Below are positions 1 to 64,000 of a stretch of 64,000 nucleotides of DNA, piece by piece (within the stretch, counting starts at the first letter, position 1; every line of letters begins with the position of its first letter). The position numbers and the translations under genes are program-made. The stretch spans positions 11,296 through 75,295 of the IMG/VR virus record IMGVR_UViG_3300043442_000893, one strand, 5' to 3'. The DNA is from a virus. Its lineage: Duplodnaviria > Caudoviricetes. The notes beneath the pieces were generated by a model. That model was not told the origin of the DNA. It searched no databases and saw nothing but the letters and a program-made list of their open reading frames with translations.

Positions 1-523
1 TGTCGAAGAATTGTTCGCGAGAAAGATTGAAAACTTTCTTGCCATCGTAAAGAGTCCAGCCTTGAGGACCGCCGAAATCGGCAACGATCATGATGATGTA
101 AATCAAGGAAGTAAGAAGCTTTCTGAAAAAAGTGTTGAGAACAGGACTGGCCTGAAATTCTTCCTGAGATCAGAAGCTTGCCTGCACAGCATAAAGGCGA
201 AATCTTGGTTGAAACTCCCAGTGTTAGTACGCTGAAAGCAAGTCCGAAGGACGCAGCTTGAAGCGTTTCCAGAGATCTCAGACGATTGGCCAGATCAATG
301 GAGACGCACTAAGGCGTCGGAATGATGCGCCAATAAAAGCAAGCGCTAACGATTCGCGCATTCCTTCTTTGCATCGCTCTTAATGCCAGAAAGCGGCCCC
401 TTTAAGGGCCGCTGCTCAGAAGATAAAGATTGAAACCAATGATTTTTCGCTTTTCCCGCAGCGACGCATAGTAATCGCGATCCATCACATGGGATCTGGA
501 TCAGCCCTGGGTGTTTCGCCGCT

Positions 524-656
524 TGTCTGGAGCGTTCCGCCCTTTTGGGGGCTCCACTCGGTCAGGAGACGCGGCTTGTTTGGCCTTTGTCAGTAGACGC
601 TCCGTCCCTTTGGGGGACTCCGCTTGCTTGAGGCTTTGGCTTAAGGAGCGTCGTCT
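524..656 (-). repeat. Two tandem copies of a noncoding element, (A/T)GAC(G/A)A..AAGCC..G(C/T)GGAG-CCCCC-AAA-GGG-CGGA(A/G)CG; inverted homologues at 59270-59457
   Basis: Reverse complement of 524-559 (GAGTGGAGCCCCCAAAAGGGCGGAACGCTCCAGACA) matches 59423-59457 with 1 gap and 2 mismatches; second unit at 595-656. Confidence 0.8.
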
Positions 657-885
657 AGCTGCGGAGCGCTCTCAGTGTCTGTTAGCAGCTCCGCTAAGGC
701 TATCGTATCTCGCACTGTGGCTTAAATGTGGCATTTTTGGTATCGTGGTGATACAAAAGTCCAAATTTCTTCCGTTTTTCTTAAGGATTCAATGGCAAGG
801 CGTGTTGAAAGCTGTATTTTGTATTAAAAACTACTTGCACAGTTTTTGATAGCGACTAGCGTTAAGTGATCTTCGCTAAAGCATC

Positions 886-1077
886 ATGTGGGGCCCGCCT
901 GATCGTCAACCATTTAATATTGGCCCGTATAAATTGTGGCCATGTTTTAGCAAGCCGGAGTTTCAATGGTTTGCTGCCATCAATGGTCAGCCTCATTATT
1001 TCCGCACCACTAATGAAGCCAAATTGTTCGTGAAGGACTTATTGGCAATGGATGACCCAGAGGGGCTTTGCGATTAA
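886..1077 (+). CDS. Hypothetical protein
   Basis: ATG ORF of 63 aa after an AT-rich promoter-like stretch, co-oriented with the RNR genes. Confidence 0.6.
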   Translation: MWGPPDRQPFNIGPYKLWPCFSKPEFQWFAAINGQPHYFRTTNEAKLFVKDLLAMDDPEGLCD

Positions 1078-1163
1078 AGCTTTCCTTTCTCTTTCCCATG
1101 GTCTTCTTGCGCTAGCCTGCCTTGGTTGATTCTCGGCCCGCGATGCGGGCCTTTTGTCGTCTT

Positions 1164-2609
1164 ATGAAGCTGAAGGAAAAGGCAAAATGTGAGCCGATTG
1201 CCCGTACTGGCAGGGTGCAGGATTGGCTGGACAGTCCTGATGGACGCCTGCCTGTGAGTTGCACGGTGTTCAACGTAGAAGATTCAATGGAAGGCGAAGA
1301 TGGCATTGAAGCGTCTTGGCGGTTTGTTAGCCATGGCTTGCGCAATGGTGCGGGGGTCGCTGTTCATTTGTCTTCTTTGCGCGAAAGGGGCGCTGAAAAT
1401 GGCAAAGGCTTGGTGGCAAGCGGGCCAGTAAGTTTTGGAAAGATTTATTCCACGCTTAATGAGATTTTGCGTAGGGGTGGTTTGTATAAAAACGGGGCTG
1501 TAGTGCTGCATCTTGACTATACGCATCCTGATGCCATTGAATTTGTTAATGCTTCGCGCAGCGAACTTCCTTGGGTGAAGCGCTGCTTGAATGTTGATGA
1601 CAATTTTCTTTCCGCATCGTCTCCCGAGTTGATTAATGCCTGTCTTCGTTCCATCTCTTCTGGCGATCTCTGGCTCAACAAAATCCGCTACAACAATCGT
1701 GGAGAACGCATCCGCGCCAATGTCTGCTTGGAAGTTTATCTTCCGCATCGTGGTACTTGTCTGCTTCAGCACGTTAATCTGGGCGCATGCACGCTGGGCA
1801 ACATTCAGGGAGCTTTTATTGAAGGCATGATGCAGCTTTGCGAGCTGCATTCCAAAACTGGCGTTGGTGACACTGGGGAATATCTTCCTGCTTCCATTGA
1901 TAGGCAAATTGGCTTGGGCGTACTGGGCTTAGCTAATTTCCTTGCCATTCAAGGGATTAGCTACGAAGATTTTGGCAATGCCTTGGAAGCTTATCTTGCT
2001 GAGGATCCTCGCGCATGGGATGATTTCTGGAAAGGCACCATTTCTGGCGAAGCAGTGTGGCAAATCGACCAAGGCATTCAGAAGGCTGCGGAGATTGCTC
2101 GTGAGCATGAAATGGAACGTGCCTTCTGCATTGCTCCCACTGCATCGTGTTCCTATCGCTATCTGGACACCAGGGGCTTCACAACTGCTCCTGAAATTGC
2201 CCCTCCCATTGCTCGCACTGTTGATCGTGACTCGGGCACATTTGGCGTGGAAAGCTTTGACTATGGCGATGTAGAAACTGCTGCTGAAGTGGGCTGGGAA
2301 GCTTTCTATAAAGTTGCTAATGGCCTAGTGAAGCTGTATCAACGCACAGGCCTTTTCCATGGTTATTCATTTAATTCATGGTCAGATGTGGTCATTTATG
2401 ACGAAGCATTCTTGCGCTCTTGGCTAGAATCTTCTCAGACGAGCCTCTATTACAGCTTGCAAGTCCTGCCTGATACTCAGCGCAAGGACGACGCATACGC
2501 TGCGTTGGATGATGACTTTAAGAGCATGTTTGGCCTCGATGAAGAGGCTGATCAGGATTCTGCGTCTTGTTCCGTAGAGGCTGGATTCTGCGCTGCTTGC
2601 GCCGAATGA
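1164..2609 (+). CDS. nrdA: Ribonucleotide reductase alpha subunit, minimal cyanophage type (Cyano-SP / class 0 clade)
   Basis: IARTGRVQ N-terminus, VSC, catalytic NVCLE (N-x-C-x-E), APTASCS, SLYY, C-terminal CAAC; no ATP cone; ATG at 1164 is in frame with ORF 1122. Confidence 0.93.
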   Translation: MKLKEKAKCEPIARTGRVQDWLDSPDGRLPVSCTVFNVEDSMEGEDGIEASWRFVSHGLRNGAGVAVHLSSLRERGAENGKGLVASGPVSFGKIYSTLNEILRRGGLYKNGAVVLHLDYTHPDAIEFVNASRSELPWVKRCLNVDDNFLSASSPELINACLRSISSGDLWLNKIRYNNRGERIRANVCLEVYLPHRGTCLLQHVNLGACTLGNIQGAFIEGMMQLCELHSKTGVGDTGEYLPASIDRQIGLGVLGLANFLAIQGISYEDFGNALEAYLAEDPRAWDDFWKGTISGEAVWQIDQGIQKAAEIAREHEMERAFCIAPTASCSYRYLDTRGFTTAPEIAPPIARTVDRDSGTFGVESFDYGDVETAAEVGWEAFYKVANGLVKLYQRTGLFHGYSFNSWSDVVIYDEAFLRSWLESSQTSLYYSLQVLPDTQRKDDAYAALDDDFKSMFGLDEEADQDSASCSVEAGFCAACAE

Positions 2610-2638
2610 AAAAGAAGGGGCCAGAAGGCCCCTTTCTC
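2610..2638. terminator. Intrinsic terminator-like hairpin
   Basis: AAGGGGCC-agaa-GGCCCCTT flanked by A-rich and pyrimidine tracts. Confidence 0.6.
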
Positions 2639-2669
2639 CTCACACACCACGAAGACTTTATCACAAAAA

Positions 2670-3407
2670 ATGACTACTGCAGTAAAGAGCCCCTATCTGG
2701 ACACCATTGCTAAAAAACGTCCCTGGCAGGCCGTTCCTGTGGGCAAGGGAGCTGTAGTCGAAGGCAGCGAAGAAACGCTGTTTAAGGCGCTTGCGCTGCG
2801 TCATCTGGAGCTTCCCGTCAAGGACTTTCTGCAGCAAGGCCTAGAGCGTGATCTCCCTTCCACTCATGGCGTGGTCGAAGCGCTGGAATCCAATATGGAG
2901 GACGAAGAGCGCCACGATCAGGCCCTTAACTACATCGCTGCTGTGCATGGCGTAGACGAGAAGGCGGAAAGCGATGTGTTGAACATCTTGAAAGTCTGGA
3001 ACGAGCATCCTGCTCATCCAGTGCATAAAGCTGCCATTCTTGAGCGCTCTATTTTCTTTGTTGCATTGCCCTTCTTCCGCCAGAATGGCGACATGGGCAT
3101 GCGCACTGTTAGCGCTGACATTAGCCGCGATGAAAGGGTGCATACGGCCATCCATGGCATGGTTAGCAAAGAGCTGAATCAGGAAGACTCTGTAAGCCTG
3201 AACAAGCTTCGTGCCGCCACCGCTGCATGGCTGTTTGAAAAGCTGGGCACTAATGAAAACAAGTGGCTGGATAAGGATTTTTGGATGCGTTCATCTGAAA
3301 GTCTGTTCTTCACTGGCAAGGCCCCTGGAATGATGGAAACACGGCGAGCACGGCAAATTGCTTTCTTTGAAGCGCCAAACTATGACCTCCCGTCCTACGG
3401 ACGCTAA
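2670..3407 (+). CDS. nrdB: Ferritin-like RNR beta subunit
   Basis: Di-metal ligand pattern LELP / DEERH / LERS / DERVH; directly downstream of alpha. Confidence 0.85.
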   Translation: MTTAVKSPYLDTIAKKRPWQAVPVGKGAVVEGSEETLFKALALRHLELPVKDFLQQGLERDLPSTHGVVEALESNMEDEERHDQALNYIAAVHGVDEKAESDVLNILKVWNEHPAHPVHKAAILERSIFFVALPFFRQNGDMGMRTVSADISRDERVHTAIHGMVSKELNQEDSVSLNKLRAATAAWLFEKLGTNENKWLDKDFWMRSSESLFFTGKAPGMMETRRARQIAFFEAPNYDLPSYGR

Positions 3408-3429
3408 AAATCAAGGCCACAACTAAAAG

Positions 3430-3473
3430 AAGCGGATGCTAGTATTTTTACTGGCGTCCGCTTTTTATTTTTT
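3430..3473 (+). terminator. Long hairpin plus T tract immediately upstream of the endonuclease start
   Basis: AAGCGGATGCTAGTA-tttt-TACTGGCGTCCGCTT followed by T-rich run. Confidence 0.7.
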
Positions 3474-3475
3474 GA

Positions 3476-3988
3476 ATGAAACAGTGTATTAAGTGTGGCG
3501 TTTTAAAAGAGCCTCGCGAGTTCTACAAGGAAAAGCGAGTGGTAGATGGGCTCACTGCTCGATGCAAATCTTGCATGAAAAGCGATGCTTCTATGAGTTA
3601 CTCGGACAGGAAGGAAGAGGTAGCGGCTAGAAACAAGGAAAACTATTGCTCCCGCAAGGCGAAGGACAAGGCTTTGCGTAATAACTATGGAATCACGCTA
3701 AGGCAATGGGAAAATATTTTTGATAGCCAAGGGTGCAAGTGTGCGATTTGCGGAAGCACAGAGCCTAATCATGCGAGTGGACAGTTTGTTGTTGACCATT
3801 GCCACGAATTTGGTCAAGTGAGAGGAATTTTATGCGGACATTGCAATATCATGCTCGGACATGCGAAAGACGACATCAACACTCTCTTCGCAGCCGCGAT
3901 GTATTTAGTGAATAACTCCACCCCCGAATCAATCCAAGAACGAAAAGCGAAGCTTAAAGAGCTAAACGAGAACTTTGCGCTATATTGA
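3476..3988 (+). CDS. Endonuclease VII-family (HNH-like) endonuclease, probably homing type
   Basis: N-terminal CxxC..CxxC; YGIT; QGCKCAICG; VVDHCH; VRGILCGHCN. Confidence 0.9.
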   Translation: MKQCIKCGVLKEPREFYKEKRVVDGLTARCKSCMKSDASMSYSDRKEEVAARNKENYCSRKAKDKALRNNYGITLRQWENIFDSQGCKCAICGSTEPNHASGQFVVDHCHEFGQVRGILCGHCNIMLGHAKDDINTLFAAAMYLVNNSTPESIQERKAKLKELNENFALY

Positions 3989-3994
3989 CCAAGT

Positions 3995-4168
3995 TCCCGC
4001 TCTGCATTAGCATCGGGCTGATAGAGCTTAAGCCTCTGAAGCGATTAGCACTTGTTAATCGCTTCACGCTTAAGCCATCATTTCGCCCCCAAGCTTAGCT
4101 CTCGGACGGAAACCAATTTGTTGGCGCCAACAAAATGGTCTCTAGAGATGATGCTCAAACAGGGGGCT
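3995..4168 (+). ncRNA. Putative structured noncoding RNA, family not recognised
   Basis: Nested stems 4026-4075, 4085-4167 and 4112-4139; TATATT -10-like box at 3981-3986; no credible ORF. Confidence 0.55.
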
Positions 4169-4171
4169 TCT

Positions 4172-4239
4172 GGCCCTGAAGTGTTGGCACACGTCATGCA
4201 GATAGCATGGAATACTGGGTTCGATTCCCAGCAGCGCCT
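4172..4239 (+). tRNA. Degenerate tRNA-like element, nominal anticodon GAT (Ile)
   Basis: Acceptor GGCCCTG/CAGCGCC (one C:C mismatch); D arm GTGT-tggc-ACAC; anticodon arm TCATG-cagatag-CATGG; T arm CTGGG-ttcgatt-CCCAG. Confidence 0.6.
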
Positions 4240-4254
4240 TTTCTCCATTGAACC

Positions 4255-4830
4255 ATGAGTGCCTTCGTCATCGCAGACACGCATTTTGGCCACGCCAAAA
4301 GCATTTCTTTCGTGCGTCCTGATGGCGAATTGCTGCGTCCATTTTCTTCTGTAGAAGAAATGGACGAAACAATGGTGGAACGATGGAATGAGAAAGTAGG
4401 CAAGCGCGATACGATTTACCATCTCGGTGACGTAGTCATTCCTCGTGCAAGTTTGAAGATTCTTGATCGCCTTAATGGACGCAAGATTCTCATTCGCGGG
4501 AATCATGACATTGGACCATTGAAAGACTTTTCTAAATATTTCGAGGACGTGCGAGGAGCTTTCTTTCATAATGGCGATTCGACTATGCGTGGCGGATTGA
4601 TCTTCACTCATATCCCCGTGCATCCAGCATGTTTATCGGGGCATTATTTAGGCAATGTTCACGGGCATTTGCATTGCCACCAAGTTTTTAATGAAAAAGG
4701 AGAAATTGATAAGCGTTATTACAATGCTTGTGTGGAAAGGAATGATTTCGCTCCAGTAGCATTTGAAGAGATAAAAGCCTTCTTCAAGGGCCATGACGGA
4801 ACGCAGGACTTTCAACACGCCCCTGCGTGA
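4255..4830 (+). CDS. Calcineurin-like metallophosphoesterase
   Basis: DTHFGH, HLGD, GNHD, THIP, HGHLH motifs. Confidence 0.92.
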   Translation: MSAFVIADTHFGHAKSISFVRPDGELLRPFSSVEEMDETMVERWNEKVGKRDTIYHLGDVVIPRASLKILDRLNGRKILIRGNHDIGPLKDFSKYFEDVRGAFFHNGDSTMRGGLIFTHIPVHPACLSGHYLGNVHGHLHCHQVFNEKGEIDKRYYNACVERNDFAPVAFEEIKAFFKGHDGTQDFQHAPA

Positions 4831-5035
4831 GCCATTGAATCCAATTATTTACCAATCCTTGCGAGCCATTGATTGGCACAATGCTCAATATTTTCTCACC
4901 ATGGACCAGTGGCATCTTGAAAAAGCTGCCATCATTAGACGGTATGTCAGTGAGCTGAAGGCTTGGATTTATGAGCAGGAGGAACGCATGGAGAATCTGG
5001 GCGAAGGCGTTAGGAGAGAAAGCGAGCAAGCATGA
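4793..5035 (+). CDS. Hypothetical phage protein
   Basis: ATG ORF of 80 aa overlapping neighbours in an operon. Confidence 0.65.
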   Translation: MTERRTFNTPLREPLNPIIYQSLRAIDWHNAQYFLTMDQWHLEKAAIIRRYVSELKAWIYEQEERMENLGEGVRRESEQA

Positions 5036-5180
5036 TCACGAAGCAGACAAAGTGGCGCTCATTCGTACGCTCATCTTTGCATCGTATTTAATCACCAACG
5101 TTGCCATTGTTGCTAATGCAGTTAGGCATTGGGAAAAAGAAAGGCCCGCCGAAGCGGGCCAATGTGCTCAGAACCAATGA
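4971..5180 (+). CDS. Conserved cyanophage small membrane protein
   Basis: WRIWAKALGEKA..EADKVALIRT motif plus a hydrophobic helix. Confidence 0.7.
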   Translation: MSRRNAWRIWAKALGEKASKHDHEADKVALIRTLIFASYLITNVAIVANAVRHWEKERPAEAGQCAQNQ

Positions 5181-5287
5181 GGTTTAGGCACGTAAGCAAC
5201 GCCGCGATAGACGAGGCTTGCCATTTGTGCTTCACGCAGACGAGCTGCTTTCTCAAGCTGCTGCTTGATAAGGGCGAGTGGGTTCAT
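5168..5287 (-). CDS. DUF4278-like downstream peptide (39 aa)
   Basis: MNPLALIKQQLEKAARLREAQMASLVYRGVAYVPKPHWF; L-x-YRGVAY signature; directly after the riboswitch. Confidence 0.85.
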   Translation of the reverse strand: MNPLALIKQQLEKAARLREAQMASLVYRGVAYVPKPHWF

Positions 5288-5304
5288 GATGGTTCCCGAT
5301 GATG

Positions 5305-5357
5305 CAGGCCCCCGTTCCGTGGCTTGCGAGTCATGCGCCCCTTGCGGGGTGAACGTA
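5305..5357 (-). promoter_or_regulatory. Glutamine-II riboswitch (Downstream-peptide RNA motif)
   Basis: Minus strand reads CGTTCACCCC-gcaa-GGGGCGCATGACTCGCAAGCCACGGAACGGGGG, fitting the CGUUCA...GCGCA..GACU...GGAACG pattern, upstream of a YRG peptide. Confidence 0.85.
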
Positions 5358-5374
5358 CCATCAGTGTAGCAAAG

Positions 5375-5448
5375 TGCCCGAAGCAGGATTTGAACCTGCG
5401 CTGGAGGACTTTTAAGGTCCTGGCCTCTTCCAATTGGGCTACTCGGGC
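5375..5448 (-). tRNA. trnL: tRNA-Leu (TAA) with short variable loop
   Basis: GCCCGAG/TTCGGGC acceptor; D loop with GG; AGGAC-cttaaaa-GTCCT; GCAGG-ttcaaat-CCTGC; discriminator A; CCA not encoded. Confidence 0.88.
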
Positions 5449-5460
5449 AGATGAAGTTGA

Positions 5461-5552
5461 GGGCGTCGGGCGGGGCTTCAATCCGCCTTGTACGACATTT
5501 CAGAACGGGTTGGCCCGTTCCCCTCTTCCCCTGGTACGAAACAATGGCGCCT
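5461..5552 (-). ncRNA. Putative tRNA-like or tmRNA-TLD-like structured RNA
   Basis: Imperfect GGCG../..CGCC closing stem, GGAACGGG-ccaa-CCCGTTCT hairpin, T-arm-like GGCGG..CCGCC; about 12 nt upstream of tRNA-Leu. Confidence 0.4.
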
Positions 5553-5632
5553 GAAACCATTATTCCTTGTTGAACTAACGCTGGCCAGCGTGCTTCGCGA
5601 AAGCTTCAAAAGCATAGCATGGCTTTTGCTAG

Positions 5633-5878
5633 TCAAACGTCATATTCTCTTAAGGAAGCGTTCTCGGGGAAAAATCCATCGTTTGCGTCGTAAGCCTGCT
5701 CCAAGGTTTCAATTTGCTTCAAGCGTTTTACATGGGCTTGGAGCTTCGGAAGGAGCGTCGGAACGTAGAGATGTTCAGCAGCAAGAAGCTGCAAGGCGGT
5801 TTGTCTATTGGAGCTCCCGCATTCAAGCAAAGAAATAAGAAACCTTGCCTCCTGCATAGTTAATTCGCTGTTCTTCAT
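5633..5878 (-). CDS. Hypothetical protein
   Basis: ATG ORF of 81 aa downstream of TerL on the same strand. Confidence 0.65.
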   Translation of the reverse strand: MKNSELTMQEARFLISLLECGSSNRQTALQLLAAEHLYVPTLLPKLQAHVKRLKQIETLEQAYDANDGFFPENASLREYDV

Positions 5879-5909
5879 TTCATGGGAGAACTATTGTTTG
5901 AAAATCATA

Positions 5910-7277
5910 CTAAGAGATGAGGCTTTCAATCCAGCCAATGTCATCGTCTTTGCTGGCGGCAAGAATTGCACCTGCCATTGCAAACGCCAAGTCGTCAATT
6001 CCCGATGCTTTGCCGCCAGTAACGCTCCATTGTCCGCTTGGTTTGTAAACCACTGTGAGATTCTTTAGTTGCATAATTGCTTTCTCGTGGCGATAGACAT
6101 TAATTTGACCTGCATTGAACAATTCGCGCATCTTGCTAAATGCTTTCATTTTGGAACTGACTGTCCAAGTGAGCTCCGTGATGGGCAAATCACTAGACAG
6201 GCTTTGAATGGTGCCAGCGCTATTGAACTGGTCCATCACAATCGTGTCAAACACATACAGACGATGTTGCTCCTTAATCCAATCTTCCACTGCATTGATA
6301 TTCACTTCCATCCTTCCATTGATTTCAAAATCAGCCATGAACGAATGGAACTTATCAACAACTAACGTGCCGTTCTCATAGTGAACAATACAAGCAGTGT
6401 AGTCGTCACGACCAACGCCACCACGGGCGGGGTCCAGGGCAAGTACATAGGCCCCTTGGAATTCAGGGCGTGGTGGTAGAGCCGCTCTACGGTCATCAAT
6501 ACAGGCGTCAATAACATCGCTTGCAACGAGGGCTGAAAGATTGCTTGCGAATTGCGCCCCATACTCAACTTTAAATTTCTCTGGATCGCGCTGACGCTCT
6601 GTGTCAAGAAACTCTTGCGAAATGCTTGGGTTCATCTCCCATGTTGGGAGATTCACCGCTTGCATGAAAGGGAAACGGCCGGAGCTTGCTTCCTTGAAAT
6701 GCTGGTAGAAAATACCGTCTGTCAACCATGGTGAGGAGAGTTCGAGGATGCGTCCTTTCCCTCCGAACTGGGCAATGGCAGGAGAAAGTGCGTCGTAAAT
6801 GCCACGACCACCACTGTTTGCATCGCCTTCAGTGGCAAAGGCAAGCTCGTCAAACACTGCGCCTGCGCAAGCAAGGCCACGAGCAGCACGGCCTGAAGTG
6901 GGGATGGCCTTGAATACGCAGTTATTGCTCAGTTCAATGATGTCGGCAGTTTCGCGGACAATTTCTTGAGCGAAAGGGCTATCAAGAATGAGCTGGCGAA
7001 TGTTATTGAGAGCAATGCGGGCCTGGTCCTGACTGTTTGCTACGGTCACGATGTACCATTTCTCGCCTTTCCTCACTCGCCGCCGATATTCATCTTCCAG
7101 GACGAAGCACATATAGACGCAGGCCACTGCTGCCATAACAGTTTTGCCTGATCGTCGTCCAAGAGCCCACACTGCATGGCTCTTATCTGGCTGGAAGAAA
7201 TTATCAAGGATTTTTGCCTGCTGTGGATAGAGATCCAGCTTGAGAGCGTGCTTGGAAAAGTCAGAACATTTCAGCAT
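5910..7277 (-). CDS. terL: Terminase large subunit
   Basis: Q motif (LYPQQ), Walker A GRRSGKT, Walker B VFDE, SSP coupling motif, nuclease ALDPA and DDLAFA. Confidence 0.93.
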   Translation of the reverse strand: MLKCSDFSKHALKLDLYPQQAKILDNFFQPDKSHAVWALGRRSGKTVMAAVACVYMCFVLEDEYRRRVRKGEKWYIVTVANSQDQARIALNNIRQLILDSPFAQEIVRETADIIELSNNCVFKAIPTSGRAARGLACAGAVFDELAFATEGDANSGGRGIYDALSPAIAQFGGKGRILELSSPWLTDGIFYQHFKEASSGRFPFMQAVNLPTWEMNPSISQEFLDTERQRDPEKFKVEYGAQFASNLSALVASDVIDACIDDRRAALPPRPEFQGAYVLALDPARGGVGRDDYTACIVHYENGTLVVDKFHSFMADFEINGRMEVNINAVEDWIKEQHRLYVFDTIVMDQFNSAGTIQSLSSDLPITELTWTVSSKMKAFSKMRELFNAGQINVYRHEKAIMQLKNLTVVYKPSGQWSVTGGKASGIDDLAFAMAGAILAASKDDDIGWIESLIS

Positions 7278-7767
7278 GGCGCAAGTCTATAAGAGGAAGC
7301 AATGCAGACTGAGGAACGAAATAAGCTGGTCTTCCGCCTGCAGGATCTTTCTTCCATTGTTCCTTCATGGCATCTTCACTCTTTATCCAACCATGGAGAA
7401 GAGTGATTTTGTTTTGAATTGTAACCAGCACTAAAGTTTTTCCGGGCTTCTCGTCTAGTTGGCAGATGAGATCATAGTCATGACGAGAGCGTGTTTTCAC
7501 GTCGATATTGGGAGGTAGATCAAAAGATCCGCGAATGGCTTCTGTTTCTTGATAGAGAAACTCCCGTAGATGGAGATAATCTGCCACTGCCAGTTCGCCC
7601 GCAGCGCCAAGCTTATGAAAGAACAAAGCCTTGTCACCATCTTTCGGGCCTCCATTGCGCCCTTTCAGGCCTTTTCTCTCATTGAAACGCTGCCTGCGCA
7701 TGGCTTCCGTCCGCACAAGCTCCTTGTCTTCCTCGCTGAAATGGAAAACAATGCCAAAGCTAGCCAT
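7261..7767 (-). CDS. Hypothetical protein, PD-(D/E)xK-like fold possible
   Basis: GELAVA...D..IDVKT motif; overlaps the TerL start. Confidence 0.65.
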   Translation of the reverse strand: MASFGIVFHFSEEDKELVRTEAMRRQRFNERKGLKGRNGGPKDGDKALFFHKLGAAGELAVADYLHLREFLYQETEAIRGSFDLPPNIDVKTRSRHDYDLICQLDEKPGKTLVLVTIQNKITLLHGWIKSEDAMKEQWKKDPAGGRPAYFVPQSALLPLIDLRHAEMF

Positions 7768-7842
7768 AGTGTGCATAAGCTACGTGACAATGTAGCCGGG
7801 TTCTAGAATAAAAGCAACACATCATGGCCATAAATAAAGCTT

Positions 7843-9936
7843 ATGGAAAGCGACGCAATTGATCTTGGTCACGTTGGTAGTGGCGGAGTGAGGGCTGATG
7901 GCCTCCAGAACGTGCTCATTGGCATGGGCACTGGTCGTGACAAGGCGCAATATACTAAAACTACAGCCACAGTATTTCTGGCGCAAGAAGAACTAGAAAA
8001 TCTTTATGGTGAATGGCTTCCTCGTCGCATTGTTGATATTTATGCTGACCAAGCCACTCGAAAAGGCTTCAAAGTATTGTTTGGTGGCGATGGCGTTAGG
8101 GCCGAAGAAGTGCAAGGAATTGAGCAAGTAATTGAAGACCTCTACATCCTCGAACATCTCAACCTCGCAGCAAAGAACGCCCGTCTTTATGGGGGTGCTT
8201 GTCTACTTCTTTTTATTGACGATGGGCGTCCCGCTTACATGCCTGTCGATAAACGGAATATCCGTCGCATCGAAGACATTGAGTGTTTGGACCGATGGCA
8301 AATTGCGCCCGTTATTAATGAAGAAAACCTCTACGACTATTCAAAAGCCACTTATTATCAGATCATCTCTGGAGATTTAATTAACCAGCCGCAGCTTTCT
8401 TATATTCACAAAGACCGCATTCTTCGTTTTGATGGCGATTGGCTGCCATATCGCATTAGGCAAAGGAACTATGGATGGGGCATGAGCAGTTTGCAAACTG
8501 TTTATGACAGCTTCCGTCATTATTGGACGGGCTTGAATTCAGCAGCAACGCTCCTCACGGAGTTTGACATCTTTGTTCATAAAGTGAGGGGCCTTGCGGC
8601 AATGCTTGCTGCTGGCAAGGAAAGCTCCATTCGTGATCGTTTGCAAGTGAACGATATGAGCAAGAGCATCTATCGCGGCTACGCGATTGATGCGGAGAAA
8701 GAAGAGCTTGAATTTATTAGTCGCAACTTTGGTGGTATTGGAGAAATCCTTGAGAAACTGCGCGTGGATATTATTGGCGCCAGCAAAATTCCTCACACCG
8801 TGCTGTTTGGGGAGAGTCCAAGTGGTCTTGGCTCCACTGGTCGCAGTGAAGAGCGTGATTTCGCCAAAACGCTTGCTGATTATCAAAGCGTTCATTTCAA
8901 ACGGCCCATCAAGAAGCTGATGGAAATGATCATGCTTAGCAAGGAGGGCCCCACGAAAGGAGAACTGCCTGAGTCATGGCGCATTTCTTTCAATCCATTG
9001 TTCGAGCTTAATGAGCGCGAAATGGCCGACGTACGGGCGCGTGTGGCGGCCGTAGACGGTCGTTACATCCAGCTTGGCGTGCTGAGTCCCAAGGAAGTGG
9101 CAGATGCTCGTTACGGCGGTTCTGAGTGGAGCATGGAGCTTACGCTTGATCCGTCCGTAGTGCGGGAACTTCCCCAGTCTTCCACTCAAGCTGGGGGTGG
9201 TGCCACTCAGAAAGGGGGTGACGGGAAAATGGCAGTGCATCCTGGCGGTCGTGATCCTATGAACGAGGAGAACGGCACGCTTCCCATGGACGGAAGCCGT
9301 GAAGTGCAAGACGCTGCTGGCTTATTTCTGCCTCGTGATCTGGAGAAGGTGCGTGGTGACGTGACATTCACGGATAAAGAGCTGCATTCTCGGGCAGTAA
9401 GCGCTGCTAAGTCCAAATTCAAAGTGTGGCCTTCTGCTTATGCCAGCGGTTACGTGGTGCAACAGTACAAGCAAATGTACAAGAAGAAGCACGGTTCACT
9501 GAGCGGAGCATTCAAGAGCGACGAGCAAGAGCTTCATGCTGACGATCTTGATAAATGGTTCAAGGAAAAGTGGGTGAGGATTGGCGCCAATGGCGAAATC
9601 CTTGGTCCTTGCGGCGCTCGTGAGGAAAAAGAAGGCAAGCCTAAGTGCTTGCCTCAAGCCAAGGCGCAAGCCATGAGCAAAGAAGAGCGTCAAACAATTG
9701 TTGCTCGCAAGCGCAAGGCGGATCCCGATCCCGAACGTAAAGGCCCAGCCAAGAATGTGAGCAGCAAAGTTGATGCAATGGAGCCTATGAAAGTCGAAGG
9801 CTTGATTCTTTCCGACCTTGACGAAGCCGCATTGATTAGCGCCGAGGATATTGACGCTGCATTGAACCAATGGAAGGAGGAAGCGCCTGAGCGTTTCAAG
9901 GATATTCTGGAGGCTGAAGATGCAAGGCCTGAATGA
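7843..9936 (+). CDS. Portal protein (DUF1073/HI1409 type) with C-terminal extra domains
   Basis: LENLY..WLPRRIVD, ARLYGGA, IHKDRILRF, IPHTVLFGESPSGL; first gene of the head module; about 270 aa extension. Confidence 0.9.
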   Translation: MESDAIDLGHVGSGGVRADGLQNVLIGMGTGRDKAQYTKTTATVFLAQEELENLYGEWLPRRIVDIYADQATRKGFKVLFGGDGVRAEEVQGIEQVIEDLYILEHLNLAAKNARLYGGACLLLFIDDGRPAYMPVDKRNIRRIEDIECLDRWQIAPVINEENLYDYSKATYYQIISGDLINQPQLSYIHKDRILRFDGDWLPYRIRQRNYGWGMSSLQTVYDSFRHYWTGLNSAATLLTEFDIFVHKVRGLAAMLAAGKESSIRDRLQVNDMSKSIYRGYAIDAEKEELEFISRNFGGIGEILEKLRVDIIGASKIPHTVLFGESPSGLGSTGRSEERDFAKTLADYQSVHFKRPIKKLMEMIMLSKEGPTKGELPESWRISFNPLFELNEREMADVRARVAAVDGRYIQLGVLSPKEVADARYGGSEWSMELTLDPSVVRELPQSSTQAGGGATQKGGDGKMAVHPGGRDPMNEENGTLPMDGSREVQDAAGLFLPRDLEKVRGDVTFTDKELHSRAVSAAKSKFKVWPSAYASGYVVQQYKQMYKKKHGSLSGAFKSDEQELHADDLDKWFKEKWVRIGANGEILGPCGAREEKEGKPKCLPQAKAQAMSKEERQTIVARKRKADPDPERKGPAKNVSSKVDAMEPMKVEGLILSDLDEAALISAEDIDAALNQWKEEAPERFKDILEAEDARPE

Positions 9937-10603
9937 TTTATCAACGTTCGCTGCCGCTCTTGAACAGCGTCTTGACCAATCCTCATGGCGCTACGATCCC
10001 GTTAGTGGCCGTTATCGCGGAAGCAATGGACGGTTCCTCAGTCAGTCTGCCGTGGAAGCTTTGGTTGATGGTCGAATTAACAAGCTTGGCACTTTGCTAC
10101 GTCGTCTTACAAACATGCTTAGTAGCGGCGACATTACGTTGGTTCAATGGCAAGAAAGCGTAAGAGAAGCACTTAAGCTTGCGCATGTACAAGCCGCGAT
10201 CATTGGCAATGGTGGACGGGATACGATGCGGGCTTCAGACTGGGGGCGCATCGGTCAACGCCTTCGTGCGGAATATCGTTATCTGGAGGGTTTTGCTCGC
10301 GATCTTCTGGCTGGGAGCATTTCTACTCCCATGGCTCTTGCTCGCATCGGCATGTACGCTCAAGCTGTGCGAGGTTCTTACTGGGAAGGCACCACAATTC
10401 GGCAGGAGAAGCAAGGGTATAGCTTGATGCGACGCATCCTGGATCCGCAGGCAAAGCATTGTGACGACTGCTTGCGCTATGCAGGGCGAGGAGCTGTTCC
10501 CATTGGAAGCTTGCCCATGCCAGGCCAGCGTTGTGCTTGTATGTCCAATTGCAAATGCAGCGTAAAATACATGCGTCAACAAGCGCCAGTCGTGGCAGTG
10601 TGA
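9920..10603 (+). CDS. Head morphogenesis / minor head protein (Mu gpF, SPP1 gp7-like)
   Basis: Follows the portal; C-terminal HCDDC...C.SNCKC motif. Confidence 0.75.
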   Translation: MQGLNDLSTFAAALEQRLDQSSWRYDPVSGRYRGSNGRFLSQSAVEALVDGRINKLGTLLRRLTNMLSSGDITLVQWQESVREALKLAHVQAAIIGNGGRDTMRASDWGRIGQRLRAEYRYLEGFARDLLAGSISTPMALARIGMYAQAVRGSYWEGTTIRQEKQGYSLMRRILDPQAKHCDDCLRYAGRGAVPIGSLPMPGQRCACMSNCKCSVKYMRQQAPVVAV

Positions 10604-10605
10604 GC

Positions 10606-11331
10606 ATGGATGTTTTAGTTGGAAGCACTGGCCTGATTGGCAGAGTGTTGCGCGAGCATCACGACTTTGATTGCCGCTTTAATTCCGAAAATATTCATTT
10701 GGCGCCATTACTAAAGGACGATATTGATAAGCTTTATTTGGCTTGTTTGCCGGCGGAGAAGTGGAAGGCAAATCAGGCTCCGATGGCAGATTTTGATAAT
10801 ATGTATCACGTTTTGACAAAGATGAGGCTATGGAAGCCGAAGGAAATCATCCTTTATTCCACCATTGACATCTATAGTCAAACTTATAAATATGTGGAAA
10901 ACTTTCCAGAAATTCATGGCATTAATTATGGATCCACGCGCTATATTTTTGAGCTGCTAGTTAAGACCACATTCCCGGAAGCCGTAATTACCATCATTCG
11001 TCTCCCTGCATTATTTCATAGGCGCATTAAGAAAAACATTCTGTTTGATCTTCTCAATGGCAACAACATTGAAAAAATTAACGCCAATTCTTGCTACCAA
11101 TGGTACGACTTAAAGGACTTATGGCTTCACACTGAAGCCTGTCAAAAAGGCGGAGAGCATCAATGGTTCTCTGAACCTGTTGAAACTTTAGAGATTATTG
11201 ACCGATGGTTTCCATGGGCGAAGACAGTCGTCGATTGTGGGCCGCGCATTGAATATAACTATGGGCCTTATTTTTCCAGTAAAGAAACCACGCTGAAAAA
11301 GATGGAGGCATTTGTTAATGCTTGGAATTAG
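10606..11331 (+). CDS. NAD(P)-dependent sugar epimerase/reductase-like protein
   Basis: LVGSTGLIG Rossmann motif; STIDIY; YG..R; IIRLPALF. Confidence 0.8.
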   Translation: MDVLVGSTGLIGRVLREHHDFDCRFNSENIHLAPLLKDDIDKLYLACLPAEKWKANQAPMADFDNMYHVLTKMRLWKPKEIILYSTIDIYSQTYKYVENFPEIHGINYGSTRYIFELLVKTTFPEAVITIIRLPALFHRRIKKNILFDLLNGNNIEKINANSCYQWYDLKDLWLHTEACQKGGEHQWFSEPVETLEIIDRWFPWAKTVVDCGPRIEYNYGPYFSSKETTLKKMEAFVNAWN

Positions 11332-12058
11332 TGCGATTGGCTGGAAAGATGAAGAAGAGCATGAAATCTTAAGCGCCAATGCCGGTGCTTTTAATTTCAT
11401 TGAGCTGGTACCGTCTCGCATCTTTGCGAGAAATGAAGACTTTGGCGACATTGCAAAGCGCTATAGGGAGCATTATGGACTTTGGGCCTATTCAGCTCAG
11501 GCGCTGTTCTACGACAGCGCCGTTCAAAGCTTTGAGGACACTGCTGCCACGCAAGAGCATTTGCTGCGAGTGGTGAAGCTTGGCTCCTTGATGGGCATTA
11601 AGCGCTTCGTCCTTGGCAGTCCTGCCTTGCGCAGGGGGAGCCCGTCAAGCTTGATGGAAGTCCTAAAGCGCATGGATTCAATCCTTGAGGCGAATGATGC
11701 CATTCTTTGCATTGAGCCCATTGCAAAAGCATTTGGCGGAAAGTATTTTCATACGGTTGAGGAGATTATCAATCACATTGACTTCTATAACTTGCGCAAT
11801 GTGAAGACAATGCTTGATACAAATAATGCTTGGCTTCAAGGCGATAGTCCGATAAAGATTATTAAACATTACTTCCGTTTCATTGCTCACGTTCATATCA
11901 GCGACACTGACAATGGTCCCATTTTGAACCAGTATGAACATAAGCAAATCAAACGGCTCTTAGTTGCAAGCAGCTACCAAGGCGGAATCACGCGCGAGCT
12001 GGTAAATGTTTCTCAGCACCATCGTGAATATCCGCTGTTTAGACAGCTTTATGGCTAA
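11318..12058 (+). CDS. Sugar phosphate isomerase/epimerase (xylose-isomerase-like TIM barrel)
   Basis: GISAIGW, IELVP, VLGSP..R, CIEP, MLDT, HVHIS. Confidence 0.85.
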   Translation: MLGISAIGWKDEEEHEILSANAGAFNFIELVPSRIFARNEDFGDIAKRYREHYGLWAYSAQALFYDSAVQSFEDTAATQEHLLRVVKLGSLMGIKRFVLGSPALRRGSPSSLMEVLKRMDSILEANDAILCIEPIAKAFGGKYFHTVEEIINHIDFYNLRNVKTMLDTNNAWLQGDSPIKIIKHYFRFIAHVHISDTDNGPILNQYEHKQIKRLLVASSYQGGITRELVNVSQHHREYPLFRQLYG

Positions 12059-13002
12059 GCAATAATTTGTCTAGCCATGCTTTCAATGGCATAGACGCCT
12101 TGAATCTTGCCCGTGAAGAAAGAGAATAGATTTTCGTCTTGACGCATTAATGGCGTGCGATTAGCGCTGCAGTCCTTCGTCTTCGCTTTAATTGAAAGAG
12201 TGGGGAATAGATAGTCAAAGCTATCAGCAAAGTCTGGCCAATAACGTTCCACGTGTTGCTCAATTAATTGCCTTGCATTGTCCGCATTGTCGAGCGAGTT
12301 ATCGCTCATGACGCCATGCCTTACGTGGCTCAACGAGAAGCATTTGTTGTTGTATGGATAGATGGAAAATAGTTCTCCATCAATGTAGGTGAGGGCGCCA
12401 AATGGAAGAGGAGTCTTGGGGCGATAAATAAACATTGCCACTGCTTCAAAGAAATGAGAGGGCAATGGATCCAGGAGAGCATTGTTGGTGCAGTCGAAAA
12501 CAAAATCGTAATCTTGCTTCAATGCTTGCAGATTGCATTGCTGAATCTTTTCCTTTTTGACCAGTGGTTCCAGGTACCATTGAAAAAATAGGCTCGCTCC
12601 AATGGCATCAATGCGCTTTTCGGGAGTGGCTAGCAAAAGCGAGGTGTGGTTAAAGGCCTGTGGATCTAGCTGTGCATGCGGACCATTCCCGAAAATAATG
12701 GAAATAGTTTCAGCATCAAGAAGGCTTTCATCTTCCGACACTGCGTAGTAATTATTCTCCACGTCATGGACAAGGTCGCCATAGTCCTCCATGAAGCGCA
12801 CAAAAGTGGTGGCACACAAGCGGCGAGTGGCAGCATTTCTGGCATAGTGATAGCCATAGTGCAAGCGGTTTTGATTAATAAAAGAAGTTTCTGAAATGAG
12901 CGTATGATTCTTTTCATACAGCGTCACTTCCATCTCATCGCGGAATGTCATTGCTAAATGACATCCCACCCAGCCTCCGCCGATAATTGCCAAACGCTTC
13001 AT
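12055..13002 (-). CDS. FAD-dependent oxidoreductase (DAO-like)
   Basis: IIGGGWVG FAD motif; NQNRLHYGYHYAR; FTGKI. Confidence 0.85.
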   Translation of the reverse strand: MKRLAIIGGGWVGCHLAMTFRDEMEVTLYEKNHTLISETSFINQNRLHYGYHYARNAATRRLCATTFVRFMEDYGDLVHDVENNYYAVSEDESLLDAETISIIFGNGPHAQLDPQAFNHTSLLLATPEKRIDAIGASLFFQWYLEPLVKKEKIQQCNLQALKQDYDFVFDCTNNALLDPLPSHFFEAVAMFIYRPKTPLPFGALTYIDGELFSIYPYNNKCFSLSHVRHGVMSDNSLDNADNARQLIEQHVERYWPDFADSFDYLFPTLSIKAKTKDCSANRTPLMRQDENLFSFFTGKIQGVYAIESMARQIIA

Positions 13003-13697
13003 CAGATGTCAATGCAAAGGTGGGGTTGAACGCCTTGCCAGTTGCTTTTGGCTTTAGCGAGGTGCAATTGCGGGAAGTATTCGATGCGGCGCTGCATGCC
13101 AGTGCCGTATGGATCGGCGTGTCCCTGGTAGTTCCATTCATCAGGGCCGTGCTTGTCTGGATGGTAAATGTGGCAAGGCACGTCCTGGAGCTTCCAGAGC
13201 ATATAGTCCTCGTTAGGCACGCCCCACTGCTTCCATTGCTGCAATGCTTCAGGAGAGCTGTCCAAGTTCTTGATGGCCATCAAGCGCTCCTTGTGAGCCA
13301 TGAGGTAGTCGTGGCGATAAAGGCCAATGCTCATCGAAGGCGTTTGCTTCATTGCCACCTTCTCTGGAGCCTCTACAGGAGGCTCATAAGCCAGTGCCTT
13401 GAAGAGGGGGCCTGCAATGCACGTGTCATGAAGGAGAAACCAATACTGGCTCTCCATTGAATGTTCAACAATTTCAATGAGCGGCGTGTATTCAAAGGAA
13501 TTCTGCTGCGTCAGCAGCATCGGCACGCCTTTGTAGCTTGTATTGGCGCGAACAGTTTGACCGCCATTGACGATTAAAATTTCCTCTTGCTTGATGCCAG
13601 CAGCGAACAAACTGGGAATGATGACGGGAATTGTATGCGGGGCAAATTTCTTGCACGTACTAATGCAAAAGCGTATCGAACCAAGTGGTAATGTCAT
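13002..13697 (-). CDS. Putative GT-A fold glycosyltransferase
   Basis: N-terminal beta-alpha segment, NSFEY, WFLLHDT (DxD-like); cluster context. Confidence 0.6.
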   Translation of the reverse strand: MTLPLGSIRFCISTCKKFAPHTIPVIIPSLFAAGIKQEEILIVNGGQTVRANTSYKGVPMLLTQQNSFEYTPLIEIVEHSMESQYWFLLHDTCIAGPLFKALAYEPPVEAPEKVAMKQTPSMSIGLYRHDYLMAHKERLMAIKNLDSSPEALQQWKQWGVPNEDYMLWKLQDVPCHIYHPDKHGPDEWNYQGHADPYGTGMQRRIEYFPQLHLAKAKSNWQGVQPHLCIDI

Positions 13698-13757
13698 TTG
13701 CCTCCTTTTGCCATCAGTATAAAAGCCCCTTAAGATGACGAAGATTCAGGGGAGACT

Positions 13758-14981
13758 ATGGCCCGCATTCTGTATTGTGGCGATGCCTTTGTAGAGACAG
13801 GCTTTGGACGAGTGGCGCAATATTTGCTTCCTGCATTAGCAGAAGAGCATGAAGTGGCTGTATTAGCCGTAAACTTCCACGGCGACCCCCATCCAGAAGC
13901 AAAGAACTATACGGTTTATCCTGCCATGCTGCATGGCAATGATCCGTTTGGCTCCCATCGTATTGCAGGCGTCATCCAAGCATTCAAGCCAGATCTTGTA
14001 TGGGTGACTAATGACATCTGGATCGCCTTGCAACTATGGGAAAAGGCGAAGCCGTTGAAGGAGCAGCTTGGCTTCAAATGGTTTGTCTACACTCCCATTG
14101 ATTCCTACGGCTTGTTCCCAGACCTGGCTAAGCCCATGATGGAATGGGATGGGCTTGCCACTTATACGGAATTTGCCAAGAAAGAGCTTGAGCTGATGGG
14201 CTACACAAAGCCCGTGCGTATTATTGGCCATGGCACCGACTTTACGAAATTCTTCCCTATGGACAAGGAAGAATGCCGCAAGAAGCTTGGCGTGCCAGAT
14301 AATGTGTTTGTCGTTTTCAACGGCAATAGGAATCAGCCGCGTAAGCGCATTGATTTGACAATTAAAGCGTTCATCAAATTTGCCAAAGATAAGGACGACG
14401 CTCGTCTATGGCTCAATATGGGCAGCAAGGATTTGGGGTGGGAATTGGTGCCGCTTTTTAAGCGCGTGGCGCGTGATGAAGGCTTTGACCCAACAAGCAA
14501 GCTCATCTTGACAAGTCCGCACTATTCAGTGGATAACTGTCTTCCCATTGAGCAGTTGAACCAAGTGTATAACGCTGCCGATATTGGCATTAATACTTGC
14601 ATTGGCGAGGGATGGGGCTTGGTCAACTCGGAGCATGGCGCCACTGGCGTGGCGCAAGTGGTTCCAGACCATACAAGCTTGGCTGAAATCTTTGATGAGA
14701 TGCCTCGCATTGAATGCAATGCCAGCGAAACAGATCGAAATTACGGCTTGGAGCGTTTACTTCCAGATCCTGAATGCGCTGCAAATATTCTCACTTACTA
14801 TTACGAGAACCGCGACATTCTGAAGCAGCATGGACAATGGTGCTACAAGCGTCTCCATGAGGAGCCGTTTACATGGCCCTACATTCAGCAGCAGCTTAAA
14901 GATGCAGTGAATGAAACGCTTGCCGCCAAGCCTGCAGAGCCTGAATTCAAAGGCTTTGGCACTCCCGCCAAGATTGTTTGA
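13758..14981 (+). CDS. Glycosyltransferase family 4 (GT-B)
   Basis: TGFGRV, HGTD..F.P, NRNQPRKRID, YNAADI, GEGWGL..SE (Ex7E). Confidence 0.92.
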   Translation: MARILYCGDAFVETGFGRVAQYLLPALAEEHEVAVLAVNFHGDPHPEAKNYTVYPAMLHGNDPFGSHRIAGVIQAFKPDLVWVTNDIWIALQLWEKAKPLKEQLGFKWFVYTPIDSYGLFPDLAKPMMEWDGLATYTEFAKKELELMGYTKPVRIIGHGTDFTKFFPMDKEECRKKLGVPDNVFVVFNGNRNQPRKRIDLTIKAFIKFAKDKDDARLWLNMGSKDLGWELVPLFKRVARDEGFDPTSKLILTSPHYSVDNCLPIEQLNQVYNAADIGINTCIGEGWGLVNSEHGATGVAQVVPDHTSLAEIFDEMPRIECNASETDRNYGLERLLPDPECAANILTYYYENRDILKQHGQWCYKRLHEEPFTWPYIQQQLKDAVNETLAAKPAEPEFKGFGTPAKIV

Positions 14982-14986
14982 TTGCC

Positions 14987-15703
14987 ATGCAGATTTCACA
15001 AATCTTTCTTTCTACTGACCCAGCAGAAGAGCTGAGTCCATTTCTCAAGCATGCCACGGGAACTATTGACGCATGCTTCCCCGATGCTGAACATGTCATT
15101 TACAACAGCGATACGCTTCGTTCTTTCATCGTCGAAAACTATGAAGAAGAAGTGGTGTGGGCATATGATTGCCTGACACCATTCTCTTACAAGGCGGATC
15201 TTGGTCGATTCTGCTTGCTGAATAAGCTTGGCGGCTGGTATTTTGACATTGGCGTGAGAGCCTTCAATGCAGTGGACCTTGGCGATCGCATTGAATTCTT
15301 GGCTTTTCGTGATATTCAACGCTTTAGCTATACAAGCTGGGCCTGTGCCACGACGGTGCTCTATTCCAAGCCAAACAATGCAGCGCTGCAATCTGCCATT
15401 GAAATGATTGTGGCCAATTGCATTGAGCAATACTATGGCATCACGCCATTGTGTCCCACTGGTCCAACGCTTTTAGGCAAGGCGCTTGCTGCAAATGGAA
15501 GCCAAGCTAATTTCATCTACGGCGACTATCTTGAACTGACGCCGACGCATGGACAGAAGAACCGAGCATTCGTGCTTCCTGATGGCACGATCATGGCTTG
15601 GAGCAAGCCTGCAGGAGGCGGCGACCTTACTGGTCTTGGCGCCAAGGGCGTGAACAATTACAACGAGCTGTGGTCTGCGAGGAAAGTCTATGCAACCGTC
15701 TGA
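14987..15703 (+). CDS. GT32/Och1-like DxD glycosyltransferase
   Basis: KADLGRFCLL...GGWYFD; TGP.LLG. Confidence 0.85.
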   Translation: MQISQIFLSTDPAEELSPFLKHATGTIDACFPDAEHVIYNSDTLRSFIVENYEEEVVWAYDCLTPFSYKADLGRFCLLNKLGGWYFDIGVRAFNAVDLGDRIEFLAFRDIQRFSYTSWACATTVLYSKPNNAALQSAIEMIVANCIEQYYGITPLCPTGPTLLGKALAANGSQANFIYGDYLELTPTHGQKNRAFVLPDGTIMAWSKPAGGGDLTGLGAKGVNNYNELWSARKVYATV

Positions 15704-16406
15704 CTGCACCATTTATGCCGTGTGCATTCCAGGTGAGAAAGTGAGGTATGAGGCCCGCTCTCGCATCGTTCCCATCATGGGAGGAGCATATGCCTTGTCT
15801 AATGAGGAGCGTGAAACGCTCCGTGCGCAAGGCTATGTGTTTGACGATGAGAATGCTTCTCTTTCCACTCGTAATAGTCGATGGGGAGAATTGTCCTGTA
15901 TTTCTTGGATGATTCTTAATGCAAACGAAAAGAACATTGGCAATGCGCAATACAGGCGCAATTGGCTGGAGCCAAATGATCAATGGTACGACGAAAATAC
16001 CTTGTACTTTCCAGAGCCTGCATTGTTTAATTGCACACTTGAGCAGCAGTTCTATGGTGGACATTCCGCTTTTGACGCCCCTGCTATCACCAGAGAAATT
16101 GCAGACTCGGGAAGCTGGATTTTTTCAAGGGAAGAAATTGATGCCATTTGGAAGCAGAATAGCTTTATCGGCTGCAACATGGCAAGAGGGAGCAATGTTC
16201 AATACAAGCAGTTCATGAGCGCACTATTTGTGGCATTGGCGCCCATTTGGCACAAGCATGAAGAACAGTTTCTTCGCATTGGAGGCTATGACAAGCGGGC
16301 GCTGGCTTTTATTGCCGAACGCCTCATTACTGGCATGGTTTTGTATCGCGACAAACTTTTCCCTGGCATGAATATTGCCACCGCTCCTATAGGATTCATC
16401 CATTGA
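15690..16406 (+). CDS. DUF4422-like putative glycosyltransferase
   Basis: RNSRWGELS, IGNAQYRR, CNM, RALAFIAERL. Confidence 0.75.
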   Translation: MQPSDCTIYAVCIPGEKVRYEARSRIVPIMGGAYALSNEERETLRAQGYVFDDENASLSTRNSRWGELSCISWMILNANEKNIGNAQYRRNWLEPNDQWYDENTLYFPEPALFNCTLEQQFYGGHSAFDAPAITREIADSGSWIFSREEIDAIWKQNSFIGCNMARGSNVQYKQFMSALFVALAPIWHKHEEQFLRIGGYDKRALAFIAERLITGMVLYRDKLFPGMNIATAPIGFIH

Positions 16407-16432
16407 TTATGCTTAAGAAAAGCATTTAAGCC

Positions 16433-16741
16433 ATGACCAAGAAAGAAAAGCAGGCAAAAATTGCCAAAGTAATGCGCGAATTTAAAGCTGGAAAGCTCAA
16501 GGGGAGTGATAAAAAGCCCGTAACGAATCGGAAGCAGGCAATTGCTATTGCTCTTTCCGAGGCCGGCATGTCGATGAAGGGTAAAAGCGATGCGTACATT
16601 GATGCCTATATTGACACCATGATGTGCATGGAAGTGGAAGAACCGGAAGAAGAGAATGGAATGGAAGAGGAAATGGATGGGAGCTGTGAAAAAAAGCGCC
16701 GAGGGGAGACGCTGAAAGCTTCTCCCCTCCTGCTGCCGTAA
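16433..16741 (+). CDS. Small basic/acidic head-region protein (0-frame product)
   Basis: KIAKVMREFKAGKLK...VTNRKQAIAIALSEAG phage domain followed by an acidic linker. Confidence 0.8.
   Translation: MTKKEKQAKIAKVMREFKAGKLKGSDKKPVTNRKQAIAIALSEAGMSMKGKSDAYIDAYIDTMMCMEVEEPEEENGMEEEMDGSCEKKRRGETLKASPLLLP
16690..16729 (+). promoter_or_regulatory. -1 programmed frameshift signal
   Basis: In-frame A_AAA_AAG (16690-16696); stem GAGGGGAGA/TCTCCCCTC (16701-16729); upstream GGGAG. Confidence 0.8.
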
Positions 16742-17049
16742 GGAGCGCTGCCCGTCGTGGCTTAGAACTACGCAAGAAGCACGGTAAAGGCGGCTTGACG
16801 ACGCAGGAGGCGGGGAAGCAAGGCATTGGTAGTGGCGTGGCAAGAGCTGGCGATCTTGCTGGCGGCAGTAAAATTAGCTATGCCACCATCAAGCGCATGT
16901 CTGCATTCTTTTCTCGCCACGAAAAGAACAAAAGCGGAGGAGAGAATGATGCTGGATATATTGCTTGGCTTTTATGGGGAGGCGATGCCGGGAGGGCATG
17001 GGCAAATCGCATCATTAAGATGGTAGAAAGTCGAAACAAAGATCAATGA
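16690..17049 (+). CDS. -1 frame extension of the 16433 gene, a conserved phage head-associated domain
   Basis: Open frame APRGDAESFSPPAAVRSAARRGLELRKK..GVARA..TIKRMSAFFSRH..GYIAWLLWGGDAG; closed upstream by TGA 16687; no start codon before the domain. Confidence 0.8.
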   Translation, partial: KKAPRGDAESFSPPAAVRSAARRGLELRKKHGKGGLTTQEAGKQGIGSGVARAGDLAGGSKISYATIKRMSAFFSRHEKNKSGGENDAGYIAWLLWGGDAGRAWANRIIKMVESRNKDQ

Positions 17050-17360
17050 GCGAATACGTGCGCGTTATCGAGCAGGAGGATGAAGGCATTGGTCTAATGC
17101 AGGCTTTGTCCATTCTTTCCGCCAACGAACATCGCAACACTTCACGCTGGGAGCTTGTTGAAAAGCAATGCTTCAAGAATGGCCGTCTCGACGAAACTCA
17201 CATCTATGTGATGAGTGTTTACGACAAGCCTGATCCTCATTTTGATCCAACCAAATTCCTCACTTTTGAAATTGAGGCAATGGCCAAGTCATATATTATG
17301 GAAGGCATTGAGGACCAGTTACGCGACCTTCGCGGTGACGACGACGACGAAGAGGACTAA
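17046..17360 (+). CDS. Hypothetical protein
   Basis: ATGA-coupled ORF of 104 aa with acidic tail. Confidence 0.7.
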   Translation: MSEYVRVIEQEDEGIGLMQALSILSANEHRNTSRWELVEKQCFKNGRLDETHIYVMSVYDKPDPHFDPTKFLTFEIEAMAKSYIMEGIEDQLRDLRGDDDDEED

Positions 17361-17641
17361 TCACGCTTTGCATTAAGAATGAATGATGGGTAGCCCATCA
17401 GCCACAACACGCTAATTCCATAGAGTCCACTGAGAGTGCGAATTTGCACGCAGTCAGGAGCAAGCTCAGCGCGTTCCATTCGAGAATAAGAACTCTGACT
17501 TGTATGCAAAGCTTCTGCTACGTTCTTCTGCGAAAGTCCGCTGTTAAGGCGGGCTTCTTTAATGCGAGAAGCAATGAGAAGACGAGCTTGCTGATGGGGC
17601 ATTTTAAGCACATCGGCATTGCTCTTCTTGAGGAACATCAT
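17357..17641 (-). CDS. XRE-family HTH transcriptional regulator
   Basis: RIKEARLNSGLSQKNVAEALHTSQSSYSRMERAE..P...WLMG. Confidence 0.88.
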   Translation of the reverse strand: MMFLKKSNADVLKMPHQQARLLIASRIKEARLNSGLSQKNVAEALHTSQSSYSRMERAELAPDCVQIRTLSGLYGISVLWLMGYPSFILNAKRD

Positions 17642-17703
17642 TTTCTAGTCAGTTCTGAATAGTTGTTTTTATAATAAACTAAGTTTATTAGTAAAGTGAG
17701 TAT

Positions 17704-18897
17704 ATGAGCACCGCATCTTGTCGCTACGATTTCTCTCCTATTGAGAAATATGAGGTGACGCCTGAAGGCTACCTTCGGGCTTGGGCCTCTATTGCTCGCA
17801 CTGGCATTCAGCTCTACACGGATGCTGATGGCTCAGTGCGTCGTGAATACAGGCCTGAAACAGAGGTGGCGTCTCCCGATAGTCTTGCTTCCTTTGCGGG
17901 CAAGGCAATCACTTCGGAGCATCCTCCCGTCCTTCTCGATGCCGAAAATACTAAAGACTACCAAGTAGGATTTAGCGGCACTGAAGTGGTATACGATAAT
18001 GGTTTTGTCAAGGCCGTAATGACAATTACGGACCGAGACACCATTGAACGTATCATGCGCGGCGACGCTCGTGAGGTAAGCGCTGGCTATAGGGTTAATT
18101 ATGATCCTACGCCTGGCGTTACTGATAGCGGTGAGCATTACGATGGCATCCAAAAGGAAATCCTTGGTAATCACATCGCCGTTGTTCGTCGGGGCCGCGC
18201 TGGCCCGCAAGTGAAGCTTCATCTTGATCGTCAAGATGCTGCTGATCCTTCCCTACTTTCCATTGAGGAAAATACAACTATGAGCGCGAAAGTCGTTTTC
18301 GACGGCGCCGAGTTTGAAGTGACGGAGAGCGTTGCTCTTGCGATCACTAAAGAACGCGAAGACGCCAAAATGTCCTACGAGGACATGAAGAAAAAGTACG
18401 ACGCCATGATGTCTGAAGCTTCCAAAATGAAGGAAGAAATGGACGCCATGGAAAAGGAAATGAAGGGCAAGTGCGATTCTGCTGAGGGTCGTGCTGATGC
18501 TCTGGCAGAACAAGTTGAAGAACTGACTGCTGAACTGGCTGCCGCCAAGGAAATCAATCTTGATTCCATGGTGGAAGAGCGTGTGGCTCTCATCGAGAAG
18601 GCTAAGCCTGTTCTTGATGCTGCTTATGCTTTCGCTGGCAAAACTGCCCGTGAAGTGATGGTTGATTCCATCAAAGCAGTACGTGGCGACGAGCTTGATC
18701 TTTCTGAGAAGAGCGACGACTACGTACAGGCAATGTTTGACACCCTTTCTGAGGGTCGCAAAGATTCTGCCACCACTGACGAGCTGCGTAAAGCCGTAGC
18801 TTCCATTGCTTCTCCCGTTTCTGCACCTTCGTCCTATATGGACATGCTGCAGAATGCTTGGAAGAAGCCCCTTTCCATCTCCAAGGAGGCTAAGTAA
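17704..18897 (+). CDS. DUF2213 prohead protease fused to coiled-coil scaffold
   Basis: TPEGYL, ARTGIQLY, ITSEHP, EVSAGY, NHIAVV.RGRAG; helical C-terminal half. Confidence 0.9.
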   Translation: MSTASCRYDFSPIEKYEVTPEGYLRAWASIARTGIQLYTDADGSVRREYRPETEVASPDSLASFAGKAITSEHPPVLLDAENTKDYQVGFSGTEVVYDNGFVKAVMTITDRDTIERIMRGDAREVSAGYRVNYDPTPGVTDSGEHYDGIQKEILGNHIAVVRRGRAGPQVKLHLDRQDAADPSLLSIEENTTMSAKVVFDGAEFEVTESVALAITKEREDAKMSYEDMKKKYDAMMSEASKMKEEMDAMEKEMKGKCDSAEGRADALAEQVEELTAELAAAKEINLDSMVEERVALIEKAKPVLDAAYAFAGKTAREVMVDSIKAVRGDELDLSEKSDDYVQAMFDTLSEGRKDSATTDELRKAVASIASPVSAPSSYMDMLQNAWKKPLSISKEAK

Positions 18898-18899
18898 TT

Positions 18900-19460
18900 A
18901 TGGCCGTAACTTTCTCTGCTTCGGGCACCGCCTCCGCTGGTGGCGTGCAGCAGGCTTATAGCCTGCAGCACAATGCACTGCTGGAAGGCCAACTGTCTGA
19001 CATCCGCGACAACACTATCACCACTCGGCTCAACGAGACCGGCGCTGTTATTCCTTTCGGCAATCTTGTCGTTTACAACACTGCTGGTACCGTTGCTAAT
19101 TCTGCTACTACCATTTCTGGCGCTTCTGACACTGTGCTGGGCGTTAACGTCCTCACCTATGTTGATGAAACCGCTCTGGATGCAAATAGCCGTCCTGGCG
19201 TGAAGAACCAGCAAGCCATGAACGTGGCCAATGAAGGTGCAGTTGCTGTTTATGTGACTGGCGCTGTTACTCCCGCATCTCCCGTGCGCGTGCTGTATTC
19301 CGCTAGCGGCACTGGCAAGGTTGGTCAGTTCTCCCATGCTTTCGCATCGGGCAAAACTGTTCGCCTCGCAAATGCTCGTTTCCTTACCTCCACCACTGGC
19401 AGCGGTCTCGCTGTTCTGGAGCTGAATGGTCCGAGCTTCACCCTCTCTGCTGATTCTTGA
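18900..19460 (+). CDS. Head decoration/cement protein
   Basis: Between scaffold and MCP; IPFG..V, G.V.V pattern. Confidence 0.75.
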   Translation: MAVTFSASGTASAGGVQQAYSLQHNALLEGQLSDIRDNTITTRLNETGAVIPFGNLVVYNTAGTVANSATTISGASDTVLGVNVLTYVDETALDANSRPGVKNQQAMNVANEGAVAVYVTGAVTPASPVRVLYSASGTGKVGQFSHAFASGKTVRLANARFLTSTTGSGLAVLELNGPSFTLSADS

Positions 19461-19476
19461 TAGGAGGCTCTTAAAA

Positions 19477-20385
19477 ATGTCTGAATTCCGTATGGATGAT
19501 GCGGGCCTGTTCCTTGAGCGTCAGCTTGAGTACATTCGCCCCCAAGTCTTTGAAGTGCAGTATGCGGATATTAAATATCCCACTGTGCTGCCCGTCACTG
19601 CTGAAGCTGGTCCTGGCGCCCAGACTTTCACCTATCGCATCATGGACTCCACTGGTGAGTTCCGTCTGATTGCGGACGCTGCTGATGATCTGCCCCGTGC
19701 TGACATTAGCCAAGTGGAGAAGAGCATCAACATCCGTTCCTTCGGTGGCAGCTTTGGCTACACCGTGCAGGAACTGCGTGCTGCTCAAATGGCCAACATT
19801 GCCCTGGAGCAGCGTCGTGCTGCTGCTGTGCGTCGTGCCTATGAAGAGAAAGTGGAGAGCTTGGCTTTCTTTGGCGAAAGCTCTGTGGGTCTCGCTGGTT
19901 TCTTCAACAACTCCACCGTGGATGTTGTCGCTGCTGACAAGTGGTTTACCACTACCGGCACCACTGCCCAGGAAATGCTGGAGCTGCTGAACTATGGCGT
20001 GACTGCCATCATCAACGGCTCGAAGATGAAGGAGCAGCCCGACACTATTCTGCTGTCCTACGCGGATTACAACAAGATCAGCACCACTCGTAACTCCGAT
20101 TCTTCGGACGTGACCGTGCTTGAGTACTTCCTGCGTACCAACCCTTACATCCGCAACGTTGAGCCCATCAACCAGTTGGAAGCTGACAACAGCGTGCTGA
20201 ACACCGACCGTATGGTTGTGTACAAGCGTGATCCTGAGAAGGTGCAACTGCACATTCCTCAGCCTCTTGAGCTGTTCCCGCCCCAACAGCGTGGTCTGGA
20301 ATTCATTGTTCCTGCTCATGCCCGCGTGGGTGGCGTTGCCCTGTACTATCCCAAGAGCATGATTTACGTGCAGGCCTCTGCCTGA
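19477..20385 (+). CDS. Major capsid protein (DUF2184 family)
   Basis: FLERQLEYI, DDLPRAD, YTVQELRAA, GFFN, RVGGV..YYP; strong codon bias. Confidence 0.92.
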   Translation: MSEFRMDDAGLFLERQLEYIRPQVFEVQYADIKYPTVLPVTAEAGPGAQTFTYRIMDSTGEFRLIADAADDLPRADISQVEKSINIRSFGGSFGYTVQELRAAQMANIALEQRRAAAVRRAYEEKVESLAFFGESSVGLAGFFNNSTVDVVAADKWFTTTGTTAQEMLELLNYGVTAIINGSKMKEQPDTILLSYADYNKISTTRNSDSSDVTVLEYFLRTNPYIRNVEPINQLEADNSVLNTDRMVVYKRDPEKVQLHIPQPLELFPPQQRGLEFIVPAHARVGGVALYYPKSMIYVQASA

Positions 20386-20442
20386 GGATAGTTAATCAAG
20401 AAGAGGGGCGTTAAGCTATTAGCAATTGTTTTTTCTTGAACA

Positions 20443-20829
20443 ATGCTGATTGCTTATCGTCCCGAACTTGAAAATCCCCCTCGTGATGCAGGGTTTGGCA
20501 TTATTACCAAGAGCGGGCTCATTCAACTGACGCCTGGTCTTAATCAGGAAATCCCTGATGAAAAATGGAAGGAAGCGAAGGAGAACGGCACTGTTAAAAA
20601 GCTTCTTGCTATTGGTGCCATTGAAGAAATGAAAGAACAAGTGATGGTAGAAGACCTACCTGAAAATGTTCAAAGCCTTAGCGAACTTCCCCTTACGCAA
20701 GCCATTCGCGCCATTGAACTCATCCATGATCCAGATCGTCTGGCAGACTGGAAGAAGATCGAAGGGCGCATTCGCGTAAGGAATGCCATTGCAAAGCGCG
20801 TTGAAGCCATTCGCATTGGGAAAGCCTGA
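20443..20829 (+). CDS. Hypothetical protein, head-associated
   Basis: ORF between MCP and adaptor. Confidence 0.7.
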   Translation: MLIAYRPELENPPRDAGFGIITKSGLIQLTPGLNQEIPDEKWKEAKENGTVKKLLAIGAIEEMKEQVMVEDLPENVQSLSELPLTQAIRAIELIHDPDRLADWKKIEGRIRVRNAIAKRVEAIRIGKA

Positions 20830-20831
20830 TT

Positions 20832-21143
20832 ATGTCAGTTACCTACGCAAGCTTTCTTGAGCGCTTCCCTGAATTTAGTCCACATCCTTCTGGCATTGTC
20901 AATGGTGCCATTGCAGAAGCTTCTTACGATGCTTCTAGTGATGTGTTTGGGGATCAAACTGATAGAGCAGTCAAATTCCTTGCTGCTCATATCATTGCCA
21001 TTCAACTTGCTCAAATGGGCATTCAAATTGGTGCCACTGACGGCAAGGTATATGGTGATGGGCTTGATGCCACTCAATATGGTCAGGAGTTTAAACGAAT
21101 GACCAACAATCTTCCTCTTTCTTCTGTCGGGTTTGTGGTGTGA
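20832..21143 (+). CDS. Head-tail adaptor (DUF4054-like)
   Basis: F..RFPEF, LAAH, T.YGQEF. Confidence 0.8.
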   Translation: MSVTYASFLERFPEFSPHPSGIVNGAIAEASYDASSDVFGDQTDRAVKFLAAHIIAIQLAQMGIQIGATDGKVYGDGLDATQYGQEFKRMTNNLPLSSVGFVV

Positions 21144-21529
21144 GTAATTTCCTGGAGCCACTTGCAAATGCCACTTTGGTGTTTAATGTGGCTTCGGGCT
21201 ACGCTCTCGATAGTGAAACTGGCAACTATGTGCCAGTTTCTTCTGGCGTGACGTTTTACGCCACACTCAAGCAAAAGCAAAATCCACGATACGACCAACT
21301 ACTGGGGGCTGATCTGACTGCCGTCTACATGGAAGGCAGGATGACCAGTCCTCTTACTTTGTCTGGCGTAACCGTTGGCGATTCCGCTAAGGCAACGATT
21401 AATGGAAGGGAAGGAAGGTTTGAGCTATTGCCGAATGAACAAATTGCTATTCACTATTGGCAATTCTTAGGCACGCCAGTCAGGGGAATTTTTAGACTGA
21501 TTGGCAAAGGAAGCGTGGACAACGCTTAA
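21140..21529 (+). CDS. Putative head-closure protein
   Basis: Position and beta-rich character. Confidence 0.55.
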   Translation: MSNFLEPLANATLVFNVASGYALDSETGNYVPVSSGVTFYATLKQKQNPRYDQLLGADLTAVYMEGRMTSPLTLSGVTVGDSAKATINGREGRFELLPNEQIAIHYWQFLGTPVRGIFRLIGKGSVDNA

Positions 21530-21556
21530 TTCTCTTCTCCCATTGAGGAATTTCTC

Positions 21557-22135
21557 ATGCTCTACCATCCCACTGAGCTAGTGAAGAGCCAGGACGTGAT
21601 TGTCCGCGTGGGCTCCATTGGCGGTACTTCTCGTCCTGTTATCACTCAAAGCGGCGCTACTTTTACTGTTAGCGGCGCTCCCACTCTCTACACTCTGCAA
21701 GCAGCTACCACTGCTTCTGTTGCCTTCAACGATGGCAACCAAGAATTCTACCTGCTGGGTGGCGGCGGTTTCGCTGATAGCGTGATCACTACCAGCCAAG
21801 CTACTGCTTCGATCACTTCCTACTTCCAGAAGGATGTTGACGGCACCGTATTCCTGCCGAACAGCTTTGATGAAGCTTTCCAAGTGGTAAGCGCTAGCCG
21901 TTACGACAAGAACCACGAAGTGTATGTGGAAATCAACAAGCAGCTTGGCGCTTCGGGCAACACTTACTATTACGATCGCGTGGCATTTGTTGCTTGCGTG
22001 ATGAACTACAACGAGAGCTATCCTGCTGATAACCTCGTGGAAGTGACATTTGATCTGACCAGCCGTGGCCGCATTGGTATTCACCAGAATGCTTCCGAAA
22101 CTGGCAGCATCATCCCCACCGCTCCTAATTCCTGA
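21557..22135 (+). CDS. Major tail tube protein
   Basis: Beta-rich, ESYPADNLVEVTFDL.SRG C-terminus; strong RBS and codon bias; followed by terminator. Confidence 0.8.
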   Translation: MLYHPTELVKSQDVIVRVGSIGGTSRPVITQSGATFTVSGAPTLYTLQAATTASVAFNDGNQEFYLLGGGGFADSVITTSQATASITSYFQKDVDGTVFLPNSFDEAFQVVSASRYDKNHEVYVEINKQLGASGNTYYYDRVAFVACVMNYNESYPADNLVEVTFDLTSRGRIGIHQNASETGSIIPTAPNS

Positions 22136-22157
22136 TTCTTTTATTGAATCTTCGCTA

Positions 22158-22184
22158 GCCTGTTCCTACGGGAACAGGCTTTTT
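22158..22184 (+). terminator. Intrinsic terminator
   Basis: AGCCTGTTCC-tacg-GGAACAGGCT followed by TTTT. Confidence 0.8.
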
Positions 22185-22185
22185 A

Positions 22186-22596
22186 ATGAACATTTCACAA
22201 CTGCGCGAGACAGTTACTGAGCTGCTTTCTGCATCGCCTAATCTTATTGGCACTTATACATTGCCAAATAATTCAACGCTTCCTGCTGTGTATGTAGTGG
22301 GCAGGCAAAGCGTGCCAAAGGAATGGAAAGTGAAAGGGCTAGAAGTGACCATGCGAGAATTTCCGAATCGACTGCCTCGCGCCATGGTAGGAATGGTGCA
22401 AGTTAATCAATTGTGGGAGGTGAGACTGGCCCAGTTTACGCCAAGCAGTGCCACGTTAAACGAAGCAATGGAAAGAATGGTTAGGAGATTTCCTGATTGC
22501 ACTCCGTCATATTTTCCTGGCGATGATATTGCCTACGAGCAATGCAAATTTATCATTCCTGATCGTATTGTTAAACAATTGTATCCAGCAGGCTAA
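22186..22596 (+). CDS. Putative tail terminator/completion protein
   Basis: Size and position in the tail module. Confidence 0.55.
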   Translation: MNISQLRETVTELLSASPNLIGTYTLPNNSTLPAVYVVGRQSVPKEWKVKGLEVTMREFPNRLPRAMVGMVQVNQLWEVRLAQFTPSSATLNEAMERMVRRFPDCTPSYFPGDDIAYEQCKFIIPDRIVKQLYPAG

Positions 22597-23057
22597 TGTC
22601 GGCAATTATCACTGGCGGAACAGTTATTAATGCCAAGCTTTTAGAAGCAAAGTTGGCTAAAGCTTTTGAAACTTGGACACGTTTTGACGTGAATGATCAC
22701 TTTCGTGATCAATTCTTTGAGGAAAAATGGGATTACGGCAGGGATACGAAGAGGAAGAATGGAGACTTTGTCAATGCAGGTGTTCGTGATATTTATGATC
22801 TTGGCGATCTTTACAAGAGTGGAAGAGATAGCTTTGATGTGTCTTTATCTTCATCTGGCGCTCAAGCCACTTGGAATTGGGACGCCACTAATAGCAGTGG
22901 GCAGCCTTATGCTCGATACGTACACGACGCATTGAGAGGAACGAACGTGCCATTTGCCAGACCATGGACTCAAGATGTTGCCATTCCAAGCCGATTTGAA
23001 CAAAGCGCTATTAAGCAGCAGCTTTTACAACGCATTCGTTCTGCGATGGGACGATGA
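22596..23057 (+). CDS. HK97 gp10-like neck/tail completion protein
   Basis: RDIYDLGDL..S, YARYVH, ARPW. Confidence 0.7.
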   Translation: MSAIITGGTVINAKLLEAKLAKAFETWTRFDVNDHFRDQFFEEKWDYGRDTKRKNGDFVNAGVRDIYDLGDLYKSGRDSFDVSLSSSGAQATWNWDATNSSGQPYARYVHDALRGTNVPFARPWTQDVAIPSRFEQSAIKQQLLQRIRSAMGR

Positions 23058-23317
23058 AAATCGACTATTTATGGAGCGCTGACAATACAGTGCATGCCAT
23101 TAATTGCTTAATTGATGGCGCTGCTTTAGAAGTGGGCATCCTTTGTCTTGTTTCTTGCAGAGAAACGACCATTAGAATAAGCAACGAAAATCATTCAATG
23201 CTGATTGAAGTGCCACCAGAATTTCGCTCTTCTCACGAGCGAGTGAAGGTGTTCAACGCATTGTTAAACATTCTCGATCATGAGCAAATACAGCTTCCTA
23301 GTTCAAACCAAGACTGA
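23054..23317 (+). CDS. Hypothetical protein
   Basis: ATGA-coupled ORF. Confidence 0.6.
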   Translation: MKIDYLWSADNTVHAINCLIDGAALEVGILCLVSCRETTIRISNENHSMLIEVPPEFRSSHERVKVFNALLNILDHEQIQLPSSNQD

Positions 23318-23813
23318 AGGCTATTTCGAGCTGCTGCCCGAAATCCGCCTGAAGAAATATGGCAGTTGGCTTGTCACTGAATCCATTGAACAGGAGGAGA
23401 TCAGCAAGCTGCAAAGCCAAGCTACCATTCGTGCCGTTCAGCTCGCAAAGCGCATTGCTGCTTCGCGTGAGATTCCTCTAGATGAGGCTTTTGCGCTGCT
23501 GCAGGGCGGTGGCTCCATTTCAGAAGCCGAGCTGCTCTCTGAGTTCACAGAGGAGACACTGAGCATGATCACCAGCGGATCGTCAGTAGAAGCCACTAAT
23601 GCTCGCATGGTTACGGCCTTCATTCGCTCTCGTGGGCAGGGTCTCATTGATGGCGAATGGCAGGATCTTGGCGACTGGGAGATTGAAGACACCAAGAATC
23701 TTCCGCGTAAAGCCATTGCAAAAGTGGTTGAGTTTATTGCTGAAGAGCAAAATGCCGAGACGCAGGAGGTTGCAGAAGCAAAAAAGGCGACAAAGAGGAA
23801 TTCTCCTCAATAG
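23280..23813 (+). CDS. Tail assembly chaperone (gpG-like)
   Basis: Upstream of tape measure; in-frame A_AAA_AAG at 23780-23786. Confidence 0.8.
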   Translation: MSKYSFLVQTKTEGYFELLPEIRLKKYGSWLVTESIEQEEISKLQSQATIRAVQLAKRIAASREIPLDEAFALLQGGGSISEAELLSEFTEETLSMITSGSSVEATNARMVTAFIRSRGQGLIDGEWQDLGDWEIEDTKNLPRKAIAKVVEFIAEEQNAETQEVAEAKKATKRNSPQ

Positions 23814-24253
23814 CAGAAAAGCTTGAAGCACGGGCTAGGCAACAGCTTAAGAGCCTGACAGATTGGAACGAAATCTATTTCAGGCTCTCAGCTTCCGACT
23901 TCAAGGACGAGCGATGGAGTGCCAAAAAATTTGGCCTCCAGAAGCTTGACGACGTTAAGCGTGCCTTGAAATATCTTGATCGCCATGACATTGCAAAATA
24001 CAATGTTGCGAGTGTTGCCGTAGCCAAGCTTGGCACTATGGCAGCAGGGATGATGGCGGGAAGAAAGAGCAAAGTGAAGCCTGAGGATTTCTTGCCGTTT
24101 GATACCAAGCAGCTCAAGAAAGAAGATGGCGTTACGGATGCAAGCTTGATTGTTCTACAGCGCTTGATGAAGACGAGAAGAATGGACGGGCGCGTTATTG
24201 CACTGCTTGCCGATGAGATGAAAGCTTTTGCTGGACGTAATCAAGAGCAATGA
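23780..24253 (+). CDS. Tail assembly chaperone -1 frameshift extension (gpGT-like)
   Basis: -1 frame is open from the slip site (GDKEEFSSIAEKLEARAR...) into ORF 23966-24253; hairpin GAGGA-attc-TCCTC 8 nt downstream. Confidence 0.82.
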   Translation, partial: KKGDKEEFSSIAEKLEARARQQLKSLTDWNEIYFRLSASDFKDERWSAKKFGLQKLDDVKRALKYLDRHDIAKYNVASVAVAKLGTMAAGMMAGRKSKVKPEDFLPFDTKQLKKEDGVTDASLIVLQRLMKTRRMDGRVIALLADEMKAFAGRNQEQ

Positions 24254-24287
24254 TTATAGAATGAAGGGAAAGTAAGCGAAAATTAAA

Positions 24288-27200
24288 ATGGCAGCTCAAG
24301 ACGCCGAACTGAAGCTTAAGGTAAGTCTTGACTTGGGATTTTTTAGGCAACAATTAGCAGGACTTGGACAAGCTGCGGCTGGATATAATCTTCCCGTAAG
24401 AGTGCAGTTTGATCGTCGCTCTGTACAAAACGAGCTTAATGCTCTTGGCGCAAATATTCGACGGAGAAATTACAGGCTAACTGTCGAAACAAATTTATCC
24501 GCTGAAATAGCAAAAGCAGATACTCTCGCCAGAAAACTTGGAGAGCTTAGCGGAAAGCTTAAAGCAACTCGCGGAGGGGGTGGAGTAGCACAAGGTCGAG
24601 AAGCAATATCTCAAATCGAAGAGGTATTACGAGGAGGCCTTTCGGGGCGTGCATTTGGCATCCAAAAAGCTCAAGAAAATATTGCAAAGCAAGCAATTTT
24701 ATCTCGTCTTGAAAAAGCTTCATTGAGCAAAGGAGGCTATAACACAGCAGGTCTTGAAAAAATTATTCGTGATCTTGGTGGCACTCCAACTGGCGGTCGC
24801 AAGGATTTAGTTGCACAAGCTAAGAAGCTTGTAGAAGAAAGCAATGGTATCACGGATGCCGTTTTCGACAATTTAAAAGACTTACAGATGAAGCTTCGTC
24901 CAATTCGTGGACAAGCTCAAACGAGCGCTGCTCGTTCAATGCCCAACCTCAACCAGATGTTGGATCGCATTGCAAATCTTACAGAAAATCCTCGCGCAGT
25001 ACAGCGTATGCTGCGAATGATGCCTGAAAGCAGGCTCACAACTGATCTTATTGGCGCGGCCAATAGGCAGGCTGCATTTAGGGAGCAGTATGGCGCGCAG
25101 GGATTCAGACTTCCTGGCTTTGGAGGAGCAAAAGCTTTTGATCCTCTTTTGAAGAGCATTGCTGAAAGTTTTTCAGATTACACCCGCACTGTAAATACTT
25201 CCAATCCATGGATGGGGAAAATTGGCAGTGGCATTACCACTCTTATTAGTCGAGCATTAACGCAATCCCCTGAACAAATGTTTGGAGGCAGGGCTCCCGT
25301 CGCAAGTGCAAAGCTTTTACCTGCGGCAGGACAAACTAGCGGAACTCGCTTAATGCGCGAACAACTTGAGAGAGCAAATCTTCCTCTTCTTCAGGCCCCT
25401 AGCGTCGGCCAAGAAAATGCACCCTTAAGTAGAGCCGCCACTTATATGCTGAATAGGGCTCGACGTGCGTTAGAGCTTCCGATTGGCCCGTATTCTCCTT
25501 ACGAGCCGAATCCCTTTGCTGGAAGAGCAACGGTACCAAGTCGACAATATTTTACGCCAACAATGCAAGCTGCATTGCCGCCAGTAGGCGCAACCGGCGG
25601 ACGACTAAGCTTATTAGAGCAGCAATTAGCTCAGTCTCGCGGCGCGTTTGGGACAGGAGGTGGAGTCGCTGGCTCTTTATTTACTGGTCGCGCACTTATA
25701 AATCCTGGCGTATCAATGCTTTCGCCAGTTGGTATTTCTGGGAACTATAGGCAAATGGCCGCTGCTTTAGCAAATCAAGCAGCTAATCCTGCGTTGGCAC
25801 ATCGACAAATTGCAGACATTGGCTTCGGAGGCGTTCCAACTGCTGCCACGGGGATGTCTGGAGAGGCATTGAATCGGGCTTTGAATCAAGCTTTCCTGCA
25901 GCGCAGAGGGCTTGGTATTGGAGGCGGGCAATCATTGCCTATTTTCAATGCTCCCGGCGTAGCAGTGCAGCAAAATATCCCCGGCATGGCTTACCAAATG
26001 GGAGGCGGTGGACTGGGAGGGTCAATGGGAATGTTCCCAAGTGCGGGAATGATGGGGCCATCAAGCCCGTTGACGATTAATGCTCAGAGCAGCATGTTTG
26101 GCGGTGGTGGAGCTATGCCCCCTGGGGGAGGAGGCGGTGGCGGCGCAGGAGGAATGGGCGGCATGGGCGGCTTTGGTCGTGCATTGGGAGGCGTTAATCT
26201 TCCTGGCGCAGGAGCCATTCGTGAGCTTGGTGGAGAATTTGCTTTTGCCACACAACAGGTGTTGCTTTTTGGTCAAGCGTATAAATTATTAGCATTTGTT
26301 CAGAATTTTCCAGCGCAAGTTGGAGAAGCGGTTAGTCAACTGCAAAGCTTCAGAAATACATTGAATAGCGTCACTGGAAGCGCCGAAGAAGCGGGCGACG
26401 CTAATGAATTTATTCTTGCGGCAGTTGAAAAATACAATATTCCGTTGCAGTCAGCTCGTGATGGCTTTGTGAAGCTTTTTGCTTCTATGGAGCCAGCCGG
26501 ATTTGCTGCAGGCGAAATCCAGAACCTATTTCTTGGTATTACAAAAGCTGCTGCCACTTATGGCTTGAGCGCAGACAAGGTTGATCGTGTAAATTATGCA
26601 TTTGCTCAAATGGCGAGCAAAGGCCAAGTCATGAGCGAAGAGCTTAAAGGACAACTTGGCGATGTATTGCCAGGAGCCATGGGTATTTTCGCCGAAGCTG
26701 CTGGCTTTACAGGTCCAGATGCCATTCAGAAATTCAACAAAGCCCTTGAAGATGGTGTGTATAAAGGCGGCGAAATGCGCAAACTTTTAAAAAACGTAGC
26801 GGATGGCATGAATAAAGAATTCGGGCCTGGCGCAGAAGGAGCCGCCAAAACATTCCAAGGCTCAATCAATCGCATGCAAAATGCAATCAAGAGCTTTTAC
26901 GAAAGCTTTGAGCCTGCTGCCATTAGCGTGCTAAATCAAGTGGCGGTACCCTTGGTTAGTACACTAAAGAATATTACAGCCGGCATAAATGCTTATTTTC
27001 AGGGACAAACAGCAGCTACGCCAGAAGCTCAAAAATTTGCAAATGCCTTGCAAGTAATTGTGCCAGTAATTAGCGGCATCGCTAAGAATGCTGCAATTGT
27101 TGCCACTCAATTAGGATTAATGGCTGGAGTGTTTGGCTCTGCTGCCATTCAGATTGGGAGACTATTGGCTCTTCCCATAGTTGGCTACCTCGCGTCGACT

Positions 27201-30029
27201 TATGCGCAAGTTTTAATTCTGACTACTGCTTTTAATTTCCTTGCGAAAAGCGCCATTGGTGCTGCTATAGTTGCAATCTCTCAATTTATCGCGAAGGGCA
27301 TTGTTTATGCGCAAGTATCGCTTGGCATGCGTGTTGCCACGCAGCAAACGACCGTAGCAATGTATCAGTTTGGCACAGCAGTACAAACTGTAATGATTAA
27401 GACTGTCATTGGGATTGCCCTTGTTGCAATTAGTGCTTTAATTGCAAAATTTGTGGAACTTCAGAATGCCATGGCATCAGTGTCTGGCCAATCTAGGCAA
27501 ATGCAAGATGCTGCTAAGGCATCCGCAAAAATGGGCGACGTAGCAGGCGTCAAGGAGGCAATCGGAAATATGGAAGATCGAGTACAAACTTATAAAAAAC
27601 TTAAAGGAGAGCTTGATAAAGTAATTGGCGACGAGCATACTTATGGCTTTTACCGTGAAATCCCGTCTGCATTGGCAGGAGAATTAATGTCGCTAGGACT
27701 TATAGTAGAAAGTTCAATGAGAAAAGTCGGGGCTGGGTATAAAGTCAAAATAGGTGACTTGCGAGATGCTTATAATTTAGCTACGAAAAATGTTTCCGAA
27801 TTCAATAAGGCTATCGATAGTTCTCAAGCACTTGTTGGTCAAGCGCAGAAGAAAAATCAGCAACTTAAGCAGCAAGGAGTTGTCACAGGAGCGGCAGAAA
27901 GCGATCCTAAAGCGCTAGCAAAAGCAGCGGAAGATGCTCGCAAGCTTGCCGATGACAAGCGCAAGTACGAAGCCGATTTAATGAAGATTGGCTCTCAGCA
28001 AGCTATAAATTTAAATGAAATGGAGTTTGACCATTGGAAGAATCTACAACAGGCAAAATATGATTTTCTCGAAGCTGGTCAAAATGAATGGATGAGTAGA
28101 GAGCTGAAATTTCAACGCGATCTTCAAGCGATTGAAATTCGCAGAATTGAAGCAATTCGCAAAGCTCGCATTGAAACCGTCAAAGCGGAAACAGATGCGC
28201 AAGCAAGCGCTTATATAGCGGGAGACTCTGGTGTTGGCGGGGGTGCCGCCATGTTCGGCGCTACTGGGAGAGTTTTCAATGCCCCTGGCTGGGTGCATGG
28301 TCATTTCCAAAACATGAACCGAGAGGCATTGGTTCAAGATACTGTTGAAGTGGTAATGAAGCTTCTGCAGCAAGGTGTTAAGCCTGAGTTGGGTAGCGGG
28401 CAAAAATTCACCGCTGGAATGCAGCAAGCTCAAGTGGAGCAGCTAGTGCGTCGTGGCATTGCTTCTCATAAATCGTACGCGAGTGGAGTTGGAGCTATTG
28501 ATGTGTTTGTTCCTCAAGGAACGCGAGTGCCCGTTGGCTTGTCAGGAGTGAGCAATCTCGGTGGCGCCGCTGGTGTTTCCGGGAATCTGCCTCGTGGCAC
28601 GCAATTAATGCACCTCGATCCCAGCTCGCGCTCTGGAGCGGCTGGTGCAGCGCCTGTTGGAGTGCCTGCTTCAAGAATAAGAGCAGAAGCGAAGAAGGAT
28701 TACGCTTCGGCGCTTGCAAGTCAAGAAGCAATTAATGCGAAAGAAAAAGAAAATCTTGCCACTAAATATGCAAATATTCAGGCACAGCAAGAGCTTAATA
28801 TTCTCATTCGAGAATACACTGCTTCTATTGTTCCTGTAGAGCAGCAAAAGCTTGAAAATACTCTCTTGCAAAATCGCATTAGTTTAATCTCGTCTGGAGC
28901 GTTTGGAGATGCCCTTGAGACTGAGCAGAAAATTGGCGAAGCCAGAGAAAAAGCTGCTCTTGGCGTGCAAATGGCCAATGCTCAAATAGAGCAAAATAAC
29001 AGGCTAGTGAAAGATGGAATTATCAAGCAAGAAGAAGCAGATAAGCTAAATGCTTCTCAAGTGGAAAAGATTAAGCAGCTCACTCAGGGGCTTGAAGCTT
29101 ACATCCCACTGCTAAGAGAAAGACTGAAGCTTGAGCAATCAAGTGCAGAAGCTACTTTGCGTGGTGAAATCACTCGCGCCACTCCACTGGGAGGCATGGG
29201 TCTTTCTGCTGGTTTTATTGGTCCTGCTGGTGACAGGTTTGAAGAGGCGATTGGTCGTGGAGCCACGCAAGACGAAGCGTCCCGTTTCGCTGAATTACAG
29301 AATCAACTTACTCTTCTTGAGAGCAGAAATGAAGCAATCAAACAATCTATCTATGGCATTGGCAATGCTTTTGGCGAAGCTTTAACTGCTGGCGTAGCAA
29401 GCCTCGTTTCCGGCACTGCTACCGCTAAAGAAGTATTTGCAAGCTTCTTGCAAAGCGTTGGACAAGCGCTGTCTCAAGCAGCTTCGCAAATGATTGCCAC
29501 TTATATCGCCATTGGCATTGCGAAGATGTTTGCTGGTCTTGGCGGTGGCGGCGGAAATCCAGCAGGTAGCGGAGGAGGTATTTCAGATAGCCTTCCTGGA
29601 ATACGACAATACGCAGGAGGCCTTGGAGGAGGTGGAGCACCCGGATCTATGCCTTTTGCGCCACCTGCGTTTGCCAATGGCGGCATTGTTACCGGCCCCA
29701 CGCTTAGCCTCATTGGCGAAGGCAAATACAACGAAGCTATTGTTCCCCTCCCGGACGGTCGTTCCATCCCTGTGCAGCTTGGTGGTCGTTCTGCCCGTGA
29801 CCTCATGGGCAATGGCGTCCCAGGCATGCCTCAAGCGCCTTCTCTGAGCATGAAGTTTGAAACGACTAAGATTAATGGCGTAGAATACGTTAGTAGAGAA
29901 CAATTAGAACAGGCAATGGCAGAAACTCGTCGCGCTTCCATTGCAGGGGGTGCTCAACGAGGCATGTCAATGACGCTCGATAAGATTAAGCAAAGCCCTT
30001 CCACTCGCTCTAGTATTGGTATCCGCTAA
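24288..30029 (+). CDS. Tape measure protein with embedded peptidase-like domain
   Basis: 1913 aa, Ala/Gly-rich; QMASKGQVMSEELKGQLGD tape-measure domain; FANGGIV..P...IGE. Confidence 0.93.
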   Translation: MAAQDAELKLKVSLDLGFFRQQLAGLGQAAAGYNLPVRVQFDRRSVQNELNALGANIRRRNYRLTVETNLSAEIAKADTLARKLGELSGKLKATRGGGGVAQGREAISQIEEVLRGGLSGRAFGIQKAQENIAKQAILSRLEKASLSKGGYNTAGLEKIIRDLGGTPTGGRKDLVAQAKKLVEESNGITDAVFDNLKDLQMKLRPIRGQAQTSAARSMPNLNQMLDRIANLTENPRAVQRMLRMMPESRLTTDLIGAANRQAAFREQYGAQGFRLPGFGGAKAFDPLLKSIAESFSDYTRTVNTSNPWMGKIGSGITTLISRALTQSPEQMFGGRAPVASAKLLPAAGQTSGTRLMREQLERANLPLLQAPSVGQENAPLSRAATYMLNRARRALELPIGPYSPYEPNPFAGRATVPSRQYFTPTMQAALPPVGATGGRLSLLEQQLAQSRGAFGTGGGVAGSLFTGRALINPGVSMLSPVGISGNYRQMAAALANQAANPALAHRQIADIGFGGVPTAATGMSGEALNRALNQAFLQRRGLGIGGGQSLPIFNAPGVAVQQNIPGMAYQMGGGGLGGSMGMFPSAGMMGPSSPLTINAQSSMFGGGGAMPPGGGGGGGAGGMGGMGGFGRALGGVNLPGAGAIRELGGEFAFATQQVLLFGQAYKLLAFVQNFPAQVGEAVSQLQSFRNTLNSVTGSAEEAGDANEFILAAVEKYNIPLQSARDGFVKLFASMEPAGFAAGEIQNLFLGITKAAATYGLSADKVDRVNYAFAQMASKGQVMSEELKGQLGDVLPGAMGIFAEAAGFTGPDAIQKFNKALEDGVYKGGEMRKLLKNVADGMNKEFGPGAEGAAKTFQGSINRMQNAIKSFYESFEPAAISVLNQVAVPLVSTLKNITAGINAYFQGQTAATPEAQKFANALQVIVPVISGIAKNAAIVATQLGLMAGVFGSAAIQIGRLLALPIVGYLASTYAQVLILTTAFNFLAKSAIGAAIVAISQFIAKGIVYAQVSLGMRVATQQTTVAMYQFGTAVQTVMIKTVIGIALVAISALIAKFVELQNAMASVSGQSRQMQDAAKASAKMGDVAGVKEAIGNMEDRVQTYKKLKGELDKVIGDEHTYGFYREIPSALAGELMSLGLIVESSMRKVGAGYKVKIGDLRDAYNLATKNVSEFNKAIDSSQALVGQAQKKNQQLKQQGVVTGAAESDPKALAKAAEDARKLADDKRKYEADLMKIGSQQAINLNEMEFDHWKNLQQAKYDFLEAGQNEWMSRELKFQRDLQAIEIRRIEAIRKARIETVKAETDAQASAYIAGDSGVGGGAAMFGATGRVFNAPGWVHGHFQNMNREALVQDTVEVVMKLLQQGVKPELGSGQKFTAGMQQAQVEQLVRRGIASHKSYASGVGAIDVFVPQGTRVPVGLSGVSNLGGAAGVSGNLPRGTQLMHLDPSSRSGAAGAAPVGVPASRIRAEAKKDYASALASQEAINAKEKENLATKYANIQAQQELNILIREYTASIVPVEQQKLENTLLQNRISLISSGAFGDALETEQKIGEAREKAALGVQMANAQIEQNNRLVKDGIIKQEEADKLNASQVEKIKQLTQGLEAYIPLLRERLKLEQSSAEATLRGEITRATPLGGMGLSAGFIGPAGDRFEEAIGRGATQDEASRFAELQNQLTLLESRNEAIKQSIYGIGNAFGEALTAGVASLVSGTATAKEVFASFLQSVGQALSQAASQMIATYIAIGIAKMFAGLGGGGGNPAGSGGGISDSLPGIRQYAGGLGGGGAPGSMPFAPPAFANGGIVTGPTLSLIGEGKYNEAIVPLPDGRSIPVQLGGRSARDLMGNGVPGMPQAPSLSMKFETTKINGVEYVSREQLEQAMAETRRASIAGGAQRGMSMTLDKIKQSPSTRSSIGIR

Positions 30030-30424
30030 TGGCAATATTTCCTTCCATTAGACCAACTGGACGATCGTATTCTCCAGGGCAATTTCCCACGAAAGTTTAT
30101 CGTGGACTTTCGGGAGCCACTGTTAAAAGAGTGTTTGGCAATCGCTCATTTGGTCATGCCATTGATCTTCAGTTTGAAAATATTTCCGACGCCAATACAA
30201 AGGCCATCCTCGATCATTACTATGGCCAATTTGGCAGCTACGTCCGTTTCGCTCTTCCTGATGACGTGTTTTCTGGCATGAGCACAACGCTGAAAGGCGT
30301 TGTGCAAACTCCCACAAATATTCTCTGGGAATATGCTGAACCTCCCCAAGTGGAAAGCGTGTTCAATGGACGAAGCACTGTTACAGTGAGACTGATTGGC
30401 GAGCTTGATTATTCTGGCGCTTGA
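30029..30424 (+). CDS. Distal tail / minor tail protein
   Basis: Follows TMP; FPSIRP..R.Y..G and W.YAEPP.V. Confidence 0.7.
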   Translation: MAIFPSIRPTGRSYSPGQFPTKVYRGLSGATVKRVFGNRSFGHAIDLQFENISDANTKAILDHYYGQFGSYVRFALPDDVFSGMSTTLKGVVQTPTNILWEYAEPPQVESVFNGRSTVTVRLIGELDYSGA

Positions 30425-30426
30425 TT

Positions 30427-30948
30427 ATGGCCACCACTACTATCCACATTGCCAATTTTGCTTTCATTCAAACCGCTAACGGGAAAAGTCATTACTACCA
30501 AAATTATTTCTTTGGCAAGGATTTTGCTGCAGTGGCAATACCTGGCACTTCATCACCAACATATCGATTTGCTCCATTTCGCGCAGAAGGAGCGTTGTCT
30601 GCATTGAATGGCGACAACGAAATTTTACGCTTGCTATTTCCTCATAGTGAATTCACCATTGCAATGGTTGAGGAAGGAAATGGCAATAGACTTAGCCAGC
30701 TTTCATTGAAAACAGTATGGATGGCAAGCGCTGGCAATATCACTGACTACGCATCGTATAGTCTTGCTTCCTCCACTGCACAATACGAAGAATTCTATGT
30801 GGGCGTAGGCGCATCATTCGATGACACAACTGTCGAACTTCGCTTCCGTTCTGCAATGGATAGCGTGGGGGCAGGTTTCCCGCGTCGTACATTTACGTCT
30901 AAGAATGTGGGAATTTTGCCATTGACTGCAGAAGTGAACTTGCGATGA
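30427..30948 (+). CDS. Minor tail protein (gpL-like position)
   Basis: Tail-tip order; LRFRS.MDSV..FPRR. Confidence 0.6.
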   Translation: MATTTIHIANFAFIQTANGKSHYYQNYFFGKDFAAVAIPGTSSPTYRFAPFRAEGALSALNGDNEILRLLFPHSEFTIAMVEEGNGNRLSQLSLKTVWMASAGNITDYASYSLASSTAQYEEFYVGVGASFDDTTVELRFRSAMDSVGAGFPRRTFTSKNVGILPLTAEVNLR

Positions 30949-31322
30949 ATGATTTAATTGGCTTGCAGTATGAATGGGGAGCGAGCCCTGATGATAACAA
31001 TGGCAAGTCAGATTGCTTTCAACTTTGTTGCGCAATTCGACGAAGACTAGGGCTAAAAGATTACGGCCCGTCTTTTGCGTGGGCATATGAACAATATGAC
31101 GAGAAAAGTTTTTCTTGGCGGCTGCTGGCGCGATGGCTAAAACAAAATTGTTTTCCCGTTGATTCGCCGCAAGATGGTGACGTGGGAATGTTTATTGACA
31201 AAGCGGCGCTTGCTACTGCAGCAAACGGACGCATTTTCTGCATAGCTCCTGGAGGAAGAAGCGTTAGCATTGAATGCAACGAAAGCGTATTATCATACGC
31301 TCATTGGTTCAGGCCGAGATAA
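30945..31322 (+). CDS. NlpC/P60-like tail tip assembly protein (gpK-like)
   Basis: DLIGL.Y.WG...DCFQL; PQDGD. Confidence 0.75.
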   Translation: MNDLIGLQYEWGASPDDNNGKSDCFQLCCAIRRRLGLKDYGPSFAWAYEQYDEKSFSWRLLARWLKQNCFPVDSPQDGDVGMFIDKAALATAANGRIFCIAPGGRSVSIECNESVLSYAHWFRPR

Positions 31323-31324
31323 CA

Positions 31325-34300
31325 ATGCGCAAGCTTCTTCCTTACGAAAAAGCCCTGATTGAAGCTCTGCAAATTTCAGAAGAAGAATACTGGCAATTTT
31401 ATTTGGCACGATTAAATTATCGTGATAATAAAGAAGGTACTGTTTTCGACGTAAGGAACGAGGTTGGAACCATCGCATTGGTTCTAACCATTGTTGGAAC
31501 ATTGGCGCAAGTTGGCGCAGCGCTACTTGCTCCCAAACCGCAAGCCCCGGATCAAAGAATGGGACGGCAGTCCCGCAATCAATTTTTTGCTCCACGATAT
31601 GGCTTTAACTCATTTCAAGAAGTAGCCCGCTATGGAGAGCCAATCAATCTCATTTATACCAACATTGACGAAAATAAAATAGCAGGAGGCTTGCGCGTCA
31701 ACACGTCTCTTGTTTGGTCCGCAGTGCATAGTTTTGGCACTAGCCAATACATGCAAATGTTGGCAGTTATAGGAGCTGGTCCCATTCAAGGCTTCGGCTA
31801 CGGACGCACAGCATTTGGACAAACGCCCCTTCGGGATTTGGCTTCACAGCGTTATTTTCTTTATGCCAACGAAACAGAAGGCAAGCTTTTCTTCAAGGAC
31901 AAAAAATTTCCCACTGATGCCTTGGCAGAGGATGATCCGGTTTACACCACTGGCCATGATTTAATTTGTTCCGTCATCAATAATGGCCAGAATAGAACCG
32001 AGGGTTATAGCCAGGCATTCTCACCAACGACAAGCTCTTCACTGGGGCTTTATGACGTGGTGCCTTTGAGAGCGCAAGTAGAGGATAGAGACGATGAGGG
32101 ACGCCTGAAGCAAGATTCACTGGGAATCAATGTCACTGAAGGCAGAGACATTTACTGGCCCGCAACATGGCCGACAACGGGAGTTCGTCCATTGTTTCCA
32201 GTTGGCAATCGACTTACTATCACCTTTGAAGAAGATGACAAAAAACCTACCGAGCAAGTAGAGCGTGCTGCCATTGATTTGAGAAGCGCTTATATTGGCA
32301 CGTTTGATTCTGCTAGCACTTACAAAATTGGAGCTGCAAAATTCAAGCTTGTGGCGGATAACATTCAAAATGGTAGCGACATCGAAGGTAGTTTTGTTTT
32401 TCAATGCACTGAGAGTGGCGTGCTATGCGAAGAAGACTACTCTACGCAGCGCTACCAACAAAATGAAGAGGATTTGAGAAGACAAAAACGAGAAGCCGAA
32501 AATACCATTGCTGCACTTGAGGCAGAAAAAGGGGCCGCGTTTGCAGAGCGTTTTAAGGGGCCAGGGTCGGATGCGATTGCAGCTTTTGATACGGAATTAG
32601 AGCAGATTGATAATGCCATTGAAAGCGCCACTGCTATTTTGAAAGGTGATCTTACTAACCAAGAACTTATAAGTGCAATTGAAAACGAAGGGACATTCAA
32701 AGGACTTAGGGACGCTATTGACGCCTTGGAGAACGATATTAAAACTGCAAATGATAATATAGAGGCAGCCCAGAATACGATTGACTCAATAAAAGACATT
32801 CCCCCTGGGCAAAGAACAAATGCTCAAAAGCGGCAACTGGAAACAGCCAAGGATAACAAGTCGGATCAAATTGCAGTTAAACGAGCGAAGAAAGGCGAGA
32901 TTAAGGAAAAATTTGCAAGGCTTTCCACTCGCGCCATTGAACAAGGTTTATATGACAATAATAAACATACCAATCTTCGAGAAGAGCGTAGGCAATTAAA
33001 AATTAGACGACGTAGGCTCACTAAGAGAAGGACAGAGGCGGCCAGTAATGTTGACAGGGATTTTGTGGCAGAGAGCGCAGCACAATCTGCGTGGACTACG
33101 AATTACAACGCTGCAGTGGCAAATTTAAATAGCATCAACGCGCAGTTAAAAAACGAAGACTCATGGAATGATTACTTTAATACAAAATGCATTGCAAAGA
33201 TTGATGAAATTCGTTACGAATGCGTAACAAAATGCGAACTGGTAAACTTTGCGTTTAAAGCAAAAGTATTTCAGCGCATTCAGGGACGCATGAACAAATA
33301 TGCTGAAGTAGACCAGCAGGGACACAAGGATAGCGACAATGGCATTCGCAATCGCACTTCAATGTTTTGGCTTTGGTATAAGAAGCCTTCTGATCCCATT
33401 GATAGATACACATTGGTTCCATATATTTTTGCCATCAGAAATGGCAAAGAGCTTGACGCTTATGTTGGGCTTCGTTTTATTGCTCCATCAAAAGAAAAAT
33501 GGCAATTTAAGCTTGAGCCCATTATTGACTTGGCCGCAGAACTGCGCACTCATAACAATGGTGCAGACATGCCAATGATTTACTTGCGCACTGCTGGATA
33601 TAAGGGGACAATTGGCGGAAGAGAAATTACTTTTGGCAATGGTTTTTCCATCGTTTATAAAGGGCGTTCACCATTGAATACAATTCGTCGCCGTCCGCCG
33701 GTAAATCGCACTCCTAAATTTATCGATGAATGGGGACTGTTCTCTCTTCGTAGCGACACGCAGATTTCTTTTTCTTTTGAAAGTGGAGCAGAAATCAGTC
33801 TTGTAGCAGTGACAGAGCAACAAAAGCAGCCGCTCACTCCATCTATTTACGATGGCATGGCGATGATTGGTCTGAATATTTATAGCGGACAAGGCGTAAG
33901 GGACTTGCGTTCTCTTAGCGTATGGGTGAATAAGGGGAAGAAAGTTAGAAAATTCTTGGATGCAAATGGGAATTATGGCCCCATTTCTGAGTCGACAAGT
34001 TATGCGCCAGAAATATTCTTGGATACCATCTTGGATGAGCAAAATGGCATTGCTGCTTATGCCAATATTAATGGCATAGATACAAGACAGCTTAGTATTT
34101 CACAGCGATTCTGTGAAGAGAATCAATTATTTATGGATGGAGCCATTGCAGATCCAACGTCGTGGCGAGAATTTTGGTCGCAAATTGCTCCCTTTAGCCT
34201 GCTGGAATTTGCCCGCATTGGAGGGAAAGAAACGCTGATTCCGGCAGTGCCTTATGACAGCCTTTACAGGATTTCACGAGTAGTGCAAATTTCCGCACTA

Positions 34301-35011
34301 TTTAATCAAGGCAATATTTTAGAGGATAGCTATAAGGAAGAATTTCTCGATTATGGCGATAACACGCAAGATTTGATTGCCACCATTGTCTATAGAGACA
34401 CGGCAAATGATAATGTGTTTCCCCAGAATACCAGCGTGCAAATTATGCGGGGCGATGCAATTGAAGCTGATAGTATTCGTCAAACTTTTGATCTATCTAC
34501 TTTTGTCAGCAGCAGAGAACAGGCTATTAAATACGGAAAGCTCTTATGTCAGCAGCGACGATTCTCCCGGAGAGCCATTGAATTTAAAACATTTCCCACC
34601 GAAAGCCCAGTTGCACCTGGCTCATACATTTACGTGCAATTAGACCAGAACCAATGGGACGACATTAGGAGTGGAATCGTCGAAGAGGAAGGCAGTCTTA
34701 ATATTCCTTTGGCGGAAGACGCCGTAAATGGCAATTTTACCATATTGCTTTACAACGGCCAAGATTCACCCACGAAGCTATCTTCTGTTCCCATCGTTAA
34801 TAATCAATCTTCTGCATTAGCAGGCTATGAAGGATGGCTTTTTGTGCTTGGCACTCAACTAACGACAAAGCGCGTCTTCCGTGTCACTGGAGTTTCAATG
34901 GAAGAAGAAGGAGAAATCACTATTAGCGCAGTCGAGCATCAATGCGACGAGACTGGAGGCGCCACATTGTCTAAAATAGCGAATTTTGATGATTCCTTCT
35001 TGGTTGAATAA
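31325..35011 (+). CDS. Central tail tip / host-specificity protein (gpJ-like)
   Basis: About 1230 aa; ARYGEPI, ALFNQGNI..DS, I.FKT; internal coiled coil. Confidence 0.8.
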   Translation: MRKLLPYEKALIEALQISEEEYWQFYLARLNYRDNKEGTVFDVRNEVGTIALVLTIVGTLAQVGAALLAPKPQAPDQRMGRQSRNQFFAPRYGFNSFQEVARYGEPINLIYTNIDENKIAGGLRVNTSLVWSAVHSFGTSQYMQMLAVIGAGPIQGFGYGRTAFGQTPLRDLASQRYFLYANETEGKLFFKDKKFPTDALAEDDPVYTTGHDLICSVINNGQNRTEGYSQAFSPTTSSSLGLYDVVPLRAQVEDRDDEGRLKQDSLGINVTEGRDIYWPATWPTTGVRPLFPVGNRLTITFEEDDKKPTEQVERAAIDLRSAYIGTFDSASTYKIGAAKFKLVADNIQNGSDIEGSFVFQCTESGVLCEEDYSTQRYQQNEEDLRRQKREAENTIAALEAEKGAAFAERFKGPGSDAIAAFDTELEQIDNAIESATAILKGDLTNQELISAIENEGTFKGLRDAIDALENDIKTANDNIEAAQNTIDSIKDIPPGQRTNAQKRQLETAKDNKSDQIAVKRAKKGEIKEKFARLSTRAIEQGLYDNNKHTNLREERRQLKIRRRRLTKRRTEAASNVDRDFVAESAAQSAWTTNYNAAVANLNSINAQLKNEDSWNDYFNTKCIAKIDEIRYECVTKCELVNFAFKAKVFQRIQGRMNKYAEVDQQGHKDSDNGIRNRTSMFWLWYKKPSDPIDRYTLVPYIFAIRNGKELDAYVGLRFIAPSKEKWQFKLEPIIDLAAELRTHNNGADMPMIYLRTAGYKGTIGGREITFGNGFSIVYKGRSPLNTIRRRPPVNRTPKFIDEWGLFSLRSDTQISFSFESGAEISLVAVTEQQKQPLTPSIYDGMAMIGLNIYSGQGVRDLRSLSVWVNKGKKVRKFLDANGNYGPISESTSYAPEIFLDTILDEQNGIAAYANINGIDTRQLSISQRFCEENQLFMDGAIADPTSWREFWSQIAPFSLLEFARIGGKETLIPAVPYDSLYRISRVVQISALFNQGNILEDSYKEEFLDYGDNTQDLIATIVYRDTANDNVFPQNTSVQIMRGDAIEADSIRQTFDLSTFVSSREQAIKYGKLLCQQRRFSRRAIEFKTFPTESPVAPGSYIYVQLDQNQWDDIRSGIVEEEGSLNIPLAEDAVNGNFTILLYNGQDSPTKLSSVPIVNNQSSALAGYEGWLFVLGTQLTTKRVFRVTGVSMEEEGEITISAVEHQCDETGGATLSKIANFDDSFLVE

Positions 35012-35046
35012 AAACGTTGCTATCATAAACAAAAAGCTTTAAGACA

Positions 35047-35466
35047 ATGCCGTTCTATACTGGTCGCACTGGCAAGCTGCGCCTTGGTGGCAGTGAAGTG
35101 TCGAAGGTTCGTAATTGGACACTGGACACATCTGTAAACATGCTGGATACCACAGCACTGGGAGACACTGCCAATACTTTCACGCCAGGCCTATTTAGCG
35201 CCACTGGCAGCGCCACGTTGTCTTATTACAACGGCGATGCCACTGACGTGACCAATCTTCTTGAGAGGATCACCAAGACTGGTGCAGTCACCGAAAGTGA
35301 TCGCGTGAATCTCACTTTTGAAGTGGGCACGAGTCAGTCTTTCAATGCTGATGCCTACATCAATAGCGCCAGTATCACTTCTTCCACTGATGAGCTGACC
35401 ACTGTTTCGTTTAATTTTACAATTGACGGTCCTCTTGATGCAGTGGTTCTCACTGGTACCACTTGA
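35047..35466 (+). CDS. Tail-tube-fold structural protein
   Basis: YTGRTG.L...VRNWTL....LDTTALGD...G..SATGSA. Confidence 0.7.
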   Translation: MPFYTGRTGKLRLGGSEVSKVRNWTLDTSVNMLDTTALGDTANTFTPGLFSATGSATLSYYNGDATDVTNLLERITKTGAVTESDRVNLTFEVGTSQSFNADAYINSASITSSTDELTTVSFNFTIDGPLDAVVLTGTT

Positions 35467-35515
35467 TACCTTGCGAACAATGTTCGTACAATAGAATAAT
35501 CAATGCTGCGGCGAA

Positions 35516-36526
35516 ATGACATTCTTTGTTGGCCATACAGGCGCTATTAAGCTTCAGCGTGGAGGCGAAAACACCTTTACGGCCAGCGTTTCTCCAAACG
35601 ATGTCAATACTGTATTAAATCGCTTTAGCTTTGAAGGGAGTGACGATAATTTAATTACAGGCGATCTCCTTGAAATCTCGACGGAGGATGATAGGGGATT
35701 GCTATTTATGCCAGCCACGTTCTGGAGCATTCCAGGGCCAACTGTAGATGGCTATAGCGAAGTTGTTTGGACGTCTGGTAGCACAGCGGCATTGTCTGGC
35801 TGGTTAGATGACGACATTACCACCAGCAGTGATTTGCCTCCAGAAGGCTACGATGAATTTAGACTTAGCGATTTTATCATTGCAAACAACATTAGAACAT
35901 ATGCCAATGTAAACAGAGTGGGCGGCATTCGTCTGTTTGAGAATTTTAATGATGCCGTTAACAATGAAAGAGCAAACGAATACGCTTTAGCGGAATTTTA
36001 CGGCGAGCCCATTGAAATTACAGTTGGCGTAAGAGACACAAGATATAACACACTAGGTTCTGTCACTTCGTTTGAGATTAATACTGACAGGGCTGCGATG
36101 GAGACAACAAGTCTCTCTGACAAATTTAAACAGCAATATTCGGCGGGGTTGCTAAGTGGCAATGGAAGCATTGAATGCCTGTTTAGTTACGAAAGCGTGT
36201 CCAATCAGGACACGCCATTGTTCTTGCTGCAGGTTATTAATCGCTTAGAAGTGGGCACTAATTTCAAGGCTTTGCTTTCAATTTCTTCCGTCGACCAAAC
36301 GCCTACATTTAGAGAGGAAGTATATTACGAGATCGAGGCAGTAGTCACCAGGGCAGGAGTGACTGTCACGTCGGATGCATTGGTGGCATGTTCTATTGAT
36401 TTTGTTACCACTGGCGACTTCAAGCTACGTGTGGGCATTACTCCGGAGTATATTCTCAAGGAAGACAATGACGCAATTTATCTTGAACAGGGTCTTGATT
36501 ATCTGTTGAAAGAAGTGACAGACTGA
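35516..36526 (+). CDS. Tail structural protein with tube-like C-terminal domain
   Basis: VTSFEINT.R..METTSLSD.F..Y..GLLSG.GSI, paralogous to the preceding gene. Confidence 0.65.
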   Translation: MTFFVGHTGAIKLQRGGENTFTASVSPNDVNTVLNRFSFEGSDDNLITGDLLEISTEDDRGLLFMPATFWSIPGPTVDGYSEVVWTSGSTAALSGWLDDDITTSSDLPPEGYDEFRLSDFIIANNIRTYANVNRVGGIRLFENFNDAVNNERANEYALAEFYGEPIEITVGVRDTRYNTLGSVTSFEINTDRAAMETTSLSDKFKQQYSAGLLSGNGSIECLFSYESVSNQDTPLFLLQVINRLEVGTNFKALLSISSVDQTPTFREEVYYEIEAVVTRAGVTVTSDALVACSIDFVTTGDFKLRVGITPEYILKEDNDAIYLEQGLDYLLKEVTD

Positions 36527-36602
36527 TAAAGCAAAGAAAGAGCAGCGATAATAGCTATTATCGAGAGAGACTAGACTGTATTTAGCCCTGCCTTTTTGAG
36601 AG

Positions 36603-39600
36603 ATGGCCGATCAAAGAATTACGGAACTCGTCGAACTTCCTCAGGGAGGCGTAGCTTTTAATGATGTTCTGCCCATTGCAGACGTTAGCGCCAGTCAAAC
36701 CAAAAAGGTGCAAGTCAAGAGCCTGATCCAAGCGGGCTTTAATCTTGCGGATGCTTCGACTCTTGATATTTCAAAGATTAACCAGGCCAGCGCAGCAAAA
36801 CTTACTGGCACATCTATTGCTGCAAATACTCTCACTTATGACAAGATTCAGCAGGTAAGCGCCAATAAACTGCTTGGCCGAAGCGCGTCCACTGGCAATG
36901 TAGAAGAAATTGATTGCACTGTTTATATTCGCACACTTCTTGATGATGCCAATGCCGCCGCTGCTCGTTCCACATTGGAACTGGGCGTGGTCGCCACGGG
37001 CAATACCATCAACACCAGTCTTCTTGAAGATTTAAGTGTTACCACTGGTAAGATCAACAACTCGGCCGTTACGGCGGCGAAGCTGGCTAGCGATGCAGTG
37101 GAGACTGCGAAAATTCTTGATGGCGCCGTCACTTCTGCGAAAATTCAAACAAGTGGAATCACAGGCAGTAATGTAAGCGCTGGCGCCATTGACACGGTTC
37201 ACTTGGCTACTAGCGGCGTCACGCTCATCAAAATGGCTGCCAATTCAGTTGGCACCATTCAATTAGTCGACAGCGGAATCACTCAGGCAAAGCTTGCTGC
37301 TGATGCAGTGGCAACTATTAATCTTGTTGCCAGTGGTATTACGCAGCCCAAGCTTGCCGCAAATGCCGTAGCAACGATTAATCTCGTTGATAGTGGTGTT
37401 ACTTTCGCAAAACTTTCCTCGGATAGTGTCAATACGATTAATTTAGTTGCAAGCGGCGTTACGCAAGCAAAGCTTGCTGCTGACGCAGTGGCAACCATCA
37501 ATCTTGTTGATAGTGGCGTCACGCAGCCAAAGCTTGCAAGTGGTTCAGTTGCCACTATTAACGTTATTGATTCCGCCATCACTCTCGCGAAAATGGCAAG
37601 TGGCAGTGTCAACACTGCTCAGCTTGTAGACAGTGGCGTAACACAAGCGAAGCTGGCTTCTAATGCTGTCAATACAATCAATTTGGTAGATAGCGGCATT
37701 ACGCAGCCCAAGCTTGCCGCCAATGCGATTACCACTGTAAACATCGCCGATAGCGGAGTTACCACTGCAAAGCTTGCATCTGGCGCTGTCACTATTTCAA
37801 AGCTTGGTCTTTCTTCTGGAGAGCTTTCTGGCGCTGTAATCACTGCCAGTTCCATTCCTTCTGGAAGCTATGCAAGTGGTTCTATTCCCACTGCAGCCGT
37901 TGAAGATAATGCAATTGTTTTTGCCAAGATCCAGCAAGTGGCAAGCGGCGTGCTGCTTGGTCGTGCGTCTGCTGGTAGTGGCAGCGTGGAAAGCATTACG
38001 CTCACAGCAGCAGGCAGGGCGTTGTTGGACGATGCAGACGCTGCTGCGCAACGCACCACGCTTGGCCTGGAAACCATGGCTGTGCAGCCCGCATCTGGCG
38101 TGGCAATCACTGGAGGCACGGCTGTGCTCAGTAGTGGCACCATCACTTACGCCACGATCAATGGCGGCGTAATTAGTGGTATCACTGATCTTGCCATTGC
38201 AGACGGTGGTACGGGAGCCTCCACTGCATCTGGAGCACGCACTAATCTTGGCTTGGCAATTGGCACTGACGTGCAGGCTTACGATCCTGCTCTTGCTTCC
38301 ATCGCAGGACTGACCACTGCATCTGGCCAGTTCATTTATACCACTGCTTCTGACACTTACGCTACTGCCACAATCACTTCTGCTGGTCGCGCCATTCTTG
38401 ATGATGCAGATGCGAGTGCGCAGCGTACCACGCTTGGACTTGGCTCGCTTGCTGTAAAAAATACAGTAGGAAGTGGCGATTACGATTCTTCTTCCATCGT
38501 CACTGCCAATATTGCCGATGGCGCAATTACTATGGCAAAGCTTGCTGACAGTGGCGTTACTACTGTCAAAATTGTCGATGCAAGCGTCACGGTAGATAAG
38601 CTTGCGAATAACGCTGTAACCACTGCAAAAATTATTGATAGTGGAGTTACTACTGACAAGATTGCGAATGGAGCTGTTTCTTACGCAAAAATTCAAACCA
38701 CTTCTGCAAGCGATGTGTTGCTTGGTCGGTCCTCAGCAAGCGGTGGCACTGTAGAAGAAATCCCTTGCACTTCTGCGGCGCGCTCCATTCTTGATGATGC
38801 CAGTATTGCTGATATTCGCACAACACTTGGTCTTGGCACATTAGCGCTACAAAATGGCAGCTTTGCTGGCACATCCACTGGTACCAACACTGGCGACCAG
38901 ACCATCACGCTTTCCGGAGACGTTACAGGCACTGGCACGGGGGCGTTTGCTGCCACCATTGCCAACTCTGCAGTCACATCAGCGAAGATCAATGATGGGG
39001 CAGTTATCACTGCAAAGATTAGTGACGATGCTGTTACTAGCGCCAAAATGGCAGATAATTCTGCCGCCATTGTTGCAGGTTCCGCCCCAGTAGGCAGCGG
39101 CATCTTCATTGGTCAGCAATGGCTTAATACTGGCACTGGCGTTGAATACACTTGGACGGGAAGCGAATGGTTGCGACAGTCTGGACTGTCCACCACTGTT
39201 ATTTCTGGCGACACTGTTTATAGCTTTACCACTTCCTATCCCGATGCTTTTAGTGCATCGATTGTTCCCGCGTTAAACACGCAAGTTGCTACGCGCTTCT
39301 TTGCTGGTCCCGCAAGTGGTAGCGCTGATGCTGCCCCAACTTTCCGTGCTATCACTGCTGACGATCTTCCAAAAGGCACCACTTCAGCCTTAGGCGTAGC
39401 CCAAGCTGGCACGGGCCTGGTCACTGTTAGTGGCATCTTTAACCATGCCAATAGCGTTGCATCTGGCATCTATTACAAGGTGACAGTAGACGCGCAGGGG
39501 CATGTAAGCGCAGGGGAGGCAAGTCTTGTTGCAGATGACATTCCTGCTCTTCCTGCATCGAAAATCACCACTGGCACATTTGGTAGTGGCTTTATTGCGG

Positions 39601-40883
39601 ACGATTCCATTCTTGCTTCCAAGCTTGCTAACTACTCAGTGAGTCAGTTTGGTGAAGCGCCGCCAGTTGCTGATTTTATTGGGCAATTCTTCTTCAATCC
39701 ATTGGAGAAAGATCTCTATCTGTGGGATGGTAACGTTTGGAACCCTGTTGGCATTTCAGTGGGGGAGATTATTTTTGGCGGTACATACAATGCAAGCGGG
39801 AATGTTATTGCTAGCACTAGTAGTGATGGCGCAGCGGTTGGTTTAACCGTTGGTCAACCACTTCCTACTCCTTCGTCTACGTTCAATCGTTATTACGTGG
39901 TTGTAGCCAGTGGAGGCACTGGCACATCGCCAGCCCCTACTACTGTTTTACAGCCGCCCGACATTTTACTTTGCAATGGTGCTGCTTGGACAGAAGTGGA
40001 CGTCAGCTCCACTTATCTTTCGCAGAGTGCTGCACAAGTTTCATTCTCGCCTGCTGCGAGCATTTCTGCTGGCAATGTACAAGCGGCCATTGAAGAAGTT
40101 AGTAACGAATGCAGGAATGTCAACAACGTGGCGAGTGGTATTCTTGCCACCGGCTATGGCGGAACAAGCTTTAACTCCTATACGAAGGGCGACATTCTTG
40201 TCGGCAGTGGCACCACTCTTGTCAAGCAAGCAGTGGGAACCAATGGTCAAGTGTTGACTGCTAATTCTGCTTTTGGCGGAGGCGTGCATTGGACCACTCC
40301 TGCAAGTGGCACTGTTTTATCAGTTAGCGTTAACGCTCCGCTCACGGTTGTTAGCGGCACGACCAATGCTGTCATTTCCATTCCTGACGCATCAACAAGC
40401 GTCAGGGGAAGCGTTCAGCTCACTGATTCCACGAGCACAACAAGCTCAACGCTTGCTGCTACTGCCACTGCAGTGAAGAGCGCTTTTGATTTAGCCAATG
40501 CTGCATTGCCACGAGCTGGCGGCACCATTACTGGCGAAGTGGTCATTGGCAATTCTGGCACATTGCTGTTTGAAGGTTCCACTGATAATGCTTTTGAAAT
40601 TCAACTTACTGCTGCTGATGCCACTTCAGACAAAATTGTCACTTTACCAGACACTACTGGCACCATTATTACAACTGGCGACACTGGTACAGTCACCAAT
40701 TTAATGCTTGCTGGCAGCATTGCCGACACTAAGCTGTCTACGATTTCCACTGCCGGCAAGGTTAGCAATAGCGCCACCACCGCTACCAGCGCCAACACTG
40801 CTAGTGCAATTGTTGCTCGTGACGCAAGTGGTAATTTCTCTGCCGGCTCCATTGATGCCACCATTGATGAAGGCACCTTCTAA
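36603..40883 (+). CDS. Long tail fibre protein with tandem 10/20-aa repeats
   Basis: ADQRITEL N-terminus; many LVDSG(I/V)TQ.KLA..AV.TIN repeats; G.VQLTDS..TTS.TLAATA.AVK.A.D. Confidence 0.85.
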   Translation: MADQRITELVELPQGGVAFNDVLPIADVSASQTKKVQVKSLIQAGFNLADASTLDISKINQASAAKLTGTSIAANTLTYDKIQQVSANKLLGRSASTGNVEEIDCTVYIRTLLDDANAAAARSTLELGVVATGNTINTSLLEDLSVTTGKINNSAVTAAKLASDAVETAKILDGAVTSAKIQTSGITGSNVSAGAIDTVHLATSGVTLIKMAANSVGTIQLVDSGITQAKLAADAVATINLVASGITQPKLAANAVATINLVDSGVTFAKLSSDSVNTINLVASGVTQAKLAADAVATINLVDSGVTQPKLASGSVATINVIDSAITLAKMASGSVNTAQLVDSGVTQAKLASNAVNTINLVDSGITQPKLAANAITTVNIADSGVTTAKLASGAVTISKLGLSSGELSGAVITASSIPSGSYASGSIPTAAVEDNAIVFAKIQQVASGVLLGRASAGSGSVESITLTAAGRALLDDADAAAQRTTLGLETMAVQPASGVAITGGTAVLSSGTITYATINGGVISGITDLAIADGGTGASTASGARTNLGLAIGTDVQAYDPALASIAGLTTASGQFIYTTASDTYATATITSAGRAILDDADASAQRTTLGLGSLAVKNTVGSGDYDSSSIVTANIADGAITMAKLADSGVTTVKIVDASVTVDKLANNAVTTAKIIDSGVTTDKIANGAVSYAKIQTTSASDVLLGRSSASGGTVEEIPCTSAARSILDDASIADIRTTLGLGTLALQNGSFAGTSTGTNTGDQTITLSGDVTGTGTGAFAATIANSAVTSAKINDGAVITAKISDDAVTSAKMADNSAAIVAGSAPVGSGIFIGQQWLNTGTGVEYTWTGSEWLRQSGLSTTVISGDTVYSFTTSYPDAFSASIVPALNTQVATRFFAGPASGSADAAPTFRAITADDLPKGTTSALGVAQAGTGLVTVSGIFNHANSVASGIYYKVTVDAQGHVSAGEASLVADDIPALPASKITTGTFGSGFIADDSILASKLANYSVSQFGEAPPVADFIGQFFFNPLEKDLYLWDGNVWNPVGISVGEIIFGGTYNASGNVIASTSSDGAAVGLTVGQPLPTPSSTFNRYYVVVASGGTGTSPAPTTVLQPPDILLCNGAAWTEVDVSSTYLSQSAAQVSFSPAASISAGNVQAAIEEVSNECRNVNNVASGILATGYGGTSFNSYTKGDILVGSGTTLVKQAVGTNGQVLTANSAFGGGVHWTTPASGTVLSVSVNAPLTVVSGTTNAVISIPDASTSVRGSVQLTDSTSTTSSTLAATATAVKSAFDLANAALPRAGGTITGEVVIGNSGTLLFEGSTDNAFEIQLTAADATSDKIVTLPDTTGTIITTGDTGTVTNLMLAGSIADTKLSTISTAGKVSNSATTATSANTASAIVARDASGNFSAGSIDATIDEGTF

Positions 40884-40955
40884 TCATTAAAAAGAAAAGC
40901 CTTTTAGAATTGCGAAAGACTAATTAGTCTTCTGTAATTCCGAAAGGCTTTAATT

Positions 40956-42632
40956 ATGGCTGGTGTTCTTCAGCATCTGCGTTCATCAACGCTTAATAAG
41001 CGTCCTAACCCTGCTTCCATGGTTGATGGCCAATTGGCCATTAATTATGCAAGTGGAAGTCCTGGAGCTTTCTTCAAGGACAGCAACGGTAATTTAGTAA
41101 AAGTGGGGCCTGCGCATGTGGGAGCAACTGCTCCTAACGTGAGCCCTGCAAGTGGCGGCACTGCTGGTAATAGCCTTGGCGAGCAATGGCTTGATACAAG
41201 TGGTGGCACTTATGTGTTTAAGATTTGGGACGGGGCTGCATGGCGCAGTGAGGCTGGTGAGTTTGTAAACGTCACTGGCGACACGATGACTGGAGCGTTG
41301 GGCGTTATTGTAGGCTCAGCTTCCACGCCAGGACTATTTTTTAGCGGGGACGCAAATTCTGGACTGTATTCCCCCGGCGCAGACCAAGTGGCCATCAGCA
41401 CTGGCGGGTCTGGCAGGTTGTTTGTGGATGCGAGTGGGCGCGTTGGCGTTGGGACAAGCCCTAGTTATGCGCTGCATGTTTCTGGTACTGGTACGGTCAG
41501 CTCGCGGACCCTTGCTACAGATGCAACCGGCGACGCTTCGTTCTTTGTCCAGAATGATGGCAATGGAATTTGTGGCCCACTTGTCTACGGAAGCACTAAA
41601 ACTGCATACGGCGCATTAGCTTCTAACGAAACTGCTTTTTATTCCAATAGAAGCACTACGATAATGGCAGATGGCGGAAGTGCCGTCATCAAGTTCGCAA
41701 CTGGAGGTAACACCGAACGCGCCCGCATCGACAGCTCCGGCAGGCTCTTGGTTGGTACGTCTAGTGCGTCTGGCTCTGGAGGAGCAAAACTAGAAGTAGC
41801 CAAACAAACCATGACAACAAGCGACATGGGCTTGGCGTCATTTCAGCTTGCAAGCGCCAGCAGTCGTTGGCCTCAAGTATTTCTGGAGAAAAGCCGAGGA
41901 GCAGCGGTTGGACAGAAGACTTTGGTTGTTGATGGCGATTCCCTTGGTGAACTTGCCTTCCGGGGTGCAGACGGGACTAACTATCTAACAGGTGCAAATA
42001 TTGTTGCGACTGTTGATGGAGTCGCTTCTACAAATGATCTTCCAACGCGCTTAGTGTTCTCCACTACTGCGGATGGGGCGGCTTCTCCGACGGAGCGGAT
42101 GAGGATTACGCAAACTGGAGAGATATATGTTTTTTGCGCTAGCGGTGCGTGGAATCACACAGCAAACAATGGAAGTGGTGCTGGCACAGTATCTGCACTT
42201 TACCAAGGAAGATACGGCGCTACTGATAACACTGGGACCACGGGGACTCAATCTTATGTTGTCTGGACAAATGGTAACGTCCAGAACACCAACAACAGCT
42301 ATACCGCCATTTCTGATATTAAGCTGAAGGAAAATATCGTTGATGCTGGATCTCAATGGGCCGACCTAAAGGCTCTGCGCGTTCGCAACTACAACCTTAA
42401 AGAAGGCCAAACTCACCGGCAGATTGGTCTGATTGCCCAGGAGGTTGAACCCATCAGCCCTGGCCTGGTCTACGAATCACCAGACCGCGACGCCGAAGGC
42501 AACGACCTTGGCACCGTCACCAAGAGCGTCAACTACTCGGTGCTCTACATGAAGGCAGTCAAGGCGTTGCAGGAAGCAATGGAGCGCATCGAAGTTCTGG
42601 AACAGCGTCTTGCTGATGCTGGTATCGCTTAG
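40956..42632 (+). CDS. Tail fibre/spike with C-terminal S74 intramolecular chaperone
   Basis: GQLAINY; ERARIDSSGRLLVGT repeats; SDIKLKENI; IGLIAQEVE; VKALQE. Confidence 0.88.
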   Translation: MAGVLQHLRSSTLNKRPNPASMVDGQLAINYASGSPGAFFKDSNGNLVKVGPAHVGATAPNVSPASGGTAGNSLGEQWLDTSGGTYVFKIWDGAAWRSEAGEFVNVTGDTMTGALGVIVGSASTPGLFFSGDANSGLYSPGADQVAISTGGSGRLFVDASGRVGVGTSPSYALHVSGTGTVSSRTLATDATGDASFFVQNDGNGICGPLVYGSTKTAYGALASNETAFYSNRSTTIMADGGSAVIKFATGGNTERARIDSSGRLLVGTSSASGSGGAKLEVAKQTMTTSDMGLASFQLASASSRWPQVFLEKSRGAAVGQKTLVVDGDSLGELAFRGADGTNYLTGANIVATVDGVASTNDLPTRLVFSTTADGAASPTERMRITQTGEIYVFCASGAWNHTANNGSGAGTVSALYQGRYGATDNTGTTGTQSYVVWTNGNVQNTNNSYTAISDIKLKENIVDAGSQWADLKALRVRNYNLKEGQTHRQIGLIAQEVEPISPGLVYESPDRDAEGNDLGTVTKSVNYSVLYMKAVKALQEAMERIEVLEQRLADAGIA

Positions 42633-42661
42633 CAATAGAAGTCCCCTTCACTTCTTGCCCT

Positions 42662-42693
42662 AGGCGGTTTCCCGAAGAAACCGCCTTTCTTTT
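42662..42693 (+). terminator. Intrinsic terminator
   Basis: AGGCGGTTTC-ccgaa-GAAACCGCCT followed by TTCTTTT. Confidence 0.75.
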
Positions 42694-42728
42694 CATTGCT
42701 AAACTAACAAAGACCATTCTTTTTAACC

Positions 42729-43040
42729 ATGGCGATCACTTACACTTGGGGCGTTTCCCAACTTGAAAGGCAGCTTTCGAGCGGTATTGTCTACACCGTC
42801 CACTATACGATTTCTGCCGATGATGGCACGTATGCTAGTTCGGCATACGGCAGTCTTGGCCTTGAACCCCCTGATGAGGACGACGAGATTCCTTATGCTC
42901 AGCTCACCCCTGAAATCGTCACCGGCTGGGTGAAAGATAAGTTTGGCGATGAGAAAGTGGCAGAAATTGAAGCCGCCCTTGCAGAACAAATTTCTCAACA
43001 ACGCACTCCCACTACTGGTACTGGCCTGCCTTGGAGCTGA
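42729..43040 (+). CDS. Tail-fibre-associated small protein
   Basis: TW.V.QLER...G.VYTVHY..IPYAQLT.E.V.GWV...G.PW family. Confidence 0.75.
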   Translation: MAITYTWGVSQLERQLSSGIVYTVHYTISADDGTYASSAYGSLGLEPPDEDDEIPYAQLTPEIVTGWVKDKFGDEKVAEIEAALAEQISQQRTPTTGTGLPWS

Positions 43041-43043
43041 TAA

Positions 43044-43181
43044 ATGGCAGCGAAATCGAAAGTTGGCATTAGCGGCCAGAAGCTTCATTCTCCTAATCGT
43101 CGCAAGAAGACTAGGCAAGGTAATGGAGCGAATAGCAAAGCTTCTCATGGGCGCAAGCTTATGCGAGGCCAAGGTAAATAA
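43044..43181 (+). CDS. Small basic protein (45 aa; below the ORF-track cutoff)
   Basis: MAAKSKVGISGQKLHSPNRRKKTRQGNGANSKASHGRKLMRGQGK; KKTRQG..RGQG pattern seen in cyanophages. Confidence 0.7.
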   Translation: MAAKSKVGISGQKLHSPNRRKKTRQGNGANSKASHGRKLMRGQGK

Positions 43182-43185
43182 TTAC

Positions 43186-43210
43186 GGGGCCGAAAGGCCC
43201 TTTTTCTTTT
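43186..43210 (+). terminator. Intrinsic terminator
   Basis: GGGCC-gaaa-GGCCC followed by TTTTTCTTTT. Confidence 0.75.
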
Positions 43211-43241
43211 AGCAGTACAATGGAAGAAAGCATTGTTTCTC

Positions 43242-44465
43242 ATGGGCCAAATCATTGCAGGCGGTGAACAGTTTGAAACTCATATTGAAGCTGACTATCG
43301 TGGACAGATCTTAAAGACAGGCCCTGATAGTGGAGCCGTTGATGCCTTTGGTCGTGCTCGCACCAGTGCTCCCTATACGCTTTTTGATAGCACGATGCGT
43401 TATGACAAGCGTGCTGACCAATGGTTCGATCGCGTATCCAACGGAGGTGTGGTCACGTATTTAACAAATGAAAGCAGCACTGCTTTGACGACTACAACTG
43501 CGTCTGGCGATACAGTATTGCGTAGAACCAAGCAATGCTTTCCGTACCAACCAGGAAAGAGCATGATGATCATGCAAAGCTTTGCTGGCACCACTCCCGT
43601 CTCTGGTTTCATTCAAGAAGTGGGCTTCTTTGATGACCAGAATGGAGTGATGTTTAGGGCAAGTGGTACTACTTTGCAAATGGTCATTAGAAGCTTTACG
43701 TCTGGCGCCATTGTTGAAAATGCAGTCGATCAATCAGCATGGAATATCAATACTCTTGATTCGCTGGACATCTCTAAAGCTCAAATTTTTACCGCCGATC
43801 TTGAATGGCTTGGCGTGGGACGAGTAAGAGCTGGCTTTGTAGTCAATGGCGAGATTATCTATTGCCATGAATTTAATCATTACAACGCATTGACTAGTGC
43901 ATATATGACAACGGCTATTTTGCCATTGTCCTATCGTATTCACAATGCTTCCACTCAAGCTTCAGAGCGAACTATGAAGCAAATTTGTAGCAGCATTCTT
44001 AGTGAGGGAGGATATGAACCAGATGGCGCTGTGTATTCAGTGGGTCATGATCTTGCCACTGTCGCCAACACTTCTGGAGAGCGTATCACTGCTGGCATCC
44101 GCATGGCAAGTGGTCGCACTGGTAATGTTATTTTGCCTGTGAGGATTTCCACTGCCACTTCCTCTAGCGATGTTGTGCTATGGAGGCTTCGTCTTAATCC
44201 AACGCTAAGTGGAGTTGTGTGGAGCGCTGCGGACAATGAAAGGGGTAATGTGGAAGTTACAACTAGTGGCATTGCGACAGGCGGCACAGTGGTCGATGCA
44301 GGCTTTGTAAGCCAAGGTAGTGCGAATAATTACGACATTGCAGTGGCCATTCGTCTTTCCTTAGGGCAAAATGCGTCTGGCGAAAGCGACACCCTCATTT
44401 TGACTGTCGACAGTTCTGTTAACGCCAAAGCTCTTGGTATGATCGGCTGGGTAGAAATCGCATAA
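43242..44465 (+). CDS. Putative virion structural protein (beta-sandwich)
   Basis: DAFGR.RTS.P.TLFD, YQPGKS, DLEWLGVGRVR.GF family. Confidence 0.7.
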   Translation: MGQIIAGGEQFETHIEADYRGQILKTGPDSGAVDAFGRARTSAPYTLFDSTMRYDKRADQWFDRVSNGGVVTYLTNESSTALTTTTASGDTVLRRTKQCFPYQPGKSMMIMQSFAGTTPVSGFIQEVGFFDDQNGVMFRASGTTLQMVIRSFTSGAIVENAVDQSAWNINTLDSLDISKAQIFTADLEWLGVGRVRAGFVVNGEIIYCHEFNHYNALTSAYMTTAILPLSYRIHNASTQASERTMKQICSSILSEGGYEPDGAVYSVGHDLATVANTSGERITAGIRMASGRTGNVILPVRISTATSSSDVVLWRLRLNPTLSGVVWSAADNERGNVEVTTSGIATGGTVVDAGFVSQGSANNYDIAVAIRLSLGQNASGESDTLILTVDSSVNAKALGMIGWVEIA

Positions 44466-44494
44466 TTCGCCTACAATAAAAGAAAAAGCTTATC

Positions 44495-44833
44495 ATGATT
44501 ACGCCAGGTAAACACGATATTACAATTTATCAGGGCGCAACTTTTGAGCTTCAGTTGCAATACAAGGATGCTTCTGGTGTGCCGGTCAACATGAGCGGCT
44601 ACACCGTGGCGTCCAAGCTATATGATCGCCTAGGAAGTTCTAAGCTTGCTGATTTTGCCGTATCATACGTAAATCAAGCTAGCGGTATTTTCAAGCTACG
44701 TCTAGAAGCTTCTGGAACAAGCGGGATTACAGAGCAGGGGCAGTATGACGTGCTGATTACGGAACCTGATAATAGTAAGTATTATCTTGTAGAGGGCAAT
44801 GCCTTTATTAATCTTGGCTTGAGCTTCAAATGA
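44495..44833 (+). CDS. BppU-like structural adaptor
   Basis: I.IYQGATF...VNMSGYT...YDVLI...LVEG. Confidence 0.65.
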   Translation: MITPGKHDITIYQGATFELQLQYKDASGVPVNMSGYTVASKLYDRLGSSKLADFAVSYVNQASGIFKLRLEASGTSGITEQGQYDVLITEPDNSKYYLVEGNAFINLGLSFK

Positions 44834-45132
44834 CAGTTATTGTGCAACAGTCTCCTTCCATTGTCTCAATTACTGAGGCGGAGGATTCCATTGTTGTCAT
44901 TAATGAAGAAAGTAATGCAATAGAAATACAGGCTCTTCCGCCATCGCCAAGGCTTGAGTTTTTTGGCAGCGGCCCTCAAGGAGCTATTGGTCCTCAAGGG
45001 GAAAAAGGAATTAATTTAGACGAAACCGCTAAAATTGATGGAAGCGTAGTTTATTACGATGCTGCTGCGGCAAAGTTTAAGGCAGACGCAACAATTACTA
45101 CCAATCTTCTTACTGACGGAGGCAATTTCTAA
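44830..45132 (+). CDS. Structural protein with short collagen-like repeat
   Basis: GPQGAIGPQGEKG; C-terminal DGGNF. Confidence 0.65.
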   Translation: MTVIVQQSPSIVSITEAEDSIVVINEESNAIEIQALPPSPRLEFFGSGPQGAIGPQGEKGINLDETAKIDGSVVYYDAAAAKFKADATITTNLLTDGGNF

Positions 45133-46211
45133 TGGCCAATACCATTCGCATTAAGCGCAGGGCTTCTGGAGGTAGTACTGGCGCGCCCGCGAGCTTGGCC
45201 AATGCTGAACTTGCCTATAACGAAAGTGATACTGGCAATGGCGTTCTTTATTATGGCTATGGTACTGGCGGCGCTGGCGGAAGTGCCACGCAAGTTGTTG
45301 CCATTGGCGGCGATGGTGCATTCGTAAATCTTACCGGCTCTCAAACGATTAGCGGCAATAAAACTTTTACTGGCACGCTAACAATGAGCGGTGCCACGAT
45401 TGACGGCTTTAGCACCACTGGCAATGTAACAATTGGTGGAAATTTTACCGTCAACGGCACTACAACTACTGTCAACAGCACAACAATTAGTGTTGACGAT
45501 AAAAACATTGAACTAGGCAGCGTTGCAAGCCCCACTGACACCACTGCGGACGGAGGCGGCATTCTTCTTAAAGGAGACACTGATAAGACCATTTATTGGG
45601 TGAATGCCACTGACGCATGGACGAGTAGTGAACACATTGCCGTAGCAAGCGGTAAGTCTTATTTCATTAACAACAGCAATGTCCTCAGTAGTAGTGCACT
45701 AGGAAGTGGCATCATTACGTCCAGTCTGACCAGCGTTGGCACTCTCACTTCTGGCACATGGTCTGCGTCGACCATTGCCGTTGACAAAGGAGGCACAGGA
45801 CAGTCAAGTTATACAAATGGTCAATTATTAATTGGCAATACCACTGGTAATACACTTACGAAGGCCACGCTAACTGCTGGCAGTGGCATTTCAATTACAA
45901 ATGGCAATGGCAGTATTACCATTGAATCTACTGGCGTAAGTTTCGCTGCTGGCGATGGTTTAGATCTGGCAGGAGGCACGCTATCAGTTGACTTGAAGGC
46001 CAATGGTGGCTTGGTCATTGAAAGCACAGAGCTTGCGCTTGATCTTGGTGCATCTAGTATCACGGGAACTTTGGCTGTTGCCGATGGTGGCACGGGAGCA
46101 ACAACCTTAACTGGCATCTTGAAGGGTAATGGTACGTCTGCATTTACTGCCGCTGTTGCGGGGACCGATTATCTTGATACAAACAGCACAGTGGATGGAG
46201 GAACTTTCTAG
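45132..46211 (+). CDS. Fibre/whisker protein
   Basis: IRIKR..P.SL..AELAYN; VNGTTTTVNST..VDDK.IELG; GGTG repeats; DGGTF end. Confidence 0.75.
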   Translation: MANTIRIKRRASGGSTGAPASLANAELAYNESDTGNGVLYYGYGTGGAGGSATQVVAIGGDGAFVNLTGSQTISGNKTFTGTLTMSGATIDGFSTTGNVTIGGNFTVNGTTTTVNSTTISVDDKNIELGSVASPTDTTADGGGILLKGDTDKTIYWVNATDAWTSSEHIAVASGKSYFINNSNVLSSSALGSGIITSSLTSVGTLTSGTWSASTIAVDKGGTGQSSYTNGQLLIGNTTGNTLTKATLTAGSGISITNGNGSITIESTGVSFAAGDGLDLAGGTLSVDLKANGGLVIESTELALDLGASSITGTLAVADGGTGATTLTGILKGNGTSAFTAAVAGTDYLDTNSTVDGGTF

Positions 46212-47048
46212 ATGCCTCGTCAAAATAAAATCATTCTTCGTAATGGCACGACAGTGCCTAATGGAGCAGATTTTGATATTGGTGAACCTGCATGGAATAA
46301 AGACGCAGGAACGCTCTATGTAAAGAATTCTGCTGGGGCGATGGTCTCCATTGGGGCGCCTTTTACTGGTGGCACTTTGACTAGCGGACTGGTAGTTGCA
46401 TCTGGCACCACATCTTTAGCTCCATTGTCATTTCAAGCGGGCACTAATTTAACCACTGCCGCTTCTGGAGTGATGGAATATGACGGCAAGGTGTTTTACA
46501 GTACGCCGGCGGGGCGAGGAGTGTCTCCTTCTGCCATGGTTTATCGTCTTAATGCTGATTTGGCTGGCGCAAACAGCACTGCATCACAAAGTGTATTCGG
46601 CGTGGGAGTTTCTTTGCAGGCCAATACAGTTTATGCCATGCAAATGGTATTTACATTGGCCAAAACTGCAGGGACCACTTCTCATTCAATTGGATTTAGC
46701 TTTGATGGTGGCACCGCCACTTTTAACAACATCCATATACAAGGAATGTATTCCAATCATCAAGCTGCTCCATCTACTACCAGTTCTTTAGCAACTAGCG
46801 CTTGGAATTATGGCGTGCATACGGCAACAACTCTGATAAATTACGTCACCAATATTGCAGGAGCTACGCGCACGCAAACAGGTACATTTCACGGCACGTT
46901 TAGCGTGAATGCTGCAGGTACTTTCAATCCTCAGTACAAGCTATCTGCTGCGCCAGGGGGAGCCTATAGTACTCTTGCCGGTTCTTTCATTAGCATTTGG
47001 CCCATTGGAGCCGCTGGCAGCAACGTATCAGTCGGTCCATGGGCGTAA
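46212..47048 (+). CDS. Fibre protein, receptor-binding candidate
   Basis: I.LR..GEPAWN...LY N-terminus; beta-rich C-terminal head. Confidence 0.7.
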   Translation: MPRQNKIILRNGTTVPNGADFDIGEPAWNKDAGTLYVKNSAGAMVSIGAPFTGGTLTSGLVVASGTTSLAPLSFQAGTNLTTAASGVMEYDGKVFYSTPAGRGVSPSAMVYRLNADLAGANSTASQSVFGVGVSLQANTVYAMQMVFTLAKTAGTTSHSIGFSFDGGTATFNNIHIQGMYSNHQAAPSTTSSLATSAWNYGVHTATTLINYVTNIAGATRTQTGTFHGTFSVNAAGTFNPQYKLSAAPGGAYSTLAGSFISIWPIGAAGSNVSVGPWA

Positions 47049-47079
47049 CGCCTAGCATGCAAAAGCATTTCCAGCTCTC

Positions 47080-47292
47080 ATGGTTTTTCCTTTCATTGCA
47101 GAAAGTGATTGGTACAAGCAACAAACCGAGCATCTTTCAGACATTCTGGCTGAGCTGCTGACGGACGATGATCCAGCAATGGCTTGCAAAGCATTGAGTG
47201 AAACCATTGCCTCGTGGGAGGACTACCACGAGAAGGAACTTGCTAAGTGGAAGCGCCTCAGGGTGCTTCTTGGTCTGGGAGCTGGTACGTAA
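47080..47292 (+). CDS. Hypothetical protein, paralogous to 63177-63356
   Basis: LSD...D...L.E...DYH pattern shared with the other ORF. Confidence 0.6.
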   Translation: MVFPFIAESDWYKQQTEHLSDILAELLTDDDPAMACKALSETIASWEDYHEKELAKWKRLRVLLGLGAGT

Positions 47293-47662
47293 TCCTCAGC
47301 TCTCCACCAAGGGCTTTTACGGCCTCGCTAGCGTCCTCTGGTGGGGCCTTTTCAATGAGAATAGACGGGACAATGGCATTGGGGAGGGGCGTGACTTTGG
47401 CATCAGGAAATAGTTCGTGAGCCTTTTCAGCAAGAGCGTTTGCTTTTGTTTCCCGCTCGTCTTCTTCCCATCGTTTAACCAGCGTGATTGCCTGCTGATC
47501 AATTTTCTTTATTACTGCTTTGGTTTTCCATTCCGACCAATCAGGGCGGCAATGAGCCATGAGCATTTTGAACCATGGCTTCAATGCAAGAGAAGGCCGC
47601 CTTGAGGCGGCCCATAAGGCTAGTTCATAGCAAAGTGCATTGAACCAAGATTGCCAATTCAT
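47258..47662 (-). CDS. Hypothetical protein, lysis region
   Basis: ATGA-coupled to the endolysin. Confidence 0.65.
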   Translation of the reverse strand: MNWQSWFNALCYELALWAASRRPSLALKPWFKMLMAHCRPDWSEWKTKAVIKKIDQQAITLVKRWEEDERETKANALAEKAHELFPDAKVTPLPNAIVPSILIEKAPPEDASEAVKALGGELRITYQLPDQEAP

Positions 47663-48603
47663 CCTTCTTGAAAAACTGAAATGTATACTGTGCCAGTTTT
47701 AGTCAGAGGAAGAATCTTGTCGCGCAAGTCAATATTGTGACAACGCACGCAACCATGAGTGGGGACAAGAGGCTGCTTTGGAGCCCATGCTCCAGGCCAA
47801 CCATTTGCACTTCCGCCACCATGGGTCATAATTCCTGCCCTGCCACTACCAGCTTCTTGATTTTCTAGTTCGACCATGTCGAAGCTATACCAGCCGTAGG
47901 CCATAAGAGTGCGATCATATGCAGGCTTGTCGCCCACTCGCTCATAGTCTTTATAAATAGCGCCAATCTTGTAAATTCCAGGCGGCGTGTCTGAATTTGT
48001 GATTTTCCATTCAAAATCACTGTATTGCCCACGAGCGAGACACGGGATTTCCCATAAAAGCTTTCCTTCAAAAGAGAAAGCTTTCATGGTTTCCACTGCA
48101 TCGTTCACAATCAAATGTGAATCGCCTTTCTTAAAGCCAAAATCTTGCGGACGTTTTTTAGGGCCAATCATAGTAAAAGCAGTGCTCTCAGGGGCATATT
48201 CCTTCATGAGCTTAGACAATTTTGCAGGATAATCTGGATCAGTGGCATACGATTGCTCCTTGAGCATTCGTGCTGCTGCATAGCGATTTGGAGCATTATT
48301 AATGCCCTTGAAATGACGATAGTCTTTATACCAACGAGTGATCAAATATTCAATGCAAGCAGCAAGACTAGGAAAATCAATGAATCCAGCTTTGATGGTC
48401 ACCCATTGGCCATCGTAAAATTCTTGCGTGGTAGTAGTAGTGCCTTCGCCTTTTGCACCGATGTAATTGTGGGTGCCAGACACGTGATTGCCAAAGCCAC
48501 TCTCTAAGCAGCATTGTGCCGCTACCAGTTCAGGGTAGCGAGCGCCATATTTACGGGCAATTTGGAAGCATTCGTTCCAAAAAGCCCGGTTTGAAGGCCA
48601 CAT
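47659..48603 (-). CDS. Endolysin: GH73 glucosaminidase plus L,D-transpeptidase-like domain
   Basis: AAQCCLESGFG, NYIG.K, YATDPDY..KL; TPPG.Y, HGGG...PTHGCVR. Confidence 0.85.
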   Translation of the reverse strand: MWPSNRAFWNECFQIARKYGARYPELVAAQCCLESGFGNHVSGTHNYIGAKGEGTTTTTQEFYDGQWVTIKAGFIDFPSLAACIEYLITRWYKDYRHFKGINNAPNRYAAARMLKEQSYATDPDYPAKLSKLMKEYAPESTAFTMIGPKKRPQDFGFKKGDSHLIVNDAVETMKAFSFEGKLLWEIPCLARGQYSDFEWKITNSDTPPGIYKIGAIYKDYERVGDKPAYDRTLMAYGWYSFDMVELENQEAGSGRAGIMTHGGGSANGWPGAWAPKQPLVPTHGCVRCHNIDLRDKILPLTKTGTVYISVFQEG

Positions 48604-48607
48604 GGCT

Positions 48608-48751
48608 TCAGTCCTTCACGCGGAAGATTGCCTTAAGACCAGTCAGCAAAAGCTGGATAACGTTGTTTTCCTTGTAGGGAGTGCGTTCGATAATTTGGTC
48701 AGCAGCAGCAACAATGATGCCACCAATAACGAACCATTCAATGCCGCTCAT
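48608..48751 (-). CDS. Putative holin (47 aa; below the ORF-track cutoff)
   Basis: MSGIEWFVIGGIIVAAADQIIERTPYKENNVIQLLLTGLKAIFRVKD; TM helix; immediately upstream of the endolysin. Confidence 0.6.
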   Translation of the reverse strand: MSGIEWFVIGGIIVAAADQIIERTPYKENNVIQLLLTGLKAIFRVKD

Positions 48752-48781
48752 GACGAGAGATGCAATGGAGATATAAATAGC

Positions 48782-49000
48782 CTAGCGTTCAATCTCTAGA
48801 TTACGTACTCTATTTTCCATCTCGCTCATCTTGTCTGTCAGAGTGGAAAGCTTTTCTGTGACGGTTTCAATTTGCACTGCCACTCTCGCTTGTTGAGTGC
48901 CCACTGCAATGAGCATAGCTCCAGTTGACAGAAGCATGCCAGCCGTAATAGTGGCTACGAAATTTGCAAGGCCGTCCTTGAAACTGTCCATAGCCATCAA
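48782..49000 (-). CDS. Membrane-anchored coiled-coil protein, lysis cassette
   Basis: One TM helix followed by a coiled coil ending RVRNLE. Confidence 0.65.
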
Positions 49001-49076
49001 TCAATACCTTCATTCTATAGAAGAACGCGAGCTGTTAATTAACGTTAAACTATGGACAAGACAACTAAATAGTGCC

Positions 49077-49559
49077 ATGCCAAGAGCGAATGGTCCTGAT
49101 GAGCTGCTTTATTCTCTCATTGAACTTCGCCCTGGTGACGCAAAGCGTAGGTTTCGCAAGAGCATTTTTGAAGACTATTTCTTGAGAGGGCCATTCGGAC
49201 AATGTGCTTGCGCGTATTGCGGAGAATGGAAAGAAAAGCTTACGATTGATCACATTGTTCCTAAGAGCAAAGGCGGTCCGCATTTCAGTCGTTGGAACAT
49301 GCTTCCCGCATGCAAGGCCTGTAATCTTAAGAAGGGCAGCCTTCCAATGCTTGAGTGGTGGCGAGTGCAGCCATTTTGGACGGAAAAGCGAGAAGAAATT
49401 GTGATGGCATGGGTGTATTGCAATAGCTTTGTTAGTGCTCACACTGATCAGAAGGAACTTGAAGCATGGTGCGAGAAGAAAGGGATTGTGCTGCCGCTGC
49501 ATCAGACAATTGAGCATGAAAAAGCCCCCTTCTGGGGGCTTTGTTGTAGTGCCGCTTAG
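49077..49559 (+). CDS. HNH endonuclease
   Basis: AKRRFR..I; CAYCG; [12 protein letters not shown]; N..PAC..CN..K. Confidence 0.9.
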
Positions 49560-49903
49560 CTCTCGACGGGAGCAAACATCACTTGTTTTCCTGGGAGATC
49601 GTAGCGAATGCCCGGCATGGGACAGAATCCTCCTTCGCATTGTTGAGAGGCGTTCTCAAGAGCTTCAACTGCTTCTTGCTGTGGCTCATTTTCCATATTA
49701 AAGATGAGAAGGTCAAGGTACCAGCTTGCTTTCTTCAAATCCTCCAAACCATTCTTGTCTTCATAGCGCCAAACATATTTGATGATATTTCCTTTTAGGA
49801 AACCCCTAAAGTCGTCTTTGTCCATTGAGGCTTCAATGGCCTCAATACATTCAATGCCACCGTTTTTGGCATAATGACGGGGATGGTTTACGGCGTCAGT
49901 CAT
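49556..49903 (-). CDS. DUF3310 protein (T7 gp1.7-like)
   Basis: [23 protein letters not shown]...KNG.EDLKKA.WYL. Confidence 0.88.
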
Positions 49904-50610
49904 TAGAAGGAAGATTGGTGAAGGTCAAAAGCCTCGAAGGCTTCTTTAAACAATGGACGAGCGAGGGAGGCAAGCGCTTGAGCATAGGCTTGAATTTCGC
50001 CTTGGCTATCGGCCTTGTCTCGCAATGAAATGAAATGCAACAAAGCTTGCAAGCTACAGGTCCAGGTGAAGGACGTGTAGGTGGACATAGGCAGAATGCC
50101 CCGTGCCTGCTCTTTGCTCACTCCTAACGTCAGCAGCGCTTTGTAAGCCTGCTTGGTTTGCTCTAGAGCCTTGGCGTATTCAATCATGGCCACTTGGTTC
50201 ATGCTGGGCTCTAGGGGGCCGCTAGAGGCCTGCTTGTTACTAGGGCTTTGTTGGCGGAACCCACGAGGCATGTAATAGGCTTCGTCGTCAGCTTCGCAGT
50301 AGCGGAAGCTTTTCTCATTCCAGCCAAGTGTGTCATTAGCGAACGTACCACCAATTACATGCTTCCACCATTGCCGACAAATGAACAATGGAGCCTTCAC
50401 TTGCCATTTTGTGACCACGCCACGAAATGGACTGGTGTGTTGATGCTTAACGAGATAGTTCAGCAGCTTCTGGTCCTTTTCAGACCATTCGCTGCTTGTT
50501 TGATCAAAGCTTTGGCGAGCATCGCAAACAATGTCGAGGGAGCTTCCCATCCAGTCGATGAGACGCACCATGCTGATGCCATCCATCAGCGGATCAATTT
50601 GATTCATCAT
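49903..50610 (-). CDS. thyX: FAD-dependent thymidylate synthase
   Basis: HTSPF, PLFICRQW.KH, NEKSFRY, EQARGILP, LR....Q.EI. Confidence 0.93.
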   Translation of the reverse strand: MMNQIDPLMDGISMVRLIDWMGSSLDIVCDARQSFDQTSSEWSEKDQKLLNYLVKHQHTSPFRGVVTKWQVKAPLFICRQWWKHVIGGTFANDTLGWNEKSFRYCEADDEAYYMPRGFRQQSPSNKQASSGPLEPSMNQVAMIEYAKALEQTKQAYKALLTLGVSKEQARGILPMSTYTSFTWTCSLQALLHFISLRDKADSQGEIQAYAQALASLARPLFKEAFEAFDLHQSSF

Positions 50611-50816
50611 TCAGCCTTGTCAGTGGCAATGAGAAAGCGAAAAGTGGCAACAACCAGCACCCAATTCCAAAAGCCAAGCACAAAGCCGGGAAACAGTAGG
50701 CCACTGCAAATGCTTACAAGCCATGCGCGTAGGCACAACATGCCAAAAGCTACGAGCAAAACGGCCGCAGTTTTAGAGATGTCTTTAAGAAGATCGTCAG
50801 TTGCCTTGGTAAGCAT
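50607..50816 (-). CDS. Small membrane protein
   Basis: Two hydrophobic segments; operon context. Confidence 0.6.
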   Translation of the reverse strand: MLTKATDDLLKDISKTAAVLLVAFGMLCLRAWLVSICSGLLFPGFVLGFWNWVLVVATFRFLIATDKAE

Positions 50817-51123
50817 TGGTGATCAGCGAGAGAGGCCGAAGTCGTTGCAAACTGATTGTAGGAGCAATGTCCGTAGCTGAATGCCAGCGTACTCGTGCCT
50901 TTCTGGCTCGTCCGCTTGCATCAAAACCTTCAATGGTGCCAACAATGGAAGAAGGCATCCACCCTGCTGCTGTACGTTGTACGTACACAACGTCCTGTCC
51001 TGGAAGCCATTCATGGTTGCGAGGCGTGCGAGGGAGCTTGTAAGGACGGTAGCCCGTCCCGCATTTTACGGCATTCTTCCCATCGTTCACCCGATAAACA
51101 AACTGCTTGCCAAATCGCTGCAT
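50797..51123 (-). CDS. Hypothetical protein
   Basis: ATG ORF of 108 aa heading the minus-strand operon. Confidence 0.6.
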   Translation of the reverse strand: MQRFGKQFVYRVNDGKNAVKCGTGYRPYKLPRTPRNHEWLPGQDVVYVQRTAAGWMPSSIVGTIEGFDASGRARKARVRWHSATDIAPTISLQRLRPLSLITNAYQGN

Positions 51124-51153
51124 GGCTAGGCTAAACGAAACAATGCAAGGACA

Positions 51154-51528
51154 ATGAGCACTTTCTCCATTCCAATCGGCCTAAAATACAATGGTCAAGA
51201 TTGTATTGGCGTTATGGGGCCTTTTGAACGGAGCATGGAGCGAGACTTCGCTCTCGTTGCTAATAAGAAGGCGCTGAGTGAATGCAGCGACATTGACAAG
51301 CTGCGTGAAGTGGCTTGCACAATGATGGAAGGTTGGAGCAATATGCAAGAAGCAGTGACTGCCTTGGTCAAGGAGAATCTTGAACTGCGTCAAGCAATGC
51401 AGCTTCAAGAACGCGATCTGCAAGCTGCTGATGAGCTTCTTGGTGAAGCTGCTGAAACCGTTACGCGCTTCGCAGAAAAGCAGCAATCTGCTCAAGCCAA
51501 AAAGTTTCCTTGGCCGTTTGGGTGGTAA
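51154..51528 (+). CDS. Coiled-coil protein, possible NblA-like helix-loop-helix
   Basis: SMERDF..(helix)..SDIDKLRE..(helix) resembles NblA SLEQQF spacing; weak. Confidence 0.4.
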   Translation: MSTFSIPIGLKYNGQDCIGVMGPFERSMERDFALVANKKALSECSDIDKLREVACTMMEGWSNMQEAVTALVKENLELRQAMQLQERDLQAADELLGEAAETVTRFAEKQQSAQAKKFPWPFGW

Positions 51529-51823
51529 GAAGGAAGACTTTCCAGCCGCCGATGGTGGCAAGATTAAACTTGCGGGCATCACGCTCGTAGCCTGAGCCGG
51601 TTACATGCCTTCCACGACTAAAGGTACCTCCTTGTATTTCAATGAGCGAGCGAGAAGGAAGATGCGCAAAATCGGCTCTATAGCGTTTGGAGCGCTTGCT
51701 CTTGGCGTAGCGCTCTTGAAAATCCACCTCCCAAGTCTCGACATCGCTGTATTCCCTAATCAATGGAAGATCGGGAAACCGTGCTTGCCACAGTCCGAGA
51801 AATTGATCTTCAAGAGCGCTCAC
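51461..51823 (-). CDS. Vsr/DUF559-like PD-(D/E)xK endonuclease
   Basis: S.LE.QF, YRADFA, IEIQGG...GRH..G.GY..D..K.N.A...GW. Confidence 0.82.
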   Translation of the reverse strand: MSALEDQFLGLWQARFPDLPLIREYSDVETWEVDFQERYAKSKRSKRYRADFAHLPSRSLIEIQGGTFSRGRHVTGSGYERDARKFNLATIGGWKVFLLTTQTAKETFWLEQIAAFLRSA

Positions 51824-51826
51824 TGA

Positions 51827-52423
51827 TCAGACGGCAGCAAACGTTACGTTAGCGCCTTGGTTTTGATACTTGCCATCTCCATAGTCACTTCGTGAGTCTT
51901 CATTGAGACGAACGAACATGACTTGCACAATCCCTTCGTTGGCATAAATGCGAACGGGAAAAGCCAAGGGATTGACAATACAAATAGTGAGATGGCCAGA
52001 CCAACCAGGCTCAATTGGCGTAACGTTAATGATCGTGCCTTGTCGAGCATATGTGCTCTTGCCGTCAGTGATCCCCATAATGTTAGACGGCATTGTCAGG
52101 AGTTCCACACTCACGCCAAGAGCGTAGGAGAACGGCGGTAGCACGAAGAACGTTGAGCCATTCTTCTCGATGGGCTCCGCTTCCACCATGAGCTCCTTGT
52201 TGAAGGCCTTCACGTCAAGCACTTCGCCTTGGCCAATGGCAGCAGCGTAATTATTGATGACCATGAAGCCTTTCGGGGAAAGGCTCAGATCATATCCGGC
52301 ATGACTGAGTCCGTATGAGAGGGCTTTTGTGCCATTGGGAAGCTCTCTGGTTTTCTCTGCGACGAAAGGAAAAATAATATCATTTTCAGCAAGAATGCTG
52401 ATTTCCTTGTCATTAAGAAGCAT
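51827..52423 (-). CDS. dcd: dCTP deaminase
   Basis: SYGLS..GYD, GKSTYAR.G...N.TP.EPGW.G, YANEG..Q, KYQNQ. Confidence 0.93.
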   Translation of the reverse strand: MLLNDKEISILAENDIIFPFVAEKTRELPNGTKALSYGLSHAGYDLSLSPKGFMVINNYAAAIGQGEVLDVKAFNKELMVEAEPIEKNGSTFFVLPPFSYALGVSVELLTMPSNIMGITDGKSTYARQGTIINVTPIEPGWSGHLTICIVNPLAFPVRIYANEGIVQVMFVRLNEDSRSDYGDGKYQNQGANVTFAAV

Positions 52424-52476
52424 GGCTCAAAGAAAAGAAAAGGGGCTCTTAAGAGCCCCGTTTGCAAGATGAAAGC

Positions 52477-52881
52477 TTATTTGCTTACATCCATGGTTGG
52501 AACTGGCAATCCACCCTCAGTTGGCACATAGATTGTGCGATTGCCTTTTTCGCTGCCCTCTTGGAGGCCAGTGATGTAAAGGTACTGAAGGTAGCGAGGA
52601 TTGTCTTTAAGACTGTCGCCGATAATGCGATTTGCCTCTGCAACACCTTTTGCTCGTTCCACTTCAGCTTCAGCAAGCTTGGATGCGGAATCCATTTTTG
52701 CTTGAGCTTCTAGAACTGCCACTTGCCGAGTGTATTCAGCCTTCTGCAGTTCTGCTTTGCCATTAAGGCTTTGCCGCCATACGTTGTACTGGGGGCCGCC
52801 AATCAAAGAAAGTGCGACTATACCAATCACTGAAAAAGCGACTACGGCGGCGACAACTGAAAATTCCCTGTCGTCGTACAT
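52477..52881 (-). CDS. Membrane-anchored SPFH/band-7-like coiled-coil protein
   Basis: TM helix; P.YNVW..G.A.L; RAKGVAEAN.IIG.SL; IYVPTE.GLP. Confidence 0.75.
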   Translation of the reverse strand: MYDDREFSVVAAVVAFSVIGIVALSLIGGPQYNVWRQSLNGKAELQKAEYTRQVAVLEAQAKMDSASKLAEAEVERAKGVAEANRIIGDSLKDNPRYLQYLYITGLQEGSEKGNRTIYVPTEGGLPVPTMDVSK

Positions 52882-52884
52882 GAA

Positions 52885-53154
52885 TCAGAAAGGATCGTCA
52901 GAGAAGCTTTGCTTGGCCTTATTGCCGTTGTCCCACATCGAAGCGTAGGCTTTGGGAGAATTGTCAAGCTTGTTGACAGTCACTTGCCCTTTGAAATGAG
53001 GGGCAGTATCCTTATCGCGCTTGTCATTGTCCCAAAGAGCGAAACGCAGGGAATAGTTTCCTTGGGGGTTGGTACCAGCTTTCTTCATGGCATTGAGAAT
53101 GTCGGGGGTAAGATCGACAGTGCCAGAGAAAGCGGGAGAATTGCCAGCGGGCAT
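52885..53154 (-). CDS. Putative single-stranded DNA-binding protein
   Basis: Short OB-like pattern (P.F.G.V); acidic C-terminus SDDPF; beside exonuclease and SSAP. Confidence 0.65.
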   Translation of the reverse strand: MPAGNSPAFSGTVDLTPDILNAMKKAGTNPQGNYSLRFALWDNDKRDKDTAPHFKGQVTVNKLDNSPKAYASMWDNGNKAKQSFSDDPF

Positions 53155-53225
53155 TGAGTGGTCCTCAGAGGAGTGTAGTAGGCCCTGGAAGGGGCATCAG
53201 AAGCATAGCGCTATGGACGGAGGAG

Positions 53226-53990
53226 TCAAGCCCCACGGTCCATAGAAATTGTTAAGGGGCGTCCGCCTGGGTAGTGGTCGAAGAAGAACTGCTGCACCTT
53301 CTGCACCATGATGCCTGCCTGCATGGCAAGCTCCGCTGCTGAAAGGCTTACAACTTGCGCTTCCTGACCAGCTCCCGTGTCGGGATCGTAAATAGCAATG
53401 GCACAATGTGCTTCATTGACTTCGATGTCATACATCTGTTCAATGGCTTGCACGTAGGCGCCAAGCTGCATGCGATAGTCGGCTAGCTGTGTATCAGGCT
53501 TTGCCTTGTAGCTCGTTTTCCAATCCAGCAGCGCATAGGCGCCGCTGTTCATTTTGGCGAGCATATCAAAGGTGCCTGAGTAGCCAATTTCTTGCGCAGG
53601 ATCGTACCAAGCAATGGCGCTTTCGACAAGCAGCGGACTATCTACGCGCTCAAGAAAACCAACGATGCTTTCAAAATAAGGCACGTAGTTTTCATGAGAA
53701 TCAAGATGCGTTTGGATGTCTTCGCCATTCCAGAAATCTTCTAGAACACCGTGAAGCCAATTGCCTCGATCCACTGCATTACGAGTGCGACGATTAGCCT
53801 CTTCATCCCCGACTTTCCTGCGCCAGTTCATGAGCGCTGCAATCTTGCCAGGCGATGAACACGCGCTCGCAATAGTTGTCACAGAGGGCAAAACAAGTCC
53901 TTCTGGGACATTTGGAAAATTTTGCAAGTGATAATAACGTTTCTTCTGAATCTGGAGCCGGTTGGGTTCGTAGCGGGGAAACGCTGGCAT
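53226..53990 (-). CDS. PD-(D/E)xK exonuclease (Cas4/RecB-like)
   Basis: LPSVTTI, RG..LH, YSGTFD, DWKTS, QLGAY; start could be TTG at 54032. Confidence 0.88.
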   Translation of the reverse strand: MPAFPRYEPNRLQIQKKRYYHLQNFPNVPEGLVLPSVTTIASACSSPGKIAALMNWRRKVGDEEANRRTRNAVDRGNWLHGVLEDFWNGEDIQTHLDSHENYVPYFESIVGFLERVDSPLLVESAIAWYDPAQEIGYSGTFDMLAKMNSGAYALLDWKTSYKAKPDTQLADYRMQLGAYVQAIEQMYDIEVNEAHCAIAIYDPDTGAGQEAQVVSLSAAELAMQAGIMVQKVQQFFFDHYPGGRPLTISMDRGA

Positions 53991-54028
53991 TTGAAGGGAT
54001 GCAAGGCATAGATCGTAACAAGCCACTT

Positions 54029-54238
54029 TCAATCATGATTCCTGATGTGAGAATCAATGTCGTATTGCGTGTCCTCTATTGCGCGCCGAAGTTCAATGAT
54101 GTCACTCTGAAACTCCCCTAAAATATTAAACAGCTTTTCAATACTCAAGCCGTTTTCTTTCATCAAACATTTCGCCATCATTCGCCCATCGAGAGAAAGT
54201 TCGTCGGACGCAAGAACTGTTTCTTTATGAGTTGTCAT
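54029..54238 (-). CDS. Hypothetical protein
   Basis: Translationally coupled ORF. Confidence 0.55.
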   Translation of the reverse strand: MTTHKETVLASDELSLDGRMMAKCLMKENGLSIEKLFNILGEFQSDIIELRRAIEDTQYDIDSHIRNHD

Positions 54239-54555
54239 TTTTCGTTCATGTCCCAGAAATAGTCGCAGCCTTCTTCATCGCATGGAGGCGCAGCGAAATA
54301 GCTCTGCCAGCGACTTGCAGGCGCCATGTAGCGCCAACAATTTTCTTTAATAGGGCATTCGCCCCCCAAGCACATCGCAATGTCAGCCATGAGAATAGTT
54401 CGAGCAGTTTGACGGAGGAATTGCTTATCAACCAAAGGATGATTAGCAATGGTCTCAAGAACAGCAGCAATACGACGATCACTGCTAAGCGTGTCTTCAG
54501 GAAAGCTCCAGAACGCTTCATGACAAGCATCAATTAGAGAGCGACGATTCTGCAC
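54235..54555 (-). CDS. Hypothetical protein with Cys-rich C-terminal domain
   Basis: DIAMC.G..CP.KE.C.RY...QSYF..PP....C.YFW small phage domain; start uncertain. Confidence 0.65.
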   Translation of the reverse strand: MQNRRSLIDACHEAFWSFPEDTLSSDRRIAAVLETIANHPLVDKQFLRQTARTILMADIAMCLGGECPIKENCWRYMAPASRWQSYFAAPPCDEEGCDYFWDMNEK

Positions 54556-54742
54556 GCTTTTCTTCCATTGTTTCGTATTCTTCAACCATGGTTGCCATTG
54601 CAGCCATTATTGAAGTTTCAAAGAAACCACAGGCCAAAACAAATTGCTTGAAATGCTCAACAATTTCAGGACAATAAATGTTATGGAATGAATAGGAAAC
54701 CTTGGTTTCTCCTTCTTCGTAAAGAAAGGTGAACCGGCTCAT
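54530..54742 (-). CDS. Hypothetical protein
   Basis: MSRFTF...F.QF..ACGF; ATG at 54742. Confidence 0.6.
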   Translation of the reverse strand: MSRFTFLYEEGETKVSYSFHNIYCPEIVEHFKQFVLACGFFETSIMAAMATMVEEYETMEEKRAESSLSN

Positions 54743-54879
54743 GGAAGAATCAGCGAAAGGATAGAGAGAATCGACAGGGCAATGATCAGGCATACGAAGG
54801 TAACGAGAAGGAACAGGCCAAGAGGATCATTCGCCAAATAGGGCGGGAGGAAGCTCAGTAATGGGAATGGCATCATCAT
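54739..54879 (-). CDS. Small membrane protein (about 46 aa)
   Basis: Long hydrophobic helix LGLFLLVTFVCLIIALSILSILSLIL; ATGA-coupled to the next gene. Confidence 0.45.
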   Translation of the reverse strand: MMMPFPLLSFLPPYLANDPLGLFLLVTFVCLIIALSILSILSLILP

Positions 54880-54943
54880 CAATGCAAACTGCTCCAGCAA
54901 AGGCCCGCGCTAAGCGGGCCGCTGCCAGGTCTATTGCTTTTTT
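54827..54943 (-). CDS. Predicted -1 frameshift extension of the SSAP
   Basis: A_AAA_AAG at 54943-54937; GC hairpin downstream; -1 frame AIDLAAARLARAFAGAVCIDDDAIPITELPPALFGE*. Confidence 0.6.
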   Translation of the reverse strand, partial: KKAIDLAAARLARAFAGAVCIDDDAIPITELPPALFGE

Positions 54944-55884
54944 GCTACGAAAGCTTTCATGCCTTCAATAATGGCGGCAGTATCTTCAAGGCCGCGCACG
55001 GCATTGATTTCTTCAGTCATTTCAGCTTTGCTGATGACAATTTGCTCCTGCTTGGCCCATAGCGTCATCATTGCTGCGACGACGTTTCCGAAGGCTTGCC
55101 AGCTTTTGACTTCCGTGGCGCGAGCAAGTCCAATGCTTTCAAGAGCAGCTTTGCCTGCAGCCATAGAAGCTTTCTCGTCGGCATAGTTCAACGGATTGGC
55201 TTTGCAAACTGCTGTGAGAGCTGCTTTTGCGTCGAAGGGCTCAGCGGACCCTGTATCGGCGGCGGCAGTAGCCCCTTCCGCTCCAGCATCAGAAGTGCCA
55301 CCAGTAGTTGCCGTCGCATCCTTCTTGGCCGCACGAGCAGGCTTTGGGACATCTTGCTGCAGCGCCGGTTTCGGCGCTTCTTCTTTAGGGATGTCTTCTC
55401 CGGCATAGAGCCGAAGACCAAGGCCCGTGAACGTAGCAATGGCCTTGACGCTCGCACGTTGGATGTTGTCGCTAATGGCACGACCATCAAGCTGCTGAAT
55501 GGAATTGTGCTTCCTGTCCATCACGGGGAACACGAGAGCAGGCGTGCGACGCACGCCGTCTGTGAGATAGGGACGAAGGATGAAAGCGCCAGGCTCGCCA
55601 AACACAGGCCAGCCAATAGTCTTCTCTTCAAAGGCCACGAAGAGCGTCGGGAAATGCTCCTTCAGATAGCGGAAGGCAAAAGGCCACGACAGGTAGGAAA
55701 GGCCTTTGTAGTCCTTTTCAATGTGAGGTCCGATGTCAGGCGTATCGTAAGCAGCGCGAAATGCTTCAGCGCTGATTTCGAGCGGAGTGAACATACCAAG
55801 AGAACGTTCAATCATTGCTTGTTTTGCGGGATCTTCCATGCTGGAAAAGTCGGAGGGGGAATAGGTGAGGATGGCGTGATTCAT
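54931..55884 (-). CDS. Single-strand annealing protein, Sak3/DUF1071 (Rad52-like)
   Basis: IEK...LSYLSW..A, PVMD.K.N.I, I...IQRA.VKAIA..GLGL.LYAGEDIP. Confidence 0.88.
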   Translation of the reverse strand: MNHAILTYSPSDFSSMEDPAKQAMIERSLGMFTPLEISAEAFRAAYDTPDIGPHIEKDYKGLSYLSWPFAFRYLKEHFPTLFVAFEEKTIGWPVFGEPGAFILRPYLTDGVRRTPALVFPVMDRKHNSIQQLDGRAISDNIQRASVKAIATFTGLGLRLYAGEDIPKEEAPKPALQQDVPKPARAAKKDATATTGGTSDAGAEGATAAADTGSAEPFDAKAALTAVCKANPLNYADEKASMAAGKAALESIGLARATEVKSWQAFGNVVAAMMTLWAKQEQIVISKAEMTEEINAVRGLEDTAAIIEGMKAFVAKKQ

Positions 55885-56072
55885 TCTTCTGGGAAGGCAA
55901 AATGCCAATCAAGAAGGTATTCTTCGCTTTCCCTATCAAAGGAAAGCCGTAAGTCAAGCACGAGCACTCCAGTATCAGAAAGAAAGCAATCAAGACAATG
56001 AATCACATCATGATCCATTTTTTTCATCCGAGCAGAAAGCTCAGACGTTGTGAGATTGGGAAAGTCCATCAA
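55881..56072 (-). CDS. Hypothetical protein
   Basis: Coupled ORF in the operon. Confidence 0.6.
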   Translation of the reverse strand: MMDFPNLTTSELSARMKKMDHDVIHCLDCFLSDTGVLVLDLRLSFDRESEEYLLDWHFAFPEE

Positions 56073-56338
56073 TCCAAAGAAGCCACGGCCTTGTAGCCGA
56101 AAGGCTGATATTCGCCATACATGATGACAAACATCTTGGAAGGCATTTCGCTTTTGACAAGCAAGCTGTCACCAGGAAGGGGCCAGTCGTTGATTGCCCT
56201 CACGTCAGTGGGCTCTTCCAAGCAATTAGGATCGTAGTTCTCGGTGAGAACGCCTTCTTCCCAAAGCAGCTTCACTTCAGTATCGGGATGCTCCAGAAGA
56301 AACTCTTCGCAAGCAAATTTAAGCTGAGAAACCTTCAT
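56069..56338 (-). CDS. Hypothetical protein
   Basis: MKVSQL..PD.EV pattern; coupled ORF. Confidence 0.6.
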   Translation of the reverse strand: MKVSQLKFACEEFLLEHPDTEVKLLWEEGVLTENYDPNCLEEPTDVRAINDWPLPGDSLLVKSEMPSKMFVIMYGEYQPFGYKAVASLD

Positions 56339-56564
56339 AGTCTTCAATAGGGGCAGAGGGAACAGCTTGGTCTTCTACCAAAGAGAATGCGCCATCAGAA
56401 AGAACTGCATTACCTTCCCATACGGGAGTGACGCGAATAAGGCGTTCAACAGTCTCGCTGAGGCTTAGTCGTGCTTCATGAGCAATGTTTTTGAGATGGC
56501 CGTAGGCAGTGTCAGTGATGGTGAAATGGCGGCTCTTCTTCAGCTCGCCATGGTCAATGGTCAT
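56319..56564 (-). CDS. Ribbon-helix-helix DNA-binding protein
   Basis: KKSRHFTITDTAY..L..IA....LSLSE.VERLIR. Confidence 0.7.
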   Translation of the reverse strand: MTIDHGELKKSRHFTITDTAYGHLKNIAHEARLSLSETVERLIRVTPVWEGNAVLSDGAFSLVEDQAVPSAPIEDYEGFSA

Positions 56565-56628
56565 AAAACAGGGGGCCGAGAAGGTAACCAATGCTGAAAC
56601 CGATGATGGCGGCCAGCAATAGCTCCAT
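56554..56628 (-). CDS. Possible 24-aa membrane peptide
   Basis: MELLLAAIIGFSIGYLLGPLFYDH at the head of the operon. Confidence 0.35.
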   Translation of the reverse strand: MELLLAAIIGFSIGYLLGPLFYDH

Positions 56629-56771
56629 GGTTTCGCCTTGCGAGGGACATGGCCAATATAGCCGGCATGGCCAGCCCGTCAAGGTTTGAAGCTGAATCTT
56701 GTATGAAGAATTGTAAATGCGCTGCAGGAGCAGGATTCTGGTGCTAGAACACCCCCATCTCACCATCGCCC

Positions 56772-58829
56772 ATGGCTTTTTCCATCCTCGAACACCTCGC
56801 CAAGCTGGAGCCGAGCGACCATGCAGGCAAATACATCTGCCCTGCATGCGGTGGCAACGATCTGTCCGTGAACGAAGGGAACGGAGCATATAACTGCTTC
56901 AATGACGACAGTCCGAAGCATCGCGCAGAAATTCGTAACATTCTTGCGCCGCTAGAACGTTGGGAGCGCCCCATGCGTGAAGCACGGCGCTATTCGTTCC
57001 CCTATCAAAACCGCAATCGCGAAGACGTGATTATCGTCACGCGAGACGATAGTTCTGGAAAGAAAAGCATTTCTCAGGACTATCCCACTGCAAACAATGC
57101 CAATGGGAAGCGTTCTGAAATTGTTAAGCAGTTAAGAAAGAACATCCTTCCCTATCGCTATTACGATGCCATTGAAGCGTCAGCAGCTTCAGGCCTCCCC
57201 ATTTTTATTGTTGAAGGTGAACTGACTGCCGATAGGCTTTGGGAAATCGGCCTGCCCTCTAGTACGTTTCTTGGCGGCAGCGGACAATATCGTGCGAACG
57301 GCGACTATTCGCAACTGTTTCGCGGGCAGAAAGTAGTCCTATGTCCTGATCGTGACGAGCCTGGCGTGGCTCTCATGAAAGAAGTGGCTGCAGACAATCC
57401 CAATGCGCAATGGTGCTATGCAGAACCAAGCAGCTTTGAATGGGACAATCTGCCTCAGAAAGGAGGCTACGACTTAGCCGATTGGCTTGATGATGGGGCC
57501 GATCAAGATGCCATTCTTTCCTCCATCGTTTCAAAGGATAGGCACGAAGGTAAAGACGGACTTCCTTCTTACGAGGAGATCATTGGCACATTCGAGCGCA
57601 TGGTTGGTCTCTACAACAACGATGCTCGCATTGCCTATGAAGCTCGCCAGTGGATGGACGCTCATGGCGTCAAGCTGAATGCGCAAGAGATTGATAAGTT
57701 GCTTTCTGAAGCACGTGGTCGCGTGCATGGCAAAGAGGAGATGGAAATCCTCGATGCAAAAGCCATTGCGCAGTCTGAAGATTCAAGGAAGTGGACCATC
57801 GCAGGCATTCTTCCTGAAAGCAGCGTGATGCTGCTTGCTGCAGCTCCTGGTAGCGGCAAAAGCACGATCGTCTACAACTGGGCTCTGCACGTTGCCACTG
57901 GCAAAGACTGGAGCAATCGTCGTTGCAAGAAAGGAAAAGTGCTCATCATTCAATGCGACGAGCCCGTTGTTGATGCTGCAGAAAAGCTGCAAATCATTGG
58001 TTATGACGATGATGCTCTGAGTAATGGTCAAATTGATTTCATTGATCGCTGGCGTTTTAGCAACATCCCACAGCTCCTTTCCTACGTACAGCGCAACCAG
58101 CCTCAGCTCATCATGATTGATAGTCTCACTTCATGCCTAGCCGGCATGGACGTAGACCTAATCCGTTCTGATGCTGGTAATTGCATCTACGAATTGCGCG
58201 ACATTGCCAATCAATATGGTTGCTCCATTGTCATCCTTCACCACTTGAACAAAAGTGGTGGCATTCGTGATAGCTCCAGCTTTGAAGCCAACGTTAGTGA
58301 AGTGGTGAAACTGTATCGCACTGACAACAATCCTGATTCAACGCAGTTCATGTTTGAATGGACCAAGAGCCGTAGTGGCTTGGCTGGTAAGCATTTCATG
58401 CAGCGTGATCCTGCCACTTATGGCTGGTATTACAAGGGTCCTGCAGTGGGTGGCAATGAGAGCATGGACAATCTTGTCAATATGCTCAATTCTCGCAAGC
58501 ACGAGCGTTTCGACAGGAAGAGCGCTGCTCATGCTGCTGGAGCATGGGACGATGTGAGCATCGGGCGCCTGTTGGAAGTGGCACGTCGTCAAGGTCTTAT
58601 TGACACCAGCTTCATTGTTGGTCCCAACGGCGAGCGTACCAGGATGTATCAAAGCTGGGCCTACGAGGCTCCTGACATTGATTTTCAGGCAACGCCAACT
58701 TTCACGGAAGTTGAAAATCAGGCAAATGAAAATATTCCCGAGCAGGAAGAGGCTCCTCAGAATGAGCCTGTTTCTGCTGCTGCCAATGAAAATCTTCCCG
58801 AAGGGGAAGATGATGATGAGTGGTTCTGA
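56772..58829 (+). CDS. Primase-helicase (Zn ribbon, TOPRIM, RepA/AAA_25 SF4-like helicase)
   Basis: CPACG..C; IVEGE..AD; PDRD.PG; D..DW; AAPGSGKS; MIDSL; ILHHLNK; KSR. Confidence 0.9.
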   Translation: MAFSILEHLAKLEPSDHAGKYICPACGGNDLSVNEGNGAYNCFNDDSPKHRAEIRNILAPLERWERPMREARRYSFPYQNRNREDVIIVTRDDSSGKKSISQDYPTANNANGKRSEIVKQLRKNILPYRYYDAIEASAASGLPIFIVEGELTADRLWEIGLPSSTFLGGSGQYRANGDYSQLFRGQKVVLCPDRDEPGVALMKEVAADNPNAQWCYAEPSSFEWDNLPQKGGYDLADWLDDGADQDAILSSIVSKDRHEGKDGLPSYEEIIGTFERMVGLYNNDARIAYEARQWMDAHGVKLNAQEIDKLLSEARGRVHGKEEMEILDAKAIAQSEDSRKWTIAGILPESSVMLLAAAPGSGKSTIVYNWALHVATGKDWSNRRCKKGKVLIIQCDEPVVDAAEKLQIIGYDDDALSNGQIDFIDRWRFSNIPQLLSYVQRNQPQLIMIDSLTSCLAGMDVDLIRSDAGNCIYELRDIANQYGCSIVILHHLNKSGGIRDSSSFEANVSEVVKLYRTDNNPDSTQFMFEWTKSRSGLAGKHFMQRDPATYGWYYKGPAVGGNESMDNLVNMLNSRKHERFDRKSAAHAAGAWDDVSIGRLLEVARRQGLIDTSFIVGPNGERTRMYQSWAYEAPDIDFQATPTFTEVENQANENIPEQEEAPQNEPVSAAANENLPEGEDDDEWF

Positions 58830-58941
58830 CGTCTCGCAATAGGAGGGAGGCTTTAGCGCGGCCTCCCTGCTGCCTACCGTAGCGAGCAGCTTTTTCAATC
58901 TTAATGCTTTTTCAGCAATTGCTGAAAATTAGCAGAGTATG

Positions 58942-58970
58942 AAAAAGGGGCCTAATGGCCCCTTTGTTTT
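58942..58970. terminator. Bidirectional terminator between convergent genes
   Basis: AAAAAGGGGCC-taat-GGCCCCTTTGTTTT. Confidence 0.75.
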
Positions 58971-59127
58971 ACTTGCGTTTGCCTTGGTCTTGTCCGTCTA
59001 GCCTGCGACGAAATTCTTTGGCCTCTTGCTCCTTGCCATAGAGCCAAGCTCTAGTGCTTTGCCCTGGCTTGGGACCATTGCGAGGGAGCTTGATGACTTT
59101 GAAGCCGTCGAGAACTGAGTTGGTCAT
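58969..59127 (-). CDS. Small basic hypothetical protein (52 aa)
   Basis: MTNSVLDGFKVIKLPRNGPKPGQSTRAWLYG...; ends at the terminator. Confidence 0.55.
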   Translation of the reverse strand: MTNSVLDGFKVIKLPRNGPKPGQSTRAWLYGKEQEAKEFRRRLDGQDQGKRK

Positions 59128-59269
59128 GACTGCCTGCGAAGCTTGCGAATCCTACCACAATCCCGTTTTCCCATCAAAGTGGACAGTCCCAAGATTGGCC
59201 CTCTTGTGAAAATTTGGCGGGGGTGTGTACACTGGTTCCGGAAAGTCCCGCGAGTATCCAAGAGATCTC

Positions 59270-59457
59270 AGACGAGCATTCCAGGGGCTATAAGCCTACG
59301 CTGCCTGGCCAGCCAGGGCAAGCGGAGCCCCCCAGGGCGAAGCGCCTCAGTCACCAGGCCAAGATTCCCTAAAAAGAACAGGCCAGACGAGGCCTTAAGC
59401 CTCCGCAATGCCGCTCAAGCCAGAGTGGAGCCCCCAAAGGGCGGAACGTTCCAGTCA
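59270..59457 (+). repeat. Two copies of the noncoding element also found inverted at 524-656
   Basis: Units 59270-59345 and 59385-59457: AGACGA..TAAGCC..G(C/T)GGAGCCCCC..GGGCG(G/A)A. Confidence 0.8.
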
Positions 59458-59522
59458 GAAGGCAAAGGAAACCTTCAAACAAAAAGAACGTTACTAACAT
59501 TGCAAAGGAATCTTCCTAAGCA

Positions 59523-59759
59523 ATGCTTCTTCCGCCCAAACAAGTAGAAAAGCTCCCTCTGTTAGAGCACAATGGAGCAGAAATTCTGCCCATTGTTCAT
59601 CACGGTTTTTCAAAGCCTGCGAAAGGGCCGCAACCAGCGGCCCGTACTCTCTATGGAGCCCGTGATAACAATGGCGAACGCCATTGGCGAGCAAGCTTGC
59701 ATGAAATCCAGCAATTGATTGACAGCGGTTTCGCAGTGCAGGAGCAGGCCAATGCGTGA
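59523..59759 (+). CDS. Hypothetical protein
   Basis: ATG ORF starting a plus-strand run of small genes. Confidence 0.65.
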   Translation: MLLPPKQVEKLPLLEHNGAEILPIVHHGFSKPAKGPQPAARTLYGARDNNGERHWRASLHEIQQLIDSGFAVQEQANA

Positions 59760-59967
59760 ATTCTGCACCAATCCCAAAGACTGCATGGCTCTCGCTTACG
59801 AGCGTGAAGCCGAGCATGAAATGGATGCTCGCGGGCTTGATGCTGCCTATGCAGAAATTGTCGATAGCTTCCACAAAGAAATGGAAGAATTCATCCGCAA
59901 GTATTGCCCCAAAAAGCTAAATGAATTTGATGACTTGCTGGAAAAAGCTTTCTGGCAGTATCATTGA
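59752..59967 (+). CDS. Hypothetical protein
   Basis: GGAG RBS and ATG at 59752. Confidence 0.65.
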   Translation: MREFCTNPKDCMALAYEREAEHEMDARGLDAAYAEIVDSFHKEMEEFIRKYCPKKLNEFDDLLEKAFWQYH

Positions 59968-59970
59968 ATC

Positions 59971-60144
59971 ATGATTGAATCAGGCGACGATCTTCAACGT
60001 CTTATTGACGATGCCATTCGTCGCCATGAAATCAGAGTGGCAATAACGAGCGGCGCTTTAGGCGCCGCTCTTCTGCTAGGAACGTTTCACGCAATTGCAT
60101 TGCTTCGTCATGAATTACACTCCCTCGCCATTGTCGCAAGCTGA
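59971..60144 (+). CDS. Small cyanophage-type membrane protein (57 aa)
   Basis: LIDDAIRRHE.RVA..SG..G...L motif plus TM helix. Confidence 0.6.
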   Translation: MIESGDDLQRLIDDAIRRHEIRVAITSGALGAALLLGTFHAIALLRHELHSLAIVAS

Positions 60145-60280
60145 ATGGGAAGAGCTTTGCATGTTGAAACGAGCCATTGATGATGCTCCGGCCACTGTCG
60201 TGGCCTCGCGCATGGAGCGCTTCACAGAATTATTTGTTCGTACTCTCCATGGAAAGGGAGATACCATGAGGGGCGCATAG
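60110..60280 (+). CDS. Hypothetical protein
   Basis: L...EWEEL..LK.AI...PA.V...MERFTEL family pattern. Confidence 0.6.
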   Translation: MNYTPSPLSQAEWEELCMLKRAIDDAPATVVASRMERFTELFVRTLHGKGDTMRGA

Positions 60281-60322
60281 CCAAAAGCTTCGCTTACAAT
60301 GCGAGAAGCAAAATAATAAAGA

Positions 60323-61078
60323 ATGCCTCGTCCTGAGATTGAATTTGCTACGCCTGAAGAAGAAGAGGCTTATGCAAGAAACGCTTTAGCGAAGGCGGGA
60401 GTGCCAATCACGCAATATGAAGCCATTCGAGAACATAAATCACATGGCGGTAATCGTGGCGCCGGCATCTATACCAAAGAAATGCTTGGCGTTAGGCGAT
60501 GGATGGTGCAAGAGCTTCTTGCTGCAAAAATGAGCAATCGCCAGATTGCGAATGTTCTAAAACTAAGCAAAGAAACAGTTAATGGTGATCGCCATTTCAA
60601 CAGAGATTTATATACGCAGGAAATTCTGAAGAATCAAGATACGCACAGAGCGCGTCTCTTGAAAGAACAAATGGAGCTAAAGGACTTAGCTCTTCGTAGC
60701 TTTGAAAATAGTAAGCGCAAGAAAACAGTCACCATTATGGACGGCGGTGACGATGGTGGGAAGGAGATGGTGAAGATCGAAGAAAGCGCTGGCGACGCAT
60801 CGTTCCTTAACGTGGCCAAGAACTCCCTGGTGGAACAAGCGAAGCTGCTTGGCCTCAATGAAATTAAGCAAGTGGAGAACCAAGACACGTCCTACAGGAA
60901 GTTCTTGAAAGATTTGTCTTCCACCATTGAAAAGGAGAAGGAGGCCAAGGCTACGGAGGAGCGCAGGGGCAATTCTCTGCTTGCGTCCGCTGAGACCATT
61001 AGTTTCGATGCGGAGCCAGAAAACGAGCCGCTTCCTGCCGCCATGCCTTTACAAACAATTAACGAAAACGACTATTGA
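60323..61078 (+). CDS. Probable terminase small subunit (HTH)
   Basis: MSNRQIANVLKLSKETV..D HTH; beta-hairpin; GD..FL......AKLLGL motif. Confidence 0.6.
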   Translation: MPRPEIEFATPEEEEAYARNALAKAGVPITQYEAIREHKSHGGNRGAGIYTKEMLGVRRWMVQELLAAKMSNRQIANVLKLSKETVNGDRHFNRDLYTQEILKNQDTHRARLLKEQMELKDLALRSFENSKRKKTVTIMDGGDDGGKEMVKIEESAGDASFLNVAKNSLVEQAKLLGLNEIKQVENQDTSYRKFLKDLSSTIEKEKEAKATEERRGNSLLASAETISFDAEPENEPLPAAMPLQTINENDY

Positions 61079-61126
61079 CAATGGTCCCTTGCGGGACCAT
61101 TATGAGCCAATCTTCCCTTCCTTCCA

Positions 61127-61552
61127 TTGGACGCTTTTGATTCCGTTGACCAGTTCCTTCGCCAGGCAGTAGCTGCCAAGGACGGCAAGCGGCATGCCAT
61201 TGGCGCTTCGCTTTCGCCTCATCTGCAAGATCATGGCACCGTAGGCGTTCCGCCGAAACTGGCCGGCACCATTGAAACCATGCTGCAGAAGCATGGCGAT
61301 GAAGCTTACCGTCAAATTGCGCTGTTCTGCCTTGGTAAATGGTTCGAGACTCACATTGGCATGTTCGAGGAGCTGATTGGCGAAGAGCCAAGCATGGCTT
61401 GTAGCTGTCTGATGGACGCCACTCGCATCGCTGATGCTCTCCATCTTCTGTCGGAAATCAATAGCATTGGAGGCGACAGCGGATGGCGCATCATGCTTGA
61501 AGAAACGCTTAGTCAGCACATTCTTGAAGAGCTTGAGGAGGAACGTTGGTAA
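61127..61552 (+). CDS. Hypothetical protein
   Basis: 141 aa ORF, coupled to the next gene. Confidence 0.6.
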   Translation: MDAFDSVDQFLRQAVAAKDGKRHAIGASLSPHLQDHGTVGVPPKLAGTIETMLQKHGDEAYRQIALFCLGKWFETHIGMFEELIGEEPSMACSCLMDATRIADALHLLSEINSIGGDSGWRIMLEETLSQHILEELEEERW

Positions 61553-61722
61553 TGGCATCTTCTTGTCGCACTTTTCTCATTACCACTTACGAAGGGAGGA
61601 AAATCGCCCTGGGGGCGATTTCCGCAAAACAAGCTGAACACTTTATGCTTGCAATGCGTCCTGACGTGAGGATTGCAATGATCGAGGAGATCCCTCCACT
61701 TCCTGAAAACCCTGAATTATGA
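61552..61722 (+). CDS. Hypothetical protein (56 aa)
   Basis: MASSCRTFLITT...; TAATG and ATGA coupling on both sides. Confidence 0.55.
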   Translation: MASSCRTFLITTYEGRKIALGAISAKQAEHFMLAMRPDVRIAMIEEIPPLPENPEL

Positions 61723-61907
61723 CCCCCGCTGAAGAAGCCGCAGTGTTTGCAGTGATTAAGCAAATCACTGAAGAGTCAATGAACCAGGGAATCATGGCTG
61801 CAGTTGAGATGATTCGCACTGGCGTGCAGCAGTTTCCTGATCTGACCACTCTTCAACTTGCTGATGCAATTGAAGCCACTGTCACCAAGGACGCTCCTTG
61901 CCAGTGA
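61719..61907 (+). CDS. Hypothetical protein
   Basis: Coupled ORF. Confidence 0.6.
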   Translation: MTPAEEAAVFAVIKQITEESMNQGIMAAVEMIRTGVQQFPDLTTLQLADAIEATVTKDAPCQ

Positions 61908-62077
61908 TGACCTTTTCTTTCCATTGCAACGACAAAACTGGCCATCTCCGCATGGGAAAGCTTTGTTTTCAATGGCGCAATAGCTTTATCCTTGGCACAA
62001 TGTACGACGGTTTTGGCGAAAGTCAATTGACCATCGGCAATCGCTCCTTCCATTTCGGACAATTTCGTTTCGTCTAA
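61907..62077 (+). CDS. Hypothetical protein (56 aa)
   Basis: MTFSFHCNDKTGHLRMG...; TGATG coupling. Confidence 0.55.
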   Translation: MTFSFHCNDKTGHLRMGKLCFQWRNSFILGTMYDGFGESQLTIGNRSFHFGQFRFV

Positions 62078-62079
62078 TC

Positions 62080-62496
62080 ATGGACTTTCAGCTCTCCCTT
62101 GTTGAAGAGCATTCCCTTCCTCGCATGGTTCACATTTGCATTCCTCCGCAATTGCAAGAGGAAGCACGAGCCTTGGCCATGGAAAACCCTCCTATTCATC
62201 CTGCATGGCGAAAGGCTCAAGCCAGAGGAAAGCATTTCGTGATTGCCACTAACGAGCTTGACGACATCACAGAACTTGCAGACTTTGCTCGCACTAACAT
62301 TGAAGAGCCTGAAGGACCAATGAGCAAGCCAAAGCGCCAGGCCTATCAGATTCTGCTGGACAGGGCATTCAGACATGCTGAGCTGGAGCCTATGGGCTCC
62401 TGCCATGCCATTGCCACCAAGTGGCGAGACAAGCCTTTGCCGATCACCAAAAATCTGAGCATCGCCACTCAGGCCTTGCGCAAGCCATCACGTTGA
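62080..62496 (+). CDS. Hypothetical protein
   Basis: 138 aa ORF in the operon. Confidence 0.65.
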   Translation: MDFQLSLVEEHSLPRMVHICIPPQLQEEARALAMENPPIHPAWRKAQARGKHFVIATNELDDITELADFARTNIEEPEGPMSKPKRQAYQILLDRAFRHAELEPMGSCHAIATKWRDKPLPITKNLSIATQALRKPSR

Positions 62497-62729
62497 TGAC
62501 CAAGATTTTATCTCCTGCAGCACAAGCAGTTCACGATGCTTTCTGGACAGGCAAAGGATATATCAATGGAGATGAAATGAATGTCTCCATGGCCAACTTG
62601 CTTCGCGCTGCTGTAGACCAAGCTGCCCCTGAACCCATTAGTGGCAGCAAGGACACGCTCCTATCGTTTTTTACTATTCGTCACAGGCTACTCGCCATTG
62701 CTGACGAGATCGAGGCTCTACAAACCTGA
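62496..62729 (+). CDS. Cyanophage-type hypothetical protein
   Basis: LSPAAQAV.DA...LRAA.DQ..P...LLAIA.E.E family. Confidence 0.7.
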   Translation: MTKILSPAAQAVHDAFWTGKGYINGDEMNVSMANLLRAAVDQAAPEPISGSKDTLLSFFTIRHRLLAIADEIEALQT

Positions 62730-62767
62730 AAGTCGACTTATGTGACGAAATGTTACAGGACAAAGAC

Positions 62768-62791
62768 AGGCCCCTACCAAGGGGCCTTTTT
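62768..62791 (+). terminator. Intrinsic terminator
   Basis: AGGCCCCT-acca-AGGGGCCT followed by TTTT. Confidence 0.75.
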
Positions 62792-62847
62792 GCTGGCACA
62801 CTATGCACATGCGACGGCGAACGTCGCTAGTCCTCCGCTTCACCATC

Positions 62848-63180
62848 GTGACCACCACGTTCAGTCACACGCTTCCTAATCAGCCCATCTGCGCCTTTAA
62901 GGATGGAGAATTGGCAATGTTTTTTGGCCAGCCAATGGTGACGCGCAGTTTCTCCATGGGAGATCTGCAAGAATTCATTTGCACCATTGAAAAGGCTATT
63001 GATGAAGAGCCTAATTTCGTGCAACAAATGGCTCTTGAGCGCATTCGCTGTGCCTTTGTTGTGAGCCTGGAAATGCTCAAGGAAAACCATGAAGAGCTTC
63101 AGAAAGAAGCGCCTACCGGCGCTGATTTTGAAGAGTATTTGATGAACTACAACAACGCAATTAAAGGAGGCAAACTGTGA
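62848..63180 (+). CDS. Hypothetical protein
   Basis: ORF after the terminator; start uncertain (62803 or 62848). Confidence 0.6.
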   Translation: MTTTFSHTLPNQPICAFKDGELAMFFGQPMVTRSFSMGDLQEFICTIEKAIDEEPNFVQQMALERIRCAFVVSLEMLKENHEELQKEAPTGADFEEYLMNYNNAIKGGKL

Positions 63181-63356
63181 CTTCCACTCCCAAAGATAGA
63201 CTTTCAGACGCTATTTTTGAATACTTTGAGAATGACAATGGCGATCAACTCATTAAAGATCTCGCGGAATTGTTGGCGCAAGATCGGGATTATCATCTTA
63301 GGAAATTTCGCTCTCTTTCACATGCCTACGAACAACTCTTTGGCCAGTCATTCTGA
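63177..63356 (+). CDS. Hypothetical protein (59 aa), paralogous to 47080-47292
   Basis: AAGGAGG RBS plus GTG; RLSDAIFEYF...DL..LL....DYH. Confidence 0.65.
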   Translation: MTSTPKDRLSDAIFEYFENDNGDQLIKDLAELLAQDRDYHLRKFRSLSHAYEQLFGQSF

Positions 63357-63489
63357 GCTTGACTGGGACCATGACAAGCGAAGCGTTATGCAACTTGCCA
63401 CAGCCAAGCTTGAGCGTAGGCTCCAATATTGGAAAGAGAAAGAACAGGAGGAAATCCTCAAGCGCTATCGTCTTATCACTTCTATTTAG
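63322..63489 (+). CDS. Hypothetical protein
   Basis: ATG at 63322 within ORF 63217. Confidence 0.5.
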   Translation: MPTNNSLASHSELDWDHDKRSVMQLATAKLERRLQYWKEKEQEEILKRYRLITSI

Positions 63490-63525
63490 CTCGGTGCCAA
63501 GTTCTACACACTACGAGGTTCAACA

Positions 63526-63894
63526 ATGACTCAAGAACACCCGATCACTCCACCGCCTGAGCTGGTGGAGCAGTGGCGCACCGCACCGGAATACGCCACC
63601 GGCAAAGAGATGTTCACGATGGTGAGCGTGTCGACGCGGCGGCTGCAGGAGGTCGCCACCCAAGCCGCTCGTTGGGGAGCTGACATGGAGCTGGAGGCTT
63701 GCTGTGAGTGGTTGCACTGGCAGAACCTGGCTACTCACCAGGATCTAATCCCATCGCTCCGCGCCGACCGCCGCCCCAAGCCGCCGAGCTTAAAGGAGCG
63801 AGCATTGCAGGCCTGGGCTGCCGTCGAGGCTGGCACGGATGATCAGACGGCCATGGCAGTCATCCGACGCGCACTGGAGGCCCTGCCCGAATGA
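63526..63894 (+). CDS. Cyanophage-type hypothetical protein
   Basis: QEHPITPPPELVEQW..AARWGAD.ELEACCEWL..RRPKPPSLKE.AL..IRRALE.LP. Confidence 0.75.
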   Translation: MTQEHPITPPPELVEQWRTAPEYATGKEMFTMVSVSTRRLQEVATQAARWGADMELEACCEWLHWQNLATHQDLIPSLRADRRPKPPSLKERALQAWAAVEAGTDDQTAMAVIRRALEALPE

Positions 63895-64000
63895 TCAGCA
63901 TCGACAGCAACCAAGGCCGCATCGGTGAATTCTGGTGGATTAATTCCGATCCATCAACCATTCACCAAGTTGACGTGCCGATTGCGGCAAATGTTCAGCT

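Follow-up and report, generated by a model that had tools for sequence, protein, structure and literature searches.

The annealing-protein gene of a cyanosiphovirus related to cyanophage S-CBS4 ends in a -1 frameshift signal, and the -1 frame beyond it encodes a short tail under coding constraint, as comparative sequence analysis of related loci has established. Programmed -1 frameshifting at the end of this gene is, on these comparisons, very probable. The same type of analysis supports, with hhalign and not with HMMER, a resemblance of the tail to a conserved motif near the C-terminus of picocyanobacterial DnaX, suggesting a plausible mimicry of tau that would recruit the alpha subunit of host Pol III. 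The features are collected in Table 1, and their positions refer to the window, the whole stretch of 64,000 nt of phage DNA that was analysed.

Table 1. Predicted features at the 3' end of the annealing-protein gene and downstream of it.
Feature	Position	Strand	Description	Basis
Annealing-protein gene, 0 frame	54931..55884	minus	317 aa, Sak3/DUF1071 family, stop TAG 54933-54931	
Slippery heptamer	54937..54943	minus	A_AAA_AAG (X_XXY_YYZ), 0 frame	sequence and conservation
Spacer	54929-54936	minus	8 nt, contains the 0-frame stop	RNAfold
Hairpin	54894..54928	minus	7 bp + 1x1 internal loop + 7 bp GC core, 5-nt loop	RNAfold, covariation
-1 frame extension	54827..54937	minus	36 codons + TGA (54829-54827)	
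DnaX-like stretch, tail residues 2-29	54851..54934	minus	IDLAAARLARAFAGAVCIDDDAIPITEL aligned with DnaX IDDQAKRLADFFNGEVVQLD--GPLPEL	
Small ORF, 0 frame of the annealing-protein gene	54739..54879	minus	46 aa, one hydrophobic helix, MMMPFPLLSFLPPYLANDPLGLF...	
Next operon gene	54530..54742	minus	70 aa, MSRFTFLYEEGETK..., start coupled to the small ORF stop	

The annealing-protein gene and its slippery 3' end

The annealing protein matches PF06378 as its sole family in the Pfam search (E 2.1e-19, 70 bits against a cut-off of 22.3) and phrog_8492 over its full length in PHROG (E 2.5e-47, residues 16-316), while its MNH... start is kept across relatives. The first-pass annotation had labelled it Sak3-like, and the label is correct, because PF06378 is equated with DUF1071 and the Sak3 clan in the available excerpt of PMC8093625. 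In the AF2 monomer model, a five-helix C-terminal domain (residues 215-317) is predicted with confidence and the N-terminal domain with low confidence. A structure search with the C-terminal fold returned generic helical matches (best Z 5.6) and no clear structural match; no Red-beta-like match was seen in the same search, an absence that does not exclude one.

A primase-helicase gene adjoins the annealing-protein gene, and an exonuclease gene is always located a few genes downstream. The complete phage record of 75,295 bp contains no DNA polymerase of family A, B or C (PolA, PolB, Pol III alpha), no SSB family and no match to TIGR02397 (DnaX), so that the earlier statement that the window lacks a DNA polymerase holds and extends to the whole record. 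The phage is a cyanosiphovirus, and we infer its host from its relative S-CBS4.

The comparative set consisted of 82 related loci with 51-99% protein identity, representing 56 distinct sequence contexts. Two of them, L083 and L084, were added to the other 80 by a scan of genome contigs, whose third locus, L085 (Fusobacterium), was left out because it matches the N-terminal domain only. Both added loci lie on short MAG contigs, labelled Rhodobiaceae and Verrucomicrobia, and carry the same phage module, so these taxon labels were taken as doubtful binning. The heptamer, the hairpin and the tail all recur at the annealing-protein gene of S-CBS4 (gp079), where the RefSeq record leaves the site unannotated and gives a plain CDS with no slippage flag.

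The gene ends with ...GTA GCA AAA AAG CAA TAG, confirming from the sequence and its ORFs the in-frame A_AAA_AAG that had been noticed near the gene end. Its conservation in related phages is complete: AAAAAAG is invariant and in frame in 82/82 loci (56/56 distinct contexts), the two lysines are always encoded by AAA AAG, and the codon before them always ends in A, whereas the wobble base three nucleotides upstream of the heptamer varies freely (A16/C15/T12/G13). The 0-frame stop comes 0-1 codon past the heptamer in the 80 loci. On both strands of the window, AAAAAAG occurs four times versus 24.9 +/- 5.3 copies expected from 100 dinucleotide-preserving shuffles, all of which had at least four. 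Three of the four copies are in frame within the last 2-15 codons of ORFs, and each of these has a -1 ORF of 36-155 codons beyond it and a hairpin 5-8 nt downstream, recognised by reading, with RNAfold applied to the 54943 site only. One of them, at 23780, has the identical GCA AAA AAG and occupies the position of a tail assembly chaperone gene just upstream of the 1913-aa tape measure gene. The presence of the heptamer at three ORF ends and its avoidance elsewhere suggest that A_AAA_AAG is probably highly shift-prone in picocyanobacteria.

Downstream of the heptamer, RNAfold predicted a stable hairpin (MFE -30.1 kcal/mol over the 91-nt stretch that holds it). Its core, GGCCCGC-ttagc-GCGGGCC, begins 16 nt from the heptamer, and the base of the extended stem lies at 8 nt, in agreement with the earlier estimate of about 8 nt. 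Over the 56 contexts, the mean dG was -25.3 kcal/mol and the mean z was -4.3 against mononucleotide shuffles. When 14 pairs were followed in 28 sequences, 92.1% of cells were paired versus 81.8% after shuffling (0/500 shuffles reached this value), with compensatory changes at five pairs (35 cells, 28 sequences). In relatives with a plain-hairpin fold, the spacer is 7 nt, or 4-5 nt in the AAG-TAG group; counted to the first paired base, it ranges over 0-13 nt across all 56 folds. The hairpin is weak or absent in L041, L049, L083, and L084. No conserved upstream Shine-Dalgarno-like stimulator was seen among the related loci. Contigs from four RNA-library runs lie on both sides of the site without indels, bearing in mind that contigs drop rare variants; they end at either edge of the palindromic stem (54925/54928 and 54896/54899), and we take these ends for breaks in the assembly; DNA may also be present in these libraries.

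Coding constraint in the -1 frame

Reading in the -1 frame from G54937 gives AIDLAAARLARAFAGAVCIDDDAIPITELPPALFGE, letter for letter the 36-aa peptide described in the first-pass annotation, followed by a TGA stop, and the predicted trans-frame product has 316 + 36 = 352 aa. The 80 loci hold 55 distinct tail peptides of 32-36 aa, and the tails of L083 and L084 are 28 and 23 aa long. Over the first 99 nt, stops interrupt the -1 frame in 3 of 58 distinct sequences and each of the other frames in 58/58.

Selection on the tail differs between its two parts. For codons 2-20, dN/dS was 0.30 in the -1 frame versus 0.78 and 1.79 in the other frames, while for codons 21-36 it was 0.88 in the tail frame and 0.48 in the frame of an overlapping small ORF. 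Pooled over the whole tail, the values of 0.52 versus 0.63 and 1.67 make a weak discriminator, and dN/dS discriminates only once the tail is split at the start of the small ORF. Because the last ~15 codons overlap this ORF and are weakly constrained, the constrained tail appears to comprise roughly the first 20-25 residues. The -1 frame is thus conserved as protein over codons 2-20 and weakly over 21-36. Tail columns D3, A5, A7, F13, G15, and P25 never change while their third codon positions vary, and the hydrophobic columns hold T at codon position 2, including within the hairpin loop. The constrained part reads as a short Ala-rich helix, an F-x-G element, a hydrophobic strand, and an acidic patch.

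The ATGs of the overlapping small ORF are formed by tail codons D20-D22 (GAT GAT GAT G), and its stop codon shares an ATGA with the start codon of the next gene. Its membrane-protein pattern (..FLP.YLA.DPLGLF.. and a hydrophobic stretch) is kept in most loci and is missing in S-CBS4-like loci. The 70-aa gene that follows is conserved in relatives, and is present yet unannotated in S-CBS4. Neither of the two has a PHROG match.

An in-frame fusion of annealing protein and tail was found in none of the 82 loci, nor among the nine matches of the tail profile in 1.84 billion representatives or the three matches of a word-indexed search. The matches of these searches that lie outside the loci (P0005-P0008, P0011) are Ala/Gly-rich repeat proteins. 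Searches of the tail against Pfam (E <= 10), PDB sequences (E <= 10), and ESM Atlas returned chance-level rows only. A mimic of the RecA N-terminal helix-strand was also considered for the tail and dropped, with no RecA among the PDB-sequence matches at E <= 10.

Resemblance of the tail to the C-terminus of DnaX

The first-pass annotation had pointed to a motif at the extreme C-terminus of cyanobacterial DnaX. The motif exists: among 120 picocyanobacterial DnaX homologues, a narrow clade chosen without use of the motif, 120/120 carry LIDDQAKRLA[DE]FFNGEV..LDGPLPEL near the C-terminus; it is not at the very end, however, as 3 to ~25 residues follow. The profile search against DnaX C-termini that had been proposed gave a divided answer, supportive with hhalign and not significant with HMMER. 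In the hhalign comparison of the tail with picocyanobacterial DnaX, 26 columns aligned at 50% identity with a score of 19.1 and a P of 4e-4, at an hhalign probability of only 35%, and 0/200 column shuffles reached this score (maximum 17.8). The motif of proteobacterial DnaX, the true counterpart of the cyanobacterial motif, scored 14.5 against it, below the score of the tail. The tail also aligned with the proteobacterial motif (score 12.9, P 0.0045, reached by 1/200 shuffles), for which four sequences (L086, L089, L102, L108) that were run-off, short or motif-less had been removed.

The register between tail and DnaX is gapless over the first 25 positions, and D3, F13, G15, and P25, out of six columns that are invariant in the tail, are identical to invariant DnaX residues. 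At column 14, N, the DnaX residue, recurs as an alternative to A, while DnaX has conserved Q, K, F, and V where the tail has A5, A7, A12, and C18. The PITEL/PLPEL part of the match falls where the overlapping small ORF dominates selection.

HMMER searches with the tail profile found no DnaX among the nine matches at E <= 0.001 in 1.84 billion representatives, and the word-indexed search found none at E <= 10. Against 42 picocyanobacterial DnaX proteins, the profile gave -3.8 to 6.1 bits (best i-E 0.023), which is not significant; the best match lay on the motif in 37 of the 42, which had been chosen by the motif. In the reverse direction, the tail ORF ranked second among 2372 six-frame peptides searched with a DnaX C-terminal profile (E 0.76). 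The tail HMM scored at or below 0 bits against 32 proteobacterial DnaX genes, no better than reversed controls. Nucleotide identity between tail and dnaX is 26/66, so there is no sign of a recent capture of dnaX.

According to the available excerpt of PMC1888804, alpha binds E. coli tau at its extreme C-terminus; this C-terminal region is unstructured until bound and has pM affinity for alpha as part of the whole domain V, and even low expression of free domain V kills E. coli. Severe phenotypes of the tau mutants L635P/D636G are described in the excerpt of PMC11869525. Alpha binding by the cyanobacterial motif is known only through this analogy with E. coli.

Proposed mechanism, alternative explanations and significance

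Most ribosomes would stop at the TAG and release the 317-aa annealing protein, and a fraction would slip back one base on A_AAA_AAG, held by the downstream hairpin, and add the tail to give the 352-aa product. The constrained part of the tail would copy the motif that is conserved near the C-terminus of the host-type (picocyanobacterial) DnaX, and how often ribosomes shift would determine the proportion of tailed subunits. Within the annealing oligomer, which would resemble the rings formed by relatives in the family, a minority of tailed subunits may dock the host Pol III core onto annealed recombination intermediates, giving a phage that has a primase-helicase and lacks a polymerase a start for recombination-dependent replication; the tail might also compete with host tau for alpha. 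We infer from sequence that ribosomes produce the longer form, that this form binds alpha, and what would follow from such binding, and tau mimicry recruiting Pol III alpha is plausible on these grounds. A frameshifted annealing protein with a DnaX-mimic tail that docks host Pol III is the best overall explanation, held by us with intermediate confidence. More tentatively, and with some doubt on our part, the annealing oligomer may be a landing pad independent of the clamp loader, which plugs the Pol III core onto annealed 3' ends, serving as a dedicated initiator of recombination-dependent replication, and also draws alpha off host replisomes as part of host takeover. The lethality of free tau domain V (PMC1888804, excerpt) would explain why the phage makes such a mimic by recoding, in substoichiometric amounts, and not as an in-frame fusion.

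Several readings would make do without ribosomal frameshifting. The hairpin might be a terminator, an attenuator or an RNA-stability element, with the -1 frame open through the GC-rich stem and the overlapping gene. Such a reading fits a GC-rich stem followed by UUU, the large share of the -1 ORF that is covered by the hairpin and the small ORF, the dominance of 0-frame selection in the overlap, and the whole-tail dN/dS of only 0.52. On the other hand, the heptamer is invariant even at synonymous sites, dN/dS is low in the -1 frame only from the stop to the small ORF, the second-position T is invariant in the hairpin loop, the peptide is kept in L041 and L083 where the hairpin is lost, and the match to DnaX would go unexplained. 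The U's sit in the extended stem, since the core is followed by UUUGCUGG, which RNAfold pairs within it; the full stem does not run directly into U's as the GC stem of an intrinsic terminator does, a consensus scan (at least 5 T in 8) found no minus-strand terminator at the hairpin, and the ATGA overlap couples the downstream genes. The earlier caveat that the hairpin is merely a terminator is unlikely, because no U run lies past the full stem and the downstream genes are translationally coupled, and we regard the absence of recoding as very improbable. RNA polymerase might instead add one A in the A6 run and so lengthen the protein; an extra A in the mRNA gives the same frame and the A run is invariant, but the run is only A6 followed by an invariant G, while efficient transcriptional slippage sites have ~8-9 or more A or T. 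A conserved hairpin 4-8 nt downstream (in plain-hairpin folds) has the geometry of a ribosomal stimulator, and the RNA-library contigs contain no inserted or deleted letters, although contigs drop rare variants. We regard such transcriptional slippage as very unlikely. Least credible of all is that the tail ORF forms a small gene by itself, on which ribosomes would initiate independently or re-initiate past the TAG. Metagenome gene callers do list stand-alone ORFs of 36-77 aa (P0001-P0004, P0009, P0010), and L041 has GTG as first codon; however, the first -1 codons of the loci compared (GCA ATA, GCA GTA, GAA ATA, GCC ATA, GTA GAT, and GTG ATT) and their surroundings show no conserved start codon, the called ORFs all start in variable upstream -1 sequence and run through the heptamer KK, and upstream of the heptamer the -1 frame is open for only 6-90 codons.

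A different question is whether the frameshift is real and the tail serves some role other than binding Pol III alpha, its likeness to DnaX being chance or convergent helix/F-x-G/strand chemistry. Candidate partners would be the phage exonuclease, the primase-helicase, host RecA, SSB or another partner of the DnaX C-terminus, or the tail might change oligomer assembly. All of the frameshift evidence fits such a role, the HMMER similarity to DnaX is not significant, and the exonuclease gene always lies a few genes downstream. Other annealing proteins use their C-terminal regions to bind different partners: in the excerpts available, C-terminally truncated Red-beta anneals and cannot recombine (PMC5052646), and a Red-beta-like C-terminal domain is common to annealing-protein clans (PMC8093625). 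Against it stand the pre-specified hhalign comparison (P 4e-4, 0/200 shuffles), the match of D3, F13, G15, and P25 to invariant DnaX residues in one gapless register, and a phage without a polymerase. We consider another role of the tail possible, though rather doubtful, and prefer the docking of host Pol III.

The proposed system can be set beside known ones. According to the excerpt of PMC5009743, the tau/gamma frameshift of E. coli dnaX uses the heptamer A_AAA_AAG with a downstream stem-loop stimulator. The phage site shares both, and one gene would again give two products that differ by a C-terminal alpha-binding region, in the phage a predicted look-alike. In E. coli dnaX, however, shifting shortens the protein, which thereby loses its alpha-binding end, whereas in the phage it would extend a different, annealing protein and add a look-alike of that end; the phage site also lacks a conserved Shine-Dalgarno-like stimulator and has its 0-frame stop 0-1 codon away. 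Like the alpha-binding motif of tau, the tail would stand at the C-terminal end and combine a helix, F, G/A, a hydrophobic strand, acidic residues and a proline, but the annealing protein has no AAA+ module or domains III-V, shares the terminal motif only and is no homologue of DnaX, and the conserved Q, K, F12, N, and E of DnaX are Ala in the tail. The G/GT frameshift of tail assembly chaperones in tailed phages (Xu, Hendrix and Duda 2004, cited in the excerpt of PMC6316719) is likewise a conserved phage -1 shift that yields a short protein and a C-terminally extended one in fixed proportion, as proposed here, and the same phage has a candidate for it at 23780 before the tape measure gene; unlike G/GT, which serves virion assembly, the present site lies in a recombination/replication module and would add only 36 residues. 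Red-beta and other annealing proteins also combine an N-terminal annealing core with a C-terminal part, on which recombination in vivo and contacts with proteins depend (PMC5052646 and PMC8093625, excerpts), yet Red-beta-type domains are in frame and on every subunit. The gp40 helicase of SPP1 recruits the host replisome through DnaX and DnaG, according to the excerpt of PMC6316719. Both phages would capture host Pol III through the tau/clamp-loader system without a polymerase of their own, but the SPP1 helicase binds tau, while the annealing protein would imitate tau and bind alpha directly.

In recombineering, as in the recombination-dependent replication of phages, it has long been asked how phage annealing proteins connect with the replication fork. 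To our knowledge, the contacts of annealing-protein C-terminal domains are with exonuclease and the SSB tail, and not with a polymerase. Our literature search, which included the available part of the Atkins 2016 review, found no programmed frameshift in a recombinase gene, so the present one, if true, would be the first reported. S-CBS4 and its host Synechococcus sp. CB0101 form a cultured pair, in which the hypothesis is testable at once. If true, the phage would be a new example of copying a short interaction motif of the host, and its recoded, tau-like isoform would tie annealing directly and physically to the replicative polymerase.

The annealing-protein gene and the replication module

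The virus record that contains the window is 75,295 bp long, carries direct terminal repeats and is estimated to be complete. DNA polymerases of families A, B and C are absent from the whole phage record, in agreement with the first-pass annotation, and the phage must therefore rely on a host polymerase; no SSB-family protein was found in the record either. The annealing protein matches PF06378 in Pfam (E 2.1e-19) and phrog_8492 in PHROG ("Sak-like ssDNA annealing protein", E 2.5e-47, residues 16-316). Its initial description as Sak3-like is correct, because PF06378 is equated with DUF1071 and the Sak3 clan in a published account (PMC8093625). Its nearest named relative, at 59% identity, comes from Synechococcus phage S-CBS4, which infects Synechococcus sp. 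CB0101; this protein, gp079, is annotated in the RefSeq record as a plain CDS. In the AF2 model, residues 215-317 form a C-terminal domain of five helices predicted with confidence (pLDDT 82-92), whose final helix extends to the last residue of the 0-frame protein; a structure search with this domain yielded no clear relative (best Z 5.6).

The C-terminus of the divergently transcribed primase-helicase is acidic and finishes in aromatic residues (...PEGEDDDEWF), a pattern that resembles the C-terminal tails of SSB from bacteria and of replication proteins from T7. By this likeness, the replication module may have a further docking peptide here. The phage encodes no tRNA-Lys alongside its tRNA-Ile(GAT) and tRNA-Leu(TAA).

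Positions of the annealing-protein locus, the candidate frameshift sites and other features in the window
Feature	Position	Strand	Description
Annealing-protein gene	55884..54931	-	317 aa
Heptamer A_AAA_AAG	54943-54937	-	in frame with annealing-protein gene
Extended hairpin	54928..54894	-	7+7 bp stem, 1x1 internal loop
Stop of -1 frame (TGA)	54829-54827	-	end of tail
Small ORF	54879..54739	-	46 aa, one hydrophobic helix; 0 frame, conserved
PD-(D/E)XK exonuclease			downstream of annealing-protein gene
Primase-helicase	56772-58829	+	AAA_25, phrog_239
Candidate frameshift, heptamer 16690-16696	16433-17049	+	GAA AAA AAG, 14 codons ahead of stop of 102-aa ORF
Candidate frameshift, heptamer 23780-23786	23280-24253	+	GCA AAA AAG, 8 codons ahead of stop of 177-aa ORF
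tRNA-Ile(GAT)	4172-4239	+	
tRNA-Leu(TAA)	5374-5448	-	

Conservation of the heptamer, the hairpin and the -1 frame

The annealing-protein gene ends in GTA GCA AAA AAG CAA TAG, and translation in the -1 frame from the heptamer gives the tail AIDLAAARLARAFAGAVCIDDDAIPITELPPALFGE, as originally read from the sequence. A scan of IMG/VR returned 116 relatives, from which 80 loci were kept; two run off the contig before the gene ends, and the remaining 78 (one duplicating the S-CBS4 record, one cut within the tail) were compared with S-CBS4 and the window, giving 80 loci, or 82 with two MAG contigs. The latter, labelled Rhodobiaceae (L083) and Verrucomicrobia (L084), carry this same phage annealing-protein module, heptamer and tail included, and are probably phage contigs binned into bacterial genomes. 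The heptamer is present and in frame in all 82 loci, with the 0-frame stop 0 or 1 codon later, and its seven bases are unchanged across all 56 distinct sequence contexts. The codon ahead of the heptamer (GCA, TCA or GTA) has A in third position in every case and AAA AAG encodes Lys-Lys throughout, while the wobble base one codon farther upstream varies freely (A16/C15/T12/G13 in the 56 contexts), which places the constraint on nucleotides rather than on protein.

The GC stem noticed about 8 nt downstream was recovered by RNAfold as a GGCCCGC/GCGGGCC core within a longer stem, whose base lies 8 nt from the heptamer in the window. Plain-hairpin folds have a spacer of 7 nt, shortened to 4-5 nt if TAG abuts AAG; in folds with additional pairing of flanking bases, pairing begins 0-5 nt past the heptamer. 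Over the 14 stem pairs in 28 diverse sequences, 92.1% of cells are paired, compared with 81.8% in shuffles (0/500 reach the observed value) and 38-52% when the partner strand is slid out of register; compensatory double changes occur at five pairs (35 cells). One of them (CGG to AGG, opposite CGC to CTC) is synonymous in the -1 frame, which shows an RNA-level constraint in addition to the coding constraint. The 50 nt past the heptamer fold with a mean energy of -25.3 kcal/mol; relative to mononucleotide shuffles, z averages -4.3. In two loci, L041 and L083, the hairpin is lost and the tail peptide retained.

The -1 frame also behaves as coding sequence. The 80 loci yield 55 distinct tail peptides of 32-36 aa, and the two MAG contigs, L083 and L084, add tails of 28 and 23 aa; within the first 99 nt only 3 of 58 distinct sequences, those with short tails, have a stop in the -1 frame, compared with 58/58 in each other frame. 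At columns D3, A5, A7, F13, G15 and P25, codon positions 1-2 are invariant and position 3 varies; at the hydrophobic columns 2, 9, 17 and 26, T is kept at position 2 and position 1 varies, one of these T bases being invariant inside the hairpin loop. The whole-tail dN/dS of 0.52 is ambiguous, and was resolved by a split at the ATG of the small ORF, which three-frame translation of every locus had revealed. For tail codons 2-20, dN/dS is 0.30 in the -1 frame against 0.78 and 1.79 in the others; for codons 21-36, it is 0.48 in the 0 frame against 0.88 in the tail frame. The expected conservation as protein thus holds for the first 20-25 residues, which are the constrained tail; the remainder is weakly constrained.

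The small ORF (starting MMMPFPLLSFLPPYLANDPLGLF) overlaps the 3' half of the tail; its ATG codons arise from tail codons D20-D22 (GAT GAT GAT G), and its stop codon shares bases with the start codon of the following gene (ATGA, 54742-54739). Since its start is traversed by ribosomes in the -1 frame, frameshifting might influence its translation too. The small ORF is not present in S-CBS4-like loci. In S-CBS4 (L001, NC_016766), the homologue of the window gene 54742..54530 is unannotated (3490-3785), and the record has instead, on the other strand, gp078, a hypothetical gene of 31 codons.

These comparative patterns make a programmed -1 frameshift highly probable. The first-pass annotation had cautioned that the stem could be just a terminator; however, the downstream genes are tightly coupled, no U run follows the full extended stem and a consensus scan called no minus-strand terminator there, so that termination is disfavoured. 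The absence of recoding is very unlikely. Transcriptional slippage at the heptamer is likewise a quite improbable source of the tail. Independent initiation of the -1 ORF is scarcely credible, because no start codon is conserved among the compared loci; on the upstream side of the heptamer, the open -1 frame spans only 6-90 codons.

The distribution of AAAAAAG serves as an internal control: the 64-kb window contains it only four times, compared with an expectation of 24.9 +/- 5.3. Three copies, all in frame as X_XXY_YYZ, fall in the final 2-15 codons of an ORF and are followed by a long -1 ORF; the fourth is not within any ORF. At the 16690 site, the 0-frame part shows a weak match to a head maturation protease family, the -1 ORF of 117 codons matches phrog_2859 (E 6.4e-17), and an inverted repeat, GAGGGGAGA/TCTCCCCTC, was seen by eye from 5 nt downstream. 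The 23780 site occupies the classical tail-assembly-chaperone position: its -1 ORF of 155 codons ends just ahead of the 1913-aa tape measure gene (24288-30029). PHROG gave no match for either part, and an inverted repeat was seen by eye 8 nt past the heptamer; among the three sites, folding was computed for the 54943 hairpin. The phage thus seems to employ this one heptamer also at a conserved frameshift of a well-established kind, and to avoid it otherwise.

Resemblance of the tail to cyanobacterial DnaX

A tail profile searched against 1.84 billion representatives gave nine matches, none of them DnaX (five were this -1 ORF, listed separately as a small gene, and four were repeat proteins), and searches of Pfam, PDB sequences, Atlas and a word-indexed "longer" search found nothing. 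The DnaX motif named in the first-pass annotation was back-translated into a degenerate pattern of an estimated 42 bits, so that few or no chance matches were expected, and was found in 92 stretches of metagenome contigs. In 45 of 80 fetched loci, an ORF of 500-699 aa contains a Walker A motif and bears the pattern near its C-terminus; the other 35 have no such ORF, mostly showing ORFs below 500 aa, many probably cut at contig ends. The best 120 homologues of one pattern-bearing protein (L125:222-2096) have DnaX Pfam domains, and their source names include DNA polymerase III subunit gamma/tau of Vulcanococcus sp., Synechococcus sp. HK05 and W4D4, Synechococcaceae and Cyanobacteriota. All 120, not selected by motif, carry a LIDDQAKRLA[DE]FFNGEV[VI].LDGPLPEL-like sequence. 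The motif is thus real, but it is not the extreme C-terminus, since 3-25 residues follow.

In a gapless register, the window tail equals the motif at I2, D3, A6, R8, L9, A10, F13, G15, V17, D21 and P25, and four of the six invariant tail columns match invariant DnaX residues. Alignment of the tail (54 sequences) with 61 distinct DnaX C-termini by hhalign covered 26 columns at 50% identity (score 19.1, P 4e-4, probability 35%), and 0/200 column-shuffled controls reached this score (mean 8.75, sd 2.15, maximum 17.8). For scale, a true counterpart, the proteobacterial DnaX C-terminal motif (28/32 genes, one phylum), scored 14.5 against the cyanobacterial motif (P 0.0022) and 12.9 against the tail (P 0.0045; reached by 1/200 shuffles). 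Against the resemblance, HMMER scores are weak: a tail HMM scored -3.8 to 6.1 bits on 42 motif-selected DnaX proteins (best i-E 0.023), its best matches landing on the motif in 37, and with a DnaX C-terminal HMM the tail ORF ranks 2nd of 2372 six-frame window peptides, but with E 0.76. Nucleotide identity between tail and dnaX is 26/66, so any capture would be old, or the likeness convergent.

Proposed access to host Pol III

The resemblance to DnaX is somewhat more likely than not to be functional mimicry; a different function of the tail is a less probable alternative that still carries real weight. According to one study (PMC1888804), alpha binds at the extreme C-terminus of E. coli tau; this region takes on structure only on binding, and even low expression of free domain V of tau is lethal. 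The literature searched contained no description of frameshifting in a gene for an annealing protein or recombinase; recombinase, RecT, Rad52 and cyanophage go unmentioned in the first 300,000 characters of the Atkins 2016 review, whose lone use of "annealing" in that stretch is unrelated. Judged from titles and abstract openings, no phage tau mimic was found in the literature searched.

In the most likely mechanism, a fraction of ribosomes would slip to -1 at A_AAA_AAG, assisted by the hairpin and the adjacent stop, to yield a 352-aa isoform whose tail imitates the C-terminus of host tau. Mixed annealing oligomers would bear a few such tails, which would recruit Pol III alpha to annealed intermediates or rival tau for alpha. 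The entire chain, including binding of alpha by the tail, is evenly balanced between true and false. The nearest known route to host Pol III is that of SPP1, in which the host enzyme is captured via a phage helicase that binds DnaX and DnaG (PMC6316719); unlike SPP1, the phage described here would reach host Pol III through the tail of its annealing protein.
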